This document shows positions 1 to 64,000 of a DNA stretch of 64,000 bases, piece after piece. Source of the DNA: Styela clava (Eukaryota); NCBI RefSeq assembly GCF_964204865.1, contig NC_135251.1, positions 18,538,001 through 18,602,000 of the forward strand, given 5' to 3'. Both the position numbers and the translations under genes were made by a program. Under the pieces are notes generated by a model. That model was not told where the DNA came from. It searched no databases and saw only the letters and a program-made list of their open reading frames with translations. Within the stretch, counting starts at the first letter, position 1; every line of letters starts with the position of its first letter.

Positions 1-649
1 TTTGCGTACAAAACTTCCGTGGAAACAAGGGACGATTAAGGTTAGTTCGGATACCTATAATTTTTACTATCCGGATAACGGATATATCCGGGTATTCCGT
101 ATTTTGACCATTGAGGTGTGTATAACTAGAGTGCGCATTGGCGGCGCTAGACGTTTGCGATTTTGTGCCGAATTGAAGGTCGCGGCGGCCATCTTGGTAC
201 GCGCGACTTTCTGCTTGCGGATGCAGTGAGTGGGTTGGAATTGCCGTTTCGATGGTGCAAAATGTAAGATAATTTGAGGAAATTCATCGTTCTGCGGGTT
301 GAAATGAATTTTCACGCTATTGTTGTTGGTTCAGCCATTAACTTGGAAAAGGATAACACAAAACGTGTATGCATAGAGGTTGAAGAATCAAGTTTTGGAA
401 ACCAGGTGGGTACGGTGCTGTATTTGGTCTAGCTTGTGAAATACAAGTAAAATTTATGTGTGATCGGTAGAGGTAATGGTTGTAATACCATGACACCTAC
501 TATATGGAACCACGTTCTGTCCATTAAGTCGGCTGAAATGAACGGCTTTGCAAGATTATTGAAATACCGTACCTAGTAGACTATATCTCAATACTGCAAT
601 AGCTAATGCTTCGCTAACTAGGTTTTGCTCGATTCTGATGGGTCTATAC

Positions 650-910
650 CAGGGTGGTCCAGGCCCGCGGGCTACATGTGGCCCGCCACTCCTTTATCTG
701 TGGCCCGCGTCGCATTCGGAGAGGAAACAAAAATTCGCATTTCGTGTTGTTTCGTCATAAAATTAACCAAAAAATCTTTTAACATATTGTTGCATCACTA
801 ATGTCACTGAATTGACTAGTGTTAGCTTGCTGAGGCAACTAGCGAAGTTAAACGACCAAAGTTTTTGGCACTATTGTGGCCCGCGGAGCTGCCAATCTTG
901 GACCATCCTG
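650..910. mobile_element. hAT-type MITE nested in the left arm of the P-like element
   Basis: TIRs are CAGGGTGGTCCA and TGGACCATCCTG, with internal GGCCCGC motifs. It is absent from the homologous right arm. Only 4 bp (ATAC) of target duplication remain. A fragment of the same family lies at ~26858-26910. Confidence 0.75.
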
Positions 911-1514
911 ATACCTAATGCCATGTCAGTCTAGGTTTGAATAAGCCCAAATTGGAAACTGTTGAATAACTGTTACCAGAAATACAACATTCATCCATGT
1001 GAAAGCAAAATACCAGTAAGTCATCCAACTTCTACTAGGTGAAAGTGTGAAGTGAATCAAGTCATTTGTTGCCTACTCCTGAAGTGTCTCCAGTTTCTTC
1101 AATTAACCAGCTTTTCTACTAGTTTCAATACACATTTTCATTTCTGCATTGTTTATTTTATGTAAAATTTGTAATGCAATTGAAACCTAAAAAATGTTTG
1201 CAAGCTCTCGTTCTATTTGAGATACACCGGGTTTTCTTAGAGTAGACAAATGGATCAAAGTACTGTCCTAGTGAATGTGAATCAATCAGGAGAGTATTAT
1301 AGAATCTTGAACCGCCAAATTGGATCGATGTTTTAAATTCAATAATACGAAATATTCTATATTAAGGTCCTGTTAAATAGTGAGATCTAGCAAAAACAGA
1401 ATTGAATAGATATTCAATTTAGTAATACGTAAGATATCGAACTTGATTGATTTTTGGTTTAAAGGTCTATTTTTGTCATGCTGCCAGTTGTGCAGCGTGA
1501 CAGCTGAAATGCTC

Positions 1515-1887
1515 AAAATTGAAATTTATAGGGACGTGTAAAGAGAGAAATAGGCAAATATGGCATACTAAAAAAATGCAAAATAGAAATTTACAGGGAT
1601 GAGTAAAAAGAGAAATAAGCAAAAATGGCATACTAAAAATATGCAAAATTGAAATTTACAGGGACGTGTAAAGAGAGAAATAGGCAAATATGGAATACTA
1701 AAAATATGCAAAATAGAAATTTACAGGGATGAGTAAAAAGAGAAATAAGCAAAGATGGCATACTAAAAATATGCGAAATTGAAATTTATAGAAACGTGTA
1801 AAAAGAGAAATAAGCAAAGATGGCATACTAAAAATAAGCGAAATTGAAATTTATAAGGACGTGTAAAAAGAGAAATAAGCAAATATG
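1515..1887. repeat. 65-bp minisatellite, ~5.7 copies
   Basis: Units start at 1515, 1580, 1645, 1710, 1775 and 1840 (AAAATTGAAATTTAYAGGGACGTGTAAAGAGAGAAATAGGCAAATATGGCATACTAAAAATATGC). The first four units alternate A-B-A-B. Confidence 0.95.
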
Positions 1888-1889
1888 CT

Positions 1890-2423
1890 TATAGGCATTA
1901 AATGAAAGCTAAGTAAACCCAGGCTCTGCTGAAATTTCGGAATTCAAGTGCCAAATTTGACATGGGAAGATAGATTAAATGTATGCCTTACAAACAGGTA
2001 GGAATTAGCAGAATAAAAGTTAATATTAAGGGCAAATGCTTTCAATTCAGGAAGGTATTTTTATGTGGGCGGGCCCATCAAGGATTCGCCTAAAAATTGC
2101 AGGACTGCAGCCTAGAAGTTCTTCACTTCTAGTGGTGATTAAATTTTTTTCTTGTATTGATTTTATAACACTGTTGTTTTGAAGTATTATTTACAGTCGC
2201 TCTGACTTTTGCTTGGGGACTTTCAGCTTTTTCCCGACAGTCTCCAGTTGTTCTGTTTTTATTTCCAATCTTTCAAAAAACCTGTGAAGACTTGTACCGC
2301 AGCTGTCAGAATGGTCATGGATGATAGGGGAAATATATTTCTGTTCACAAGTCTCAACTTCATTTGGAATATCAGCTTCAACGGTGAAGTACGACCAGTT
2401 TGGGGCCTGCGTGAAGTGGTGAA
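1890..2423 (-). pseudogene. P-element/THAP9-like transposase remnant (N-terminal part)
   Basis: After an acceptor at 2424, the - strand reads ...IHDHSDSC... (degenerate DHxY HCF-1-binding motif) and then a coiled-coil-like stretch. After a stop and frameshift it reads KYLPELKAFALNINFYSANSYLFVRHTFNL (from 2060) and SAEPGFT*LSFNA. This matches the remembered P-transposase pattern Y.PEL..FAL.L.FYS..AY.YVR..F...EPGF. Several stops and frameshifts are present. Confidence 0.8.
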
Positions 2424-3939
2424 CTGAAATGTAAAACGATACAGGTAAACTTTAAGATTTTTTCAAACATAATGCAAAAGGTATTAGGTAGTAAAAAATA
2501 ATGCCGTAATATATAGCAATATTATGGGCTACTGATAAAACTTCAAAGTGCAAGATGACTAAACCAGTGGTTCTCATCCTCTATCCGCTGGGGGCCTATG
2601 CTGCTCTGAAGTATCTGCGAACCCGCAAAATTTTCAAACAGGAAAAAAAACATTAGAATAACATAGCATAGTGCTATTCAGACGACATTTAAATTAGCTG
2701 CCACTCAACAAAAATAGCGTACATGTACTTATTTATCTCATGTGATCTTGCACACCAAGTTTGTTCCTTATTTTCGTATTAATTTGAACATGTGTAGAAA
2801 ACCCATGTCCACATATGTAAGCAGAGACTAAAGGATAATGATTTTTAAAGCAGTGGCGTTATGCTCACAACTACTTGTTTTTATGCGATATAATCATGAA
2901 TCAAAACTGAATTTTTGTTATCAACATATTTTGATACGGAAAGCCTAAATTGGGATAAGTCTTTGTCGTATTTTCTCTGTTCAAGTAAAAGTAATAGCCT
3001 TCTAGTGACAATAACAATCTTTTCCTCTGAAAATTTCGAATCATTTGATACTGTAGGCTTGATAAACAGAAGAGCGATTACTACACAACAAGAACCATCT
3101 AATAAATAAAATTTGGAGGGAATTGGCTTACTAGGTTCAGATTGCTTGCTAGATGACTTACCGGTACTGGTATTTCGCTTTTACATGGGTGAATGTTGTT
3201 TCTCTGGTAAAATTTATTTTTAAATGAAAAGCAAAATTAGTCATAACAAATAATGTCTATTCAACAGATTCCAATTTGAGCTTGTTCATTGATTCAGACC
3301 TAGACTGCTATTGCATTATGTATAAACACATCGGAATCAAGCACAACCTACCATAGTTAGCGAATAATACGGTACCTGTACCGGTATGTCAGCAATCTGA
3401 CAAAACCGTGCATTTCAGCCGACTTAATTTACAGAACATGCTCCCGTATATTAGGTGTCATTTACTACCGGTATCTATACTGAATAACATATATAAATTC
3501 TACCGGTAGGGCACCGTACCCACCTGACTTTCAAAACTTGATTCTTCAACTCATGTGCATACACGTTTTGTGTTACCCGTTTCCAAGTTAATGACTAAAC
3601 CACCAACAATAGCGTGAAAATCCACTACAACGCGCAGAACGACGAATTTCCTCAAATTATCTTACATTTTACACCACTGACACAGCAAATCCAACCTACT
3701 CACTGTCACTGCATCCGCAAGCAGAAAATCGCACGTACCAAGATGGCCGCCGCGGCCTTCAATTCGGCACAAAATCTTTGCTCCTATGCGCTCTCTAGTT
3801 ATATACACCTCAATGATTTTGACTATCCGATTAACCGGGTAGTTACTGCTAATTTTAGAGAACCGATTTCACAAAAATTTTGCGGTGAGTTGACCTAAAA
3901 CCACCACACAGTTCTATTGTGAATAGCTCAAATTTGACA

Positions 3940-4160
3940 AATTCGCAAGATCGCAAAAACGCGTAATAAAACTGAATTTATCCGTGCAGCTTACCACGTA
4001 TTTTCATATCTGCAGAATGCGGTGGCATTTTAGAGTAGAAGTGCTTTTATTTTAACGTAAGTCGACGCAATGGCAAGATACGTTAAAAACAGTTATTATG
4101 GAAAAACATTTTGAAATGCTTGAATCGGCCACAAATTGAATATTTTGCGCAATAGAATAA
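3940..4160 (+). repeat. Dispersed repeat, diverged copy at ~8272-8488
   Basis: Shared blocks occur in the same order in both copies: AATTCGC.AGATCGCAAAAA, TTACCACGTATTTTCATAT, AAGTGCTTT and AATTGAATATTTTGC. Confidence 0.7.
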
Positions 4161-5371
4161 GTCAAAGGCATGCACATTACATTACATGCGTGGACCGGAA
4201 ATTTTGAAATGTTACACATTACACAGATTACATGGACTCCGAGATATTGTGAAATAAGTCCTCGAAATTCAAACTGGCTTATTCCATCATGAATGCGTTC
4301 TTTCAATACACGCAACAACTAAAAGCCACACCCGACCGAAAAGCAACTCACACCCACGCATTCAATGCTTTTCAACTGATAAGTTTAAGTTTATAAGATA
4401 AGATGAGTTTATTCCGACTCCAGAGCATAAAATGTGATAAAATGACTGATAAAAACTGAATATTAAATCAGAAGAGTAATTAAATATTCAATCCATGGTA
4501 CATGCAAGCTTTTTTAAAATGTATTGCCATATTAATTTAATTGTTTTCGTCGGAACTCGCCTTTGCGTCGACTTAAGGTAAAATAAAGCACTACTCAGGC
4601 GATATGGGGAGATAGAATAGGATTTAAATCAGCGCCGACTTTAAGTACTTATAACTAGCCGAAGACGTTTTGATTGAAAATATTTTACCATTATTATCGT
4701 ATATTTTAACATAGTTGAGATAGTCTGTGCGGCCACAGCTATAAATCTGAAAGCAAATTGTGTCGGAATAGATTATTTTCATCCTCAGTTTCGATAGTGA
4801 CCGCGTATAAAAAAGCTCTTAAATATTATTTAGTATCTATCGCTAATTTCATTGTTATCTCGTTATCATAATATCGTTCAGTCTGATTTTAATTCATAAT
4901 TAATTATTAATTTATAAGCAAAAATAAAAAGTAACATTCGTCATAAAATATCAGCTCACACGATATTCGGTCTCAATTCTCCGTCATGGGCGGATGAAAA
5001 TTTGGAAATCGGTAAGATGGTCGCGTTACAACAGTTGCGTTTTTTCTGATTTAACACATAGTTACGTGAGCAAAAAAAAATTACCAAAGCTAACGATGTC
5101 GATGGACTAAATAACACTCACGTTGACGATAAACAGACAGAATTTATAACAAAAATTACCCGTGTCAAAAAGTGTGTGCGATATCAAGAACTTGGATTTT
5201 AATGTAGAATTCACAACATTTCACTAATCGCATAGTTGCACTTTTTTCTATACCTCACAAGATACAAGACAATTCATAGGTATAAATACTGTAATGTAAA
5301 AGTGTAGTCTTTTTTTTCTCAGAAGCACGAAAACCACTAATTTGAATCATATCACATATGTCATTAGTATG

Positions 5372-5810
5372 CAGGCTTGTAGATGAGACATATTTTTCTG
5401 TCCCATTCCCATCCCCTAGCAATTATGTCTGTCCCATCCCATCCCATGGGATTCCCATTGGAATAAAATTCAATAAAAATTGTTAAATTTGGGTTTAGCG
5501 TCTACTAAATAGGACTACATGTACGAAGAGACATGCAACACAACAAAATTTACGGACTTTGTTAACTTTATATTCATAACTATTATGCATGTGTCCTTCA
5601 GCCCCTTCATGAAGTCTATTGTTAAGGCTGAATCTATTTTACTCTTTATAACTAACAAGAGAGCTATGCTCAAATATATGGATACGAAATACATAACGAA
5701 ATGTTTTACCATCGTTTCCCTGAAAATCATACGGATGCCGTGTCCAATGGGAAATACAAATGTGTGCTGTCCCACCCCATCCCATGGGACATTTCCTATG
5801 GACAAGCCTG
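5372..5810. mobile_element. hAT-like MITE
   Basis: TIR CAGGCTTGT / ACAAGCCTG, with subterminal TGTCCCATCCCATCCCATGGGA motifs near both ends. No clean TSD. Confidence 0.6.
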
Positions 5811-6140
5811 GTATTTACAATTAATAATATTAAAGCTTAATTCCTATATGACCTTGGATTTTTTTTTAAAATGAATAAAACTTATGTAGAGGATTTTAGA
5901 ATGTATTCGAAATTCCAGATTCGAAAATATTTTTTTAGAATGTATTCGAAATAGTCAAGTATTTGGAAATGGCCATCCCTGGGCCCAAGTATATCCCAAT
6001 GTCAGAAAGAGCTAGTTGGGAATAGTAAAACGTCATTCGAATATTTTTTATATTCCATTCTAATATACTGCCCAACCCTACTGATTTACAAGTAATGATT
6101 TGATTAACATTATGTAAATAAACTTGCCTTTTATGTATTA

Positions 6141-6521
6141 CCATGTTTCCCCGAAAATAAGACCTAGCCTGAATTTTTAAAATTATTTTAATATAAGCCC
6201 CCTCCACTTAAAATAAGACCTAATCAATAACGCGAAAATTTTTTTGACCTAGTCGATAGCAAAAAATTCCCCCTACACATTTAAAATGATTGATAAACTA
6301 TGTTTTGCATTCATTTGAATAAAAAAATGTGTTACTTATAAGTAAATGGATATCGATTTTTATATTTTGTAGATATGGTTATTTTATAATTTTCCTTTTG
6401 TATTTAATATTTTTTTTTTTTTTTAATAAATGAAAATATAAGACATCCCCGAAATACCCACTAGTGTTATTTTTCGGAAGAAAATTAAAATAAGACCATC
6501 CTTAATTTCGGGGAAACAAGG
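6141..6521. mobile_element. Tc1/mariner (pogo/Tc2-like) MITE
   Basis: Reads TA|CCATGTTTCCCCGAAAATAAGAC ... CTTAATTTCGGGGAAACAAGG. Partial copies of the same family are at ~15045-15090 and ~48770-48865. Confidence 0.7.
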
Positions 6522-7177
6522 TTTGGTAAAAACTTTTGTGGTCCGCAATAAATTTTCTTATATGCTTCAATAAAAATTACAAATGATGTCCGATCACTAG
6601 CAATTCCTATTGTTCACGACTAGGCGTTAGCTGAGCCTCGGGTATGTCAATGAGATGGTAGGTTAGCCACGTGTAAACCAGTGGTTTCTAACCCGGTAAT
6701 TTTCGATATTTTCCCAACTAATCCGTATGCAATACTGCTCTAATTAGACAGAAATAAACTTTGAATTTATTAGTATTTGTTCGTATTTAAATAAAATTCG
6801 AGATTTCTTGCTACAAAACACAAAACTATGTCGGACTTTTGAGGTCAAATAAGTTTTTCCTCATTCTGTATTCAGTGATTGGATAAATTTTGGAATAGGT
6901 AATATTTTATCTGTTCGAAAATACTTCGTACAAGCGTCCGACACCGGCCCTCACAGCAACGGTTGGGACCAGTGGGGTAAACTACTTATGTAAAAACAGC
7001 GTTCCCATGAATTGATGTACACTAAAAATCGAACTTCCGTTTCGCCAAAAGGTGATGTACAGTTATTTGTTCGCCATGTTCACAAATGGCTCTGTAGCAC
7101 TTTACACACTCACTGTTATTCATGGTTGGTATCTGCTTCTTGAACAGAATTCCATACTACTACATGAAAGTTATGCT

Positions 7178-9060
7178 TTATAAACTTGTTACACAGTTAC
7201 CATTCTGGTTATTGGCTATAGTGGAAGAGTCTGGTCGGTGTGGATTAAACACTGCAGGGTCTGCATTTTCCATTTTAACCGACTCTTCGGTAGACATTTC
7301 TTCAGCGACAGAACTAGATGTTTCGTGTGAATCGTCTCTGATAGATTTCATAACGTCATCATAACTAGGTGGAAGATCAAGATAGTTGCTGCTCATTTCC
7401 AAATTTTGCTGGAGGTCTAGAAATATTTACTTGAAATATCACACTGCGATGATAGAACTAAACTACATGTATATATAATAAATGTCCGCGTCTTCTAAAC
7501 ATCCATCAAATATCTTATTTAGCATCGACATAAAATTGATGAATATGAGCAAGAGAGTGATAAACAAATATTATACGGGCACAATAGTCAAGTCAATCGA
7601 ATTTGGGAAAGACTCGAAAAGTAGAGATGTCTATATCCGAATACTGAACTATTCTAGAATAACACTAAAAAAATATTTCGAAGATCGTTTAAACTAAATT
7701 AATTGAGCAAAAGCAATGCTGGACGGGTTTTTAAATTGCTTTATTCCCCAACATAGGTGGGTGAAAGAAAAACATGACATGACACAAAGTGAATCAAATT
7801 GAACTGATACACATTGCTGTAATAATGAGCATCCAGTTATTTTTCGAAAATTTCACGAAAACAAAAAAAAATACAAATATGTAAATTTCCACCTTCCCGT
7901 TTCAAAATTTTCAGGAGATTGAAAAGTGCTGATAAACGAGTGCGATTTTTACAGGCTAATGTTGTTTGCATCGCCGATTGTTTTCTTCGGCTTGACGTGT
8001 TTATTTAGGGAATGAACATCGGTACTATGTCGGTTAAGAATGGCAAAGAAAGTATGTCACGCGAAAAGTTACCCGTTAACTTCGGTGACTATGATATAGT
8101 TTCCAAATGTTAATAACCATAATGTTGGCGATTAACAGCGTCTGACATAGTGTTTTGTTTTATCTGTCGATGGCTCAAAGTTAGTAGTGTTTTTCGATTA
8201 TCCTTTAGTATTTTATAACGCTGTATTTTAGTCGTAGTATTTACTCCCTTATTTTTGGTCAGAAATTTAATGAATTCGCCAGATCGCAAAAATACAAATC
8301 AAAAGTTGATATAATCAGACAGTTTACCACGTATTTTCATATTTGCCGATTGCCATGATATTTCATAAAAGTGCTTTCATTTTGTCGTAAATGGACGAAA
8401 CCGCGATTTATGTTGAACACAATTAATGTGAAAAGACATTTTAAATGCTCGTATCCGTCAGGAATTGAATATTTTGCACAGCAGAAAAATCACCCACTGA
8501 AAAAATCGACTGTTTTAACGAGTTGCGTGATCGCGGCGACTGTTTCAGAAAAGGTAGCTTGAGAATTTCCGACTCCGATGTTTAACTACGCCTGGCAAAA
8601 AAATCGAGCGGCCGCCGCCCCGGTTTTGCGCACTTTCTAAATTACGATGAACCGAAATTGAAAAAAAAACTATTCGAATACAACGCTGAACGAAAATATA
8701 AACGATAGAGACATCCCTACCGTATAGCCAACGCTAAATTTGAAAAGAATATAGAACTATGTTCAAAAAACACTGTCCACTTAAACTACTTTGAATGTGA
8801 TTAGCCCGAGAACGAAGCAATAACTTCGCACACAACAAAATCAATGTCTTAAACGATCCATGGTCACTTTGTGTCAAAAACTTACCCGTCTGCGATCGTG
8901 TGATATTCTCAACATGAACAATAGAGTCCGTAGAGATGCGGCCGTTCTCAACTCGATGTATATCTTCCGAATCTCTCACTCGATTTTTCATTTTAAACAA
9001 ATAATTACAACAAATGCAACATAGACAACCCGCAACAATAAAATAGATTAAACCTCCCAT
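7178..9060 (-). CDS. 137-aa single-pass membrane protein with Cys cluster, PPxY motif and C-terminal PDZ-type motif (Shisa-like/WBP1/TMEM92-type architecture)
   Basis: Two exons, 9060-8886 (donor G|GTAAG, phase 1) and 7416-7178 (acceptor TTTCTAG), join two predicted ORFs in frame: MGGLIYFIVAGCLCCICCNYLFKMKNR...QTD LQQNLEMSSNYLDLPPSYDDVMK...CVTSL*. An in-frame TAA lies upstream of the ATG. Confidence 0.7.
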
Positions 9061-12000
9061 GTAGGTATTTGAATTTTATTTTTCTAAAGATTTACAAGAG
9101 TGTGGCGTCTAAATTATCAACATTATGTAGGAGGATGATCTCGCGTAGCCTCAGATAATTGCGCTACCTCACTTTGACGAACGTAAGAAATACATCGGTA
9201 TGATTCAGTTTTGTCAAACCTATCACACCATTCTACTGTCCCAGACCTCTTGAATCATCAAGTGACTAATAGTTTACTAGTACGACATACAGTTGAGTAA
9301 TGTAAATAAGTGATGTAATGTAAATGTTATACGGAGTAACAGCATATTTGCTCTAATTTCGATTCATTACCTATTAACGGTTGAGGCTTGAGAAGTTAGA
9401 ATATATTTTTGTTAATATTTAAAATAAGAGTAAACAACATTACATAAAGCAAATTCTTGACAGACATCTCCGTAATTACTATATCTGATCACTAAAATGA
9501 TGAGTTTGGTAATATCAAACTTGCTTAATCATAATTTTGAGAATAACAATGACGCCGCATTTTTATTTAACTTGTTCTTTGTCATCATCTTCGCCAAACT
9601 TGAATTGTTTTACGCAATATATATCTTAATTTATAAAAGTAACAGCATATCCATAAGTTGTATACAACCACCTTCTGAGATACGCAGAAGTCAAGACTTG
9701 GAGCATTAACCCGTGAACACTATAGAGTAAATCTCCCATAAGGACCAGGTGAATATTCTAAAATTCTCGAGCATGTAATTCGACGTTTAGCGAAGAGATG
9801 TAAGAAATCGCTTTTTGGCATTAACAAAGAAGTCTGTGTGCAAACTTGTACTTGACCCATCGAAATTTAGCACGTCCTTGACTTTGTAAAACATTCTGTC
9901 TGATCAAGCGCGTCGCAGATAATATGCTTCATCATTTGTGTGACGCGCGAGTTGTGCCGACACTACCTAAACCTAGAAACAATTTCATTTGATGATGTAA
10001 ATTTTATATGTAGTGCTGTTGTATCCAAGAAACTAAACCCCTGTTATGAAAAAAAATTCATATAAAATATCTATTCGAAAATCAATTCAGACATGGTTCT
10101 TCATTCCTTTCATCGACAAATATTTAATTAAATGATACAATCTGAAAACGGAGGGATTGGAATTATTTAAAGAAATCTTGATGTCTAGCATTAGAATGCA
10201 AATAAAAGAAACGAATAGTTCTAAAAATCTGTGATGCAGAACCATCGGTGTGTACACAACCGCTAATTTTAGCTTACATGTATTAGCTTTTGGAATATTA
10301 GCATAGCAAGGATTGTAGTAACAGATTAAGATTCGTAAACTTTGCAATCAATCTGAAAAGATGACATGCTTGTTTTTTTAATTGCCATAATTTGTCGATT
10401 TTCGTTGTAATATACAATAATCACCCATGTATTTGACACATTCAAGATAATCGTTAATGCCACAAGTCATTTATAGTCGGTGCATTGCAATAAACTTTCA
10501 AACTGCGTAATCAAAACTCATCAGATTAAAGTGAAAGAAACTAAGCCGACTGTAGAAAGTTTGTGAACACGCCGTTATATGAAAAATGCGAGAAATGGCA
10601 ATCTATCAGCCACACGGATGTTCTTAAAGTGCAATTCCGAATTTCATGAAAATATCAACGCTTACCGAGTCAATTAAGCAGTTAGAGTAAGGTTATAGTC
10701 ATGCGTTATTTCGTGATATTTTATGCGGAAGTTTGAGGTTTGCCAATGCCACAGTTTGTTGTCTAAAGATTGCATTCGGGGGTTGGGTTAATAATGACCC
10801 ATAAGCTCGGAATTTGATTTTGAATGGGTCAGAGTCTGATGAAACTAATTTACTGAATACAAACCACTATCGAAAGTACAGTTTAATAAAACTGCAAGAC
10901 TGTACATGCTTTCCATCCTGAACCTGATTACTTTTATAATAAGGAGTTGAAATATTCATCAATTCACTTTACACAATATTCATTTTATTTGTATATTTTT
11001 GAGGTCCCCTCTGAACAATGTTTGATGGCCCAGAAGTTTAAAATGGAGTTGGTGCATCTGGTACAGCGCCAATTTGGACACCATTATTGCTAACAAGCGA
11101 TGCTATAATATATATAGACGAATGCTAAAACGAGGAAATATCAAATCTTTTGCAGTATCACTGTGATCACGGAACCACGGCACGCAGTTTAATTTTGATG
11201 ACGTCATTAAACAAAACTTTAAAGTGAAAAACGAATCCCATAGAAGCCACACATACTTTTAAAATAAATAAAAGTAATACTAACTATACCTACTAACGAC
11301 AACAACAAGCTTTAACCACTAATATTCTCGAAGCAATTAGTCTAGTATTTGAAAAGAAAAAAATTTACAACAACAACGTAATAACAAAATATCCATATCG
11401 TGTGCAATTATTTGTCTTCGCAAGTCAAGTTTATTTTTTTCAACCAGTAAAATCAACAACAATCGAACACAAATTACGAGAAAATGATGAATAGACAGTT
11501 TTACTGGGAAATGGAAGTCTCGGGGAACTAAAGCTGGTTATCGAGCAGCGACATCCGAATTTCAAATATCTAATTTGAGAAAAGTTGAATTTTTAGAGTT
11601 TGGAATCTACAGTCTTTCATGGTGGCTTTCAACATTATTAGTAAACGGTAACCTATGATACCGGCTACGTTTGTACATGTACCGGTGCGGTTTCTCTATC
11701 AGTACAGAGTACTTTATATATGTTAAGATTCAGTTAAGATTGCTTATCAGCCAATAAAAAATAAATAAATAAGTTACAGTAAAAAAAAAATTATACAGTT
11801 TCACTAAGAGACAGATAATTAATAGAAATTGTGATAAAAAATTTCCCTTTCACAAGAGCCACAAGAGTTTGACCAACGACGGGGAATCCCAGATTTTATC
11901 TGGATTAATTGAAGCATGAATGCTGCTTTGAAAGATACCGGATACCCCAGGTTGGGGAATTTTGAAGGTGACCTAGCCATGTGGTTACACTGTGAAGTGC

Positions 12001-13631
12001 CAGAAGATGTCTACTTATGGAAAAAAATCAGGTACCGTAAAGAATGACACACTGGGTGTTATAATATAGAATAGTTACATTAGGTCGATATGAATGAACA
12101 CCAACAAATGACAGAAGTGTGCGACACAGGTTATAGCGTGTCGAACTTATTGGGCACGAAGATGACCAATGAATAGTTCTAATATTATGTTATTGTTGTT
12201 AGAATTCTTGTTTTCGTTGTCGTGAAAATATCGATTTCCTCCTTAATTACTGGACCAATTGCTCTGTGGTTAAAGATTGTTGTCGCCTAGAAGGCTATTA
12301 CTTTTATTTGTTCCTAATTTCCTATTAGATCAGATATTTCATCTAAATTCCGTTTTTTTTTTTTTATTCATGGGAATACGTTTTCGACAACGTTAGGACT
12401 GCCTTACGTTTTGATTTCGCGAACTGAAGCTACGCGAAAGTCCGAGGTTATTTTATACCGCATTGTAGACTAGGTACTGTAGATTATTAACTATTCGACC
12501 ATTTGCTTTCAAATTTTCAGTAGTTAAAGATTGTAATATTCACTAGAAGGCTATTGCAAAAATGTTTCCTCGTTTTAATTATGGATACTAGGTTGTGTTT
12601 TAGAAAAGTCTTTCGGAATATCTTAGTCCTGCCAGTCTGCGTAATCATTTAATTTTATAAGTGCTTTAGATTCATATTGGCCTTATTGGGTTGAATGAAC
12701 TGATTTTTTATTCAAAATTTGATACTAATTATTAATTGCATGTATTATTCCCATGCTTTATAACACACGAGTCCCAAATATATTTAAGTGAGCCAATTTG
12801 ACTGTCTCTTCCAACCAATAATCTGGCATCTGTGAATTCTCCCGCATGTCGCTCCCATCTTTCTGGGTTTGTTTTGTGAGAGCACCTCTGTCATTGAGAA
12901 TTTTTTAAGTTCTATTTTTCATTTTTTTTTTATTTCAAGTTTGAATAGAAATCAATATCTGGCGTGGTCTTCCATTATTGCTTTGTAATGATCCATTCAG
13001 TAAGAAACCTGCAATATAGATGCCCCCTTTTAACCTTGCATTGAAAGTTTCCATTTATTTTACACAAATTATAAATTGACAAAGCAAAGAATACTTTAAA
13101 ACGCGAAATTTTCGCCCTAAGACGGCATCGCAATTGTTATAGATAACATTAGATAATTGTAGTGAGTTTTAGTACGACTAAAAAAAATCAAAAAGTCAAT
13201 ATTACATTAAACATCACATAAAAAGAAAATTTTGTATATCTTACAACGGGAGCCATATCATAACTTTTATTTATATTTCTGAACAAATAGGTTTCTTCTC
13301 CATTGCTGATATGTTCAGCCAAAAACAAAACAGTTACAGTGGAATTTCTTGTAAGTTGGTTTTCCCACCCAACTCTGACTCATTAATAAGTATTTCGAAT
13401 TTAAAGTAATAGTTCAATTTTACGAGGCTTCATTTTACGTTATTTCAATTGGCATGTATCCAAAGAACTAGCCACACAATATAATTAGTTCTGTATGACG
13501 GCACAAAGAGCTGCAAACATCAATAACGATATAACAGAAATCACTCAAATAGGCATTCGTCACATCCTTAATCAATGAAGATTGATTTCAAGTGAGTAGT
13601 TTTGAACGAGGCGGCATGGTCAAATAATTCT

Positions 13632-16600
13632 TTAAATTTGATTTGTTCCGCCGACCCATACTCCACCAAACAACTCTTCGGAAGGTTCGGATTCATCATA
13701 TGACCTTAGAAGCATCGTTTCTGGATTATTAGCTGTCTGAAGTCTGTCTTCTTTATTGTCTATTTGGATGCTTCTAATACAATTTTTTCCTGAGTCATCT
13801 CGTGTCATGAGACGTGAAGTTGCATGAAACACCGACCCGTGGTCAGAAGTCCTATCAAAGTTTTTCAGGGAGGAATCTCTTCTTTTTCCACTTGTCATTT
13901 GATTTTCCGATAATACGCCTGCCATAAAAGATAAGGCACAATACAACATTAGATTGGTTCCACATGAAAACCAATCTATTGTTATCCTATTCTGAACGAA
14001 CATTTTGCTGTGACTGCTAGTAGTGAATCGGGAAGCATGCGACTGAAGGTGGTCCTAAAAGGGGATCAATGTGGCTGAGGGTATCTTAAATTTGCGATGC
14101 CAAAATGGTTAGGTATACCCGTCGATAATTCATTATTTTAGCAGTATAATAGCTTTTCCACAAAAACAATGCGTGTTTACATGAAAAAATAAAATAATTA
14201 ATATGGTAAGCAACCTCGTCTTTGTTTCGTTCGTTCAGATCCATCCGCATTAGATCTGAAATATGTGGACAACGTCCTGGATCTGATTACCGATCTTCCA
14301 CTAACAAAAAAATATAATATATGATTCTCTTTTTCGGCATCTCCATCGGCATATTTGTATTCATCATTATTTCAAATCTTCACTCCGAATAATGCTCTAT
14401 AGCAGCGGTTCCCAAACTATGGGTCGCGACCCACTGGTGGGTCGCAAAAGGAATCTTAGTGGGTCGTGAAAAGATGTGAAAAGCTTTGATTATTTGTACT
14501 GGTTATTAGGATCAGTGGCGAATGGAATACGTAAATCTTCAAAAAAAAAAGGAATTAAATTGAATTTAAATTCTAATCTGTGAAAGTTTCCTTTTTACGA
14601 TCTTCTCAAAGGAACAAAAATTTGCTACACAAAGAATGACCATGTGGCTTTTTCACGCAAGCAGTTTTGTACACTGTACAGCACTTCTTACCGTTTTCCC
14701 CAAAATTTAGACAGGGTTTAGATTTATTTTCGTTTGAAGAATAACACCATGTTTTTTTTTGAAAGAGGTCTTTTGGGTTCATTTATCGAAAATAAAATTA
14801 CATTGTAGAAAATCACGAGATTTTTTAATAAACATTATATAAAAACCGACATCCATTCTTTTTATTTGTATTTCCTATACAAAAATCAAGTGACAAATAT
14901 TATAATTGTGATTGTGACATCACGCAATCTTGAATTGTGGTGTGATCCTCACCTTACCTCAGGTCATTGAACCTTTCCTCTCCCACTCATTTTAAATTTA
15001 TTTTAAGGGTAGGGTTTAATCAAAATCATTTTTAAAATTTAAACTAGGTCTTGTTTTCAGGCCAGGTCTTATTTTCGAGGAAACACGGTAGCTTTGCAAT
15101 GATTAGCCATTGCTGTGTTATGTCACCAAAAAAATAAAAGAATATAAATGGGTCGCCATAAGATGTGGTAATAAATAGTGGGTCGCAACTCTATAAAGTT
15201 TGGGAACCACTGCTCTATAGTACAGCCAGGAACCAGCTATATACACATGCGAAGCTATCATCATTCAGAAGGCTGAATTTTTCGCAGTTTGGCATCGTCT
15301 ACTAAATTTGATTGTACCCTGACTCCTGAGTTGGAACTTATGATGGTTAAACCTGTTTTGTTAATATATGTAGTTTAACATTATACCCATCAATGAAATA
15401 CCAGATATCTGCATAAATATTCCATTGAGCAATTTTGAACCACGATTCAAAAGTTTGTGAGAGAAATTTAATATCAGGGGGTTCATTGAATTTTTTTGCA
15501 TTTCATCTTCTGGAATAGCTTTCATTGTTAATGTTGGAGTGCCCAATGCAGAAATATTTCATATATGGGTGTTGTTGAATAATTGTTAATAGGGGTTCCG
15601 TGATGAGCCCAAACGCATAACAGGGGTTCATCGCATTACACACTAAGGCTATTGTTTTTCTTTTCATATTACAAATTTGTAAGAGATGAATGAAACAACG
15701 TAATTTCGATTTCATCGCAAGTAAACACCCAGGACTCCCAAGTTTCATAATGTTGGTGATAGGGTATTGCAGACGGTTGCGCAATCAGTTCAATGCGATA
15801 CATCATTTTTCAATGGTCCAAGTCTAAAAATTAAAATGAATAAAAAGAGTCCGCGGTTGTCAATGATTTATTTATCTTAGTTTATCAATTAACAGTGCCG
15901 AAAAATATATAGATTTTCAGACAGCTTGAGTTCAATTAGATAAGTTGTTTTCAAATATTCTTGGCTTTTTCAAAGTATGGTACAGTTTTCAAGAATGGGC
16001 TTGTGTGGCTTATGGCAAGTAAACGCTTAAACAAATAATACCACTAAAAACATGGTATGGTATACTGTCGCTAAACATATAGCATGACCATATAGTTACG
16101 TAATAGATACTTCAACCGTGCTTCCCAACACCCGAATGCATGTGTTGTGACATGTTGTGCGACTTTTAATTCAATTTTACGACTTTGTCACATTTTGATC
16201 ATAATAAATTACAATCAAAATACGAAATCTTTAATATAGAAAATATTCAATAGATCAAAAGGTTGCAACAAACGGCAACTATCCCATTATTTTTTAATGC
16301 TTTCTTGTATATTCTCACTTTTCGGCACGATCGGCGTTTTCGACGTTGTGCTCTATAACTACGTGACACTTAGGATCAAAATTCGTCTGACATGAATTCA
16401 ATAACATAACATTCAATAACGTAATACTGTGATCAGCATACGCACGCCGTGTGAAACAAAATTCAGGCATTCAGCTTACAGTTGGTCCGGCCCTAAGCGC
16501 CACCATAATTTTTTTGTTTTTGCCCATTGTAATAAACAGTTGCCCGTCCCTGCTATATATATTTGATAAGGAGAATAAATATGAAATGTATCGTTGCGTG

Positions 16601-19600
16601 TATATTTTGTGGCTAACTCTAAATTAATAAGTTAAAACGTGTGTCACCTGAAATTCTGCTTCAACTTGAAACAACCTAAAGCTTTGGATACTTGTGTTCG
16701 AAGTGCAGAACCGACACAGGCATATATGATTGGATTCATGACGGAATTTGCGAATCCAAGACAAACTGTTATCATATGAATGCACCGAATTGTTCTAAAA
16801 AAATAGCAGTATATCATTAACCATCTATTCGAGTAACATTGAACATTTCCAAAATATGCATTCAAGTAGAAGCCAAATGTGTATATTGCTCTCACTGGAT
16901 CTTTATGCTAGTATTCTTTATTTGTATAAAAATCGACTAAGCGGGATTTGTCTACTTCTACATTTTAGTGAGCCATTCCTATATCTCAAGTAGTGAGGTA
17001 TATTTGTATATAGCAAAGTGCATTTCATCCTTGTATGTGTAATAATAATTATAGGAAAGTGTTCAAGTTTGGTTCAAGATTGTAAATGATAAAAGTAATA
17101 AAAAACATATTTACAAAAAGCAGCCTGGATAATTGAGTACAAGGCTCTAATTGTTTTAGTTTTTTTCCGTTTATGGGTGAAATTATCCTAAAATCCAAAT
17201 GCATTTTATTAACTTCATATTTACTTGATACATAAAGCTTGAGATGATTCCTTCTCCTCCGGTATTTTTTCCGCGAAGTTACCAGATTCAGTAGTATGGT
17301 CCATACTAGTTGTTAGAACATTGTTTGATAAGTAGATTGTCGTTGTCTCACTTATAGGATTAAGATGGGAAGTTCGATATCGTGGGGTGCTGTACATAGC
17401 GGTTTGTGTTATCTCTAATTTCGACGAAATCTTTCCCTGATCGAAATTTTCGGTCTAAAATTGAGTTTTAAATTACGTTAAAAAATCACTTCAAAGCATC
17501 CTCGTTCTCTTGCCAGGATTGAGGAACTTGTTTTTTGTTTAAATCTGATCGAATATTCCGACTAGGCGCTAAAAATTAATAATCCAATGGCCCTTAAAAG
17601 CCTATGTTTGTATATACGTCTTGTAATCCACGTATCATCCAATGACGTAAAATGTAATCATGTAATCTGTATGTAAACTACGAAATTGAAACCAGCGTCA
17701 CTGGGTCCATATTCTAGGATAAATAAAGAACTAAGAATTTGGTTTCTGTCACTTTTCTACTTAAGTATATGGAAGAAATATTTCGGAAATATCCAACCCA
17801 TAAATAACTACATTGTCCAAAATTTCATCAGGGGTTCCACATATCACTTATACCTTGTCTGACGTCGCCTACTTCAACGAGGTTGTGCTCGCTTCAAGAA
17901 TGGCGATTTTAAATAAAATATCAATTTCATAACCACCTAAATCATGAATGCGAAAAAAAAAATGTGTAATCTAAATTTCAAATTAATAACGCATCGTAAT
18001 ATTTTCTCTTCGATATCTGATATTCTAGTCAATTTGATTAATTATTCCTAAATCAGTTCATATCACATTTAATTAGCTGATCATGTTTGAAAATAAATTA
18101 TTGGTGACACGTTATTCAACCTACCGTAGTTTCATTTAATCCCCAACCTGACGAGATAAAACGATCGGAAGAACCAATCGTTTGTGTTGCATTCACGTCA
18201 ATCGCGGTTGGCGTTGGACAATAACGAAATAAACCAACCAAGCTCATAAAATGAGTAAAGTTAGTTACCTATAATAAAAATAATTTAATATTTAACTTTG
18301 CATAAATGGTGGCAAAAATAAACGTATTTGCATGTATATTGTTTCTGACCTATTTCCTTGAAATACATTAGGGCAGCAAACAAAAGTGGGTGTAATTGTA
18401 TTTGTACCGCTGCCACTGCAAAGAACTATATATACTTCCACATCTCATGAGATTTAATAATATCAAGTTCAAGAGCTTTTCGCCATTTAATAGTTCTACG
18501 ATAAATGCATGATTGTTGAGCCGCAGATCTATTTATCGGCATTCCATCAACTCTTTGTAGTACTCAAAAATAGTCAGAATAAATTATGGGATTAACGCTA
18601 TCAAATGCATTCACAGTCTATAAAAACAAAATATGGTATCAACAGCTGCAGTGATAATGTTTGATTTCGACATGGGTTCTTGAAATTAAATTTTATAAAT
18701 AAACATATGTTCATATCATATTATTCATCGATTTGATATATAAATCGTTTCAGAAGTATTTAGAAGGCATAGTTAGCTGTGATTTTGGGATGGTAAAATA
18801 ACTCATTGCGTTTTTGATAGCATTTATATTAACTGCAATTTCCGAGTAAAATTGTGCTATTTTCTAAATTAAATTTGACGGCCCTATTTATAAGCTAAGT
18901 TTCCTTGTAGCAGAGACAAATCCCAACGTACCGGTTTGCGAAACAAAAGAGACATTTCGCAGTTTTTATGCTAGTCTAACATTTTAACCAGCATGTATGT
19001 AAGTATAAACTAATTGAAAAAACTGTAATTTCCTCTCATTTTCTAGTAAATGTAAAGCAAACAGAGACAATTTGTGCTTTGACTGATTGCTTAGTCATAT
19101 ATCCTTGCTTTATCGTGCTTGATAAAGCACGGTTAAGTGGTGTATTTTTGAAGTCTCACAATCCAAAGACTTCGACAAACTGTATATTTATTGACATATG
19201 CGATCGTCTAATCTTTGTACGATTTAGTATAATGTTGTTTAAACCACCCTAAAACCCTATGCCCTCGCGTAAACTACTTTATAATAGATATATCATAATT
19301 TAGGTAACATCTCGACATTCTCGTAAACGTTCAGTTCAAAATATTTTCTATGCAGAAGTCCCGATCATTTGAAATAACCGGGTCTTACCATTTATGCTGT
19401 ATTAAGTGATTCTACTTTTATAATATTTTTTTCGTGTAAATTAGATAAAAAGCTAGGAAATAATTTGAATATGACCACATATCATTAACGAAAATATCAC
19501 CAAAAATTGCATTTGTATCTTTAAAAAATTCAACAATTTTATTTTTGGCAATATACAGCCTTTAATTTTTAGGTCGAAGTCCAATAATGTAAAAAGCCGA

Positions 19601-22600
19601 CTTTCATGTCACAATAAAATGATTTGCAGGCTGCAGTTATAAATTGCACAATTAGTATACATTTACACCTTTTATGTACTTATTTCCTTATTTTGCAGTA
19701 GCTCCCAATTTATGCATATTGTTTCTACGGACACTTGTTCAGAGCGAAAACGTGAAACATTTTTTTAAAAAATTATAAATTAAAAATATAAAACTTACTT
19801 GATTTGGCAGCCAAGCAATTACAAAGCAAATGATGACTAGAGCAACCATTTTTGTTATTCTCGATAAACCTGAAAAATAATAAAATATCAGTCTCAGAAG
19901 TGGGTCTAATTTAAGGCGTAATATGTGTTTTATATGCCATTAAACATAAGGTATCGTATAAATCATGATTAAAAAAAACTGAAGGAGAATTTAACCATTT
20001 GAGCGAAAATGTCAATAATACCTTTGTATTTCTTTCCTTTATTCTTGCTTCTTTTTTTCATGAATACGAGAATACTGATGTAGCAATACAGAATGATGGA
20101 CAGAGGAATAACAAAACCAATCAATGTACGCGAAAGAGCATAAACCACATTCAATTGTGAACGAAAGTTGTTCGGAAAAATCCATGCACATCGTTCCCTG
20201 CAAAAATTATAATATTGTTAAAATGTTAAACCTGTAAATTTTTTTTCGTAACTAGCTTTTGTAGTGAATTTCATTCCAAGAACAACGTATGGTGAGGATA
20301 TGTTGATTGTTTATCATTTTAAAAATTGTAGACTTTTATTGTCGCATATTGCTTTCGTACAGGAGGAGGTTACACCATGACAAAAATCATTCAAGACAAA
20401 TCTGACAGCTTGTCCCTGGCGTGGGTGGCTACAATAAAAATTGCAATTTAAACAGAACGAGTGAAATTTATGAAAAATCGATATCTTCCCAATTTTACTC
20501 ACATATTAAGTGAGTTTTATACAACAAATTAAATTTATTTCAGAAGGTGATAATTAGAACGCAAGGACTCTGACCCGTCAGTTATCGAAGGTAACGATTA
20601 ATATACGTACATTCAATAAACAATTTTCTGTTTTCAAATTTTATCTTGCTTCCGTGGACAACTTTTTATACCAAATTTTTAGACCCCCTCTCCGTAAAAA
20701 ACTCTGTGTACACAGTTAACGATTTGTCACAAGCTACTATTTTTGTATTTATCAATGTTAACTAACCACCTTTATTACATCAAGGGTGAAGTAGTGGGCA
20801 TGAATCTTGAGACTGGGAACTTTAACCTGTGAACCAAGATAGTTAAAGGCTATTGTATCAATAGTAAATGTAATGTATTTGAACAAACCTATCTTCTCCC
20901 AGTACTAATGTATTACGAAATGCTAATGGGAAAATGGTGAATATGAGGCACACCGTCCAAACAATTCCAGTATTTATCCAGGCTCTTCGTACCGTCCTAG
21001 TTTTTCTGCTTTGAACAGCCTGAAAATAATATTATACGTATACCAATAGAACGAGAATATTGAATTATTAAGAAGATGAGAACTGTTGTTTTTTGGACAG
21101 GGAAAAAAATCGAAATTTATTTTCGTATTGAAAACTTGTTATACAGTAGTATAGGATACGTTTTTGAGCATGAATATCCACTGAATATCACAAATTCGAC
21201 TGACTAATAATTTTAATAAAAGTTCAATCTTTATTTGTTATTTGTATATGGGATTATATTTTCCTTATTATATATCGCCCACATACGTAATTGTATGATT
21301 TAATATATGATCGACATGATAGTCATTTCCCTTAATTGCGCAGTCTATCCGATCAATCAAGCACCTGTTTAGATAGCAAGTCAAACATAGAATGTAATAT
21401 ACCTGGACGACAGCTAACCAACGGTCTAATCCCATAGCTGTCAGAAAGAAGATCGATCCGTACATGTTGAAAAAGGATACGGCGCTCAAAATCTGAAATA
21501 AAAACTGTTGATTATTTCAAAAGTTCAAAGTTTGTTTTACTTGAAGCCGGCATTCCAGGCCCATGAGTGTACTACCCGCAAATACTTCTGTCCATAAAAA
21601 TGAACAGTTTTTATATCATGCTTAACAAAAGCTATCGGAGTGGGGTGCTATCAAAGCGAGGGATAATTTGTTCAAATAACTTGATCATACTAATTATTAG
21701 AATTTGAGATGATGTTTCGGTCGCAAGTCAGTCGCCGTTAGTTTGATTCTAGGGATTAGCTTAGAAAAGAGAGCGCCACAAGCTCGCAATGAGCTGCAAC
21801 GTATTAAATACGCACGCACATGAATTAACTAATTCTTATGGGAAATGGAATTCATCATCTGGAAAATTGCATGGTCGTATTTTGTCACAATTATGTAATC
21901 GGATTTAAGTTCGGCTGTACGGTCCGTAGCGTGCAAGATTAGTCCGCATCAATGTATGGACATTTTATCCTTCAGGAGTTTTTGTATAGCAACTTCGTTT
22001 ATTTGCTGGCACAATTATAGAACGTGTAAGTACAATGACGAAAAGGTTTAAAGTAATTAAGAAAGTCTCTGCTGAATCTGAAAAATCTCGGTTCATCTAG
22101 TAAAATTTAAGCAACGAGCTGTATAGAGTTTTTTGGAAGTCAATATCTCAAAAATAACTAGAAATAAATTCCACATATATATATATATTAAAATCAATCA
22201 CATAGCCTAAAGCTTTCATACACACGGTATTGTATTACAGAAAGCACAAATGCTAATATAACGTAATAAGCAGACGATATTTTTCAATATTAAATCACGT
22301 TTTTATAATTGTTGGAAAAAAATATGACTTGGTAGGTTTTTCATCTAGTTTCTAGGAGTAATAAATTCAAATCAATTGTCATGAAACATGTGATAACGTT
22401 CAGAAATTCATCTATAGATACTAGAAATAAGACAATAGTATAAGATAAGGCACGGTGGTTCGATGAATCGCAGTCTGTACCACGTGTTACAATTGCAGTG
22501 GCAATTTTCACATGCTGTGTAATTTTGTGCTGAGAGTTATTTAATTGCCATTCAAAATGGGACGAAATAATACTGAACCTTTTCTAAAAATAATTGCGGT

Positions 22601-24436
22601 CTGCGTTAAAAATTAGCTTTATCTCACTCGGTAAAAAGTAGCATAATATGATACTTCAAAAAGAATGTTACGCGAAGCGAGATCAATTCACCTGTGTTGT
22701 ATTTTCTTGGTAATATTTTGCTTTGTATTTTAATTTATATGGTACTCCATAGCTCGTTCGCATGTTAAAGGAAACTGTCACCAAGTGTAACTAAATTGTT
22801 GGCATTGCTTTTCACTTAAACTATTCCAGTCTACAAGCTGTCGAATTTCATAAAACTAGCTGAACATTTTCAAAAAAGCATGTTGGATTTAGGTAAGATG
22901 CATTTAACACTGCTCCCTTGAGACAAAATTTGCATTAATGGGAGAGCACTGATTCAATATTTGTTGAAATTGTGAAATGCCAGATGCTAAATTGTTGACG
23001 ATAAGTCACCACAGCTACTTCATGATGGTATCTCAATGTGATATTCATTTTTTAATATTCATTTGTCATAAAGTACACCGAACGTTTAGAAGTTTTTATA
23101 TGCAATTGTGTATATTTGAATTTTGCTGGGATTCTTAATAATAAAAGTGTCCTTAAACGACATTTATGAGTGTCTTCAAGATTTTGATAAAGTGATATTG
23201 TGGACATCAAATCGCCGATCCATCGTGTGATAATTGTGCAGCTCCGTTGAACGTAAAAATGAACAAAATCAATTATGCTACTAAAATGGGGTTTTGGCTT
23301 TGTAGTGGTAATATTTGTGCCAACAGTAAGTGCTAAGTTTCGGAGCATTTGGGTGCCGTGTCCTATGTGTTTGTGTCTGTCACCCGGCCAAATTAAAATC
23401 TACAATCGGCGTTGGGTAGTATAAAGAAGAATACATTACTTCGTGATGCAGCGCTATAACGCAATGCGGAGTAGAGCGTTATTACAATTTTGAAACGGGT
23501 TGAACAATTTAGCCCAATTTTTTTTATTTCATATCTAGAACCTTACTGAATTGTGCTATACATCATGCCTGATATTCCGCACAAATTTAAATTGACAAAT
23601 GTGTTTTCAGCATGTGAAATAATAAACAATCCAAAATATACAAAAATTCCATTTACATTATCTAAACAAAGACGGCTGATCTCAAAATTGTTTAATGTCA
23701 ATTTACTGCTATGACGCCGTCGACAGTGCGAAAAGGTTAGCAAAATCGCTGTCAAATGAGATATTCTAATTTCAGATGTGACAGTATAGCATTGAATTTC
23801 TCAACTAATAACAAAGATATTCAATGAAAGTTTATAGTAAATCATAACCTTGCATAATGCATCTCCAAATATCCAATTGTCCCAAAATAGTTCGTGCGCC
23901 CAGAAAGGAAGCGTTGAAACGAATAGTAAATCCGCAATAGACAAGTTTGTAACGTAAACATCAGTAACGGACTTTGTCTAAAAATACAAATCTCTGGCTG
24001 ATTAATTTTAGGAGTAGAATCAATATCAATTATACAATCAACAATTGACTTCGACAACATTTTATATCTAGAGATTGTCTACTCATGTAACCCGAGACGA
24101 AAATTAAGTTTTGTAACCGTATGCACAGCTGTGTACAAATAGTAGTGAAGATCGGTAAAATAAGTGAATTTTTAACTAGTTTTAGTTTGTTTTCTGTGAT
24201 GGCGACTCAAATGGTATTTCCAGTAGTAGTTTATCCATTTTACAACTATATCTACTTTTTGCCTTCTAATTTCACAAATGTTCTATTTTTATGAGTTCCG
24301 CGGTTATAGTATCTAGCTCACTCACCTTCACGAAAAAAGTCATTACATAGATAACCAGTCCATTGCCAAATATTCCTACAACAGCCAAAACACAGTATGT
24401 TGTTGGTACTATCATGCGTTCCACCACGACATCCAT
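13632..24436 (-). CDS. Class A GPCR, angiotensin II type-1/chemoattractant-receptor-like, ~533 aa, with greatly enlarged ECL3
   Basis: Eleven phase-consistent GT-AG exons: 24436-24326 (TM1 [20 protein letters not shown]), 23977-23849 ([22 protein letters not shown]), 21492-21403 ([17 protein letters not shown]), 21019-20889 (TM4), 20197-20022 (ECL2 Cys, GFVIPL), 19869-19799 (AWLPNQ), 18268-18125, 17454-17225, 16794-16648 (NSVMNPIIY), 14300-14215 and 13918-13632. The last two exons are less certain. Confidence 0.9.
14403..15212. mobile_element. hAT (Charlie/SPIN-like) non-autonomous element in a GPCR intron
   Basis: TIRs are CAGCGGTTCCCAAACT and AGTTTGGGAACCACTG. A perfect 8-bp TSD CTCTATAG lies at 14395-14402 and 15213-15220. 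Subterminal GGGTCGC motifs are present. Confidence 0.92.
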
Positions 24437-26044
24437 CTTAATAACCCGATAATTCTAGCGGATAGCAGCAGAAGTATTTGCCTGAGAAATGCATAGATCT
24501 AAGTGGATGACATAAAAAAGCAATTTTCTATACCGTCTAAGTCGATTCACGTATTAAATAAAAAAAAAACACTCAGCGAATATAGATACTGGAACGCTAT
24601 TTACTTGATATGAGAACTTGCTCGCATGCAGCCGGAAAACGCGAGACACCTTGAATATGTGAATTATATGGTCGAAGTTTAAATTTACGCTATTATAGTG
24701 CGTTTCATTTTTTTCCATCAGCCGTGAAAGTTTAAAAATGATATTGTAAATTGAATACGTCCCTCAGCGATGCATAAACTATATTTATTAGACGGATTTA
24801 GTTTCAAACTCAATTAGGTTTACAATCAATAATCGATAAACACTGTCGGAATACGACGAAAACAAACTATTACAAAAGAGAAACATAATTTGAACACTAC
24901 ATAATTGATTTTTTTTTAAACTTCAGGTGTAACGACAAATTCTAAATAGAGCCCTTAAACATGGGGTTCTCACCCGAGGGTAAATTCATCATTGAAGAGG
25001 GAACTCATTGCAATCAGTTGTAGTGGTCTCACAGTTACAGGCACTATTCCACATAAAATTCCGTCTTTCAAATTCCCTTTTTGCCCCTTGACATTTTATA
25101 TGTATTTGTAGAAATAAATCTCTATAATTCCCTGCCTTGTAATGTAAAGTAATATAAAGGGTGAAATACAGTCAAACTTTGCATACATCAAACTACAAAG
25201 GTGAATATACAAACATAGATCGAGCGTTCAAGCACACTGAATAAATCATGACATAAGGATCACAGATTCCTATCAAGCAAAGTTGTTTATTGTGGCGTAG
25301 TCAATAGAAAGTGACGTCATACTCAAACGCGTTTCCGCCACCCGCACTCTCACATTACAAAAAAAATTGTCAATTCTCGTGCCCCACCTCAAAAATACCT
25401 TCCAAACAATAAGCTACAAATAAAATATAGTAAGGCGAAAGTATGTTTCATTCAGAAAACACGTTGAGGATACGTGGATGGAACGTAAATAATGAAATAA
25501 ATGAGGTTTTTAAAACAAGCAAAACTTGTTGTTCTTTTTTTTATTAGTGCAGTTGTTTTTGACTGACAAGATGTTTCATTCGAGGTTTTGTGGTGGATAA
25601 CGCACATCGTGAATCTAACAAATATTGGAGGGTATTCGATGGCTTTTGTGGTTCAATAGGGCGGGCAAGATCAAATCTTTTTATTTTAAATTAGCTTCGC
25701 GCCTGCTCAAAAATTGTCCACGCCCTCTTGTGGGGCGCGCCCACCGTTTGAGAACCACTGCTGTATAGTTTCACTGCACGATAGCAATCGCGGAAACTCT
25801 TCCACGCAGTCTTTTGAACGAATAATGGCCTATACCCAGGATCGCCATCTACTTATAATAATAATTAACATCGTCCCTTATTTTCACAGAAGCTTTATAC
25901 GCGAAACATGAACGAGTCATCCATGTTTCTTAGGACAAAATAAGCACACAGATCAAAGATAAGCACTTTTCTTAGAAATAAGCACATCGTTACCTCATAA
26001 GACGCGAGATAGAAAATAACCACAGATCTTAGAAATAAGCACGA

Positions 26045-27598
26045 TATACTCAAACCAACTAATCCCATGTATATTTCATAAACTGGTCCACAACATTTTT
26101 TTTCTATTTTAATAAGCAAACAATGAAACGAGTTGATCTCGAGTGTCCTCTGGTGTTGAAGAAATGTAAGAATCGGAATTCCCACACCTCAATGGAATTC
26201 CCCGATATTTGGACTCAAAAGTCTTGGAATGTTTTCGGGATAAGAAGAAAAAGTACACACATAAGCTGAAAATCAAAAAGTATACACATTTATAGAAAAT
26301 ATGCACGTATGGATCGCTTTGCTATATTTTTTAGCTGTTGATAAAAAATATCCTTTTCCGAAACTCATGAACAAATCGAATTCAAACTTTCAGTATAATA
26401 TTGTAAGGTGGATGTCAGAACCGCAAGAAAGCCATTACTTATTTTCTGAGTCTTATGAAAACCGAATTTTCATTGTAATTGTTGGATTTATTTGGATTCA
26501 TTTTAATTAAGAAGAACGAAATATATTCATTCTGCCACGCTTGAGTATTGGCGTATAGACAGACATGCAGGAGCGCGCCTCAGCAAAGTAGCTAAGAGCT
26601 GAAAAGGCATAATCAGCTCGAGTCAAGTAAATATTTTGTTTTCGGCCACAAAAATAATATTCCTTCACAAATTTCATGAAAAGGAATAATTAATTAATCG
26701 CACAGTTTGACTAGGGAGGAAAGCCGCGAAGAACCATAGCTGGTTATCGAATAGCGATATTCAAGATCTTAATATCTAATTGAAACAACGGGAATTTTAG
26801 TTTTAGACAACTGTCACTGTTGATGAATACAATAAAGTTTTGGCAAGTTATCTAACCCAGGGTGGTCCAAACTCAGGCCCGTATTATAATCTGTGGCCCG
26901 CGTCACATTTACTGGTAGCCTGTACTCTATACGCAAACTAACTAATCCCATTATATTTCATGAACATGGTTTACACTTCACAACATGTTTTTTTCTATTC
27001 CAATATTCCTTTTCAAACAATGAAACGAGTTGATCTCGAGTGTCCTCTGGTGGTGAAGAAATGTAAGAATCAGAATTCCCTGAAATTTTGACTCAAAAAC
27101 CCTGGAATGTTTTCGGGAAAAGAAGGAAAAGTACACGCCCAAGCTGAAAATTGGAATTTATACACATTTATTGGAAATACGTACGTATGGATCGCTTTGC
27201 TATATTTTTTAGCTGGTGATAAAAAGTATTCTTTTCCGAAACTCATGAACAAATCGAATTCAAACTTTCAGTATAATATTGTAAGGTGGATGTCAGAACC
27301 GCTAGAAAGCCATTACTTATTTTCTGAGTCTTATGAAAACCGAATTTTCATTGTAATTGTTGGATTCAGGTGGATTCATTTTAATTAAGAAGAACGAAAT
27401 ATATTCATTCTGCCACGCTTAAGTATTGGCGTATAGACAGACATGCAGGAGCAATTAAGTTGCTAAGAGCTAAAAGGGATAATCAGCTCGAGTCAAGTAA
27501 ATATTTTGTTTTTCAGTTACAACAATAATATTCCTTCACGAATTTCATGAAAAGAAATAATTAATTAATCGCACAGTTTGACTAGGGAGGAAAGCCGC
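26045..27598 (+). repeat. Local direct duplication of ~680 bp (26045-26727 and 26928-27598)
   Basis: Long near-identical stretches, for example AAACAATGAAACGAGTTGATCTCGAGTGTCCTCTGGTG and CACAGTTTGACTAGGGAGGAAAGCCGC. The duplication explains the paired ORFs 26301-26510 and 27107-27388. Confidence 0.92.
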
Positions 27599-27609
27599 TT
27601 TTCTCATTG

Positions 27610-27680
27610 GTTACTGGACCATTTGCTTTGAAATTTTCAGTGGTTGAAGATGGAATTTTCCCCTGGAAGGCTATTTTTGC
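27610..27680 (+). repeat. Dispersed repeat family core (other copies at ~12247, ~12495, ~52622; reverse copy at ~11290-11348)
   Basis: Shared motif TACTGGACCAWTTGCTTTGAAATTTTCAGTGGTTRA.GAT...GAAGGCTATT. Confidence 0.65.
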
Positions 27681-29839
27681 ATTTATTTCAAATATTTCGG
27701 TGAGCTACATGGGATTCTTATTTTGAGTGCTATGACGTCATCCGAATTCGCCACTAGGTGGCGCTACGTGTCCATATATTTGAGCGTAGCTCTCTTGTTC
27801 TCTTAGTAAGCACAGCGTTTTATTTTTGATTGAAGTCGCGCTTCTTTTTTTACCTTTCATGTGTTTACAGCCAGATAATTTGCTGATTTACCATCGATTT
27901 AACCTTCAAACGTTTCCATAATTCGTCGAAACAAACTTTCTCAAGCTCTCGCAATGCATGTTTTTCGAAACTGGAATTAATTATTTACAATTATACAGTT
28001 CAAAATATGTAATAATTGTTTTATCCGAATAAGTGTGGGTTGGTTCTGTTTTATTCAAACTTTATCTGTTTTACTTTTACAGTATAGTTTTGCACTATAG
28101 GACCATCGGTTTTCAGAGATGACAGTCCCAATCGGCGGAAACAAACAACATATATATATACGAAAACTTATAACTGTGTGGGCGTTTCCCGTATAAAGCG
28201 ATATTTAAAGCAGCCCAAACTTCAGAAGATCGGATGGGGCCATGGGGGCCATGAATTGATGATCATGAATTAATGGCGGTGGATTGAATATATATATAGC
28301 ATAAATAGGAAAATAAGTGTGAAGTGTAAAATTACAAATGAGTCCTACGTATTTTCTGCAGTCATTAAACTTTCTCAAGTTACCCAATGGCAAAATTTTG
28401 AAGCATTCTGCGTGTGCTCAAATTTGAGCGCCATTCAGGCCTTGTAAAATTAGAGAAAAGCTCGAGAGACACGCGCCCTAGTTATGCCAATGACAAGTGA
28501 GAGAGATTCATTATTTCGTCAACCAGTATGAATACGATGCAGTTTACGTTTACAATTTATACTCACAAATATAAAATGTCAATTAAACATACGAATTAAT
28601 ATTACCTTCATGTAAAAATGAAGTTTTAGAACAAGGCGAATGGAAACATCTCCGATCAGATGCACGGGCTCGATGGTAGAGAGAGCCGTCATCGACCAGC
28701 GGTAACGTGAAACGCCAGTTACTTGTATATATATATATAAACTTTGCACGAATTAGCAGTTTCAGAGAAAAATTAGAGATGGGTTTCCATGATAAGAATG
28801 TGGTATATCGTGAACGTAGATGAAAAAATAATATGTAGAAACTTCGACCTCGTCTAATATTCGGCATTATTGATATTTTCGTCGCCAACCGATCGTTAGT
28901 TATCGTTTAGCCCGCTGTGGGATTGCAACGATTTGCTATGATGATATCTACTTTTAATAAATTCAGAGCGAAGTTCAATACTGTCAGCGTCCAATCCACT
29001 GGGGAGTTCGGCTTTTGTCCCTCGTCGGTGAGGATTCATCGAAAAATGTCTGATTCATCGCGTTAATACCAGCAAGAACTGTAATTTGAGATTTCCACAA
29101 ATGTTTAGCACGCTACGGTATGTTAGGCACCGAATATGTTCGCTAGTGTTTTCTACCGGTATATTCTGGGCCTGGTATGGTTTCATGATCCGTTGTAAGG
29201 ACATTAAGTAATAAATTATTCATTCTACTTGCACGGTCGTCTTGGCAGTATGACGGAGCATCGACGAGATGACAGAAGCCAGTCTGCGAAACATGCTATT
29301 AAGCATCTGTTAAGAACCCTAATGCACACAGGCTTTTTTAAATGAGATTACTTTTTTTACCACTCGAATTGTTGCCAGCATATTGTCGAAAATCCAACAA
29401 CTTCCCCGAGAAATAAAATAGGTATATGGAAAGAAACTTTTTTACAAACGCCTTGGTAGAAAGACGCATATAGTTGAGATATACAAATGCAAGATTTAAA
29501 ATCGGAACCAAGTACTATGATACAGTGAATAATAACGCTGCTATAAAATCAACTAGCAGATAAAATTGCCAGAGGTAAAAATTGAACTTTGTGAGTGATG
29601 AATGTCAGATTACGCTCTTTATACCGCGGAACTGTGACAATTCATCGCCTATCCAATACCGCACACCAATGTCAGTCTGAATGGAACGCAGCCCCGCGTC
29701 TCATCTTTAGGTGATATATATTTATACGATTCCTCGTAGGTTAGGGGGCGCATTTGGATAATGGTTGTTAATAACAACCCAGGTCCATTAAAGTCTCATC
29801 TATAAAAAAAAAATTTTCCTAAAAAACTTGACTTATACC

Positions 29840-29955
29840 TCGACTTACCATATATCTGGAGCAAAAAAAGGGACGGTGCGGATTGGACAAGCCGCAGGTC
29901 TACCGCGGAAAAACATGCTAAAACCCGGACTATCCCGGGACGTATGGTAAGCCTA
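29840..29955. mobile_element. Small hAT (Blackjack-like) MITE
   Basis: Ends are TCGACTTACCATA and TATGGTAAGCCTA. TSD is CTTATACC (29832-39) versus CTTGTACC (29956-63), a 7/8 match. Confidence 0.7.
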
Positions 29956-31213
29956 CTTGTACCCCATCTTAGAATCTCTCTCTCAATCCCAAGAATCTCC
30001 CTCTCAATCCCAAGAACAGCCAAGTTTCAACAAAAACAATCAGTACATATATTTGGAAATTTTCCACAACATGCAAAAAACACTGGTTGATTGTATTATT
30101 TTCGACATTTTTCAAGAATATAGCTCATGTTAAACTTTGTATAAATTGATGAATCTCATTATCACCAGCCCTTAGTGGAATAAATTTTATACATTGATAA
30201 CAACGATTTAGAAGTTGAGAATGTAAAATTCAACAACTTTTGTTACCTAGAGCAAAAAATGTGATATTCGAGAAAATCAAAATTAATTGAGAGATCGACC
30301 AGGCATTAAGCCAACTTGAATATTCCTGCTGGTGGTATAAATACATACAAAAACAGTGATAGACTATGAAATGTACAAGATGATGGCATATGCTATGTAA
30401 AAAATATAACACTGGTTTCTGATAAATAATAATAAAGAAAGAAGCTAATGAATAATTCATATCTTTTTAATGTGTGCAATCGCAGTCAGAGCACATCTGG
30501 CATAAATAAATTTGATGGAAGGAAATAGTTATACTACCAAACAATGAGTTGACAGTTAAAGAAAAAAATACCAGACAAACAAAATGCTATATTGGGGTAC
30601 CAATGAGAATTTCATTAGCGATTTTTTTTCAAATCACATGCTTATTGAAAAGTATACTAGAAATTTGAAGTATACACGAAAATTTGAATTTTAACCAGAC
30701 TGCTCAAAAAGGTTAAATTTAACGGAAAGAAAATTTGCCAAATAAAATATTTTTATACCATATTTCACCAGTTATATAAACAAATAATAAAAAAAATACC
30801 CGTGCAGATAATATATTTCAGTGCAGACAAATGGAACATATTTTGGACACAATATTACAAAATTTTACAATGATTCCACCGATACAGAACAACAAAATTC
30901 AGACCAAAATGTTCTCTCAAATTCCTAATTTAAGATATGATTGAGCACAAAGTAGCAGCTTGGTATTTGCATTCACGATTTATAAAACAAAAGCTATTTT
31001 GTAATGATTGTTATAGGAAATGAAAGAAAAACTGTGCAATCGGATGTTGGAAGCAGTTATATAAAAAAGTTTTTCAGTGTGTTGAAAAAGTGCTCCATGT
31101 TAATATACAAAGTGGAAAATCCCAAAGCCTGCAACATACTGTACTTGTAACAGATTTCCTGTGTGTTTGATGGAACCAGAAACTAAATTTAAAAATGGCA
31201 TACTGTACAGTGC

Positions 31214-33172
31214 TTACATTCTTTTTTTACTACCACGCTGATGAGTTCCTGATGCTGGACGCTGAAAATGAGATAATATGGTATGAGATACTAACATCTT
31301 CATGTCATGGTCAGAGGCTTCATCTCCAGATACCCATGGATGTTCCAAAACTTGAGATGCTGTTAATCTTATTTTGACATCATGTTGTAACATTTTGTTG
31401 ATGAGGTCTTGTGCAGACTTTGAAACAAAATCCCAGTGAGGAGAAGGGAATTCATAATGTCCACATAGAATCGAATCAAATAGTTCTTCCTGCAGGTTTT
31501 TAACAGACTGAAAGGGAGGAAATCCACATAAAAGAATGTAAGTTATGACACCAGCAGCCCAAACATCAACTTGAACACCATATCCCTGCTGTAACACAAT
31601 TTCGGGAGCGACATATGTTGGTGTTCCACAAACTGTGTATAACGGTCCATCTACCGTTGTCGCAAGACCAAAATCTCCTAGTTTCAATGCCTTACTGCTG
31701 TCTGAGTATTCGAAAAGCAAAAGATTTTCTGGTTTCACATCTCGATGAACTATATTGAGGTTGTGAAGATAAGCTAATGCACTACATAAATTATAAATCA
31801 TGCCACTTGCATCTCGTTCCGTGTAACAAGAACCTGATGTAATCGCATCAAAAAGGTCGCCACCTTCCGCTAGCTCCATTACCAAAAAAATTTCAGTTTC
31901 TGTAACAAAATCTTGCAATACTCTGACAATATTTGGATGCTCAATTTTCTTCAAGATGGAAACTTCATTCTCGATTTTGTGGCCCGGTTCCGTACCTTTT
32001 GTTTTATCTATGATCTTCATGGCATATCTTATACCACTGGTGCGGTGAATGCATTCCTTCACTGTTGCAAAATTTCCATCACCCAGCATTGATCTAACTT
32101 TATATTGTCGAACAAGGTCTCGAGGCCAAGCTATGATGGGATCTTCATCCTTTTCAGCATCCGCTAGAGATCTTGTCAAGTCATTAGTGGGGTTTAAAGT
32201 CACATTTCCTTCTCGCTGATCTTGACTCTGCCGCATCCTTGATTTGGGTTTCTGAGGAGGTTGCGTTCTTGCGCTGGATTTCACCCGAAAACTTCTTCTG
32301 GGAGCTTGTGGTGTTGAGATAGGTTTCGTGAAGCCTTGTTCGGAATTATTGATTTCAAAATCATCATGAGTTAACTTTTCATATCCACAAGCAATAAAAA
32401 CTTCATCATCTTCAAAAAAATCACTCAACTGGGTGACTTCCTTACCATGAAGTGTATAAATTTTTCTGACAGCACCTGTGTCAAGCTTTATAGCCGAGGT
32501 TATTTCATTCGCGACCTGTTCAAGGCTATGGGCTGTCTTTTTATTGAGCAGTATTCTGATAGCTTTTCTTGGTTTCACACCATTTCTTATAACTGTAATC
32601 AATTTTGGTCGAATAAAATCACGATTTAATCTGAAGGAGGATCTTCGCTCCTCTGACAATCGATTGTGATCATTGAAAGATTGTCTACCATCAGGTAATC
32701 TTGACATTGATCTAGACTTCAATTCGGAGTTTTGCGACCAGTTCGGACAAGCATTCCGCAGATAATCTAGTCTTTTGCAGGTTTCAGATGAAGAGCAGAC
32801 ATAGCTTTGTCCATTCACTAGCTCATCTAAACTGGTAATTCTTCGCCAATCGCCAATAGTAAAAATGGAGCGGACACCAAATGGAAGATTAACATTATCT
32901 TTGAGTGCACGAGTTAAATCAGTTAAAAGGGCATCAAAAGAACGGAATCGTGAACTTGAAATAGCATATGTGATACCTTGATGAAAACGGTCACCACTGC
33001 GATAAAATTGTACTCGCTTTGCTTTCTTTTCTTGTGATAAGTGTTGGAGGGTTCTTGTGCGATAAAAACTTGAATGAGCACTGTGAGCAGGACTACGTGT
33101 CCCTCTCATCAATCGAGACTTCTCAGATGCAAAATGTTCTGCAATAGAGCGCTGCATGACGCCATTCACCAT
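31214..33172 (-). CDS. DCLK: Doublecortin-like serine/threonine kinase, 652 aa, single-exon CDS
   Basis: Two DCX domains ([15 protein letters not shown]...; [31 protein letters not shown]), a Ser/Pro/Arg linker, and a CaMK-type kinase domain with [17 protein letters not shown] and [12 protein letters not shown] intact. Confidence 0.97.
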
Positions 33173-34128
33173 GCTATTTGTCCTTCAAATGAAGTTAAAG
33201 AATACAACCAAAACACATAGCATACAAATAAGCTAAAAGATAATTTCAGAAGTTATAATTCTTTTTTAGTAGTCTGACCAAAACAGATTCGCAATTTAAA
33301 TAGACTAGATTTCACAAAATTTCTCATGCTGTACCGACGGTAAAGACTATTGAGGTTTCCTGTATATAGACTAGATCTGTAGATCACCATTGGGACAAGT
33401 CTGCGAGTACTACAGTACTAGCCTATCATCAGCACGCAAAACAATCTGACAATGTAAAAACTACAGAATCATATTTTCCTCTCCTATTTCTAGACTACCC
33501 CTTTTGCCTCAAGATCAATTTCCTAAAAATTTTGAGACATCGTTTTGTCACAAAATTGAATTGATTACTTGAAGAGCCGCATCTTATGACAGAATTACCG
33601 CATTCAATGATTCATACCATCATACAGTCATGTCATACCGGTAGTCCTCTACTTGTGTACTGCCAAACGCAGTCAATGACGCTGTTACTTTTCAAATAAA
33701 CACTTGAAAATGAAATCATCAATCTGTAAATACTCATCACATTCAACATTTCATTAGAACTAAGCCCAGTCTGACAATCCTGCCCAAACAACGCCCAGCG
33801 ACACATAACAACAAACAAAATCACAAGTCGACGAGAGAGAACTTTCGCTCGCGACGAACAAAACCAAATGGTACGACAGACTGCACCGTCGATCCGAGAA
33901 GAAATTTCAAACGAAGAGAAAAAAGAATTAAGTTACGATTCACAAGGATAAAATCTATTACTATGCTCTGATCATCCATAGCCCAAATTTATTTCATTTG
34001 GTCGCTGTTTTACTCGATTCGATAGTAATTACTTTGTTCCAGTGCATCTTGGTGTGAAATAACAGATGTGCCTTCGCGTTGATATTTGACACTTCATTGA
34101 GAAGACAAATTCAAACTGTGTGGTCATT

Positions 34129-37100
34129 ATGGTAAACGAATCTTTACGAGATATTATTGATGTGGAATGGCATCGAACTGAATTCGCAAATGAATTTTTC
34201 AAGTCCCTTTTACACAGGTACGAATACTGTTTTAAATTGGAATGAATTTGTTGGATTGAATAGCCAAATATATAGTTCGGCTTGGGGGAAATTTAGAAGT
34301 ATTAAGATTGACAATTTAAGTGTATTAATAGACAGATCAGCAGCAGAAATGCAGTTATACTTGTTGGGGTACATGTCGCACATCTGTGTCTTAGGCCAGA
34401 AAGGTCTTGAACATGTATCCCGTCTCTTTTATACCGTTTAGCTTTTATGCAGATACTGTTACATTTTTGAGGGAAATAAACATATATCTGTATATACAGC
34501 TAGACTACTTCATTGTAATTTACTGGGTACATCTCTCCCTCATGCCAGCATACCTTACAGATAGATGTAATTCTAAGGCTTCCTGCAGGGTCCACAACAT
34601 AAGAATATCGTTTGTTCTCTACTACCTCATTCTTCTCAAATTCTATTTTAGCAAAATCTGCTTATTATTTGAACAGGGTTTTGTGATTGTGTTATTGTTT
34701 CTGGTCTATGGCTTCAACTAACATATATTTGCCTGTGAATATGTTCTGTGTAATTTTTTAGGGGCCAACGCAGGCAGTTTGGACTTCTTGAAAGGCCTTC
34801 ACTGCCACCTAGCAAGTGAGTGCATAATTATTATAGAAATATATGGAACAATCACTACAGACTGGCAAACCCTGCTCTTTAGACACAATTAATTTTTTCG
34901 TCATTATGCTGATATTATAATGAATTCTGTGATATATTTGCGTGCAAAATACTAAGGATTTATGGAACAATAGCCCAAGACGAGTATGAATCAAGAGGAA
35001 CCTTCGTTTCTGATGAAATCTAACTAAGAACATAGCTAATTTTATTTCACTTGTCTCTTTCTCTTGTTTTCCATTCAATATATGTTAATATGTATAAATA
35101 CTCCTTTCATGTTATATTTTGTAGTATTCAATTGAACCTATCTGGCATCTGCAGATTTTGTTTTATCAAATCTATTTTGATATTTAATCTTGTGTTTCAA
35201 TAACTTTCAGAGAAACTACTATTGTCGAATACAAGATATTCCTTTGTGGAAGATCAGGGGTTGGGAAGACTGCAACAGTGGCAAAGTTAGCAGGCAACAA
35301 AATACCAAATGTTTTCAGTGAAACTGCAGGTATGCATGTTTATTTATCCAATATAACAACATCTCTATAATTGATAAACTTTAAAATAGAGTAACTATAT
35401 AAAGCATATATGTGATCAATTTTGTACCAACATTGATTTATTTAGTATAGAGTCTTATACGTATTCCTTTTATGTCACATTGGTTTTCTAGAAATTGTTG
35501 AATGATCAATGAATATTCATGCAAAGCCATGGCCTAATTTAAAACATATTCTTCGACATGTTTTATTTTTAATCTTAGGTATCGAAACAACTTCTATTTA
35601 TTGGCCAGTGCAAGTGAAAGCGACAAATAAAGTTGTCTTCTTTCGTCTTAATATATGGGATGTTGGAGATAATGCAATAAGAAAGTTTGAACACATTTTA
35701 CCAGTTAGTAACAAACGTTTATTAAATACTTGAAACTAAACTAATTTTTCTCAAATAATTTAGAGATTTAATGTTAAATAAAATACTATAAATCCTTTAC
35801 ATTGTTTTTCAACTTGACGACTTTGACACATTTAGCCTTGTGTTTCATTCCGTTGTTTCCTGTGAATGATCTATGAATTCACAAATAAGCCCTGAGTAAT
35901 AGCAATATTTTTTGATATGTTTTTGCAAAACTTGATAGAACAAATTTATAAACGAGAATATCGGTCGGAGACCGAAGACCAATCGATCGAAAGTTAGGGG
36001 ATTCCCCAAAACAGAAACTGCGGTTTCGATTCATCCGCTCCTACTCCATGGCGACAGCGTGTGTCCCATCACTAATGAAATAATAACTCGCTAATTATAT
36101 GGCATAATTCATCCAAAATCAATAAGCTTCTGGTCCGAGATATGATAAATGCACATGCAAAATTAGGAGCAGATTCAACCTTGCTTTCGTGAGATATCGT
36201 GTGTATCTAACAGACAAACAGACTTACCGATCTTAAAATCGATAAGTATTTATGGAAGTTGAATCTTTACTCTCAATGCTGTGTAGGTTTCATTTTCTAT
36301 GTTTAATGAGTAGAAACTCTCAATTTTTATTTCAGGCATGCCAGTCAAATGCTGATTGCTATATTTACACATTTTCGTTTATCGATAGATCAAGCTTTGA
36401 AGATATTCCTCAATTAATAAGTAGAATGATGGGAGATGATAACAACTTAGAAGGTCGTAAACCAGCACAAATCATCATGGGGACACGGTATGTTCCTATA
36501 TCTTTATGTGAAGTTTTTTAATAAATAGTAGCTCATAATCATGAGAGATAACCATTACATTAATGTGCGTTTTTCCAGCCCAAAGAGACATCGACGGAGG
36601 TATATTCTCATTTTGTCAAAATAAACGTATCAGTATGTAATGAAATCTATATATCAATATGACACCATAATAAACTTCAGTCATGTTTCCTCTTCATAAC
36701 TGATGACATTGATACAATTTTTTTTCACAGAGCTGACCAGTATATACACAGTGATATATCAGAAATGGAATTGAGAGATCTTGCTCAAGCATGGAGAATA
36801 CCTTTGCTCAGAACAAAAAATACCTATCTTAACAAACCTGTAAGGGAGTATAAAAATTCTTTATCATTTGAAAGACTAGTTCTTAGAAGGATTACTTTCT
36901 AATGTGGTGAATTTTATTCTACCGTAAAAAAGCATATTCTATCGTTTTGGTGCCATTGAATTGTCATTCACTCCGCTGTGGAGCATATCTTTGCAGCATG
37001 ATGGTGCATGATGGTGCCTCTTAGCCCTTGTACCTTAAATAAATAACTGACTCATCAATTTATCCCTGAACTATCTTCCCCTGAGGTAAATGCCAAGTTC

Positions 37101-37422
37101 TTTTTTATTTGAGTTAGCTGACTTACACCCTACATCTAAGTCCATGTATCTGGAACTCACTGGTTAATAACTGAACTAAACACCTTATTGTCTCTCTTCG
37201 AGGTAAATATGAAGTTGTTTTTGTTAGGGTACGGTAAATCTAATCGATATCATATGCAATTTTTTTGCATTTCATTTTCTTTCCTGACCCTGCATCTTCT
37301 ATCATGGAGTAAAAAAAAAATCTTCAATTTTGCAGGCAACAGAGCAAATATATGATATTGCACCAATCCTTGATGTTATATGTGGAATGTTATGGCAAAG
37401 AGATAATTCTCAGTTGAGATGA
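34129..37422 (+). CDS. CPLANE2: Ciliogenesis and planar polarity effector 2 (RSG1 small GTPase), 244 aa
   Basis: Seven phase-consistent exons: 34129-34217, 34762-34815 (RRQFGLLERP), 35211-35329 (YKIFLCGRSGVGKT), 35579-35703 (IETTSIYWP..WDVGD), 36336-36487 (FSFIDRSSFED), 36731-36839 (DQYIHSD) and 37336-37422 (LWQRD...*). They are collinear with remembered RSG1 motifs. Confidence 0.93.
35951..36248. mobile_element. Helentron/DINE-1-like non-autonomous element in a CPLANE2 intron
   Basis: It starts AACGAG, contains an ACAGACAAACAGAC microsatellite, and ends in a stem-loop CTTACCGATC-TTAAA-ATCGATAAG. Confidence 0.5.
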
Positions 37423-38539
37423 CCCTGGTCTGCATAATGCAATGCCTGCCGAAGTAGGTTCAATTGCATATACCTGCATTCCTCTCACAATATAGCAAGA
37501 ACAACGCTAGTTGAATTTTCATATATTTTTGCAAATTTATATTTTTATTACATTTGATGAAAAGATATATTAATTAAATAGCAAATGCACAATGATCAAA
37601 AATGAAAAACAAATAAAAAGCAAATTGTACGTAAAGTCAGTTCAGCTCGGCAATTATGGGACAACACTATAACAAACATAAGCTGATGAAGAACGTGACG
37701 GAGGTGGTGTGAAAAGTATGTTCATCCCTGCAGGTTTAATAATGTCCCATAAATTAGAATGTTCAGGAATTGAGGGGATGCAAACTTCTAGGTAGTAGTG
37801 AAGCATATATCAGATATCATGAAGGCATCATAAAATGGATATTTTTTATAGACCTTTAACCCTTTTTTTAACAATTTTTCCCCATATTGGAAAACTATAC
37901 TCCTTTGCGAGCTTTGTCAAATGCGAGTCAAAGGTACAAAAACAATGTTCACATTCATATGCTTACTCAAGTATCAGAGTGGCTGCCAAATTTTATTTGT
38001 AACATCCAGGGCTAGGGAGCCTTAATAACATTTTGTTGGTACTAATCTCAAGCTTACCATATTAGCCGGAGCTAACAAATTATTGGCTCAATTGTTTCAT
38101 ATTTACAATACCCTATCATCTACAGCTTTCAATAATAACAGGACTAGATCTATTGTGATTTTAAACCAGATCCCCAACCCTGGTTACTTCACCGTAGAGT
38201 TATTACTGATCAGTCTGATTAACTAGTTACAGAAATAGGTAAATCTACCAACAATCTTTGAGTTCAGTTAAGGATTATTTAGTAAACTGATTGCTATAGT
38301 GATTCATTATTTATTTATTGCACATACAAGCAAGTTCAGAAATAATTTTAGTGCAATCAAGTTGGCAATATTTCATGAATTGGCGTTTCTTGCTTCTATA
38401 AGCATTTGGGAAAAGGAGCAAGTTGTGTCACAGTTTATTGCACAGATGAGGTGGTTTACTATCTTGCACAGATGAGGTGGTTTACTATCTCTCACAAACG
38501 GCAATCTATTAGCAATAATTCCAATGCATATTAACATTT

Positions 38540-41500
38540 TCACTGAGAGTAAACAGAAGCCTGTTGTCCTTGCTGGTAACGATATGGATCTCGATAGAAT
38601 GATCCAGTGTTTCTTCTTGGACTTGAAGATGCTATCAAACCATGTGATGAGTAAGATCGGAGCTGGCTTCCCTGTATACTATTTCTTTGCAGAGAACTTC
38701 CATACCGTCCTCCATTATGGTATCTATGCGAATGTGAAGATTTTGATACTGGAAGAATCAAAGGACAAGCAAGGGCAAAATGGAAGAGTGCCACAAAGTA
38801 CATTAGTCACCATGGATCAGAATAACTGAAATATTCCCTTGCATATCAATGGCCGATTGTGTAGGGCCTTGTTTAGGGGTAAATGGCATGAATAATTTTA
38901 CTAAATAATCCACCAAAAAATTGTGTAGACTATGCAAATCAATGTAACTCCATTATTTTTGATGATTGAATTAATGTACATAGCCCTCGTAAAAACAATT
39001 ATGCTGTATTAGATGAAATTAAGTGCGCTTGTAATAAAAGTCAGGCTATAGTACACATGCCATAATATGCAGTACCAAAGTCATATTAATCAGTAAAACT
39101 CACATATCCTTTGCCAGAGGTGCATTAACTGATGCTTGATTCGATTCCTCATCACTGTCATATCTATGAGGATTGTCAAAAAAATAGACTCGAGAGCTGT
39201 AACTTTGGCTATTGAGCATGCTGTCAGGAATCTGGCCATAAAAATAAACAACATGAAATTGATAGCAAACTTCTTGTCAAATTAACAATAAATCCTTATA
39301 GAAATTAAAATTTTGGACCTCCTGAAGTATGCGCACCAAGGTGGCGCTCGACCTGAACTCTGGTTGTGTACCATATTAGGGTTCAGGTTATGCAACATCC
39401 TGGTGCGCATAATTCAGGAGTACCGAAATTTTATTAGACGATCACTTACCATACTCTGCTCAGGTCTTCGAACCCGGAAAAAGAAAATAACTAAACTTGT
39501 TGGAAGAAGTTCCCATACGAATAACACAATTCCGAACATAACGTACGAAAGTTGCGACACATCAACAAGATCTGCCTGTTATGAAATTGGATAAAAATTG
39601 AGGAAGTTACAAAATGCGCCTAACTATATTGGTGAAGACTGTAAGAGATCCTGTATTCTAACTCTACGCCCATGGATGACCATTTAATAAATTGAGAATA
39701 ATCTAACTAAAATTGGTGATCCTCTGTATGACTGGCTGCGTGTGAATAGCCTTGTCAGATAAAAAGGTGCAAAATGCCTTATATTGCCATTGACATAGTA
39801 AAACTATTGATCAATAGCCTATAATGAATCACTTACCTGATCAGAAACATTATACCAGTCAAAATTGAAAGATGACATTTTGTTGTGACATCTCAGTGGG
39901 CTAACGGCAAGTAGGTTGTATATGGCACGAGATGTGAACAGGAAAACAATGAGAAATCCTACTGTTGCAGCCTGACACACTGTTGTTCCTTTGGCTTCAA
40001 GTAAAATATTGGCTGAAGTTGTTTTTGAGATTCGTACAATGCAATAAGCGAGCCATACCCCTCCAACAACAAACAGAAAATCATTAACGAGCACACGGGC
40101 CGTTACTGCTATTGATACGATGTCTTCATTTGGATCGATCATCTGGATAAACAAAATAGATGATGACAGCTGTGAAATCAGCAAGTGCGGTTTCAAGCAC
40201 CTTGCGGCGTCTGAAGCTGCTGCAAAACCATGGCAGGATTTCCAAATCATGGCCGCTATGGTCAAACCATGACGGTTGACTTTTTAGCTGCCACAAACAA
40301 ATGACGTGAAGCAGGGTACCACGGCAGCGAATTGAAAACCATGGCGGGTAAAATTGTGCTGCCACAAACCAAGGCATGTAGGCTGTAATGGCAGGACTGC
40401 CCCTGATGGTGACACACTTTGGGTAAGTTAAAACATTTTCCTTATGGATACAGTTTTGATGGATTTGGGGTTAGGTTTCAGGTGTAAGTAGATATGATTC
40501 CGCATGATAAACTAAAATCTGGTACATGACTTTGTGAATATACTGGTAATACCGCCGTAAAACCATGGCAAGCGACGTCGCTGTTCGATCAAGGCAGGAG
40601 CCGCCATTTAGAATCTGGAGACGTCGAATAGTGACAAGACAAACCCAGTCAAAATATCAGACAGTCAAAATTTAACATACAATCATCATTAAGCAACATA
40701 AGCTAAGATTTTTATAGTCAAAATTAGGTTTTCACGTAGTTCAAAGCTGGAATCGAAGTTGTTTTAGAAATGGCTTGGTTTCGAATGTAAATTTTCCCAG
40801 ATTACACACCCTAAAATATTACTCCACAATATCCTCCAAAAATGCCCTGTAGTCGATAAGATCTATTAGCAAGAGTTCATCTTGTACTAATAGGTTACAA
40901 GTCAAAACAGATGTGATTGGCACAAAAATATCCATGCAACACCTTATAGAAGTTGTAATTTTAAAAACCTATGAGCCTAATATTAAACTGCTATAACATA
41001 CCGGATATATGGGACGAGTGTAATGCATGTTAATACTAAAATGGCAATCTGTTGTGAAGTACAGAAGATTTATTTGCTTCAAAGCAATATTTACATTTTG
41101 AGTGTAAAACAAACAAATTGTATAAATAAATCCAACTCACATTAACTGCAGTCTGTTGGTAAACCACGATCGCACATCCGAGATTCATAGCAAAAAATAT
41201 TGCGCTCATCAACAAACATGCAAAACGAAGGGGATTTCTGTAACACATTCAAAAACCTCGTTAGAAAAAAGCTTAAACACAAACACAACTGAAGGTAACA
41301 ATCAATCAGCGTGACTGATAATATGATCGTGCAGCTTATTTGGACTGTAGCAAGCAATATTTGGTATATTGATATGAAACCAATAAACTCACTAAAATAG
41401 TTTTGTCATAAATACTAGATGATATTTAGCCTAGTAATATGACAGGCCACAATAACTTGTTGACTGACAGTTTCAAGAACCACTCAGTAATTCAGCAAAT

Positions 41501-42332
41501 CCATAAATCGTCTCCAATAATAAGAGTACATTTTGTCTATGCAATGAACAGGAATACATTTTAATATTTTATCTCCATATTTGTTTTGCCAAATAGACTT
41601 AACTATAGTGAAATGAAAGCATTTGATTGTAAATAGTAATGAATCATGCCCAAATGGAAATCTAACATTATCATTCGCTGTACGAGTTCTTACTTGTATT
41701 TTCTCGGGTTAGCTGCATATTGTGGTTTAGCTTTAAACATCACCTGTGGAAAGAAGAGATTTCTATATTTGTTATTTTTCGGATTAAAGTGTATCAAGCT
41801 TAAATGAAGGCATAAAAAATTATTTTAATAAAAAAACAAGGGTCCCCTCTTAATGAGCAATAAATTCACTCAAGCAACTATGGCATTTTTTAATTTGTAA
41901 AATGGTACTAACTTTAACGATACTCCATTGCAACACAATAAGGCAGATATATTTCTAAGGACGGATAAAAAGCATAAGATTTCTCACCTGTGAAAAATAT
42001 AAGTTGAGCAAGCATAAAGTGAAAAATTGAAGACAAACGGGAAAGCAATAGAACAAATAATACCAAACCAATGGTAGAGTATTTGCCATTCTAGTATCCT
42101 TGAAGTAGAATGAGAAAAGTGTTGTACGTAATCCACTCCATGCCACACACAGAAACAAGAATACAGTCTGGAAGCTTACTCTTTTATAATTGTAGTACAG
42201 AACAAGCCATAATTGAACATAAACGATAATAAACAACATGGAGTACAGTATGATATACGTTGCAGTTAGTCCTGCTTCAACTTGATCCGATACAGCAGGT
42301 GTAAGAGGTGAGGTAGAATTTTCTGAATCCAT
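38540..42332 (-). CDS. GPR137: GPR137-family lysosomal 7TM integral membrane protein (GPR137B/TM7SF1-like)
   Basis: Exons: 42332-41988 (YVQLWLVLYY.YKRVSFQTVFLFLC..W..LRTTLFSFYF), 41743-41694, 41237-41141, 40142-39837 (LEAKGT...FDWYNVSDQ), 39575-39450 (ADL...WELLPT) and 39231-39104 (YFFDNPHRYDSD). The terminal exon is uncertain and lies within 38540-38830. Confidence 0.92.
39315..39424. mobile_element. Small palindromic MITE in a GPR137 intron
   Basis: Inverted repeat CTCCTGAAGTATGCGCACCA (39319) and TGGTGCGCATAATTCAGGAG (39420). Confidence 0.65.
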
Positions 42333-45300
42333 TACACTGCAGTTGGATGAAAACAGTAAATAGACCATGTTTCTTCTTCTATTCTCATAAAAATTACATT
42401 ATAACATATGAATTAAAATAGCAGAAAAATATAGATCTATAAAAGAAATAGATGAAGAATAAGTGTTACTAAAAAAACAGAACACCAAACTTTCCTAATT
42501 ACATCTACGAAAATAGAGAAAATATAAAAAAGATGTTCCTATATGTATATATGGCATTCACAATATTCCAAAGTCAGGGTATATGGATTTCCATGCTATG
42601 TCATTTTTAATAATTGCCATGTAAACAAGCAGATAATTCAGTAGGTGCTACTAAGTTTAAAGTGACAATTGTCTTTTCAGATCTGGATAGACATCCAACT
42701 ATACATTACATCAGTATTTGTGAGGTGAATAGTGTGTAATTTGTTCGCGATGGGCTACTAAGCACACAAGTACTTTGGTCACTCACAAATTGTTTTGCAG
42801 TCAATGTGCTATATATACCTGTTTTGATGTAGCCTACATGTTTTATATTTTACTGTTATATATCATCAGCTATTCATAATTTTGATCTGCTTAGAAAGTA
42901 CTAAACATAACAATTCTTGCCCATATAAAGTAGAACCAAATTCTAATTGACAGTACGACATAATTTTTGTCATGTGGAAACCTACGCACCCTGTTATTAA
43001 TTTAAATTATCATTCAAACAAGCATGATGCGATCTGGCGCATCTACCGCGTGCCAGGTTCAGACGCCTCGGTTCAGAGACAAATAGAGTTTTGTTTTATT
43101 GAACCAAATGCCGGGACATCTAAATATCATCTTTGCAAAATGTGCGAAATATTTGTTGAAATAATTGCATTCAATAATTGAAATGATAATATAGATCGAC
43201 AACTGAATATGAGATGGTTGTACATGATATGTTTAAGGTAAACAGAAATATTACTTGAACCGGATATAATATTTACCGTACTGGTATCTGTTTGAATCTC
43301 AGCGTCAACCTATACAAGTGTGGCACAGTTCAGCAGTTGTCTGATTCCATGAATAGCCCAGACATTAAAAAACATCAATTGTAACAGTGAGTGCAAACCC
43401 CATTTTTGAAAGTCGGTCTGGTTATCATATTGGCAAACCGACACTACGCAAAAAAACAAAAGAAAACACAATCTAAAAACGGCACAATTGAATTCTTGAC
43501 AAAAAATAATCTGATTTACCGAAGGGAAAAAAATTAACCGTACCTTTTAGAGTTTTAGTCAAAAAAACACGAGTTTGGTCATGTGATGGTCGATGCACGT
43601 CATGATGATTAAAATTATTTATGAGTCACGCATGGCGCGATCTTACGCATGTGCCAGATGCGCTCTTTTCAGAGACAAAAAGCGAGTTCGTTTTATTGAA
43701 CTGAATGTCGGGACATCTTGGATCTGAAGAACTGTGCCCTACTACTGTACCGGTACTATCAGTACTATATACCGTACAATATCAGAATATAGAAATGAAT
43801 AACCAGGCAAATTAAGTTTGAAAATGGCTGTGTAAAATTTGAAATACTTTGACATACAGTACCATAACTGTTTATTGAACCTGATACAGTACCGGTACGG
43901 TACAGGTATTATCTGAATATTCAAAAACACTGAAACAACATTTCATTCCTATGTTTTCATTTTCAGGATATAACTTACCGATAGACATTTATGGTTTATC
44001 CTTGTCTATATCGTCCATGTACTGATGTAGGATATTACCTTCATCCTTATTATTCAGTTAACGGTATGGAAATGGATTTGCATAGTGAATTTAAAACACT
44101 GAAGGTATGACCAGTCCTACCGTAATAAAACTGTTCCACTGAAGTAGCATAACAATAATGAAAAACCATATTACCCATATTCACATTCATACATTACAGC
44201 ATTACAGTCAAATTCAATTTTCTATGTATAAGTATAAGTTTACTTCGACTCCATAATCAGCAAAACAATAAAATGAATGGTAAAAATAAATAAATAAAAA
44301 CTGATTATGAAATCAGGAGAGCGAACAAAACCTTAGATAAGGTTTAAAACGTACAGAATGTATATAAGATGGAAGGTTTTGCCAAGAAGATGTGGTACGT
44401 GTTCACTCACCTAAAATAATTGAAATATTTCACACACGCTCACACGCACCCACATACACAACCATATACAGATATAGAAGTTATTGAGTAAAGGGAACAT
44501 GAAAAATTACATACTGGTAGTTAATAAAAAATAAATAAAAAAAAATTACTTGCCACACCATATTAATAAATTTATGATGATTGCCACTGCCAAATTGATC
44601 AATTTTATAAATGGGAGTGAACAGTAAAGATAAACTTTTATAAAAAAATATATTGTCAAGCTGATTCTGTGATTATAGGTGGGAGTCAAATGCCAAAATG
44701 CCCAACCAAAGTTGCCAGAATTGCAACAGGGGTGATAACTTTTTTGTGGCTTTGGAGCCAGGCCACACAAAAGGGGCCAGGCCACGGAGAAAATGGGGCC
44801 AGGCCACAGAGAAAATGGGGCCAGGCCACGGACAATTTGGGGCCAGGCCAGCGCAATGGTAATGTTAAGACATCCGTATTTGTTTAGTTATATTTTTGTT
44901 TATAAGTAATGTGGAAACTGGTAATGTTAAGACATGTACGGTACTTGTACAATTGAACCGTATCGTATGTTACAACCAGGGAAAATGCTGTATTCGAACA
45001 CTTACTCAAAATAATAGATAAAAACAAATGATAAAGTAACTGAATATAGAATCGGGAAAGCAAACAAAACCTCAAGTAAAGTTTGAAGCCTACATATTTC
45101 AGATGGAAAGGTATTGATAAAAGAAGTAGTACGTGTTCGCTCACCCAATGTATTACTTATGTGAGGGGGTATATTGCGAGCGATACATTATTGTAGTGTT
45201 TCTACTGGTCACCGTATCTATACATTTATATTCCTCACCGCATTCATTGTCTTTTTACTGTAGCGTGAACTGGTGCCTATATGTTAAAAAAAACTCAGTG

Positions 45301-46505
45301 AAATAAGTTATATTTATTGCTTGTTGCATACCTTTTTGTGATTGTTAATTTTTTTTAGCGAATATGTGTTGTTATTTAATTATTTTCATACAATACATGG
45401 TTAATAGATCATTGAATAATTCCACCAGTGACTCAAATGCTATTATTAAATGAAGTCCGTACTGATAAATTGTGTAGTTCTACCTGTATTGCATAGGCAA
45501 TTGACAGGGGTTTACACGCTAAGATGTTTTAGATTTGTAATACAAATTGCAGGCACAACATATCGGTAGCTGGTATACGCTATCACAACCACTAGTATCC
45601 CAATAATCAACATGCAAAAAAGACTACTCTTCTCCGTTATACATTATCCCTAACAGAAAACAAGATCCATGCATACCAGTTGATTAACTGTTTCATTTAT
45701 TGAAAAATATGCAAAAAAAAATTGCAAACACCAGATTGGCAGGATTCCAACATACTCTTTTTTAAAATAAGATTCATCTCCGAGGGAGTCCTTTTTGTTA
45801 GCATCTTAAGACTTTCCTATTACCGATAATTACTTCAATTATATTCAGCGTAATGAATATCAGGGATAAATGTTCAATCATAAGACTGTTTTTTCAATAT
45901 AAGTCATCATAGATATATCGGAAAAGTAACAGTAGTACAAACGCATATTAGATAATCATAAGCAAGGAAATTGTAAGACTCTTTTGACTGGAACTGGTTT
46001 AGAGATTCAAGGGAAAATTCGCAAAATTCAATTTGGTATTTTTTCAAATTTGTTTTTAGCAACCACACTGGTAAGGTTGAGTATCTCCTACACAATATAA
46101 AACCAAAATTATATAGAGTCCGTATTGTTGTCATCATAGCAGACACCATGATATAATTTCTTCTCTCCAAGCTATAAAACAAAAAAATTATGTTAAAATT
46201 CTTGATGACTTGAGTGGTTTATTATTTTACAGTACTGGGAATCAAAATACCTATTTCACCAATAAATACTTTTTAATCCTGCACACCATTTTGAGAATAC
46301 AGGTAAAACGTAAAATTAAATGGTAGTGATATTAGGGAGTGGGGTTTTATGGCACGGTTGTTAGCAACAATATGGGATGAAATTTATCTAACAGAAGGAA
46401 GTATGTAGGTTTCATATAGAATTATTACATCATTTTTATCATTGTCAACTATTCAATCCAAATCTAACGAAGATTCAATAAAACATGGTGTTTATTCGAC
46501 TAGAC

Positions 46506-46964
46506 CAGGGGTTCTCAACCTTTTTTCTGCAAAATACCCCCAAGGCACGAAACAATCAACGTGAACCCCCAGTAATGTGACACCGAACAAAGTTGTGATA
46601 TATCGATTAACAATTTGTTGAAACAACAATTTATTGACCAGATAAAACTAAATTTAATTTCCCTGTTACTAATATTGCCCTAACTAATAAATTCTTAAAA
46701 TCCCTTTCAAGTTTCAATAAGGATATCACTTTCTCCAGTGCTCGCAGCACGCTGTATTTTCTGTGAATTTCACATTGTTTACGTCACAATCACAACAACG
46801 CAAGATCAGGGAAAATCTATGTCTCAATTGGCATCCAGTTTCAATCGGCACGCATTTTCCTCTGGTAGTAATAAAGGATATTTGAAACAGCAACACGCAA
46901 AAACTCGACTGCCATCCAAGTACAACCTGAAATCTTTTCGCGAACCCCAGGTTGAGAACCCCTG
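46506..46964. mobile_element. hAT-type MITE nested in the 5.7-kb element
   Basis: Perfect 15-bp TIR CAGGGGTTCTCAACC / GGTTGAGAACCCCTG. TSD is GACTAGAC versus GACTAAAG, a 6/8 match. Confidence 0.85.
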
Positions 46965-49534
46965 GACTAAAGACTGCTTGGTCCATCCCTGATTTGTATA
47001 CATCGCAGATCACTTCATTATCAAAAACTCATTAAGTTAGGAAACAAATGGAATGGGCCAATTTTAATATTCTATTCTGTTTTTACTTATTGTTGCCTAT
47101 GTCCTGCTATAAAGCTCAGTACAAACAATACGTCAAACTCACATTGAGGTACGTAGAATCTGAATAAATCTTCGAGCAATCATAATACCACACTTGCCAA
47201 TTCCACGTCATTCTATTGTTTTATGCACGCGATGTTTTGGAGAAGCAAAATCAATAACATGGAAACTGCGACAACTGTTTGCATGTCGTTACGACGTGAG
47301 CACCTGAGATTATGTTATTTGTTAAAGCCATACTGAACAATTTTTTATCATGTAATACAATTAATACATATTAGGCATTACATGTATTTCTTTACAATGC
47401 TTAGTGATTGAGGCAATATTTAAAAATAAAAACCAATAGTGGCAAAAAATTCACATCTTACACTTTTTAAAAAAAAAGAGTGCTTAATAGGGAACACCAT
47501 TTGCAAAAAACATCTTGCGAGAACATCTCTTGACAATGAAATTTTTCCAAATACAGCATAAAAATAGCAAGTAGTCAAGAAAAATTATGAAAGAACTTGC
47601 AAATGTTATTTTAGGAAAACAAATGTACAAAATTCAGACTTGACTATTAGACACAATCTTGACTGGAACAAAAAAATTTAACCATGGAGATTGTATTCAG
47701 GTCTCATCTGTACAGTTATTGTTACAATGATGTGATCAAGGCAAATAATACCAAATCTTACCATTATACTATTCCATCTATTTTAGTATTTAATCTTTGT
47801 AGTGGAATCTCGTTCGGAATATAGTTCTTCTCGGAAAAACTTTTTCGCTTGATTCCTGTTTTCATTATCAATTTAAACAATCCCTGAAAGCAGATCCAAT
47901 TATGTATGTAGTAGTAATCATCACAAGAATATAATACAAATATGTTATGCATGCTTCAGGTGGATATAAAAATATAAGGAATATTATTAAGTATTTCTAG
48001 CTGTGTCACAACCGTATATATACTATATACTTAATATATACTTAAATCTCCACTCAAACCATTTGAATGACTAACGAATATAAAAGTGTGAATCAAAGCT
48101 TCCCCCAAAACCAGTCTCAAATGAAAAATCCAGTGCGCCAGCTAATGTTATCTAATAAATAATATACATTGTAATATTAGGCTAAAATGTATAGTCTGAT
48201 ATGAGTATTACTTATAAATAGTTTGAGTAAGATAAGCTTGAAATATTTTTCCCAACCTGGTAAATGTAAACTACAAATTAGCTTTCATATTCATAATCTA
48301 TGATCAAATTGATATGATACCAGCTTCTTACAGCCTAATTCTTGTATACATTCCTCAGTTATCGTATAGTATCTGTTTCACTGCGATCATTACTCATATC
48401 AGCATATATACTGAACAAAAAACATTAATTCCCCAAAAAGTGAAACAAATCTTATGGTACTATTGTTGTAAAGTAACTTAACCATCATTACAAACCTGTT
48501 ATATGAAATAAAAACTATGACTATTCCACTTCCGACAACATTCAGACATTGCGTCCCCGAATCACCTTGCTGTATGAATCCACTTTTTAAACTGCACTTC
48601 CCGGCAACAAATTTCAAAGTATTTACTTTTCAGACAGTCAAACATGATTTCATACTATTATGGTTACCTGTAACTTGAAGATCTTTACTAACCTGTTGAA
48701 AACCATGAAAAAAAAAAATACAAAATCATCTCCATAACAGAAATCAAGTATGGCTCCATATACAGATATACCATGTTTTCCCAAAAATAAGACTGGGTCT
48801 CATTTCAATTTTCTTCCGAAAAATAACACTAGGGCTTATTTTCGGGGGATATCTTATATTTTTATTTATTAAAAACAAACTTAAAAAGTAGAGAATTACG
48901 AGATTTTCAAATATACAAACTATAGCAACTAACCCCCAAATGTACCCCATTTCATGTTGAAATCAACAAAACAAAGTTAATTTTTCCCAAAATTCGAACA
49001 AAGACTTTCGTAGGAATCAAATTACACCAGTTTAAGAAACATAACATGTTCCACCCAGTCATTATTAAATTAAAATTTATATTCTCAAGACCTTTGGCAC
49101 TGATTGAAATAATTATATCTAAGTTCCCATCCGTACGATGTACCTAATTACCCTTGTTGAGATAATAGGAATTTCTGTTTATAACGTGAATCACGAGCTC
49201 ACGTTTACAGCATTTAATTGGATTTATGATCAACGTATAAATACGACTCCGATATCTTTCGATAGGAGGAGGGAAGACGATGTAAACCATTCTAAGCTAG
49301 TCTGGATTAATGTTATAAGATTTATATTCTGTGTGTTGTGGAAATTTACGAATAAAAACATATAGAGATTTTTAACGCATCTTCATTCACGTGGGCGTTG
49401 AAGCTGAAGGGTGAACGGGTGACTTGCAAGTTCTGAGACAATCTACGAAATAGCAATATATGGTAACATCACATTCATCTACCATTTATGCTATAAAACT
49501 ATGAACCTATATATATTATACCCTATATATGAAC

Positions 49535-50270
49535 CTCGGTTAAGTGTGATTCAAGCGAATTCTTTTCACTAATAAGGTTTGCCTGTACCTTCAAGATCAT
49601 CACTAACCTGTTAAACACACAAAAAATAAGACTAATCCACACCTCATAACAGAATTTGAGTGTGGCTCCATATTACTGTACTGCTCAAGTCTGTGGCTCC
49701 ATTTTCTATCCTGTATTTCCAGGCAATAAATTCTCGGTAAAATGCGATTCAAGCATATTCTTTTCACTAATAAGGTTTGTCTGTACCTTCAAGATCATCA
49801 CTAACCTGTTAAGCACACAAAAAATAAGACTAATCCACTTCTCAAAACGAATTTGAGTGTGGCTCCATATTACTGAACTGCTCTAGTCTGTGGCTCCATT
49901 TTCTATCCTGTATTTCCAGGCAATAAATTCTCGGTTAAATGTGATTCAAGCGTATTCTTTTCACTAATTAGGTTTGCCTGTACCTTCAAGATCATCACTA
50001 ACCTGTTAAACACACAAAGAATAAGACTAATCCACTTCTCAAAACGAATTTGAGTGTGGCTCCATAATACTGAACTGCTCAAGTCTGTGGCTCCATTTTC
50101 TATCCAGTATTTCCAGGCAATAAATTCTCGGTTAAATGTGATTCAAGCGTATTATTTTCACTAATAAGGTTTGTCTGTACCTTCAAGATCATTACTAACC
50201 TGTTGAACACACAAAAAATAGGACTAATCCACTTTTCATACCAGAATTTGAGTGTGGCTCCGTATTACTG
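49535..50270. repeat. ~197-bp tandem repeat, ~3.7 copies
   Basis: Near-identical units start at 49535, 49733, 49930 and 50127. A diverged single copy lies at ~48648-48765. Confidence 0.95.
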
Positions 50271-53200
50271 CATAGCACCATGGCCTGGCCTGGCCCCGAT
50301 TTCTCCGTGGCCCGGCCTCAATTTCTCTGTGGCCCGGCCCCAATTTCTCCGTGGCCTGGCCCCATTTCAGTGGCCTGGCCCCAAAGCCACAAAAAAGTGA
50401 TCACTCCCTCTCCAGAATTGGGTGCATGAAGAGGTGGGCTAGACCACTTCATTGCCCAAACTAGAGCCTATTATTGCCAAATTATAGTCCAGATTGTAAT
50501 AATTATTTAAATCTATCAGTAACTTTATAAGTATGAGTAATTATAATTAATTAAGGTAGAAAGACAGGGTATAGGAATATGTTGGCTGCTAAGGTTATAA
50601 GGTTTTTTTTTTTTCATTCTTAGATATTGACTTCTGCAGGGATAAAGGAATTAGGAATAAAGGAATTAGTATTGTTATTTTACAGGATCATTTCTTCATT
50701 AAACTGTAAATGTAAACTAATATTTTTTTTTTTTTTAATAATAATAAAAAATAATATAAATCATTACATACAGATGAAACAGTATAAATTCCATAATATT
50801 TTTTAAACATTACTTTTCACAAACTAAATTCCAGTCAAACTTTATCTCCATAACACATTAAAATTAACCAACTCGATATGTAACAGCCGTATCTTTGTTG
50901 TTGTCGATTTCTACAAAAGCCAACCTTTGACCCCATAGAAAAATTTACAGTTTCAATCTTCTTCAGACCAGAGAGAGAGATTGAGTTATTTTATTTTCAC
51001 AAAACAATGTTAAAAAAATTATATTACAGATTTTTATAGAAATACAGTGGAGTGAATCTTTAAACATTGAATCGTGTTTGTCAGTATGCAAGACCTTTAC
51101 AGGTCACCGAGGCTACTGACCATTTTATTTACGTTGTGATCAAACTGTCAGTATGGGAGGGCCTTTAACAAGTGTCAATGGGCAACAAAGAGGGATTAAT
51201 TTGGAATTCATATTTTATTCCATTTTGTTCACTGATAAATGTTTTAAAAAATTGGCATTGCAGAGAAACTCTATTTGTTTGTAATACCTAAAATCGTCTT
51301 AAATAACCACTACAACAAAAAGATTGTTTGAAGAAGAAACCCGTTTTATTTTATTCAAACTTGGTATTGTAAAGGAGTTGAACAATTTCACCATTTATTA
51401 AATGGTAATGACCTATTTACATATTTTGAATTATCTCAACAATATGAAATTGAATATAGTCCGTCCGAATAGTCTATACAAAATATTATAAACTCATTGA
51501 TTGTATACCAGATGAATGGATGGATAGCCTTGTAAATTGTAATGTAGCTTTTCATTACATAGATAAAAATTCATTTAGATACACATTCATTAGTGAAATA
51601 TTAGTGTTATGGCGAGATAATTGCAACAAGAAATATATTGTAGATCGAATGACAAGCGATTTGCTCTACTGATAAAAGCAAGAGAAAAGTGGAATGTTTA
51701 TTCCTTCATTATTTGAAACAAATGCTATACCAATGTAGATTTTTTCACTATATAAACAAAACTCAGGTCTTTTCACATCAAATTATTTCATAGGGCAATT
51801 GTGTTAAATAATGTTCTATATGGATTCAATTTAGTAGCTTCAAATCTACGTGACTTGTGTAATGTACAAGTTGAGAATGTCAATCAAGATTTTATGAATG
51901 TAATTATTCATCAATATTCTGAAGGCAATTGAACCAGTGGGTGTATTTAAAAAGTTAATTTATTTTGTCTTCAGCTAGGTTGAATGTTTAATAAGATACT
52001 GTCAGAATTTTTTTGACATGATATGTAATTGTGTTTTGCTTACTGGCCGATTCGAACTATACGCATGTAAAATTAGTAAAAAAAATACCAAAGTTTAATA
52101 GTTTTTAAAAAAAAATTGACTTTATAAAAAGAATGAAAGAATGTTGATACTAAAGGACGGAAAAATACACAAACATAGAAAAAATGGAGAAATATTGGTA
52201 TTTCGAATATATGATAACTGGGGTATTGAGTAACAAGTAATTGTTATTATGTTGCATTCTCTATTACGTTTGTTCTGTAGTAATACTGCCATCGATAATG
52301 CAACATACGGCCTGCGGAATCTAATCACGTGGACCGAAGATACTTGGTATACCATTATTATAATAGGCTTTTTCGTATTGAACACGAAATGGATCAATGA
52401 GAGAACGGAAGAGATTTTTTTGTCGTCAACCAAAATAAAATAACAGTCGTCGTAATAAAAAAGAATACCAAGTAATAAATTAGTTTGGTATAGACAAGAG
52501 GGAGGGATACGACCACGCTGTCATCAAATTCAATTCAATTATAAAAATATATTAATATGAATCATTCATTTATGTTATGTTGATCTTGGTAGTACTTTTC
52601 TCTCTCGTGCTGTTGTGAAAACTACTGGACCAATTGCTTTGAAATTTTCAGTGGTTGAGGATTGTATTTTTCGCTAAAAGGCTATTACTTTTATCTATTT
52701 CGAGAATTTCTGTGGGCTTTATGGTATTCGTTTTACGTGTGCGATGGAAAAAATGGAATCGTGCATAATCAAAATGTGTTATTCGACATTTTATACGTTC
52801 GAGTTAATCAATGTGCTATGGTCGTAGCCGTAGGCAGATCCGGGCATTTTAGCGATTGGTCAGAGATTACTGTTTCTTGGTAGTGAGTACAACTGCGCTT
52901 GACCTTTGCTTTAGGCAGGAATTTTTATAAAAAAAAATTCACGGTTACCGCAAATACACGAAGAAAACTCTTGTAAAAAGACCATTGACTTATACCTAAT
53001 TTAAAAAAAAAGAACAATAACAGACGAAGCCACGAAAACGCGTCAACGTTGGGTGAAAAAGTCCTTGGGCGATTCCTCGATTTATTTTCTTGTTTATTTC
53101 CGTGACAATAACCAATCAGCAATAATTCAACGAATACGTAACAATTGGAATTTGTGGAGCCGCTGAGGCACCTTTTCGATGAAACAGAAACCGGTATATA

Positions 53201-53676
53201 TATATATAAATTATCTATCAGTTGTGTTTTGAGCAATTGAACCAGTTTGCAAGCGATAACCCGCAGAAACACTTCCAAATAAGCATCAAAAAATTTGCAA
53301 TTGTAAAGTATATGACAAATACTTCTGTGGTCAGAGGTCGGAGAAACATCCATCGTTTCATCACTGTTGTGTTGTAGATGATTGGCCATTGTTACGGAAA
53401 TAAACATTAAATTCTATATCCGGATAATTCGTTCAATCCTTATTCGGTGTTTAAATACGCTATGACTTGTTCTGTCTGAAAAACGACTATGATTTAACGA
53501 AAGCTTACTAATATACTTGCTTTTTCGCGGGATGAGTTTATGCTATTTTTATTCATTTATTGTCACAATATATACCATCTCGTTCAAGTATCCTTGTGGC
53601 AACTGAAACATGCGAATAAGAAGTAGGAAGTAAACAAGAAGAAAGGACGTGCAGTTCAGTACACAATACCCTAGCA

Positions 53677-53959
53677 CAGGTGTTTTCAAACTTTTGGTGT
53701 TACGGGGCCCGTGAAAAGGTTGGCTATTATTTACGGAGCCCCACAATAATATAATAAAAACACATTGTTACTTACCTGCCTTACTAAATGTTACTGAGTA
53801 TATTAAAATTACTTTATGTAATGAATCCGATGTATTTGCTGTTTTATTTTTAACGGATATTCAGTATTTTAATAAGTAAACGAATAGCTTGCGGAACCCC
53901 TATATAGGTTGCTCTCACGGAGCCCTGGGGCTCCGTATGGAGCACTTTGAGAACATATG
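53677..53959. mobile_element. hAT-type MITE
   Basis: Ends are CAGGTGTTTTCAAAC and CTTTGAGAACATATG. TSD is CCCTAGCA versus CCCTAGTA (7/8). A homologous empty site lies at ~60397-60500. Confidence 0.8.
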
Positions 53960-55496
53960 CCCTAGTACACCCTCCGTTTTAGAAGGGTTAAATATTTAAA
54001 TGTGCTCGAATAAGCGAATTTGTCTAAATTTGAGAAACTCTACCCCTTTAACCTTGAAAAAAGCAAAATATGCTAATATAGATTAACTGAGATTAGTGGA
54101 GATCGAAACAGTTTTTAACATAATAATGATTTTGAGTGAAATAATTTTTTTCCCCACAAATCGCCTCTATTTCAAAAATTGGAATGCTGACTTTACTTAC
54201 CAGTAATTGGGACATGCCCCCACCTTTCACGACTAGTAATGGTTGTATCATGACTATGGCGTGACACGACGTTTTATTACATCTTCGAGTTTAGTGTAAG
54301 ATTATTTCCTTCATTCGATGAACAGTATCAGAATTATTGATTTTCAGAATACGATTATTCCAATGAGAACTTTCGTGTATTTTCGAGCGACGATGGCACC
54401 AAATCGTAATGAACTTATCGTCACGCTAATAACCGAATTGCATAAGTCATTTTTAGCAGTTTTGAGAAAAACGTAAAAAACTTCCTAATGATATTGTTAT
54501 GCCATTGAGAGTCAATAATTTGCTATGGTTCAATTTTTTGATCGTAGCCGGATTTAAGTTAATTTGTATGACGCAGATATGTGATGACATAATGGGAAAC
54601 TGTGACTTAGTCAGAAATGTGTCTATGACTTGGGGACATACGCAAGTTTGCAACTTGACTATATGCACCAGTCCTGAAAACCAAACATTGCAAAAACGAA
54701 TGTAATTCTCAGTATCTACAATGTCTTATCCATAAAATAGCTAATCTGTTCCAATTACGGTATTTTATATGTTTAAAAATATAGATTTCCTCAATATAAC
54801 ACTCTCTGCATACCCACCGAAATAGGACTATAAAAGCCAACCAGGGTGAATTGGACTCGAACAGTGAATATCACAAGTGCACGCCTTCCTATACTGTAGT
54901 ATAAATTCAAATTTATGAGCGCTAAGCTATAATCTGAGATACAAAAACTCGAAAATACTTCGCCGAGGTTATTTTGGCTTTGTGACGTCCTGTCCTGCGG
55001 TAACAATTATAATTCATTATGACGAAACAATTGCACATATGTGCTTGTCATACAAAATCTCCATTTTTATGGATTTCGGAATTCTTAAAATAAAATCTGA
55101 ATTAACAGACAGGTGCGCAGCATTACACAAATACCTATTTTATAAAAAACTCAAAATCGCCAAAAATGACTTACGCAATTCGGTTATTAGCCTGACGTTA
55201 TGATAAGGATAAATCTGGTATATCGGCATTGTATCTGGTGAAATTTCATTTGCACAGTACGCATATCAGTGTCAATGTAAGTTGAATAAAATGGACTTCA
55301 CAATTCTCCAAGTAGCAAAAGCTATTAAAACTGAACTTCGTCGCTCCCGTCTTGGGCATGAGATTTCATCATAATAGGACGCAAGGAATTTTAACTGCAT
55401 CAAATACACTCTTCCCCGGATAAATAAACAGTTAAATAAACCTTCGCCGTATTTTTTCTTTTTATTTCACCTTTTTTAAGTAATATGATGAACATC

Positions 55497-55676
55497 CAGT
55501 GGTGGGACTCATATTTTATGTCAGCCGGTTCCATCACGAAAGTCATATTTTTCAGCCGGTTCTATTACAATCAGAACATTGACAGTAACCAGTAAAGCTA
55601 ACCGGTTCGCTAAGCTCATAAAATTCCGTGAGGCGGTTCTATAGAACCGGTGCGAACCGGCTGAATCCCACCACTG
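55497..55676. mobile_element. hAT-type MITE
   Basis: TIR CAGTGGTGGGA / TCCCACCACTG. TSD is TGAACATC versus TGGACATC (7/8). (A/G)CCGGTTC subterminal motifs are repeated. Confidence 0.85.
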
Positions 55677-56334
55677 TGGACATCTAAGAAAGCAAGAAGG
55701 ACACTGGGATCGATGAATAAGGTCCAAAGTTCTTGAACGGTAATTTCCAAGTGGTCAAGTATATTGTACCTCAAAATAACAATAGATTAAGCCATCAGTT
55801 AAAATAAGAAAAACATGAAGCGAAAACCGGGGGTTGACAGAGTGAAATATCCTCAAATAAACCACATAACTGTTATTTAGTTTAAGAGCAAATCGCCCCT
55901 GACCATGCATGGTATGAAGATTTCGACATTGACTTCGGGTTGCTCAATTCTGACATTTTATATGATAAAGCGTGCCTTTTTAGCTCACGCTTCTATCTAT
56001 CTGAAATCATTCTAATTTATACGCCTCTGATGACTGGCAAACATATTCAATAATCTATTATCGCTTTTACGGTGTTCATATGTTGTGGCGTCGCTCTTGC
56101 GAACTTCGTCACCTATATTCTTCATGCACGCAAGCGTAGGCCTAAATGTGTGCATGAATGACGTCGGTGCGTGTGTGCTGATACCGTGACAGGCGAGATC
56201 GATGAACGTCCGCGTGATGTAACCAGACTGAGGTAGTTTGTTATTAGCGTTCGAGCAGACAGTTTCACAGTTGCGAGCAGAAAGATCCGGAAATAATCGA
56301 GCGACTTATTCAATAGAATTTAGAGTTCGATGTG

Positions 56335-59300
56335 ATGTTTGGTAGGCATTTCACAAAATTTTTGATATTTGCTATTGTATTTAACGTTTTTCTGCTCGCG
56401 GTATTCTCAACGCTAAATTCGATATCCGTATTTAAACGAACTACATCAATCTTGAAGCCTGGAGTATCGGAACAGATTTTAGTTGTCGAACTGAATCGCA
56501 CAGAACCCTATATTGTACCGAAATTACACCAAAATCCGCAGGCTGCCTTACTGGAAACAGAGCCTGCTATCGAATTCAAGCGAATAAAATGGCCTGGCCC
56601 ATTTGAATTCAAAGGAGAGGAAATAATTTCACAAAGCTTAAAACTGGCCACCCAGAATAATTCAACCAACGTAACGGAGTATGTAATAGGCATTACAACG
56701 ATAACCAGGCCGGGGGTGAGTTATCTTCACAACACGTTACGGTCCTTAATTAATGGACTCGGCGACTTTAGGAATGTCACTATTGCTGTTTACATTGGCG
56801 AAGAAGAGCCAGAAGACGTCAAACTTATAGAATCTGGTCTTCAAGGGGATTTCGCAAGTGAAATATCCTCTGGTCTAATAAAGGTATGTTTGAGTTTCAA
56901 ATTGAAAAGTCCGAGTCTGCGTTACCATCCATTTTTTTAAGTTCTAGTGTATTTGAGTATGACTGCGTCAAATTGGTAAAACCGGTGTCAACAGGTAATA
57001 AACGTAGATATTGATTACTGTGTGAAATTACGAACCGCCTGGTATTTGATTACGATAAATACCCCTTTCCATGGGCAATTTAGCACGGTTCCCATAATCT
57101 TTATAGGCTCAAACTTTTAAGCTGGACATGTGCTACGCATACGCGAATCGCATTTGCAACAAACAGTATTCCTTTTGATACTTGTAAAATATTTACCATG
57201 GCATCATGTATGTGTATTTTGAGACCATGTTCCAAAACTAAATGTCTTTCCAGATCCGAACTTGATTTATATACACGCGTTGTCCTTCCCCTATCCCAGA
57301 AGTCGTAGCGTATAGGTTTATATAGAAATATCCGTTTGGCTCTTTGTAATTACAATAAAACGTTGATAATACGAATCGTAGCTATGTTTGCAACAAATCC
57401 CGTGTTTCACGCAAGAGAAGTATTTAAAACACTTCTGAATCTCCAATTGCCTAAATATCTTATTTTTTTGAAAATTTACGCTCTAATTTGGTCTCAGACA
57501 GTGAATTGCGAGGGCGTTTGTTTCCACGAGACCGATGCGCAGCGAAGCATCATATTATGCTAGCTTATCCTTACAGCTTTTGAGTAACCAACCATATATT
57601 TATCTAATGAAGGTTATATCACCGCCGGAAAATTTTTATCCCGACTGGAATGAAGAGTTGCGGCAAAGTTTTGGTGACTCCTTCCAGCGTGTCAAATGGA
57701 GATCAAAACAGAACTTAGACCAAATATTTCTCATGACTTATACCTACTACCTCAATCCAAAGTATTATATAATGCTCGAAGACGACGTTTTGGCCTCAAA
57801 TGATTATCTTTCAAAAATTAATGCGGTGAGTTGATGTGAAGTAATTGTTAAAATTTGTACAATTTGAATTTTATAAACATTTTACAATATTACTGTTTCA
57901 TTGTTGAAATATTTACCCATTTATTTATTTCTGACCAATCTAAAAATAAACTATGGCCGGATACATAATGTTTCTGTGACACAGAGGAAGTGAGTGTGAC
58001 AAGTTGAACTTTAATGAAAGTGGTACAAAAACGATACGCTATATTCATAGGACGAATAGTTGAAACCCTATCATATTTAGCTTATCGGTTGAAAATTTTG
58101 TCTAGAGTTCGTGAATAACCTGTTGACCAAATCACGTATTTTCGATCTACAAGAAACTTATGTTATACGACTGCGTTCAATTTATGTACACTTTGCGACT
58201 TTAGTTTAAACTTTCACTTGATTCTATCGGTATTCTATATGGTCCCAATTGTCATTTGGGTAGCCCCAACATTATATCAACATGACATGTACTGCCTACA
58301 CTGCTGTAATGAATTATGGATTATTCTGAATCCCGTACAGTCGCGTTTCCTAACAAAATTCACCGCAAAATTTCTTCACTGATGTCGTAAATTGCTTTAG
58401 ATTGATAGGTAAAACTGCACATACACATTTTTAGATTTAGTATATCTAATTCACTTTACAAAACAAATGTAGACATATTTGGTGAATTACATATTTTCAT
58501 TGAAATTCCCATGACTAATATATAATTAAAGGATGTCCGCCTGAACAAAGTTTTCAAAGCTTGACTTTACCATTCAATGTGTATGAGTTAATTATAAACG
58601 GAAAAGATTTTCGCAACATTTTGTCATCACATTTTCAAACAATGACTTTATATTTTAAGAGATTTTTCTTGATAATATTGTAATACTCAACTCATTTCCA
58701 GCTTTAATATAAGGCACATAGCTGCTGTCATTACCAAATTCCTAACTTGCAACCCATCTATGGGCTGTACCTCGAAGACACTTTTCACCGATGGCCCATG
58801 CAAGGAAGCAAATAAGGATCAACTATATATTGACTATTTTGGTTTTATTTTTTCTGTGCTCATTCGTTTCTGTTCATCATAATCGTGTGGTTGCCGACCA
58901 TTGTTTTATCAAGCACTCTTATCCCACAAGTACGTAACCTCGACATGGTATTGAGCAATAAAAATATTCAACAAAGTTTCAGCAATGGCCGGATGTATAA
59001 ATTAAGTTTGTAAAACTGATATGACCAAATAGCTGAATAATGTTGTTCCGTGTTATGCAGAAGAAATATTTTGCGAAAGCACGATCGTGATATATTTGTT
59101 AGTATCTTGTCTGGACACCATCTTTTTACACTAATGGAAACGCGTTTCATAGCAAAAAGAAGGAATAAGTATTACCCTACGAGTTAAAATATAAACGAGC
59201 TACGATTCCGTTCTTTGTTTGCATTGCGAATGAAATAATATCCGTCTAAGGTCCAAAGCGATTTTCTAACAGGCTATGCGGTATAGGTCCTCAATTTGTG

Positions 59301-61588
59301 CAAAGTAAACAATCCTTGGTTGTTTGCTTGCTCACATTTTAAATATCGCGGACTTTTGAATTGGAATTTGTCAATGTCTTCATGCCATGTATTTATAGTG
59401 AAACTATAGTCAACTACTTGACTGAGCAATGAAGAAATTTCGATTTTTTTATTCCACCGTAAAGCAAACTGATTTTACGAACAGTAAGCCACGACATAAT
59501 TGACTAATTCATAGATTTAATAACAAATTGATCTTACCTCCAAGCAAACTGATTGACGAACGGTAACCCGTAACACAATTAATGTGCAAACATGATGGAT
59601 ATACAGTAATTAATATTAAACTAATCTAAATTTATTCACTTTATGGATTACTAGCAAATCTATTTTCTATTAGCTTTTGCCTTCAACAAGAGAAATTGTG
59701 AACCAATAGCGTGCACCTTTAGTACGATATATAAGACTGTATGTACAGTAATATAATATGTTGGCGAGTATTTTTCATATTAACCGTAGATTGGGATTCG
59801 TATTTACAGGATGCAGAAGCGAGAGCGGACGAAAATTACGTTATGATTTCATATTGCCAACTTGGTGCCATTGGAAAGTTACTAAGAAGAGAAATTTTAC
59901 CTTCAATGAGCACATATTTTCGCCTTTTCTGGGCGGATAAGCCTCTCGATTGGCTCATGTTGGACTACATGAAGTCACGAGTCTGCAATGACAGCAAAGG
60001 TGACAAAGATTGTGCCGAGAAACTAAAAGAAATTGAAATTGTGTACAAGCCGAGTTTGTTTCAACATGTTGGATTGTAAGTATAATATAACAATTATAAA
60101 CCATAATTAAAAAGAAATACGTTTTTTAAACTCGTGTAGCGCATATTCAGTGGGTTAATTTTTTGCGTAGCTAGAACAAAATGATGCGATGTTTTTAATT
60201 TGTGTTTTCTGAAGTTTTGGAAATAAAAGTACTCCCCGTAATCTGACACCAAAATAAACGTAACTGTAAATTTCTTGTTCGTTCTGTAGGTGCCTTGCGT
60301 TGCTTTCTGAAGCACTTGACTATAGGAATAAAATAATGTTTTCCGCGAAACTTATCGCAAAGCCTGGGTTTCGTGGGACGACATTATTTATTACTGTCTC
60401 GTTCAAGTGTACTTGTGGCGACGGACATAAACGGATTCAAAATAGGAAGTAAACAAGGGGCAAATGTCTACAGATCGATACACAATAACCTAGTACCCTC
60501 TACCTTACTATAAGATATCTGGTTTCTGTAATTTGAATCCAATTCATTTGTTTCTGATGTTAAATTCAATTGACTATCTGTGATACTCAGGAGTATTTGG
60601 AGTCAAAAATACGCCTTGTTTTCAAGTTCCAGGCGTGTATTTGCGACGGTATGGTGCTTTAATAACAATATGTCGACGGCGCTTTGGTTGGTTTTGATAG
60701 TAAGGTTATGGTAATCATCATTGCTGACATTTATAAGATATCGGAAGTCAATTGCGCGGATGATAATATTTAAGCATCGCGCGGGACAAATCATGTACTA
60801 AGTTTCTAAGAGTACGATGAATGAATCGCGCTTCTTTTCACATATAATTTAAATAGTTCATACCTAACGATTGCCGCATTTATACCGCTGAACTCGCCTG
60901 TCCCTAAAAAATGATATGGTTTCGCTCAAAACGATAAGCATTCTGTAATTTCGTTGGTTTCCTTGTTATTGTTAACGCATATATGTGGCCCAAATTTCAT
61001 TGTAGGGTTGGCAAATAGAGCACTATTGTCATGTTGTCTGTCCTTCATTCTCAACCGTCATTTTCCCGTGGTCATTTCAGCTTCGAAAGAAATCTTATAA
61101 GCCCATAAAACGTTGGATAAAAATTTCGAGTATCATAAAAATGCAAAAGTGCCAATGATTTGTTCATCCTTGTGTCTATTTATAAGCTTGTCAAGTTAAA
61201 CTTCCACACCTTGGTTCAACGTCATATCATATTTGGGTAACTAACAAAATTTGGTCCTATTTCTGTGTTAGATTGGATTTCGTGTTGTGCCCGCATTTGA
61301 TGTCTAAATACTTCCAGAACTCAAATCATATGGTCTAGAATTGTATGACCCATTGAGGTCGCTACCGTTAAAATCAAAACTGCTGCCAAATGAAAGCCCG
61401 GTATGACCTTTATAGGGAGGCCATCATATAGCGATTGAGATCGTATTACCATCCCTTCGCCTCAGTTAATATTGAGGTAAAATTGTTTTTAATTTCTAAC
61501 AACCTTTACCATATGCCTATCTTTCGATAGAACGTCATCACTGGAAGGAAAAATCCAAAAACTGAAAGACAAAAATTTTAAACCGTGA
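56335..61588 (+). CDS. MGAT4: MGAT4-family alpha-1,3-mannosyl-glycoprotein 4-beta-N-acetylglucosaminyltransferase (GT54), 361 aa, no C-terminal lectin domain
   Basis: Exons: 56335-56883 (signal anchor; VIGITTITRPGVSYLHNTLRSL), 57613-57825 (FGDS..RVKWRSKQNLD; YYIMLEDDV), 59810-60075 (CQLGAIGKL; DKPLDWL; YKPSLFQHVG) and 61531-61588 (SSLEGKIQKLKDKNFKP*). Phases are consistent. Confidence 0.92.
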
Positions 61589-64000
61589 AGTTAGATGATA
61601 AAAGACCGGGACATAAAATAAAGATAGAAGAGAAGAGTCGCTGCGATGCAATCTGAAATTGCCCGATGGTGGTGATGATAATACATGAAGTAGTTGCTAG
61701 ACTATATCGACGAAAAATGAAGATTACGAAACAGGCTATGTGGGAATTTCATACCTCGTATATATAATCTGAGGTTTTACTGCCTAAGCTGATTGAAACC
61801 TCCTTTATGATAATATTTTCACGCTACCGAGAGATTGGAAATACATTTTTGTCGACGCTTGTTAACGCATTTCTAAAGAGTGCTCCCTCAAAGGGTTAAA
61901 ATTGACATTCCAGGACGATTGTAAGAAAATTTCATAGACCAGTAAGTATCGTAAACTCATACACCTAAATAATGCAGATGGATATATGAATCTATTAGCC
62001 TTTTTAACGGTAAACCTATTTGTCTCTAAATTCACATTACGAGAAAAATAAATGCTGTGAACACGACTCTTTAACAAGATCCCGTTGTCATTGTATAATC
62101 ATTAAATTTCTTTATGACGCGAAATCCAATAACTTTTGTTTGGCGTAGTTAAGTGAATGTGTTACGCGGTTTTGATCGAATAATGGGGAAAATAAATTAT
62201 TTCGGACCGTCGCTCAATGAAGAGCGTAGTTATGATGTCTTCATTGTTAAAATGCTTTCGTTATCTCTTCAGACATTGGTGCTTTGGGTTACCGCCTAAC
62301 CCGAAATTATTTGCCTAGCGCAAGCTCTTTTGTGGTGCTTCTTTGTTGGCATATTTTGCCATTTCCTCTTCCGCGTGCTCAGTATGAACCGTCATATTAA
62401 ATGAAATATTATACTTCGATATCCCATTTCATGCTTGGGCCATATTATGTTCTGTATAATGTCTGTCAAGTTATTATTGTAAATGTTTGTCTATGCATAA
62501 CTGTCACCGCTGTATCAAATAGTATGTTAGCTCTGTACAGTATGATAATGCTCTGTTTTAATATTTGTTAACATATATGCGCATGAATGTCTGTCTTTTT
62601 ACTTCGAATAAAGTGTAGAAAATAAGTTCCCAAAGTGAAATCTATTAATGATCGTCTGATAAAACACCAGATCAAGTCGTTTTACATTATGAATTCTGCA
62701 AATTTGCGCACATTGATCAGTGTTATTGTACCAGATTCAACGTAAAGTATCTCACAACAATGCATATTCGTATGTGGAACGAAGAGTCGATTCTAACATT
62801 CTGTGCCCTGTACCTCCATATTTACTCGTAGATTTCAGTCTGTCAACTCCAAACTATCTGTTCTTCACTGTTGGTATGTCTTGATAATAATGCCGGAAAT
62901 TGCAATAATAATGCAATAAAATTTACCATGTTTTAGTTCGTTTTTCTAGCTGTTTTATCAATCATTATAGACATCATTTTATGGAATAATTCGTTGCAAA
63001 CTGAGAATTTCATTTTGTATAAAACCACGAAGGGTATTTATTTTATGTTTAATGACTTTATCATCATCACGAAATCATTATTTTTATTAACCGTTACACA
63101 AACGGACATAGTGTTTTGCGAAATTGACCTTATGAAAATTCTAGATTATCAAACTATTTCGATATGGACACCTTGAACTAGCACGTGGGTTTTATATCTA
63201 CCTGAACTAAAGTTTATTGATTTTAACGAAATTGTAAAACAGTTCTATGCTTCAAATCATATTTTCATTATATGTCGCATGATGCTACTATTCTACATTT
63301 CCCTATATGACTCATTTGTATCTATATTCATATATATATATATCCACCAGTTTTGAATACATCTCGTATTACTGTGCATTTATGGGAACTATTCTGAACA
63401 TTTGTCGTTAAAATGACACACATTGCAAATAGCAACTCGAACGTAAATATATAACAAATAATGAAAATTGGTATAAAACAGTGTTTGTTCAACGTTTTGT
63501 TGGGTTTAGGTCAGTCCGTGTACAAAACCAATAAAGGGCATGTTCATATGTTTACGCTTTATTTTATTTTAACGATCGAATTCAGGTTACAGCACCAATC
63601 ATTAACTGAGATGGATAAAAACAAGAGAGCAATGCTCCTAGACATAGACACCACTGTCAAATAACTACATCAAAGAGCTTAACTTTTATTGGAAAATTAC
63701 TCAATTTTCAACAACGTACTCACACCCCTAATCGCTTCGCAAAAAAAAAATGTTGTGCCTCTCGTCAAGTGGTTATATGGATCTTTTTTTTTATCATTCC
63801 ATCATCTTGTTGTTCTTGTTTCATATATCCGAATATCGGGGCAATCTTAGGACCTCTAAAGTGGGAGGTTTTTTTATCGCGAACTGTGTACTGCGGTACC
63901 TGATCTGGTAACACGAAATGACTCGGATCAGCGCCTATTTCAATTCACGTTGAAACTGAATCATGGAGAATGGATCATCGTCACAGGATCTGGAAAAGCT

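Follow-up and report, generated by a model that had tools for sequence, protein, structure and literature searches.

How much sequence can a class A G protein-coupled receptor (GPCR) carry between TM6 and TM7, and what could an insertion at that site be for? These questions are raised by a gene on the reverse strand of a 64,000-nucleotide stretch of Styela clava DNA (NC_135251.1, positions 18,538,001 to 18,602,000; hereafter the window), where an initial annotation made from the letters had placed two exons between TM6 and TM7 of a GPCR.

The window encodes an orphan class A receptor

To establish the gene, we assembled the chain of exons listed in Table 1, which comes to 1602 nt including the stop codon, and in which 10 of 10 introns are bounded by GT..AG. 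All 11 exon translations are contained, exactly and in order, in isoform X1 of the S. clava RefSeq gene LOC120335243 (XP_039258653.2, P0003 in our set; 533 aa), in agreement with the coordinates, strand and splice sites originally given for the two exons between TM6 and TM7. The genomic flanks are ...tattatag before and gtaggt after exon 7 (144 nt, phase 0 to 0), and ...aattttag before and gtaaat after exon 8 (230 nt, phase 0 to 2); each of the two exons has one open frame. A search with exon 7 returned the RefSeq protein at 96% identity over residues 237-284. The RefSeq proteins of LOC120335243 are predictions, formerly named 'somatostatin receptor type 2-like' and now listed as 'uncharacterized protein', and no mention of 'LOC120335243' was found in open-access text.

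Table 1. Features of the receptor gene, in positions of the window
Feature	Position	Strand	Evidence
Class A GPCR gene, whole coding span, 11 exons	13632..24436	-	Open chain, GT..AG introns, RefSeq match, Pfam 7tm_1
Exon 1: start codon, extracellular N-terminus of ~8 residues, TM1	24326..24436	-	AF2 helix from residue 2
Exon 2: TM2, ECL1, TM3 Cys	23849..23977	-	Exon chain
Exon 3: TM3 with DRW (DRY position)	21403..21492	-	Exon chain
Exon 4: ICL2, TM4	20889..21019	-	Exon chain
Exon 5: short ECL2 with conserved Cys, TM5, ICL3	20022..20197	-	Exon chain
Exon 6: TM6 first half, to WLPNQ motif	19799..19869	-	Exon chain
Exon 7 (residues 237-284): TM6 second half, Cys253, 31 loop residues including N262, N281	18125..18268	-	Exon chain
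Exon 8 (residues 285-361): rest of Ser/Thr-rich loop, Cys359, N-terminal extension of TM7 helix	17225..17454	-	
Exon 9: Cys365, TM7 (NPIIY), helix 8	16648..16794	-	Aligns to AT1R TM7
Exon 10: C-terminal tail; skipped in annotated isoform X2 (430 aa, frameshifted tail)	14215..14300	-	
Exon 11: end of C-terminal tail, stop codon	13632..13918	-	

The product matched Pfam PF00001 (7tm_1) over residues 24-244 (192.8 bits, E = 9.6e-57; cut-off 30.5 bits), the match being cut short by the insertion; exons 1, 6, 7 and 8 searched singly gave no Pfam matches, as expected for pieces so short. The class A landmarks N1.50, D2.50, the TM3-ECL2 Cys pair, P5.50 and NPxxY are present, with two departures: the DRY position reads DRW, and CWxP has Ala in place of Cys (WLP). 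Seven residues (N25, D53, C79, R104, P185, P234 and P382) occupy columns that are invariant in 115 homologues, and the column of C157 is nearly so (at least 90%). When solved structures were ranked, AT1R (9q0f_A) came first (E = 1.3e-42), and the E-values of CXCR4, SSTR2 and the kappa-opioid receptor lay only a few orders of magnitude behind; SSTR2 (E 9e-39) was weaker than AT1R and CXCR4. The original call of a GPCR is thus upheld as class A, with AT1R as the best solved match. In a tree whose rows were drawn without AT1R, SSTR and apelin receptors, the protein fell in a tunicate clade with the transcript-derived protein P0008 and the Styela paralogue P0012, beside RXFP3 (support 87/83). S. 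clava thus has a genuine orphan class A GPCR gene here, present in one copy and of the peptide/chemoattractant type.

The third extracellular loop is enlarged to about 110 residues

The predicted ECL3 is enlarged to ~110 residues by a long exon 7, which runs past TM6, and by an extra exon, exon 8. It starts at Cys253, a few residues past TM6, and runs to Cys359/Cys365, which sit on a stretch of helix that extends TM7, while its middle of ~85-95 residues is rich in Ser, Thr and Asn, non-hydrophobic and predicted without confident structure. The HMMER alignment to AT1R stops at query residue 260 (chain position 288) and picks up again at 368 (chain position 292), which gives 104 extra residues, the same figure as in the initial annotation. 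That annotation had placed both exons between TM6 and TM7, but the first 17 residues of exon 7 are TM6; the insertion is encoded by part of exon 7 and by exon 8.

Ser and Thr make up 31 of 107 residues (261-367) or 33 of 109 (254-362), depending on where the loop is bounded, in line with the earlier hand count of 32/104 (~31%), and are enriched over the 7TM core (binomial p = 1e-6). The two N-glycosylation sequons reported at the outset, NAT and NET, are present in the loop at N262 and N281. Its charge is mixed (13 acidic and 8 basic residues), and only 5 of its 109 residues are Pro. Neither the loop protein nor the exon DNA contains a tandem repeat, the only arrays being three short ones in introns or at boundaries with scores of 37 or less.

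In the AF2 model, which has seven TM helices and helix 8, pLDDT exceeds 90 in TM1-6 and falls below 50 over residues 258-342, and the TM7 helix begins at residue 351; since the alignment depth in the loop is near nil, the low pLDDT there is weak evidence of disorder. A hidden TM segment in the loop was ruled out by hydropathy (0.18 for the top 19-residue stretch). Searching the ESM Atlas with the loop returned no usable match. Chemokine receptors and C3aR have docking sites in which a sulfotyrosine lies beside acidic residues; the tyrosines of the Styela loop have no acidic neighbours, which counts against a docking role.

The insertion interrupts a loop of rigid length

To place the loop within its family, we compared the spacing of conserved residues in 115 homologues. 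The P6.50-P7.50 spacing is 148 in the Styela receptor against a median of 44 (5th-95th percentile 42-45), and the largest value outside the clade of Styela and P0008 is 46. The length of ECL3 is among the least variable dimensions of the family, with a spacing of 42-45 in 90% of the homologues, because the loop connects TM6 and TM7, which change shape during activation, and lines the rim of the ligand pocket. A profile built from P0003, P0008 and P0126, the last a transcript-derived protein like P0008, retrieved no further proteins with an ECL3 insertion.

At the other extracellular segments, 24 residues precede N1.50 in the Styela receptor against a median of 55 in the 115 homologues, and the W4.50-P5.50 spacing, which spans ECL2, is 54 against a median of 51. 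Outside the helices and the cytosolic tail, the only sequons are those at N262 and N281. Angiotensin- and chemokine-type receptors are known from solved structures to have a second disulfide, which links an N-terminal Cys to a Cys in ECL3. The Styela receptor has no Cys before TM1, so that Cys253 lacks an N-terminal partner, and Cys253, Cys359 and Cys365 are present in or near the loop.

A related receptor is expanded at the same site

The nearest relative of the Styela receptor is P0008/P0126 (proteins from Logan and JGI), with 38% identity and a sister position in the tree (90/85). Its ECL3 is expanded in the same place, by 33 residues in P0008 (P6.50-P7.50 spacing 77) and by 52 in the longer form. 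The two receptors share a Cys past TM6 and another where the TM7 helix is extended, a Ser/Thr content of 29-30% and two early-loop sequons; they differ in that the expansion of the relative is one third of that in Styela and its N-terminus is normal, with 52 residues before N1.50 and two sequons. P0126 and P0008 differ by 19 residues inside ECL3, which indicates that splicing within the loop varies in that species; one idea, suggested by the possible codons, is that the 19 extra residues of P0126 could be a retained 57-nt intron. A JGI metagenome scan for P0126 gave 75 pattern matches, none of which encodes a relative.

At the sequence level, the Styela and P0008 loops reached a Smith-Waterman score of 25, compared with 25.1 +/- 4.5 for shuffles, and 989 of 2000 shuffles reached 25. 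The sequence constraint between the two loops therefore looks weak, and a common origin of the expansions is unsupported by their sequence. Conserved loop ends, proposed from MAFFT columns (Ser-Ser-Asp and Cys-Ile-Lys), were dropped after the shuffle test gave them no backing.

These comparisons bear on the possibility that the loop is a tolerated passenger: intron-derived or slipped sequence would have turned into exon, with exon 7 reading on past its old donor and exon 8 made from intron, and the product would be a disordered spacer, weakly constrained and with no part specific to the ligand, on a receptor whose ordinary 7TM pocket works. Such an origin is consistent with the shuffle-level similarity, with a threefold difference in loop length between the relatives (spacings 148 and 77), and with the AF2 model, which shows no confident loop structure. 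It also agrees with the paralogue P0012, in which an intron lies within a short ECL3 about where exon 7 reads on, intron positions being different between the Styela paralogues, and with the allelic substitutions, which cluster in the loop (3 of 4 differences in P0006 and 2 of 7 in P0001 fall within 109 of 533 residues). On the other hand, the 109-residue frame is open in three allelic forms, and P0008/P0126 has a comparable Ser/Thr content, a Cys pair and early sequons as well. Moreover, the receptor has no N-terminal segment and bears its only exposed N-glycosylation sequons in the loop, and, with the spacing held to 42-45 across the family, the pocket would probably be affected by so large an insert in ECL3. 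We consider a passenger origin possible but doubtful.

Gene models and k-mer content support use of exons 7 and 8

If exons 7 and 8 were minor or non-productive, the functional receptor would have a short ECL3, made through other splice sites. Two observations leave some room for this: the RefSeq proteins are predictions, and the 19-residue difference between P0126 and P0008 shows that splicing at this place varies in the species they come from. However, both exons are kept in six of six public protein models (three allelic forms and two isoforms), with the loop open and in frame, and the second half of TM6 requires exon 7. Skipping of exon 8 puts exon 9 out of frame and removes TM7, as had been argued when exon 8 was first described as the exon that keeps TM7 in frame. 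The GC contents of exons 7 and 8 (0.40 and 0.39) are exon-like, compared with 0.28-0.36 in the introns. Openness alone is weak evidence for either exon, since the introns of the gene contain four stop-free stretches of at least 76 codons, and stretches equally long thus arise there by chance.

As a second line of evidence, sampled words of positions 16600-20250 were counted in small runs. Five runs, whose type was guessed to be RNA and whose words could be intronic, contained 0.10-0.17 of them, where the ceiling is 0.171 for the fully spliced mRNA and 0.084 for an mRNA without exons 7 and 8. All five exceed what exons 5, 6 and 9 alone can supply, and the best (0.17) comes close to the all-exon value. 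A search among fragments for transcript-derived partial proteins spanning TM6, the loop and TM7 found none (42 candidates, none scored).

A short-loop receptor that bypasses these exons is accordingly improbable. The gene models, together with the indirect k-mer argument, indicate that exons 7 and 8 are probably used constitutively, and we hold it highly probable that the predicted anatomy is true and transcribed as modelled.

A repeat or transposon origin of the two exons was rejected: no second copy of either was present in the 377-Mb genome (next matches E ~2), and as single-copy sequences they are not repeat-derived. Separately, of eight runs whose type was guessed as RNA, three contained zero sampled words of 16600-20250, which suggests that expression is restricted by tissue or stage.

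A proposed role of the loop as the main extracellular appendage

The initial annotation proposed that a glycosylated loop could serve as a ligand-capture surface, a shield or a protease-cleavable element. One version of this is a regulatory loop: a lid or tether that keeps the pocket closed until cleavage or displacement, or a switch that senses a protease. Its one argument is anatomical, since the insertion is long and flexible and is fixed to both sides of the pocket, between TM6 and TM7, which move when the receptor is activated. A regulatory loop is nevertheless very improbable given that the Styela and P0008 loops share no conserved sequence, that a phrase search of the open-access literature gave no such class A ECL3 case, and that we know of no class A receptor regulated by an ECL3 lid or switch.

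We lean, by a little over even chances, toward an orphan GPCR in which an ECL3 lariat is the main extracellular appendage. The loop is taken as the main appendage because the N-terminus is nearly absent, ECL2 is short and no other segment predicted to be extracellular has an N-glycosylation sequon. We hypothesize that its ends are joined by a disulfide, in which case the insertion would form a flexible, glycosylated lariat suspended from the mouth of the receptor. It may carry glycans needed for maturation, and it may form an outer vestibule or first docking surface for the ligand. In chemokine and angiotensin-type receptors, ligand docking and glycans are the business of the N-terminus, and in C3aR of ECL2. 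A specific role of the loop as a surrogate N-terminus, serving as main appendage, glycan carrier and ligand-docking site, is put forward tentatively, and the weak constraint on the loop sequence and the density of allelic differences within it count against it. That the job of the N-terminus (glycans and first ligand capture) moved to a disulfide-closed ECL3 lariat of ~100 residues in the lineage of this tunicate receptor, through exon recruitment, we offer with a little less confidence still; it would amount to relocating a GPCR module in the topology of the receptor.

The Styela receptor provides a natural test of how much ECL3 can carry without breaking signalling, and of whether ligand capture and glycan-dependent maturation can be served from ECL3. 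It also adds to the signs of outer-loop remodelling by exon addition in ascidian GPCRs, beside the giant ECL2 of C3aR-like genes. Its practical reach is that of an orphan receptor from a non-model species, known solely as a predicted gene model.

Comparison with known receptors and mucins

The Styela receptor resembles AT1R in its 7TM core, and its Cys253 shares an alignment position with the Cys in ECL3 of AT1R. It differs by its 104 extra ECL3 residues, its near-absent N-terminus and the absence of an N-terminal Cys.

With C3aR and the ascidian C3a/C5aR-like receptors it shares a chemoattractant-type class A fold with one enlarged extracellular loop. The initial annotation mentioned a Ciona C3a-receptor-like protein with an enlarged TM6-TM7 loop, which is mistaken: in the part of PMC7565592 consulted, all ascidian C3a/C5aR-like receptors have their large loop between TM4 and TM5, in ECL2. 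The same part describes the ECL2 of C3a-type receptors, enlarged by at least 100 residues, as Asp/Glu-rich, with a key Tyr, and as docking the ligand; by this mark of a large acidic ECL2 (PMC7565592, as consulted), the Styela receptor, with its spacing of 54 against 51, falls outside the group. Consistent with that description, the Ciona relative P0019 has a giant ECL2 (spacing 127) and not a giant ECL3. The Styela receptor has an ordinary ECL2; its enlarged loop, ECL3, is rich in Ser and Thr and has no acidic Tyr motif.

In the open-access literature, our search for a long ECL3 returned only class F receptors, non-GPCR proteins, a paper on adenosine A3 and a six-residue crustacean insertion. 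Within the portions of text returned, Smoothened and Frizzled (class F) were the sole GPCRs described with a 'long' or 'extended' ECL3, and in this they resemble the Styela receptor. The class F ECL3 is structured, measures a few tens of residues and packs on the cysteine-rich domain. The Styela receptor belongs to another GPCR class, and its loop is ~100 residues long and Ser/Thr-rich.

Finally, the loop had been called mucin-like. It is Ser/Thr-rich, at 30%, and like mucin-type (PTS) domains it is predicted to be extracellular and without predicted structure. Classical mucin domains, however, have very high Ser/Thr and Pro contents and usually tandem repeats, whereas the Styela loop is poor in Pro, free of repeats, mixed in charge and much lower in Ser/Thr density. 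The term is therefore too strong, and Ser/Thr-rich describes the loop better.

Exons 7 and 8 encode the expanded third extracellular loop

Strand reading followed by a scripted check resolved the GPCR gene (LOC120335243) into 11 exons running from 24436 to 13632 on the minus strand, with a coding chain of 1602 nt, stop included. All introns are GT..AG, each acceptor lies behind a pyrimidine-rich tract, and the required phase is open in every exon. Exons 7 and 8 sit between exon 6 (TM6) and exon 9 (TM7), and both have stops in their two alternative frames. The initial annotation had proposed these segments as exons and the second of them as necessary for the TM7 frame. Splice sites and phases bear out the former, and the latter holds as well, since exon 9 is misread and TM7 lost when exon 8 is left out.

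Coordinates of the features described in the text
Feature	Position	Strand	Remark
Exon 1	24326-24436	minus	start of the coding chain
Intron 2	21493-23848	minus	several open segments bounded by AG..GT
Exon 6	19869-19799	minus	ends in the WLPNQ motif of TM6
Exon 7	18268-18125	minus	144 nt, phase 0 to 0
Exon 8	17454-17225	minus	230 nt, phase 0 to 2
Exon 9	16794-16648	minus	TM7 with NPIIY
Intron 9 motif copies	~14400-14490 and 15140-15210		GGGTCGCGACCCA-type, both orientations
Exon 10	14300-14215	minus	86 nt
Intronless paralogue (L006)	G000:C2:12320627-12321598		501-aa GPCR, same chromosome
Tandem array (L015, L016)	G000:C3:2931781-2971869		upstream of the P0012 gene

At the 5' end, exon 1 supplies an extracellular N-terminus of only ~8 residues, without a sequon or a Cys. 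A TAG in the same frame is found 18 nt before its ATG, and because the ATG is directly preceded by 'ag', a further coding exon upstream, absent from the annotation, is conceivable. Within the introns, the motif copies of intron 9, found by eye, may form a small inverted-repeat element, while the open segments (intronic sense-strand stop-free stretches of 115, 93, 85, and 80 codons, and the AG..GT-bounded ones of intron 2) may represent a decayed element or chance.

The gene is represented in RefSeq by an uncharacterized predicted model

When exon 7 alone (48 aa) was used as a query against 1.84 billion representative proteins, it returned one match, the 533-aa protein P0001, with 96% identity at residues 237-284. 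The 90% cluster of P0001 consists of six Styela clava RefSeq/UniRef proteins, three of 533 aa, named "somatostatin receptor type 2-like isoform X1" and later "uncharacterized protein LOC120335243 isoform X1", and three of 430 aa, named "type-1 angiotensin II receptor-like isoform X2". Each of the 11 exon translations recurs exactly, and in order, within the 533-aa isoform X1 (XP_039258653.2, P0003), on which the loop, profile, structure, and homologue analyses were based. The gene is thus already in RefSeq as an uncharacterized predicted model; an open-access literature search found it named in no paper. Exons 7 and 8 are kept in 6/6 public models. The 430-aa isoform differs solely by skipping exon 10; exon 11 is then read in a shifted frame, and 21 different residues stand in place of the last 124 of the tail. 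Annotated splice variation is thus confined to the cytosolic tail and leaves the loop untouched.

Could the loop be an artefact of the gene model? Four stop-free stretches of at least 76 codons occur in the introns of this gene, so an open frame by itself is weak proof of exons 7 and 8. Their GC content (0.40 and 0.39) lies within that of the other exons (0.35-0.46; introns, 0.28-0.36), neither has a second copy in the 377-Mb genome, and three allelic forms keep the loop frame open. We also looked for 31-letter words sampled from 16600-20250 in sequencing runs. Five small runs from two studies (55-79 million contig letters; presumed to be RNA) contain 0.10-0.17 of them, and three further Styela clava runs contain none. 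The full spliced mRNA would account for at most 618/3621 words (0.171), compared with 0.084 without exons 7 and 8 and 0.115 without exon 8 alone; the best run reaches the all-exon ceiling (0.17 vs 0.171), although the word share cannot tell which words are present. A protein search found no partial transcript-derived protein spanning TM6 to TM7.

The loop is an outlier in length but not strictly mucin-like

The protein matches Pfam 7tm_1 with 192.8 bits, the match ending at residue 244. Among solved structures, its sequence matches AT1R best (9q0f_A, E = 1.3e-42). Alignment to AT1R runs to query residue 260 and resumes at 368, corresponding to chain positions 288 and 292, which gives 104 extra residues, the figure put forward in the initial annotation; query Cys253 aligns with the ECL3 Cys of AT1R. 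Among 115 aligned homologues, the distance between the TM6 and TM7 prolines has a median of 44 (5th-95th percentile, 42-45). The two Styela forms reach 148 and the transcript-derived relative P0008 reaches 77, and the next largest value is 46, placing this ECL3 far outside the loop length of its relatives.

Ser and Thr make up 33/109 of residues 254-362 (30%, vs 12.6% over residues 1-253; binomial p = 1e-6). The same stretch has 5 prolines, 13 acidic and 8 basic side chains, and sequons N262 and N281, and Cys residues lie at 253, 359, and 365. A hidden TM segment was ruled out, the maximum 19-residue hydropathy being 0.18. The term mucin-like, applied earlier to the insertion, fits the Ser/Thr enrichment but is too strong given the few prolines and the absence of a tandem repeat in the exon DNA. 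On these data, the loop is Ser/Thr-rich and probably glycosylated and flexible.

AlphaFold2, run on the 115-row alignment, returned a confident 7TM core (pLDDT > 90 for TM1-6) with the insertion at low confidence between TM6 and TM7. TM6 ends at 247, and pLDDT falls below 50 across residues 258-342. The TM7 helix begins at 351 and thus takes in the final ten residues of exon 8. The loop is almost uncovered in this alignment, so low pLDDT there is weak evidence of disorder, with which the composition agrees.

Loop expansion is shared with one close relative in position but not in sequence

Between them, a whole-protein and a profile search turned up a single close relative whose ECL3 is enlarged, P0008 (479 aa), together with its cluster mate P0126 (498 aa, JGI source). 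P0008 comes from a 1649-nt Logan contig, too short for anything but a spliced transcript. In a 36-row tree, which has long branches and no AT1R, apelin, or SSTR rows, P0008/P0126 form the sister lineage of the Styela protein with an ultrafast bootstrap of 90 and an SH-aLRT of 85, followed outward by the Styela paralogue P0012 (94/87) and then fish RXFP3 (87/83). The P0008 loop has 33 extra residues. Like the Styela loop, it has one Cys soon after TM6 and another on the helix extension of TM7, a Ser/Thr content of 30%, and two sequons close to its start. Similarity between the two loops is at chance level (score 25 vs 25.1 +/- 4.5; 989/2000 shuffles reach 25), so what they have in common is place, composition, and Cys framing, and the loop sequence does not support a single origin of the expansions. 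P0126 carries 19 residues more than P0008 inside ECL3, indicating that splicing inside the loop varies in this relative; the codons flanking them could encode a GT...AG intron.

ECL3 is ordinary in the two Styela paralogues examined, P0012 and the intronless ORF on L006, the latter with a moderately long, sequon-rich ECL2. In the P0012 gene, TM6 lies within one exon and an intron falls inside the short ECL3, so intron positions differ between the two genes. Loop growth by readthrough of an old donor site and recruitment of intronic sequence would fit this arrangement but is not proven. The tandem array upstream of the P0012 gene comprises at least 11 units of ~3.75 kb, and two units compared are 99.9% identical. 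Each bears a copy of the first exon of that gene, 77% identical to residues 9-52, and the ATG of the copy lies in a different frame.

Possible role of the loop and comparison with known receptors

These results show that a long segment, hydrophilic and rich in Ser and Thr, is attached where TM6 and TM7 reach the extracellular side. The N-terminus of the receptor is short (24 residues before N1.50 vs a median of 55 in the 115 homologues; AlphaFold2 helix from residue 2), ECL2 is short and normal, and sequons other than N262 and N281 occur only in TM2, TM6, and the cytosolic tail, with none in other exposed segments. In solved structures of AT1R-type receptors, the ECL3 Cys is bonded to an N-terminal Cys. 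We hypothesize that Cys253, having no such partner, bonds Cys359 or Cys365 and closes the loop as a lariat, that N262 and N281 carry glycans, as probably do some Ser/Thr, and that the loop would stand in for the N-terminus of related receptors, serving glycan-dependent maturation and offering an outer surface for docking. In the main rival reading, the loop is a fast-evolving passenger that the receptor tolerates; its lack of sequence conservation and an excess of allelic changes within it favor this reading. A docking site like that of chemokine receptors is disfavored, as the loop tyrosines lack acidic surroundings.

The protein is an orphan class A GPCR with a genuine structural outlier in ECL3, a testable feature whose loop sequence is not conserved. 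Searches of open-access text for long, large, extended, or inserted ECL3 loops pointed to the class F receptors Smoothened and Frizzled, non-GPCR membrane proteins, and crustacean receptors with a six-residue insertion (PMC10828670); within that text, no class A receptor was described with so large an ECL3. The initial annotation had offered an enlarged TM6-TM7 loop in a Ciona C3a-receptor-like protein as a parallel, which does not stand: in the retrieved part of the Botryllus C3a/C5aR paper (PMC7565592), all ascidian C3aR-like receptors have their large loop between TM4 and TM5. The Ciona intestinalis relative P0019 (XP_002120222.3, "somatostatin receptor type 2-like") has this C3aR-type arrangement, with a giant ECL2 (W4.50-P5.50 spacing of 127 vs a median of 51) and an ordinary ECL3, whereas the Styela receptor enlarges the loop between TM6 and TM7.
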